In this document: positions 1-16,972 of the stretch, piece after piece | Layout of the letters: every line of letters begins with the position of its first letter | Position numbering within the stretch: the stretch's first letter is position 1 | Assembly: GCA_019358935.1 (NCBI GenBank) | Contig: JAHHIK010000145.1 | Location: forward strand, 1-16,972 | DNA length: 16,972 bases | Reading direction: 5' to 3' | Source of the DNA: Tolypothrix carrinoi HA7290-LM1 | Lineage (GTDB): Bacteria > Cyanobacteriota > Cyanobacteriia > Cyanobacteriales > Nostocaceae | Translations under genes and position numbers: made by a program | Notes under the pieces: generated by a model | The model's database searches: none | Told to the model about the DNA's origin: nothing | The model's input: the letters and a program-made list of their open reading frames with translations, nothing else

Positions 1-33
1 GTCGCTGATTATTCTTTCTTGGTTTGGTTTCAT
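1..33 (-). CDS. Possible 5' start of a gene running out of the window (MKPNQERIISD...)
   Basis: ATG at 33 on the minus strand with an open frame to the window edge, downstream of the 93-130 hairpin; only 11 codons visible. Confidence 0.3.
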   Translation of the reverse strand, partial: MKPNQERIISD

Positions 34-92
34 GACAAAGGGTTGATATATTACCTTGGAGTGCGATCGCACTTCACGGCGTCGCACCCATC

Positions 93-130
93 AAAAAGCC
101 GTCCCTACCGCAAAAGGCGGGGACGGCTTT
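93..130 (-). terminator. Rho-independent terminator
   Basis: AAAGCCGTCC (95-104) pairs with GGACGGCTTT (121-130), with an inner CCGC/GCGG stem. On the minus strand it is followed by TTTTT and starts at the stop of the 129-308 ORF. Confidence 0.7.
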
Positions 131-308
131 ATTCGTTTTGTTCAGATTGTTCTTCTAGCTGTTTTTGAAGAGTTTCAAATTCCTGAATCCGAAACTCAAG
201 CTTTTCTGCTTCATCTTCAAGGCGCTTAATCTCAGCTTTTTTTACTGCCACCTGTTCACGTCTTGCTGCCACCTGATCGCGGTAATCCCTTATCAGTTGG
301 CGAACCAT
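129..308 (-). CDS. Small coiled-coil hypothetical protein, 59 aa (MVRQLIRDYRDQVAARREQVAVKKAEIKRLEDEAEKLEFRIQEFETLQKQLEEQSEQNE)
   Basis: Hand translation; below the ORF-track cutoff. E/K/Q-rich heptad pattern, GGGGGA directly upstream, terminator directly downstream. Confidence 0.6.
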   Translation of the reverse strand: MVRQLIRDYRDQVAARREQVAVKKAEIKRLEDEAEKLEFRIQEFETLQKQLEEQSEQNE

Positions 309-474
309 TCCCCCATCATCTGACGTTCCGGAGCTGAAGATACAGCAGATTGCGTGCGATTTGCTCTATAAGTTCGCTCCGACTGATTCCGAGAGATTTC
401 GCTCTCGCATCTAGCATCTCTACTCCTTCCGGAGTGAGTGTAAGTGTAAAATCTTTTTTCCTCTGTCCGTGAAC
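293..474 (-). pseudogene. Ribbon-helix-helix (CopG-like) regulator, 5'-truncated and probably frameshifted
   Basis: An unlisted frame reads VHGQRKKDFTLTLTPEGVEMLDARAKSLGISRSELIEQIAR (beta strand, helix, G-I-S-R-S-E helix). No start codon before the upstream in-frame stop. The probable tail (QSAVSSAPERQMMGEWFAN*) is in another frame. Confidence 0.6.
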
Positions 475-486
475 TAAGGAATAAAT

Positions 487-1004
487 ATGGGAATCTTGGC
501 ACGTATCACCTCTGGCGGCAAGTCCTCCAACAAGAGCAATAACTCTTCAGGGCTTGCTAATGGCGACCACGCCAGCGATAAAAATCGGGTGCTATCCCCG
601 ACAGATCCAACTGTCATTAACCCACTGAACGCGGGAAGCTGGGAAACTGTGAGAACAGCACCAGTCAATGATACACCACGTTATTTCAATAAAACTGAAG
701 CTGACAGCTTGAAAAAGCGGGAGCATCCCAAAAAGCACAAGAGGCGAAACAAGCCAAACGCGCTTACAAGTCACTGAAAAAACTGGAACAATCTGACGCA
801 GAAGTTCACACCGCCCATCGTGGCTACATTCGAGGTGTTGCTGATAGCGAATTGACCAAAAAGCGTTCCGACGTAAAAACAGCCCGCGCCTTGCACACCC
901 AACGTCCCGAATACGCCAAACTCGGTATCGGTTTAGACCGTGCTGACAATTCAGCGCAGCGCCGGATTGAGGAGTTAAAAGCCAAGATCAAGGATAAATA
1001 CTAA
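487..1004 (+). pseudogene. Frameshifted hypothetical protein of a mobile element (about 172 aa if repaired)
   Basis: AAGGA RBS before ATG 487. After about 715-722 another frame continues ASQKAQEAKQAKRAYKSLKKLEQ...IEELKAKIKDKY* and ends in TAATG, coupled to the ATG at 1004. Confidence 0.65.
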
Positions 1005-1276
1005 TGGCAAAGGCGGTACACCTGGGAGCCTGGTTTCTCTGTGGCTGTATCGCCTCTAGCTTTATCGCTTGGCTAGGGGCACTGCATCCTGCTTTATTCC
1101 GGGTGATGTGGGTTGTGTATATTGTTGCAGCTTTCTCGCTGGTGCTAGCACTATTTACCGATGATGCTGTTAGACCGTTTTTCAAGTTATCCGAGCCGGA
1201 TTACTACGCGCTCAGTATGGCGATCGCTGGCTCGTTGCTCCTAGGAGGCATCAAGTCATGGTTGATCGCTGGGTAA
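1004..1276 (+). CDS. Small multi-pass membrane protein, 90 aa
   Basis: Three hydrophobic segments; TAATG coupling upstream; overlaps the next start at 1258, which is preceded by GGAGG. Confidence 0.65.
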   Translation: MAKAVHLGAWFLCGCIASSFIAWLGALHPALFRVMWVVYIVAAFSLVLALFTDDAVRPFFKLSEPDYYALSMAIAGSLLLGGIKSWLIAG

Positions 1277-1798
1277 AATCCAACTGCTTGCTAGCTAGTG
1301 CTCTAGCGTTTTGGTTGGCTGCACTATCTCCCCTGCCAAAAATCGGTAAGGGCATTTCCTACAGTTTGGCTCTAGTTGCGGTGGTGCAACTCATCAACGA
1401 GTCGCGACGGCGCTCTGATCGCTGATGCTCGGCTTGCTGCATTGCAAGCCATGAACCAGGAACTAGAGCAAGTAGAAATCGCGCTGCACACCCAGCAACA
1501 AGAGCAAGCGCTGTATGAAATTTACGGCGCTGCACCAACTTACACAGAGGAAGTCAGAAGCGAGTTAACCAAATCCCTGGAACACTTGTATGCAGAGGAC
1601 AGCGCAAAAAACATAAGCCAAACTTCCACTGACACTTCCCAAAAAATCCTGTATTTAGCGGTGAAAGCTTTGATGGAAACTGGTTGCAACGAGACTTACA
1701 TCATTGAAAAGGTTCTCAAAAAAAGAGGGCGTAATTGGGGCGAGGGTAATAGGATGCTGCAAGAGCTATTGCAGCAGGGGCAACAAAACGAATGGTAA
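1258..1798 (+). pseudogene. Frameshifted membrane-anchored coiled-coil protein
   Basis: ATG 1258 gives MVDRWVKSNCLLASALAFWLAALSPLPKIGKGISYSLALVAVVQLINESRR (two hydrophobic helices). Near 1405-1415 it shifts into the listed 1376-1798 frame (LIADARLAALQAMNQELEQ...QQNEW*). Confidence 0.6.
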
Positions 1799-1831
1799 TT
1801 TTGACGCGATCGCGCGGGCGTGTGTGCAGGC

Positions 1832-1908
1832 GTGCGATCGCGCATATCCGCCTTCTTCTGCAAAGCTACTATTTAAAGAGTTAGTCAAAATGATTTATCT
1901 AGAGTGAA
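1832..1908 (+). repeat. Copy 1 of a diverged 77-bp direct repeat (partner 6357-6433)
   Basis: Ungapped alignment by hand gives 59/77 identity, and 43/49 over the 3' part. Both copies start at a HIP1 site and end CTAGAGTGAA. Confidence 0.85.
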
Positions 1909-2479
1909 TTCCGATTAATTCACCTTGCTCGTTGAGTATAGCGCCACCACTCATACCTCCAAACGTGCGATTATCATAACTGAGGTCATAACCATCACGC
2001 TGGGAACCTTTAGCATCTACCTTGCCATCTTTCATCCTAAAATCAACATTAGGAGTTACTGATGTCTTTGCCGGAAACCCAGCAACGTAAACTACACTAT
2101 TATTTGTCACTTTATCAGAGTCGCCGATCTTCGCCGTCGTGTATTTTTGATTGCTATTAAATTCCACAACTGCTAAATCCAAACTTTGCAGAGGTTTTAT
2201 ATTCTTGATTTGATAACTTTGTTTATCAGGGGTGATAATTTGTTTTTTCCCCTCCTTCACCACATGACCGGCAGTCAAAACCGTATAAACATTGCCGATT
2301 TGCTTGATAATTATCCCCGAACCTGCAAAGCTGGGATTTTGACTGTCAACAATTTGCACCGTAATTTCTCTGCCAATCTTTTCTACCTCTGTTGCAGACA
2401 GTCCTACAGCTACCTGCGATTGTACCAGCACCATCGATACACCAATTAGCACAGGTGAAAGCGCGTGATAATACTTCAT
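1895..2479 (-). pseudogene. Trypsin-like (S1 family) serine protease with signal peptide, apparently 3'-truncated
   Basis: Triad motifs LTAGHVV, DLAVV and GMSGG. The likely start is ATG 2479 (MKYYHAL...) because the longer ORF start lies inside a REP-like element. The frame ends abruptly at IGIH-SR* inside the 77-bp repeat. Confidence 0.8.
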
Positions 2480-2510
2480 CTTATTTACCCAATTTCTGAT
2501 AAAACCTTTT

Positions 2511-2598
2511 GTAGGGTGCGTTAGGCAAAGCCTAACGCACCGCATTAACCATGACGTGCCTAATTATAGCGGTGCGTTACTGCGTTAACGCACCCTAC
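2511..2598. repeat. REPIN-like doublet of palindromic REP sequences
   Basis: Outer inverted repeats GTAGGGTGCGTTA (2511-2523) and TAACGCACCCTAC (2586-2598). Each half is itself a hairpin (GGTGCGTTAGGC-AAA-GCCTAACGCACC; GGTGCGTTA-ctgcgt-TAACGCACC), with a GTAG terminal tetranucleotide. Confidence 0.8.
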
Positions 2599-2616
2599 GA
2601 TTTTGACTATGATTTT

Positions 2617-3147
2617 TCACCGCTCAGGTTGCAGATTATTCAAATACGTATCAAAATCAATATATATTTGAGTATCATCGTTACTTTGATTCTGAATTTG
2701 TCCAGAGGCTAAAGCACGACGATCAAACAGGCTTTGTACAGCAAGTTTGGCATTAGCACCAGGTTTGAGGGTGAATAACACAGTGCTGCTAGTGCAAACA
2801 TCATTTGTACTCACAACAGCACACACAACAGATTGTTTATTCAGCGTTCCAGTGATGATAGTTTTCAAAGTACCATTGTCATAACTTCTCTGAAATCTCC
2901 GCGATACCTGTTGACAGCGTTGTAGAGGTGTCAAAGAAGAATAAGAATAAACCCAGCGAATCATTGGTACATTTCTCCCATCCTCTCGACGCGCAAATGT
3001 TACAGGTACACCTTTGCTTTGAGCGCAAGAGAACTTTCGGTTGCTAGCATAACTAGGCTGAGGTTGTGCTGTTGTGGTAGTCACAAGCATTGCTAAACCA
3101 CAAATTGCAACATGAGTCAACGTCGGACTGAGTAACTTAAATGCCAT
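2617..3147 (-). CDS. COP23 domain-containing secreted protein
   Basis: Signal peptide, then F.C...GVP.T, PMIRW, TPLQRCQQVSRRFQ, G.LN.Q.VVC, LFTLKPG and terminal YIDFD.YL, the motifs of cyanobacterial COP23 proteins. Confidence 0.85.
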   Translation of the reverse strand: MAFKLLSPTLTHVAICGLAMLVTTTTAQPQPSYASNRKFSCAQSKGVPVTFARREDGRNVPMIRWVYSYSSLTPLQRCQQVSRRFQRSYDNGTLKTIITGTLNKQSVVCAVVSTNDVCTSSTVLFTLKPGANAKLAVQSLFDRRALASGQIQNQSNDDTQIYIDFDTYLNNLQPER

Positions 3148-3307
3148 AAAAAAGCCTATATCTTACTTTTATAGGAATATAAGCGATTACACTGATAAAA
3201 AGCACCATTTCGGTACTATACCTAGATATATTGGTATTTCGTAAATATTAGCAACATTAATTGTGTGCGAAAATCGTCATTAAATAAGGTGATAACTTGC
3301 AGGACTT

Positions 3308-4753
3308 ATGGTGACTGTAATGCTGGGTCAAAAGCTTGGTGGACGCTACCAAATTATTCAACATTTGGGAGAAGGAGCATTTGGAGTTACTTTCGTAGCA
3401 GAAGATATGCAACGACCAGGGAATCCTAAATGCGTTGTCAAGCAGTTTCAACCAAAAAACACAGACCCCCACACCTTACGGGAAGCACGACGGCTTTTTG
3501 ACAACGAAGCCAAAATGCTGGAAAAGCTAGGAACTCATGACCAAATCCCGCGTCTTTTGGCTCATATTGAAGAGAATGAAGAATTTTATTTAGTTCAAGA
3601 ATTTATCGAAGGTCACGACCTTAGTCAAGAAGTGATTTTAGGTCAGAAACTGAGTGAAGCTGTAGTAATTAAACTTTTACAAGATATTTTAGAAGTTTTA
3701 GCCTTTGTCCATCAGCACGAAATTATTCACCGAGATATCAAACCATCAAACATCCGACGGCGCCAAGATGGTAAAATTGTCTTGATTGACTTTGGCGCGG
3801 TCAAACAAATCAGTACCCAAATAGTTAATTCTCAAGGTCAAACGAGTTTTACCGTTGCTATTGGTACTCGTGGTTATATGCCAAGCGAACAAGCCAATCG
3901 TCACCCGCAATTAAGCAGCGATGTCTACGCAGTGGGAATGATTGCTATCCAAGCACTTACAGGAATATTCCCAAGCAATTTGCCAAAAGACTCTCAAGGT
4001 GAAGTTGTTTGGCAAAATCAAGCACAAGTAAGTCAACAGTTAGCAGATATTATAGATAAAATGGTGCGCTATGACTTTCGTCAGCGTTACCAATCAGCAT
4101 CTGAAGCATTACAAGCTTTTGGCACAAAAGTACACAATCAAACAACAGTATTTTCTGAGTCTTCAACAGTCAATTCAACTACGCCAACTCAGCTAGAGCG
4201 ATCGCCTGGTAAATTTATGATAGGATTGGCGATCGCAGCAGTACTTGCAATAAGTATTGGAATATGGTATTTATTTCCTGGTTCTAAACCACCAGAAAAT
4301 TTCTTAACTTATGGAAATTCAAGTTTAGGGATAAAAATCAAATATCCGCAAAGCTGGGAAAGACGAGATATAGATAATCTTATCACTAGCGAAGTAGTTG
4401 CATTTGTGTCTCCCAAACAAAGTAATACAGACAAATTCCAAGAAAAACTGACTATCAGCGTTGAAGATTTTTCCGGGACATTAGAGGATTTTAGCGATAC
4501 ATCTACTAAAGACATCACAAGACATTTGGTAAAAGCTGAAATTAAAAAGCCAAGTGACACAACTCTGGCAAATAAATCAGCCTATCAATTAATTTATACT
4601 GGTAAAGATGGGGAAAAGAATTTAAAAAGTATGCAACTTTTTACTTTAAAAGGTGATAAGGCATATGTAATTACTTACACAGCAGCAATTGATAATTACA
4701 ATGACTTTATCCAAACAGCGCAGACAATGATTAAATCATTTGAAATTCAGTAG
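3308..4753 (+). CDS. Hanks-type Ser/Thr protein kinase with one TM helix and a C-terminal PsbP-like extracytoplasmic domain (start may be 3320)
   Basis: LGEGAFG, VVK, HRDIKPSN, DFG, GTRGYMPSE, SDVYAVG. TM segment FMIGLAIAAVLAISIGIWYLF. IKYPQSW...AYVITYTA...MIKSFEI tail typical of PsbP/DcrB-like folds. Confidence 0.92.
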   Translation: MVTVMLGQKLGGRYQIIQHLGEGAFGVTFVAEDMQRPGNPKCVVKQFQPKNTDPHTLREARRLFDNEAKMLEKLGTHDQIPRLLAHIEENEEFYLVQEFIEGHDLSQEVILGQKLSEAVVIKLLQDILEVLAFVHQHEIIHRDIKPSNIRRRQDGKIVLIDFGAVKQISTQIVNSQGQTSFTVAIGTRGYMPSEQANRHPQLSSDVYAVGMIAIQALTGIFPSNLPKDSQGEVVWQNQAQVSQQLADIIDKMVRYDFRQRYQSASEALQAFGTKVHNQTTVFSESSTVNSTTPTQLERSPGKFMIGLAIAAVLAISIGIWYLFPGSKPPENFLTYGNSSLGIKIKYPQSWERRDIDNLITSEVVAFVSPKQSNTDKFQEKLTISVEDFSGTLEDFSDTSTKDITRHLVKAEIKKPSDTTLANKSAYQLIYTGKDGEKNLKSMQLFTLKGDKAYVITYTAAIDNYNDFIQTAQTMIKSFEIQ

Positions 4754-4778
4754 AGACGTTCCGGTGGAACGTCTCTAC
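4750..4778. repeat. REP-like palindrome GTAGAGACGTTCC-GGT-GGAACGTCTCTAC, possibly acting as terminator
   Basis: Perfect 13-bp arms with a 3-nt loop. Its TAG is the kinase stop codon. Near-identical copies lie at 15702 and 15747. Confidence 0.9.
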
Positions 4779-4842
4779 AATAGATGTGAATTGCCGGACA
4801 TGACATAGCATGAAAAAAACGGTTTAACCGCACTATTAAACT

Positions 4843-5050
4843 ATGACGATTATTACCCTAGAATTGTCGCCGGAATTGAAACAAAAACTACGGGAAAGTA
4901 TAGCATGTCGCGACACCCAAAGCATTCAACAATTATTAGAGTATCGCCTTTGCACCAACGGTAGAAGCATTGCTGGAACAAACATCTACTCAATTGAACG
5001 ATAACAACAGCGAAGATGAATTGGAGTTGGAAGAATCCCCACATGAATGA
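4843..5050 (+). pseudogene. Frameshifted antitoxin-like small protein
   Basis: MTIITLELSPELKQKLRESIACRDTQSIQQLLE, then a shift to IAFAPTVEALLEQTSTQLNDNNSEDELELEESPHE*. The N-terminus resembles cyanobacterial antitoxins that precede PIN toxins; no toxin follows. Confidence 0.5.
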
Positions 5051-5278
5051 TAAGGCGATCGCCCATTTACGGCTGCCTTACCCATAATACGGACTTATGA
5101 ATCCCTAGAGCGTTTGTTTGCTTCCGGGAGTAATTGACCTAAATACCCGCCGACGCCAAATGAGCGCGCCCGTCCCCACTCTTCGGGCGGAAGTTATGAT
5201 CTGCGATCGCGGTTCAATTCATCTCCGATTACTAAAATAATTACAATAAAAGAGCGGACAGTTAGCTTGGATAGCATC

Positions 5279-5589
5279 TTAACCTTCATCCAATTTTGGC
5301 TTGTACTTTAGTTCGGCTTTCAGTTCTTTGATTTCCCCAAGAAGCCGCTGCCGATTTCTGGTCAATTTTCTCTTCACTCTTCGTGTATTAAATAATCAAT
5401 TTGTTCAAAGCGTTCGGCATAAGCCGCCATGTGGATACCAAAACTAAGCTCGTTTTCAGCAATCCGATTAATCAGCTTAGTTTGAAATTTTCAATTGCAT
5501 CATAAATTGTCTACTCACTCGAAATACCAGGGTAAGCAACCGCGATCAACGCCGCAACTCCCAAACAGGATATCAAGATTATTTTTCAC
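5279..5589 (-). pseudogene. Heavily degraded small membrane-anchored coiled-coil gene (possible prophage remnant)
   Basis: Fragments in shifting frames: MKNNLDILFG / VAALIAVAY / IYDAIEN / FQTKLINRIAENELSFGIHMAAYAERFEQIDYLIH / LGEIKELKAELKYKPKLDEG*. The phage origin is inference only. Confidence 0.3.
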
Positions 5590-6356
5590 GCTATTAACCC
5601 GCCCCAAATAAGAAATTAAGACCAACAGAGAGCGTTGTTGGCACTAAGAAGCGTTAAATTTCCGTTTGCCACAATTTGTAATTGAGAAGTCCCAGGAAGG
5701 AGTGGGGTTTTACCGATATCCCTCACCAAACGATCCTTGCCTGCGAGATGGATGACGCAGGCTTACTGGAACTTGCGACGGCAGCTGCAACGTATCTCTT
5801 GGAAGATTTGACTACCAATGAAAAAGCGATCGCGTGATATTCAAGCATTCAACTGCGATCGCATTCTTTCAAAGTGTAAAAACGCGAAACTCAGTAACCA
5901 TAATCGGAAAACTGGGTTTCGACCCCAAATAAGAATAAGGAGCAATTCAATAATGTCAGATAAATACGTCGAGCATACAACTAAAGTTTTACGAAGCAGC
6001 CTCATCAGAATTAGTGCTTCTTCCCTTCTGCCTTCAGACAAGCGAACTTCTGCCTTTCAAAGTAAACCAGAAGTTAAAATTCGCAAAGCTCGAAAATCAG
6101 GAAAGCCCACTAAACGCCATCTCTCACTACGCCGGTTTCAAAAATCTCGCGAAGGCTTGCACCGTCATTGTCAGCGTCCGGTGATAAAAGTAAAATCACG
6201 CATAGTGGGTAGTTCTGACTTATGCCGAATTGCTAGAGGCAAGTGGGTTTTTACCCGCATTTTGTGTTAAACGATAGCAGAAAAATAATGAGATCGGGGA
6301 AACACTTGGCGCGATCGTTGGATGCCGAGAAAGCTGCCGGTCGAGGAGTGAGGTTG

Positions 6357-6433
6357 GTGCGATCGCGTATAGAGCGCCAAAGCCGCGAAGTTACTATTTA
6401 ACGAGTTAGTCAAAACGATTTGCCTAGAGTGAA
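6357..6433 (+). repeat. Copy 2 of the diverged 77-bp direct repeat (partner 1832-1908)
   Basis: Translates CDRV*SAKAAKLLFNELVKTICLE*, versus CDRAYPPSSAKLLFKELVKMIYLE* in copy 1. Confidence 0.85.
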
Positions 6434-6514
6434 AATACTGCTACTATGCTTAGTACAGCATTTCATTAATACGAGCGCGAATTAAAGAAAGGCAATAAGA
6501 ATGTAGTGCCAATG

Positions 6515-6583
6515 CAGAGCGACGTTATGTTATATCAGAGCGACGTTATGTTATATCAGAGCGACGTTATGTTATATCAGAGC
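6515..6583 (+). repeat. Perfect tandem repeat, 3 x 21 bp (CAGAGCGACGTTATGTTATAT) plus a 6-bp partial unit
   Basis: Identical units start at 6515, 6536 and 6557, then CAGAGC at 6578. Confidence 0.97.
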
Positions 6584-6584
6584 C

Positions 6585-6653
6585 AAAAGCTAGTTTGGGC
6601 TTCACCCCTAAATGATACTATAGAAGAAATTATCCGGCGTTGCGGGCAAGCGA
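6585..6653 (+). pseudogene. Isolated internal fragment of cbiE (duplicate of 7506-7574)
   Basis: 6585-6634 matches 7506-7555 at 48/50. It translates KLVWASPLNDTIEEIIRRCGQA, versus KLIWASPLNDTIKEIISRRGKS in the intact gene. Confidence 0.9.
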
Positions 6654-6662
6654 GATAATGCA

Positions 6663-6938
6663 ATGACTGCTAGAGAACAATTAATTCAAGAAATTGCCCA
6701 AGCACCAGACTTTTTGGTTGAAGAGGTTTTGGACTTTTTGTTATTTTCTAAGCAAAGACGAGAGCAAAACATTAGTGTCTCTGAACCTACTAGTCCACCT
6801 GAACAAAAGAGTAAACCTATTTGGGAAATATTTGAGGAATTCACGAGCATACTTCCAGAGGAAGTAATTTCTCAGCTACCCGTAGACGGTTCAGCACAAG
6901 TTGATCATTATCTTTACGGTACACCAAAGCAAGAATAA
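6663..6938 (+). CDS. Putative antitoxin (DUF2281-like N-terminus, VapB-like C-terminus)
   Basis: EQLIQEI.Q.PD.L.EEVLDFL.F and KPIWE...LP.DGS.QVDHYLYG.PK; acidic; TAATG-coupled to the PIN gene. Confidence 0.8.
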   Translation: MTAREQLIQEIAQAPDFLVEEVLDFLLFSKQRREQNISVSEPTSPPEQKSKPIWEIFEEFTSILPEEVISQLPVDGSAQVDHYLYGTPKQE

Positions 6939-7348
6939 TGAGAACAATTTTTGCCGATACCTTTTATTGGACTGCTTTACTCAATCCAAGGGATGAATGG
7001 CACATAAGGGTTATCAGTTTCAGCAAAAATCTTATCTCAGTTCGTTTAGTTACAACTGATGAGGTGTTAACTGAGTTTCTTAATTTTTTCTCTGCCTATG
7101 ATATGAAAATGCGGCAAAGCGTTATTGAGAGGATTCAAGATATCCTACAAAATGATTATGTGCAGGTTATCCCCCAAAGTCATGACACTTTCATTGCTGG
7201 CTTAGAACTGTACAGACAACGATTTGATAAACAGTATAGTCTCACAGACTGTATTTCTATGCAAACGATGAAGCAATTAGAAATTACTGAAGTGCTAACT
7301 CATGACAGACACTTTAAGCAGGAAGGCTTCAGCATACTATTTGAATGA
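6938..7348 (+). CDS. vapC: Type II toxin, VapC/PIN-domain ribonuclease
   Basis: IFADTFYW, VLTE, YSLTDCIS and LTHDRHF supply the acidic PIN catalytic residues; 136 aa. Confidence 0.92.
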   Translation: MRTIFADTFYWTALLNPRDEWHIRVISFSKNLISVRLVTTDEVLTEFLNFFSAYDMKMRQSVIERIQDILQNDYVQVIPQSHDTFIAGLELYRQRFDKQYSLTDCISMQTMKQLEITEVLTHDRHFKQEGFSILFE

Positions 7349-7360
7349 ACAGGCAACAAA

Positions 7361-8566
7361 ATGCAAAAATGGCTGTCTGTAGTCGGAATTGGTGAAGATG
7401 GAGTTTTGGGGTTAAATTCGGTTGCACGCAGCTTGGTGGAGCAAGCAGAGGTGTTAGTCGGAGGCGATCGCCATCTCTCTATGCTCCCCAAAAGCGACCA
7501 TCGCGAAAAGCTAATTTGGGCTTCACCCCTAAATGATACTATAAAAGAAATTATCTCTCGTCGTGGAAAATCGATTTGTGTTCTCGCTAGTGGCGATCCG
7601 ATGTGTTTTGGCGTTGGGGTAACGCTACTACGACGAATTCCGATTGCAGAGATGACGATTATTCCTAGTCCCTCAGCCTTCAGTCTTGCTTGCGCTCGTT
7701 TGGGATGGTCGTTAACAGAAGTGGACACTTTAAGTTTAGCAGGGCGCGATCCTTCTTTATTACATCCGGTAATTTATCCAAAAGCGCGTCTCCTCATCCT
7801 CAGTGAAGGCAGAAAAACCCCCGCTATTGTCGCCGAAATGTTGGTAAAACGCGGCTTTGGTAAAAGCCAAATTACAGTTTTAGAACGCATGGGAGGAACT
7901 CACGAACGCATCGTTAAGGGTATCGCTGCATCTTGGAATATCACTGAACTTGCCGATTTAAATACGATTGCTGTTGAATGTATTGCAGATTCTTCAGTTG
8001 TACTGCTTCCCCGCACTCCCGGATTACCAGATACAGCATATCATCACGACGGACAACTTACCAAACATGAAGTTAGGGCAATTACCTTAGCTGCACTTGC
8101 ACCCATACCGGGACAATTACTGTGGGATGTAGGTGCGGGTTGTGGTTCGATTGGCATTGAATGGATGCGGAGTGATTATCGTTGTCGAGCGATCGCCATC
8201 GAACAAAATCCATCACGATTGCGATACATTACCGATAATGCCGCTGCTCTGGGTACACCAAATTTGTGTATAATTCCAGGTGAGGCTCCTGCTGCACTTC
8301 AAGATTTAGAAGCACCCGATGCCATATTTATTGGGGGTGGTGCTACAGCAGATGGAATATTTGATATTTGTTGGCGATCGCTAAAATCTGGTGGACGCTT
8401 GGTTGCCAATGCAGTAACTGTCGAGAGCGAACAAAAGCTGCTGCAATGGCACAATCAAGTAGGTGGGACATTAACACGCATCGCAATTCAACGAGCGGAA
8501 CCTGTCGGTAAATTTTTGGGTTGGAAAGCGATGGCGCCTGTAACGCAGTGGGTAGTAGTGAAGTAA
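7361..8566 (+). CDS. cbiET: Bifunctional precorrin-6Y C5,15-methyltransferase (decarboxylating), CbiE-CbiT fusion (CobL)
   Basis: VVGIGEDG, LASGDPM.FGVG, GLPD..Y.HDGQLTK.EVRA, WDVGAGCGSI (SAM-binding), PDAIFIGGG, GGRLVANAVT. Confidence 0.95.
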   Translation: MQKWLSVVGIGEDGVLGLNSVARSLVEQAEVLVGGDRHLSMLPKSDHREKLIWASPLNDTIKEIISRRGKSICVLASGDPMCFGVGVTLLRRIPIAEMTIIPSPSAFSLACARLGWSLTEVDTLSLAGRDPSLLHPVIYPKARLLILSEGRKTPAIVAEMLVKRGFGKSQITVLERMGGTHERIVKGIAASWNITELADLNTIAVECIADSSVVLLPRTPGLPDTAYHHDGQLTKHEVRAITLAALAPIPGQLLWDVGAGCGSIGIEWMRSDYRCRAIAIEQNPSRLRYITDNAAALGTPNLCIIPGEAPAALQDLEAPDAIFIGGGATADGIFDICWRSLKSGGRLVANAVTVESEQKLLQWHNQVGGTLTRIAIQRAEPVGKFLGWKAMAPVTQWVVVK

Positions 8567-8603
8567 CTCTATTACTATAGACACAAGCAAACATCCCCGT
8601 TAT

Positions 8604-8828
8604 ATGAACTACCACGACATCATCACAATTGAACCTGGTAAACGCAGCGGTAAACCCTGCATTCGAGGAATGCGAATCACAGTGTACGATATTTTAGAAT
8701 ATCTTGCTAGCGGCATGAGCGAAGAAGAGATTTTGTCAGACTTTTCTGAACTCACCTCAGAAGACATCAAAGCTTGTCTTGCTTTTGCCGCAGATCGCGA
8801 GAAAAAGTTATTCGTGGCATCTCTGTGA
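8604..8828 (+). CDS. DUF433 family antitoxin
   Basis: ITIEPGKRSGKPCIRGMRITVYDILEYLASGMSEEEIL.DF.EL..EDI.ACLAFAA is the canonical DUF433 pattern. Confidence 0.93.
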   Translation: MNYHDIITIEPGKRSGKPCIRGMRITVYDILEYLASGMSEEEILSDFSELTSEDIKACLAFAADREKKLFVASL

Positions 8829-9116
8829 AACTGCTTTTGGACGAAAACCTCTCTGATAGAATCATTTCCCAGATTGTGGATCTGTATCCGAATTCAGTAC
8901 ACCTTAAAACATTGGCACTCATCCATAGTGAGGATGTAATAATTTGGGAATATGCCGGCATCGAATGATTTCATAATCGTTTCTAAAGACTCTGATTTCC
9001 ATCAACGTAGTCTTCTCTACGGTCATCCTCCGAAATTCATCTATCTCCGCATCGGCAATTGTCCAATCACCACAATTGTACAAATATTGCGGAATAAAAT
9101 ATCCAGCCATATATAG
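8825..9116 (+). pseudogene. DUF5615 family PIN-like toxin, frameshifted and probably 3'-truncated
   Basis: GTGA overlap with the DUF433 stop. MKLLLDENLS...DVIIWEYA, a shift near 8958-8965, then NDFIIVSKDSDFHQRSLLYGHPPKFIYLRIGNCPITTIVQILRN and a short tail KISSHI*. Confidence 0.85.
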
Positions 9117-9119
9117 CTA

Positions 9120-9229
9120 GTTTCAATCCTCACCTCCACCGGGAGGGTGTTTCAACCCCTTCTTAGGCAGAATAGAGCCAAAAGAGGATAAGGTTTCAAT
9201 CCTCACCCCCACTGGGAGGGTGTTTCAAC
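9120..9229 (-). CRISPR. Orphan CRISPR mini-array: two 37-bp repeats and one 36-bp spacer
   Basis: Repeats 9120-9156 and 9193-9229 are 35/37 identical. The minus strand reads GTTGAAACACCCTCCCAGTGGGGGTGAGGATTGAAAC, with an internal hairpin and an ATTGAAAC end. Spacer 9157-9192. No cas gene in the window. Confidence 0.78.
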
Positions 9230-9340
9230 CCCTCGGCATCAATCACCTTCGCTATAAGCCTTTATCTTGTTACCTGTGAGGCAACCAAGGTTAAGTTGTT
9301 GCTAGACTGCTTGAGATAGTTGGCTAAAGAGCAAAAATCG

Positions 9341-9922
9341 ATGAAGAGTATTTGCGTCTACTGCGGCTCCAATTTTGGCGATCGCAATACTTATGTTGAG
9401 GCTGCACAAGGTCTAGGTATTGAGATGGCAAAGCGTGGAATTACCCTTGTTTATGGTGGGGGGAATGTAGGTCTAATGGGGGCTGTAGCTGATTCTGTGC
9501 TTGCTGCTGGTGGAAAAGTGATTGGAGTAATTCCGCAAGCCTTAGTTGATAAGGAGGTTGCACACACTGGATTAAGCGATCTTCGAGTTGTTGGATCAAT
9601 GCACGAGCGTAAATCGCTAATGGCTGATCTGGCTGATGCATTTATTGCGCTACCAGGTGGATTAGGAACATTAGAGGAATTTTGCGAAGTTGCAACCTGG
9701 ACTCAACTTGGATTTCATAGAAAAGCTTGTGGACTCTTGAACATTGAGGGGTTTTATAACGGGCTGCTTTCTTTTCTCAACCACGCGACGGAACAGAGGT
9801 TTATCCGCCCTGAACACAGAAGCATTGTTTTAGCAGGGGAAGAACCGGTGGAATTAATTGAAAAGTTGAGTCAATTTGAAGTCCCTACCGTGCATAAGTG
9901 GATTGACCGCGATCGCCAGTAG
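9341..9922 (+). CDS. LOG family (TIGR00730-type) nucleotide phosphoribohydrolase
   Basis: ICVYCGS, LVYGGG.VGLMG, MHERK, PGGLGTLEE. ATG 9341 is preferred over the TTG at 9320. Confidence 0.93.
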   Translation: MKSICVYCGSNFGDRNTYVEAAQGLGIEMAKRGITLVYGGGNVGLMGAVADSVLAAGGKVIGVIPQALVDKEVAHTGLSDLRVVGSMHERKSLMADLADAFIALPGGLGTLEEFCEVATWTQLGFHRKACGLLNIEGFYNGLLSFLNHATEQRFIRPEHRSIVLAGEEPVELIEKLSQFEVPTVHKWIDRDRQ

Positions 9923-10164
9923 CGTAGTCATTGCGAGCAGCACAACAACGCCCGTGAGTAGCAATGGAACAGGAATGTACGCGCTTGCCGAAGATACTTA
10001 CTGTACTAGAGTTTGAGCCGTCGCTCTCAAATCTGTTTATTCCTGTGATAATTACGCCATCATAAGTCAGTTTGGGAACACAGAGCAACAGAGTATTTTG
10101 GTACTGGTTTGAAGAGCGATCGCACCCTAAGCTGTGAGGCTTTTCATTTTCTCATTCAGGCAGA

Positions 10165-10306
10165 GAGGGACAGGGGGGGATGGGGAGACAAGGAGACAAG
10201 GAGAGGGGGAGACAAGGAGAAAATTCACCTCATCCCCTTGTCCCCTTGTCCCCCTTGTCCCCCACTTCCCCACTCCCCCCCTCCCCCCCTCCCCCACTCC
10301 CCCCCA
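10165..10306. repeat. STRR cluster in inverted arrangement (GGAGACAA / CCCCTTGT / CCCCACT units)
   Basis: A G-rich arm followed by a C-rich arm of 7-9-nt units, typical of heterocystous cyanobacteria. Confidence 0.9.
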
Positions 10307-10453
10307 TTCTTCCAACCCTAGCCGAAACAGAATTGGAAATGGCTGAAACTGAAAGTTACACTAGATTAAGAAAACAGTGACTTCAATTCTTGCTAAAAGA
10401 ACAGACATAAAACTAGCGCTCAAGTATGTAGCAGCAGACAAAGGGTAATTATT

Positions 10454-12343
10454 ATGACAAATTTTCACAAAAAGGCATTGAGCAAACAGCACTCGTCAAA
10501 GCGGATTGCATTGACAGGAGCGCTAGCAGCCAGTTTAATCATGTTGCCGGGAATTTTCAGCAGTACTCCTGCATTGGCGCAAAAAGTAGAGCGCGAAACT
10601 CTAACTTATGGTAAATTACTAGAGAAAACTGAGAAAAAGCAAGTCCAAAAAGTAGAACTTGACGAAAGCGAACAAATTGCCAGGGTTTATCTTAAAGGGC
10701 AACCGGCAGATACACCACCACAACAGGTAAGGCTTTTGGAGAATAATACAGAGTTAATTGACAAGCTCAAAGAGAATAAAGTTGAGTTTGGGGAGGTTTC
10801 CTCTGCTAATAGTAGAGCAGCTGTTGGGCTTTTGATTAATTTAATGTGGATTTTGCCACTGCTGGCGTTAATGTTATTGTTTTTGCGTCGCTCGACTAAT
10901 GCCTCTAGCCAAGCGATGAACTTCGGCAAATCTAAAGCGCGTTTTCAAATGGAGGCAAAAACAGGAGTAACATTTAACGATGTTGCAGGCATCGAAGAAG
11001 CTAAAGAAGAACTGCAAGAAGTCGTTACCTTCCTCAAACAACCGGAAAAGTTTACCGCAGTCGGTGCCCGCATTCCCAAAGGAGTGCTGTTAGTCGGACC
11101 TCCGGGAACTGGTAAAACTTTACTCGCAAAAGCGATCGCCGGAGAAGCCGGTGTACCATTCTTCAGCATTTCCGGTTCGGAATTTGTGGAAATGTTCGTT
11201 GGTGTCGGTGCATCCCGCGTGCGCGATTTGTTCAAGAAAGCTAAAGATAATGCCCCTTGCTTAATATTTATCGATGAAATCGACGCTGTAGGCAGACAAA
11301 GAGGTGCAGGTATCGGTGGTGGTAACGATGAGAGAGAACAAACCCTGAACCAACTGCTTACTGAGATGGATGGTTTTGAAGGTAACACCGGCATTATTAT
11401 TATTGCTGCCACAAACCGCCCGGATGTACTCGATGCAGCATTATTGCGTCCGGGACGCTTTGATAGGCAGGTAATAGTTGATGCACCGGATATGAAAGGG
11501 CGATTGGAAATTTTGCAAGTCCACTCGCGGAATAAAAAAGTTGATAAGAGTGTATCATTAGAAGCGATCGCTCGCCGCACTCCTGGATTCACCGGCGCTG
11601 ATTTAGCCAACTTACTCAACGAAGCCGCAATTCTCACCGCCAGACGCCGCAAAGAATCTATCACCCTTTTAGAAATAGATGATGCTGTTGACCGCGTAGT
11701 TGCTGGGATGGAAGGTACACCCTTAGTAGACAGCAAAAGTAAGCGCTTAATTGCTTACCATGAAGTCGGACACGCTTTAGTCGGCACATTACTCAAAGAG
11801 CATGACCCAGTGCAAAAAGTCACCCTCATCCCACGAGGACAAGCACAAGGTTTAACTTGGTTTACTCCCAACGAAGAACAAGGCTTAATTTCTCGTTCTC
11901 AACTACTAGCCAGAATTACCTCAACTTTAGCAGGTCGCGCCGCTGAAGAAATTGTTTTCGGCAAACCAGAAGTAACCACCGGTGCCGGAGATGACCTGCA
12001 AAAAGTTTCTGGGATGGCACGGCAAATGGTGACACGTTTCGGCATGTCTGACTTAGGTTTACTTTCTTTAGAAAATCAAAGTTCAGAGGTATTTTTAGGA
12101 CGTGACTGGATGAACAAATCAGATTATTCTGAAGAAATTGCCGCCAAAATTGATTCGCAAGTGCGGGAAATTATCAGCCATTGCTACATCAAATCAAAAG
12201 AACTTTTGCAAGAAAACCGCACAGCAATGGAGCGACTGGTAGATTTATTGTCAGACCAAGAGACAATTGAGGGAGATTTATTCCGCAAAATTGTTGGGGA
12301 ATATACTCAGCTACCCGAGCCAACATTAGTTGTGTCTCAATAG
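10454..12343 (+). CDS. ftsH: ATP-dependent zinc metalloprotease FtsH
   Basis: Two N-terminal hydrophobic segments, Walker A GPPGTGKT, Walker [30 protein letters not shown], Zn motif HEVGH. Confidence 0.98.
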
Positions 12344-12349
12344 ATATTT

Positions 12350-12418
12350 GGGGGTAGGGTGTGGAAAAGGGGGTGGGGTGTAGGTTGTGGCTCCCCCACA
12401 CCCTACCCCCTACACCCT
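12350..12418. repeat. STRR-type inverted repeat after ftsH, probable terminator or mRNA-stabilising hairpin
   Basis: GGGGGTAGGGTGTGG (12350-12364) is the exact reverse complement of CCACACCCTACCCCC (12396-12410). Confidence 0.8.
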
Positions 12419-12958
12419 CTTCATCACAATACTGGCAATTTTTTTCCACATAATCCCAAAACTGCATAAATTGATTTTTCTTACACCTATTAAAAATATA
12501 GAAGGAAAGCGCGTAGGAGTGCTTAACTTCTGTTGGGCAAATCAAGTAAGGCTTTATGCACACAATCAAAGCAAGTAAATGCGTAAATCCTAAATATTAT
12601 TCGCAAGCGCGAAGATTAAATAACTTGAAATTTAACCACTCGTTTGCTTGTGTCAGCTATAAACTAGCGGTATTTTGCTTTTGAAATGTTTCAATTGATA
12701 ATCGGTCATATACCTAAATCATGTAAATTTACTTAAATTTCATACTTGAGACGTAGATATATTACTATCATAGATAGAAATATCTAAAAAAAAGTAAACT
12801 AGCGTGATTAGCATTTAGCATGTATTTTTTAGACACACATAATTAGATTTATGTCAATCACCTGATAGATGTAATTTGTGGAGAGCAAATCTTAGCTATT
12901 GGAATGTACAAAGTCGTACTGGATCGCTATTTTTAAATCCATAACAAAGGAAAAAATC

Positions 12959-13405
12959 ATGTCTATTAGAGGTGCAGGAAAACTTTTCCAGACCAGAGAA
13001 CCAGATTTTGAGGCAGAGGTTGCTAAAATTGCGGCTTCAGTTTTCCCAAATACTCAGTTTCAATTATTATTTCAAACAATTGGAAGTGGTCATGCGGCTT
13101 TAGTTCTCCCAAAAGCTCAGTTTCAATTGTTATCTGAAAAAATTGGCAGTGATAATTTATGTATAACTTTTAAAACAAAACACTTTTCCGAAAATTTTAA
13201 GTTGAGATTTTTTCCCAAAATAAGAACTCTGACTTTATCAGGGTACTACGACCAAGGAATGGCTCACTTAATTTATATTCCGGATAATAATTATAATTGG
13301 TTAAATGGTAGAGGATATGAAATAACTTCTCCTGATTCTATTGGAGAAAAGTTTGAACTTTTAGCAAATAAGCTTTACCCATTTTTGCAAGAATTTTATT
13401 TTTAA
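12959..13405 (+). CDS. AT-rich hypothetical protein (148 aa) with an internal 21-aa tandem duplication
   Basis: AAGGA before ATG 12959 (preferred over TTG 12899); open frame; no recognisable family. Confidence 0.6.
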   Translation: MSIRGAGKLFQTREPDFEAEVAKIAASVFPNTQFQLLFQTIGSGHAALVLPKAQFQLLSEKIGSDNLCITFKTKHFSENFKLRFFPKIRTLTLSGYYDQGMAHLIYIPDNNYNWLNGRGYEITSPDSIGEKFELLANKLYPFLQEFYF

Positions 13406-13409
13406 TAAC

Positions 13410-13551
13410 TAATTATGAAGCTTCATAATTCATAATTAAAAAAATGGGTAAAGCGGAGTTCCTGTATTAATGAAGCTCAAACTATTTAAGTGGAGAGTTC
13501 AAGCTGACACTGATTTCAATTATGAACTATTAATTATTAATTATGAATTAC
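13410..13551. repeat. AT-rich heptamer repeats (TCATAAT / ATTATGA) in inverted orientation around a unique core
   Basis: TAATTATGAAGCTTCATAATT palindrome plus CATAATTAA on the left; AATTATGAA...TTAATTATGAATTA on the right. Confidence 0.55.
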
Positions 13552-13688
13552 ATTGACACTTTCCGTGAAGACAGCAGTGGGGAGTGTCAATTAATCTTAC
13601 CAATATACCAAATCAGCCCAAAGGCGGTTGACTTTCTGCTAAAAATAGCTTAAATGGTTGATTTAGCTTTGCAGAATTGACAAAACCC

Positions 13689-14075
13689 ATGCTGACTGAT
13701 ATATTGCCTTTCAGAATTGAGTTAGACATGATCGCGATCGCCGGCACAAGTTTGTGGTCTTTGGCGCTATATTTAGGTTTTTCCCCAGTCAGTGAGTGGG
13801 TAATTCTGCTTCTTAATCGCTGGTTTAACTTTGCCGAGCGATCGCTCTACATGAGCAAATCAGAATTTGAAAAGACTCGTCAAGCAAGAGAATCCCAAAA
13901 CGCCTTTTACGCCTCGCTTTTCAGTATAGTGCCATTTCTAATTTTTGGCGGATTATGCAACTGGGGCGTAGAACTAGGCTTAGGTCGCAGTTGGTCAATC
14001 AGCATGGGTATACTTGCCTGTATGGGTTCCGGCGTTTATGAACTAGGACGCAGAGATGGTAAGTCCTCTGAGTAG
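13689..14075 (+). CDS. Conserved cyanobacterial hypothetical membrane protein
   Basis: Three hydrophobic helices, ARESQNAFYAS and YELGRRDG motifs, two HIP1 sites (native-like). ATG 13689 is preferred over TTG 13677. Confidence 0.8.
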   Translation: MLTDILPFRIELDMIAIAGTSLWSLALYLGFSPVSEWVILLLNRWFNFAERSLYMSKSEFEKTRQARESQNAFYASLFSIVPFLIFGGLCNWGVELGLGRSWSISMGILACMGSGVYELGRRDGKSSE

Positions 14076-14254
14076 CGAATATGACTAAACTCAGGCAGAT
14101 TGTCAGCAGTTTCCAGGCTTTGGTAGTATTTAAAATGTCAAAGCAAAAATAACTTGAACACTTTTAAAGCGGAAACTGAGGCTTACAGCCTGTTTGAGAT
14201 TAAATTTGTCCAACTTATTTTTGCGAGATGCTTAAAAATCAAACAAGATAAATC

Positions 14255-15190
14255 ATGACAGAAAATTTTATTCTCAGGAAGTCGATTGGCGAAGAGGAAT
14301 TACTTACACTTCTTCCAAAAGCAGAAAACATTGACTACTGGCTTGCGCTCAACCCAAACTCTACTATTTCCGATCAACCTTTTCAAAGCTTTTCAAAGTT
14401 GTCCGCAGTCAAAAAAGAGGAACTTGACGACTACGCATTGCAGCTGCGAGAGGAGGGCTATTTTCAAACTTCTGAGCTAATACCTACTGCCACTATCCAA
14501 GAGATGCGATCTTGTATAGAAAACGTGAAAAAGGCTGGTTTTCCGCCAACATTTGCCCTCGTTTACGATGTCTTTTATCAAGCATTTAGCCACTTTGATT
14601 CGATTTTTACAGGAATTCTGGGAGCAAACTACAAGCTGATACCAAATTTCTGGGTCTACTACATAGAAACAAATGACGATGGCAAAGGATTTGAGCCTCA
14701 TCGGGACGCAGAGTATGAGAATACCATAGGTCCCGATGGAATGCCCACAGTGATTACCTTCTGGATAACAATCACTGAGGCAACTCCCCTGAATTCATGT
14801 ATGTATATGCTACCCGCCAACCGCGATCCTCAGTATGCTGATGCCATCAAAAATCTGAAAACGAAAGCAACTCAATTTGCCTTGGAGGACATCAGAGCAT
14901 TGCCGACAAAAGCAGGTACTATCTCATGCTGGAATCAATACGTTTTTCATTGGGGAAGTCGCAGTAGCAAACATGCCAAGTCGCCGCGAATTAGCTATGC
15001 GGCTTATTGTCAACGAGCGGATATTCCACCTGTTGACGATAAAGTGATTGATATCCCATCAGTGCTTGACTTCCAAACTCGACTATCGCTGATTTGTAGA
15101 GGTTTGTATCGCTACTCTTACGTAAACTTTGAGCAATCAAACCAAGCTTCAACAATATTAGATTTTCTCAAAAAGCATATGGCAACTTAG
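14255..15190 (+). CDS. Phytanoyl-CoA dioxygenase (PhyH)-like Fe(II)/2-oxoglutarate oxygenase
   Basis: LREEGY, HxD (PHRD), ITFWI.I.EAT..NSC, distal His in FHWGS, and Arg in PRIS. Confidence 0.8.
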   Translation: MTENFILRKSIGEEELLTLLPKAENIDYWLALNPNSTISDQPFQSFSKLSAVKKEELDDYALQLREEGYFQTSELIPTATIQEMRSCIENVKKAGFPPTFALVYDVFYQAFSHFDSIFTGILGANYKLIPNFWVYYIETNDDGKGFEPHRDAEYENTIGPDGMPTVITFWITITEATPLNSCMYMLPANRDPQYADAIKNLKTKATQFALEDIRALPTKAGTISCWNQYVFHWGSRSSKHAKSPRISYAAYCQRADIPPVDDKVIDIPSVLDFQTRLSLICRGLYRYSYVNFEQSNQASTILDFLKKHMAT

Positions 15191-15207
15191 AAAATAATTC
15201 CTATTAG

Positions 15208-16731
15208 CTATCTGGCAATTTCTTCGCATACTATTTGGGCTAATTTTTGCGCTGCGCCGGCTTGGCCTCGAACACTCCGCAATTTCGCTTGAATCGCTGC
15301 CAATTTTTCTGGATGAGCCAAATAATCTAAAACCATCTCCCCCACCTCTTGCGGTTGAAGTTTTCCCACCAATTCCGGGACTATCATTGACTGTGCCCAA
15401 ATATTGGGCCATGCTAATAAACCCTTTCGCCTAAGTACCAACCAGTTAATTAACTTAGCAAAGCTAGAACCAAGCAAAGGCATATTTGCCAAAAGTCCGG
15501 GTAAACCATCCCAAGAACGCATGGCATCAAGTTGTTGCGTTGGTAGCAAAACAATCATCGGCACGCCTAAAGAACCGAGTTCAGCGGTGTTTGCCCCGAC
15601 TGTAGTTAGGCAGATACTGCATTGAGATAATAAATCATAAGCAGGCGTTTTAGTGTATAGTTCTACACTTAAGCCAGTGGCAGTTAAAAGTTCGGAGTCA
15701 GGTAGAGACGTTCCACTGGAACGTCTGTACAAAAGTTCGGAGTTAGGTAGAGACGTTCCACCGGAACGTCTGTACAAAGAAGCATTGCTAAAGCTGAAGG
15801 TTTTTACAAAGGGGTTTTTTTCGGGATCGGCAAAACTAGCTAAAGTTGGTAAATCCAAAGTTGGGGCTACAGGAATGACAAACTTAATTTCCGGTCTTTT
15901 GCTGTGAATGTATTCAGCGATCGCCAACATCAAAGGCACTCCCTGTGACAACTTTGCCGCTTTCGATCCCGGCAAAAGTCCAATCAATTCAATTTGGGGA
16001 GTGGGGAGTGGGGAGTGGGGAGAGGGGGAAGACAAGGGAGAGGGGGGAGACAAGGGAGAGGGGGGAGCAGGGGAAGCAGGGGGAGCAGGGGGAGCAGGGG
16101 AAGCAGGGGAAGCAGGGGAAGAAATTTCCCCTTGTCCCCTTGTCTCCTTGTCCCCTTGTCCTCCTTGTCCCCCTTGTCCCCCTTGTCCTCCTTGTCCTCC
16201 TTGTCCCCTTGTCCCCTTGTCTCCCACCCCCCCTCTCCCACTCCCCCCCGCTTCTACCATCAAGTCGCCGACAACGGTAAATTTATGAGCATATTTCTGG
16301 GGTACGCGGGCTGCTACTTCAGATTTCATTATCCCGAAGCGGTCAATTAAACTGTGCCATCTAGCTTCCCATTCCGCGTAAACAACAGTGCGATAATTCA
16401 GTTTTTTGCCAATTACCACGGGGAAAAATTGATCGCCACCGAGAAAGACTACTACACCGCGACTTCTCCAATCCCAATTTTCAAAAGTCTTTCCCCAAAG
16501 CAAAAACTGCCAAAAATGTTCTGCTGATTGTACTCGATCTACTTCTGGATAAGAACGAGCGATCGCTGCTTCTTTACCAGTAGCATTTGGGCATGGTGAT
16601 AATATAACCGAAATCCTTACCACAGAACGGTCATCGCCCAGTTGTTGCCGCAATGCCTGCACCACTGGACGTACCCAGGTCGTTACCTCCCCAGGACCAT
16701 TTGAAAGTATTAAAATATCAACTTGACTCAT
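15208..16731 (-). CDS. lpxB: Lipid-A-disaccharide synthase-related glycosyltransferase (LpxB-like) with repeat-derived insertions
   Basis: ILILSNGPGE, FTVVGDLM, IGLLPGSK, TTVGANTAEL, WPNIWA...VPEL. Frame intact over 507 aa. Confidence 0.8.
   Translation of the reverse strand: MSQVDILILSNGPGEVTTWVRPVVQALRQQLGDDRSVVRISVILSPCPNATGKEAAIARSYPEVDRVQSAEHFWQFLLWGKTFENWDWRSRGVVVFLGGDQFFPVVIGKKLNYRTVVYAEWEARWHSLIDRFGIMKSEVAARVPQKYAHKFTVVGDLMVEAGGSGRGGVGDKGTRGQGGQGGQGGQGGQGGQGDKETRGQGEISSPASPASPAPPAPPASPAPPSPLSPPSPLSSPSPHSPLPTPQIELIGLLPGSKAAKLSQGVPLMLAIAEYIHSKRPEIKFVIPVAPTLDLPTLASFADPEKNPFVKTFSFSNASLYRRSGGTSLPNSELLYRRSSGTSLPDSELLTATGLSVELYTKTPAYDLLSQCSICLTTVGANTAELGSLGVPMIVLLPTQQLDAMRSWDGLPGLLANMPLLGSSFAKLINWLVLRRKGLLAWPNIWAQSMIVPELVGKLQPQEVGEMVLDYLAHPEKLAAIQAKLRSVRGQAGAAQKLAQIVCEEIAR
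15686..15775. repeat. 2 x 45-bp in-frame tandem duplication, each unit containing a REP-like palindrome
   Basis: Units 15686-15730 and 15731-15775; palindromes at 15702-15730 and 15747-15775. Encodes YRRSGGTSLPNSELL / YRRSSGTSLPDSELL. Confidence 0.92.
15996..16250. repeat. STRR-derived in-frame insertion in the lpxB-like gene
   Basis: GGGGAGT, GGGG(G/A)AGCA and CCCCTTGT / CC(C/T)CCTTGT units encoding (GGQ)5 and PAS/PPS/PLS runs. Confidence 0.92.
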
Positions 16732-16972
16732 GAGTTAATCGTGAAGAGTTAGGGGTTATTAGTCAAGAGGCGAGTATTACCTAATTGTTCCTTAGTTACA
16801 GAGGTATGATATTGCTGATATAATTCCAAGCTATGTTTGATAACGTCTGTAAAGTGCGATTCGTTCGCTCGAAATGGATTTTATCCAAGGATGAGCGGCA
16901 AGGAAAATAACAGAATAAACCCTGTGAATGAACCTTGACAACTCAGTTTTCGTGATGGTGAAATTCCATCCC

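What the first reader, a model, noticed from the sequence alone, without database searches (positions are those of the whole stretch)
8604..9290. Orphan single-spacer CRISPR mini-array at the broken end of a DUF433/DUF5615 toxin-antitoxin operon
Seen: two 37-bp repeats (35/37 identical) flank a 36-bp spacer, starting just after the stop of a frameshifted, short DUF5615 toxin. The ATTGAAAC end places the array on the minus strand, pointing antisense into the toxin. No cas genes are present in 17 kb. Established: a hairpin followed by an 11-nt tail (here AGGATTGAAAC) resembles Cas5d-processed type I-C repeats, and solitary mini-arrays can act as regulatory or decoy RNAs (CreA, Racr) using Cas proteins in trans. 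Inference: this is either a functional mini-array coupled to the TA locus, or the leader-proximal stump of a longer array joined to the toxin by a deletion. In the second case 9096-9119 would be a partial second spacer and 9230-9290 the leader.
Basis: partly seen in the sequence, partly recalled or inferred. Interest (0 to 1): 0.72.

Follow-up and report, generated by a model that had tools for sequence, protein, structure and literature searches.

The report
CRISPR scrap riding a transposon-ended insert
A real two-repeat CRISPR fragment, with no matching Cas genes in its host assembly, sits inside a 950-base foreign insert that splits a bacterial toxin gene; it is likely an inert passenger, probably delivered by a transposon's recombinase, rather than a regulator of the toxin.

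Summary
The repeat-spacer-repeat is real (9120-9229, 35/37 identical, minus strand, type I-C architecture). It is neither a deletion stump nor coupled to the toxin-antitoxin pair by design. It lies inside a 950-bp insertion (9098-10047) that splits DUF5615 and duplicates ATAA; the toxin's last 20 codons resume at 10052. Three genomes of the genus hold the empty site. The insert is a mosaic: a stub of a multicopy MITE, the array, a LOG-family gene, and the left half of a 240-bp Tn3-derived MITE. That half ends exactly at the arm/6-bp-spacer edge of a palindrome that, in an intact parent transposon, lies between tnpA and a tyrosine recombinase. The host has I-D, III-like and I-B-like cas loci but no I-C genes. 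The spacer has no target beyond chance. Public contigs from several other studies show the same insert with the same single spacer; its repeats have changed about as much as their neighbours, and one allele has lost half of a repeat. Verdict: old passenger relic (about 0.72). The more interesting side finding is a widespread cyanobacterial Tn3 family with a TnpI-like resolvase whose site may capture cargo.

The parts
8604..8828 (+). DUF433 gene (putative antitoxin), intact, 74 aa
   Evidence: Pfam PF04255 E 6e-26
8825..9097 (+). DUF5615 (putative toxin) 5' part, with a +1 frameshift near 8957-8963
   Evidence: PF18480 pieces 1-44 and 46-94; alignment to G108 and G117
9094..9097 (+). ATAA, left copy of the 4-bp duplication
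   Evidence: empty sites in G117, G108, G109
9098..10047 (.). 950-bp mosaic insertion
9093..9119 (+). Stub of a 103-105-bp multicopy MITE (inner part of its terminal repeat), running up to R1; probably ISAzo13-related
   Evidence: 25 of 27 to copies in G111 and G179; 3-bp target duplications in 7 of 7 copies read; look-alike termini flank an ISAzo13 transposase fragment on own C7
9120..9156 (-). Repeat R1 (distal); canonical stem has one mismatch
9157..9192 (-). 36-nt spacer, no target found
9193..9229 (-). Repeat R2 (proximal), type I-C-like: 7-bp hairpin plus 11-nt tail
9230..9295 (.). Unassigned: old spacer or leader remnant
   Evidence: no match at E below 8e-4 in 388 family genomes; no likeness to five I-C leaders
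9341..9922 (+). LOG-family (TIGR00730) gene, cargo; homology to other copies starts at about 9296
   Evidence: 83-91% DNA identity to scattered family copies; one lies near tnsA/tniQ genes on a plasmid
9949..10051 (+). Left half of a 240-242-bp Tn3-derived MITE: 38-bp IR (9949-9986) to the left arm of the resolution-site core (10039-10051)
10048..10051 (+). ATAA, right copy; end of the core arm
10052..10112 (+). DUF5615 3' part (last 20 codons and stop)
   Evidence: 93-96% to relatives; translation

Best explanation
The mini-array lies inside a 950-bp mosaic insertion that splits DUF5615, and it is likely an inert relic of a type I-C array that came in as a passenger. Shown: insertion, ATAA duplication, mosaic make-up, I-C repeat type, no I-C genes in the assembly, one unchanged spacer count across samples. 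Inferred: in a donor DNA (probably a plasmid) an I-C array was cut down and ended up between two MITEs and a LOG gene. A TnpI-like tyrosine resolvase of the Tn3 family then probably cut at the arm/spacer edge of its own site and at ATAA look-alike half-sites, releasing a circle that entered DUF5615 once (about even odds against plain microhomology joining). Without Cas5c, Cas8c and Cas7c no I-C crRNA would be made or loaded, so the array now drifts. Its link to the TA pair is only that the toxin gene tolerated the hit.
For: Empty site in G117, G108 and G109; right junction kept in G111 upstream of the same ftsH. Repeat 33-34/37 identical to arrays L029 and L030, the latter directly after a cas7/csd2 fragment. 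All 5 arrays found at 6 cyanobacterial I-C loci have 37-nt repeats ending GGATTGAAAC, downstream of cas7 in that orientation. No I-C gene in own genome (99.65% complete): tblastn 0 hits with four proteins while controls ring; csd2 in 0 of 11 genus genomes and 7 of 151 relatives. Spacer: best self-match run 15 versus 14-19 in 12 shuffles; none at cas or TA promoters beyond shuffles; no meaningful phage, plasmid or IMG/VR hit. Runs X4, X7, X8 span the array with the same single spacer. In the X7/X8 allele repeats differ at 5 of 74 positions and the rest at 11 of 242, p=0.54. X6 lost 8766 to about 9133, including R1's tail, and has two frameshifts in LOG. Canonical R2 hairpin probability is at most 0.04 in three transcript models. 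Parent transposon G119:C62: IR, tyrosine recombinase, same core plus direct-repeat arm, tnpA, IR.
Against: No RNA data: expression was not tested. Of six changed repeat positions in X2-X4, X6 (R2 only), X7 and X8, only one falls in a stem or in R2's handle (p 0.09, or 0.16 if 9123-9124 is one event; post hoc). That one (9145) restores a stem pair in X7/X8. R2's handle and the spacer's first 8 nt are unchanged in the alleles read. The insert has persisted across strains differing by 2-6% and left a trace in a second species. For the resolvase route: the 6-bp spacers of the three joined sites share no homology, and the host now has no close resolvase homologue (best 29-33%). The assembly has 184 contigs and could miss a plasmid with I-C genes.
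Confidence: 0.72

Rival explanations
1. Functional mini-array acting in trans: the host I-D Cas6 and Cascade (or a visiting plasmid I-C system) process it into one guide or decoy against a mobile element, or a regulator.
For: Last 10 nt equal the host I-D repeat's. R1 can fold with an 8-nt tail. Changes mostly avoid stems, R2's handle and the seed. Orphan arrays in Anabaena are processed by remote Cas6 (10.1101/2020.04.14.041012, passages).
Against: Only 17/37 identical to the host I-D repeat. R2, which must supply the handle, has near-zero probability of the 8-nt-tail fold. No target. No minus-strand promoter-like site upstream of R2. X6 destroyed R1.
Confidence: 0.12
2. Excisable cassette: the resolvase can remove the 950 bp precisely and restore the toxin, so the insert works as a switch.
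For: Precise 4-bp direct repeat. G117 has the empty site yet shares the window's frameshift, while a contig of X2 has the insert without the frameshift, so excision or recombination has happened.
Against: No joint 9097 to 10052 in any of four runs laid, contigs only. No recombinase in the insert or close homologue in the genome. The window's allele would stay frameshifted. Homologous exchange between strains explains the four combinations. DUF5615 looks intact only in G108 among the five genus loci read base by base.
Confidence: 0.07
3. Same passenger, different entry: the palindrome broke as a cruciform, or transforming DNA was joined, using ATAA as microhomology, with no recombinase involved. 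(Confidence refers to the entry route only.)
For: No homology in the 6-bp spacers. ATAA is common (0.58% of positions). Most partial MITE copies end outside the core (21 of 33, hand count).
Against: One ATAA of the target is used at both joints. The right joint is exactly the predicted cleavage edge. Other half-copies change sequence at the same edge (G321:C628; G155:C34, G155:C47, G152:C58, the last three related).
Confidence: 0.4
4. One reading: a native longer array joined to the toxin by deletion, with 9096-9119 as part of a second spacer.
For: The MITE match ends exactly at R1, as a spacer taken from that MITE would (25/27).
Against: Both DUF5615 halves are present and relatives have the uninterrupted site with no array. 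A spacer from the MITE would have CAA where I-C needs TTC (PAM recalled).
Confidence: 0.04

Closest known systems
Type I-C CRISPR arrays (Cas5d/Cas5c-processed; PMC5965381, passages)
   Same: 37-nt repeat, hairpin plus 11-nt 3' tail, last 12-13 nt identical to cyanobacterial I-C repeats, 34-36-nt spacers
   Different: No cas5c/cas8c/cas7c in the assembly, no recognisable leader, one spacer, R1 stem broken
Regulatory mini-arrays, CreA/CreR, crlRNA (10.1101/2023.03.03.530964, passages)
   Same: Two repeats around one spacer, next to a toxin-antitoxin pair
   Different: Not in a cas locus, full-length repeats unlike the host's, no partial match to cas or TA promoters
Viral mini-arrays and single repeat units / Racr (PMC11656645, passages; PMC10651486, listing only)
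   Same: Array on mobile DNA without cas genes
   Different: Those copy the host repeat and mostly target related viruses; here the repeat is foreign and has no target
TIMEs and TIME-COMP (PMC4133298, PMC13367494, passages)
   Same: About 240 bp, 38-bp IRs, 5-bp duplications, internal resolution site, tied to cargo
   Different: Cyanobacterial, parent has a tyrosine resolvase; only half is in the window, and the insert's ends are not IRs, so it did not arrive by Tn3 transposition
Tn4430 TnpI/IRS (PMC2847244, PMC7157771, passages)
   Same: Tn3 transposase with tyrosine resolvase; inverted core arms around 6 bp plus a directly repeated arm
   Different: Divergent gene layout, cyanobacterial hosts; joints here are to half-sites with unlike spacers
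Heterocyst gene-interrupting elements (PMC4874684, passages)
   Same: Insert with direct repeats inside a gene of a filamentous cyanobacterium
   Different: No xis recombinase inside, 4-bp repeat only, no excision seen

Membership tests
Type I-C CRISPR system | Repeat with hairpin and 11-nt 3' tail | tested here: met
   R2 fold; weak Rfam CRISPR-DR9 match for the sister repeats, below gathering
Type I-C CRISPR system | Repeat family linked to cas7/csd2 | tested here: met
   L030: 34/37 repeat beside a TIGR02589 fragment and cas3
Type I-C CRISPR system | cas5c, cas8c, cas7c in the genome | tested here: not met
   (one search had no positive control)
Type I-C CRISPR system | Leader and spacer acquisition | tested here: not met
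   no likeness to five I-C leaders; same single spacer in X4, X7, X8
Type I-C CRISPR system | Processed crRNA | not testable with these tools
   only DNA-type contigs hold the stretch
Regulatory mini-array (CreA/CreR/crlRNA) | Located in or beside a cas locus whose repeat it resembles | tested here: not met
   host cas loci on C35, C98, C153; 17/37 to the I-D repeat
Regulatory mini-array (CreA/CreR/crlRNA) | Seed-side partial match, with PAM, to a cas or toxin promoter | tested here: not met
   best runs 4-8 nt, matched or beaten by 6-40 of 40 shuffles
Regulatory mini-array (CreA/CreR/crlRNA) | Conserved by selection | tested here: inconclusive
   5/74 versus 11/242, p=0.54; position bias p 0.09-0.16
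Mobile-element mini-array / Racr | Repeat identical to the host's; spacer hits a competing element | tested here: not met
TIME (Tn3-derived MITE), for the full 240-bp element | 38-bp IRs shared with an autonomous Tn3 | tested here: met
   24-31 of 38 between ends; same IR on tnpA elements
TIME (Tn3-derived MITE), for the full 240-bp element | 5-bp target duplication | tested here: inconclusive
   perfect in 2 of 5 copies with both ends read and in the G109 transposon
TnpI/IRS-type resolution system | Tyrosine recombinase beside tnpA, with inverted core arms around 6 bp and a direct-repeat arm | tested here: met
   G119:C62
TnpI/IRS-type resolution system | Matching spacer between recombining sites | tested here: not met
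   spacers of MITE core, MITE stub and target all differ
TnpI/IRS-type resolution system | Enzyme cuts at the arm/spacer edge | not testable with these tools
   6-bp stagger known for TnpI (PMC2847244 passage); assumed here
Heterocyst interruption element | xis recombinase inside the element | tested here: not met
   only LOG is encoded
Dispersed MITE carrying the spacer | Many copies | tested here: not met
   one copy in own genome; whole insert in 0 of 388 other family genomes

The most novel reading that the evidence does not exclude
Cyanobacterial Tn3 elements carry a TnpI-like tyrosine resolvase that doubles as an integron-like capture enzyme: it cuts at ATAA half-sites without spacer homology, circularises neighbouring cargo (here a CRISPR guide unit and LOG) and plants or removes it in chromosomal genes, so the toxin gene is switched by a cassette that carries its own crRNA.
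Probability: 0.1. Interest if true: 0.72.

Novelty: new variant of a known kind. Interest (0 to 1): 0.3.

Why it matters
As a CRISPR finding it is ordinary: an orphan remnant. It warns that a mini-array beside a toxin can be an accident of insertion, and that comparing with the empty site decides this. The by-product is worth more: a Tn3 family with a tyrosine resolvase and a widespread miniature derivative in filamentous cyanobacteria. One survey of 190 Tn3 members listed TnpI in only three (PMC7157771, passage), and my searches found no paper on a cyanobacterial one. If its site captures cargo at half-sites, it is an unrecognised route of gene shuffling that can be tested with one enzyme and one 240-bp site.

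Tried and rejected
Rfam at gathering score on the window: 0 hits. Repeat pattern: 2 of 389 family genomes; GTDB scan gave 3 records, one unrelated in context; metagenomes 1 distant stretch; IMG/VR 0. Spacer against phages and plasmids: only 17-24-nt chance hits, E 1-5; seed-side pattern in IMG/VR 0. Spacers of L029 and L030 had no informative match in held sequence. Promoter scan: 2 sites against 2.8 expected; a terminator-like hairpin over R2 and the spacer depends on a T run that other alleles lack. Type V-K/CAST or array-targeting Tn7 end: rejected, no Tn7-type ends or tns genes seen and the repeat is I-C (PMC11837452 abstract and section 6 read). Integron cassette: the tail proved to be a Tn3 IR. 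Serine resolvase: considered because the central AT is kept in all 21 full cores counted, rejected when the parent showed a tyrosine recombinase and the joint was not at that AT. Assembly artefact: rejected, other studies' contigs span the left junction (X2, X4, X7, X8) and the right one (X4; X2's piece runs only 18 letters past it). Csd1 search had no ringing control and was replaced by tblastn. One row of alignment A1 (G357_IC) had wrong coordinates and was ignored; one search has the right comparison. No paper held two of DUF433, DUF5615, VapC45. Supplements were not read; repeat tables there may already list this repeat.

Full report
Observation. The repeats are at 9120-9156 and 9193-9229, 35 of 37 identical, around a 36-nt spacer. 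Chance is negligible and the repeat is unique in the 7.96-Mb, 184-contig assembly at up to 8 mismatches. The window is all of contig C145. The host is a filamentous cyanobacterium (inferred from named plasmid hits). DUF433 is intact and DUF5615 appears as two Pfam pieces. That this pair is a VapBC-like toxin-antitoxin system is recalled, not tested; a literature search on the domain names found nothing.

The toxin is split by an insertion. DNA searches of 41 relatives showed genus members matching up to 9097 and stopping. Their loci continue directly into sequence matching 10048 onward. The window therefore holds 950 extra bases (9098-10047) with ATAA on both sides, and the last 20 codons of DUF5615 follow at 10052-10112. 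The empty junction is in G117, G108 and G109. G111, another species of the genus, keeps the right junction upstream of the same ftsH but has lost the rest. Of ten other genus genomes, the remaining six gave no 3' part in the loci fetched or were not read there. Public contigs carry the same insert: X4 spans 8700-10087 in one piece, X7 and X8 (one allele, two studies) span the left junction and array, X2 and X3 (one study) hold pieces, and X6 holds a deletion form. X1 may be the source sample and is not counted. The +1 frameshift near 8957-8963 is separate: G117 has it without the insert and a contig of X2 has the insert without it.

The insert is a mosaic. Left: 9093-9119 matches the inner part of the terminal repeat of a 103-105-bp MITE found in 9 of 10 other genus genomes and 27 of 121 relatives, at best 25 of 27, with 3-bp duplications in 7 of 7 copies read. 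Similar termini flank an ISAzo13 transposase fragment in the host. Then the array; then 66 unassigned bases; then a LOG-family gene, 83-91% identical to copies in ten other family genomes, each with other neighbours in the nine loci read and none beside this array. Right: 9949-10051 is the left half of a 240-242-bp element with 38-bp inverted repeats, matched in 62 of 67 genomes pre-selected for a hit. The whole insert was found in none of 388 other family genomes.

The right joint points to a recombinase. The 240-bp element has a central palindrome, two arms around 6 bp, and a third arm in direct repeat. G119:C62 holds an intact parent: IR, a 313-aa tyrosine recombinase, the same core and extra arm, a divergent 1003-aa Tn3 transposase, IR. 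This is the layout of the TnpI/IRS system of Tn4430, which cuts at positions staggered by 6 bp and is relaxed without its accessory sites (PMC2847244, passages). The window's insert ends exactly at the arm/spacer edge, and the target and the left MITE are both broken after the same ATAA. By hand count, 12 of 33 partial copies of at least 80 bp end within the core (positions 116-150 of 242; two contig-end hits dropped), about twice the share expected, though several are kin. G321:C628 and three related copies change sequence right at that edge. Against this route: the three 6-bp spacers are unlike, ATAA is common, and the host has no close resolvase homologue now. I give it about even odds against microhomology joining.

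The repeat is type I-C. Near-identical repeats (33-34 of 37) occur in two short arrays, L029 and L030, the latter directly after a cas7/csd2 fragment with cas3 beyond. At six cyanobacterial I-C loci, all five arrays found have 37-nt repeats ending GGATTGAAAC, placed downstream of cas7 in that orientation; two of them fold as a hairpin with an 11-nt tail and share the last 12-13 nt with R2. Cas5d leaves an 11-nt tag (PMC5965381, passage). The host has a full I-D locus, a type III-like locus on C153 and a cas5/cas7-like locus on C98 (subtype read by eye), with three arrays of other repeats. It has no I-C gene, nor do ten other genus genomes have csd2; 7 of 151 relatives do.

Function is not supported. 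The spacer has no self-target beyond shuffles genome-wide or at cas, TA and LOG promoters, and no hit in phage, plasmid or IMG/VR collections. 9230-9345 does not align to five I-C leaders or the host I-D leader and has no minus-strand promoter-like site. In transcript models the spacer pairs with the repeats and R2's canonical hairpin has probability at most 0.04. No allele has gained a spacer. In X7/X8 the repeats differ at 5 of 74 positions against 11 of 242 elsewhere (p=0.54). X6 has lost R1's tail and changed its stem, and has two frameshifts in LOG; LOG differences listed for X2 and X4 are 4 and 6 amino-acid-changing codons against 3 silent each (the table was cut, 32 of X4's 44 differences shown).

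Results against the relic reading. Changes in the repeats fall mostly in loops and in R1's dispensable tail (1 of 6 in stems or handle, p 0.09-0.16, post hoc, leaving out X6's damage to R1). The change at 9145 restores a stem pair in X7/X8. R2's handle and the first 8 spacer bases are unchanged. The last 10 nt equal the host I-D repeat and R1 can expose an 8-nt tail, and orphan arrays in Anabaena are processed by remote Cas6 (10.1101/2020.04.14.041012, passages). Loop mutability and palindrome correction could give the same pattern without selection. No RNA data were available.

Comparison and verdict. It looks like a regulatory mini-array (10.1101/2023.03.03.530964, passages) or a mobile-element mini-array (PMC11656645, passages) but fails their defining tests. 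The right end is a new TIME-like element (PMC4133298, PMC13367494, passages; neither text mentions cyanobacteria). TnpI was listed for only three Tn3 members in one survey (PMC7157771, passage), and searches for a cyanobacterial one found none (one search gave only the interruption-element survey PMC4874684, passages). The library lacks most subscription papers and ISfinder was not available, so this is weak evidence of novelty. Best reading: an old passenger relic, 0.72. Interest 0.3, mostly for the transposon and its site.

Noticed in passing
L199 (G119:C62) 4-4240: Intact 4.2-kb Tn3-family transposon with a tyrosine resolvase divergent from tnpA and an IRS-like site; its 240-bp miniature is widespread in the family, also on plasmids.
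   Followed up: partly
L159 (G109:C8) 524-3784: A deleted copy of that transposon sits inside a spacer of a CRISPR array (repeat like the host's C153 array), with a 5-bp duplication.
   Followed up: no
L191, L192, L194, L195: Four family-level type I-C loci have cas3 divergent from cas5c-cas8c-cas7c and a leader and array (8-41 repeats) straight after cas7, with no cas1-sized ORF in the stretch read; they may acquire spacers in trans.
   Followed up: no
L029 194-366: Three-repeat array of the same repeat family on a 2.9-kb contig with plasmid-like genes; no csd2 found in the genome handle that holds this array.
   Followed up: partly
L030 2290-2932: Short array after a 5'-truncated cas7/csd2 and beside a split cas3: another decaying I-C locus.
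   Followed up: partly
window 8825-9097 and orthologues: DUF5615 is often dead in this genus: frameshifts in G117, another insert in G109, rearranged in G111, intact in G108.
   Followed up: partly
window 6663-7348: A second two-gene unit with overlapping stop and start that looks like an antitoxin plus PIN toxin by eye; Pfam gave only a weak DUF2281 hit and nothing for the second gene.
   Followed up: partly
window 6515-6653: Three 21-bp tandem copies followed by a 72-bp duplicate (85%) of the 5' part of the cobalamin methyltransferase gene at 7503-7574.
   Followed up: no
window 4750-4778, 15702-15730, 15747-15775: A 29-bp palindromic repeat, once intergenic and twice in frame inside the ORF at 15208-16731, which also holds low-complexity 8-9-bp repeats shared with 10160-10310.
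   Followed up: no
G000:C7 75690-75860 and C96 21611-21739: Host copies of the left-end MITE; the C7 copy has a different, longer interior and abuts an ISAzo13 element.
   Followed up: partly
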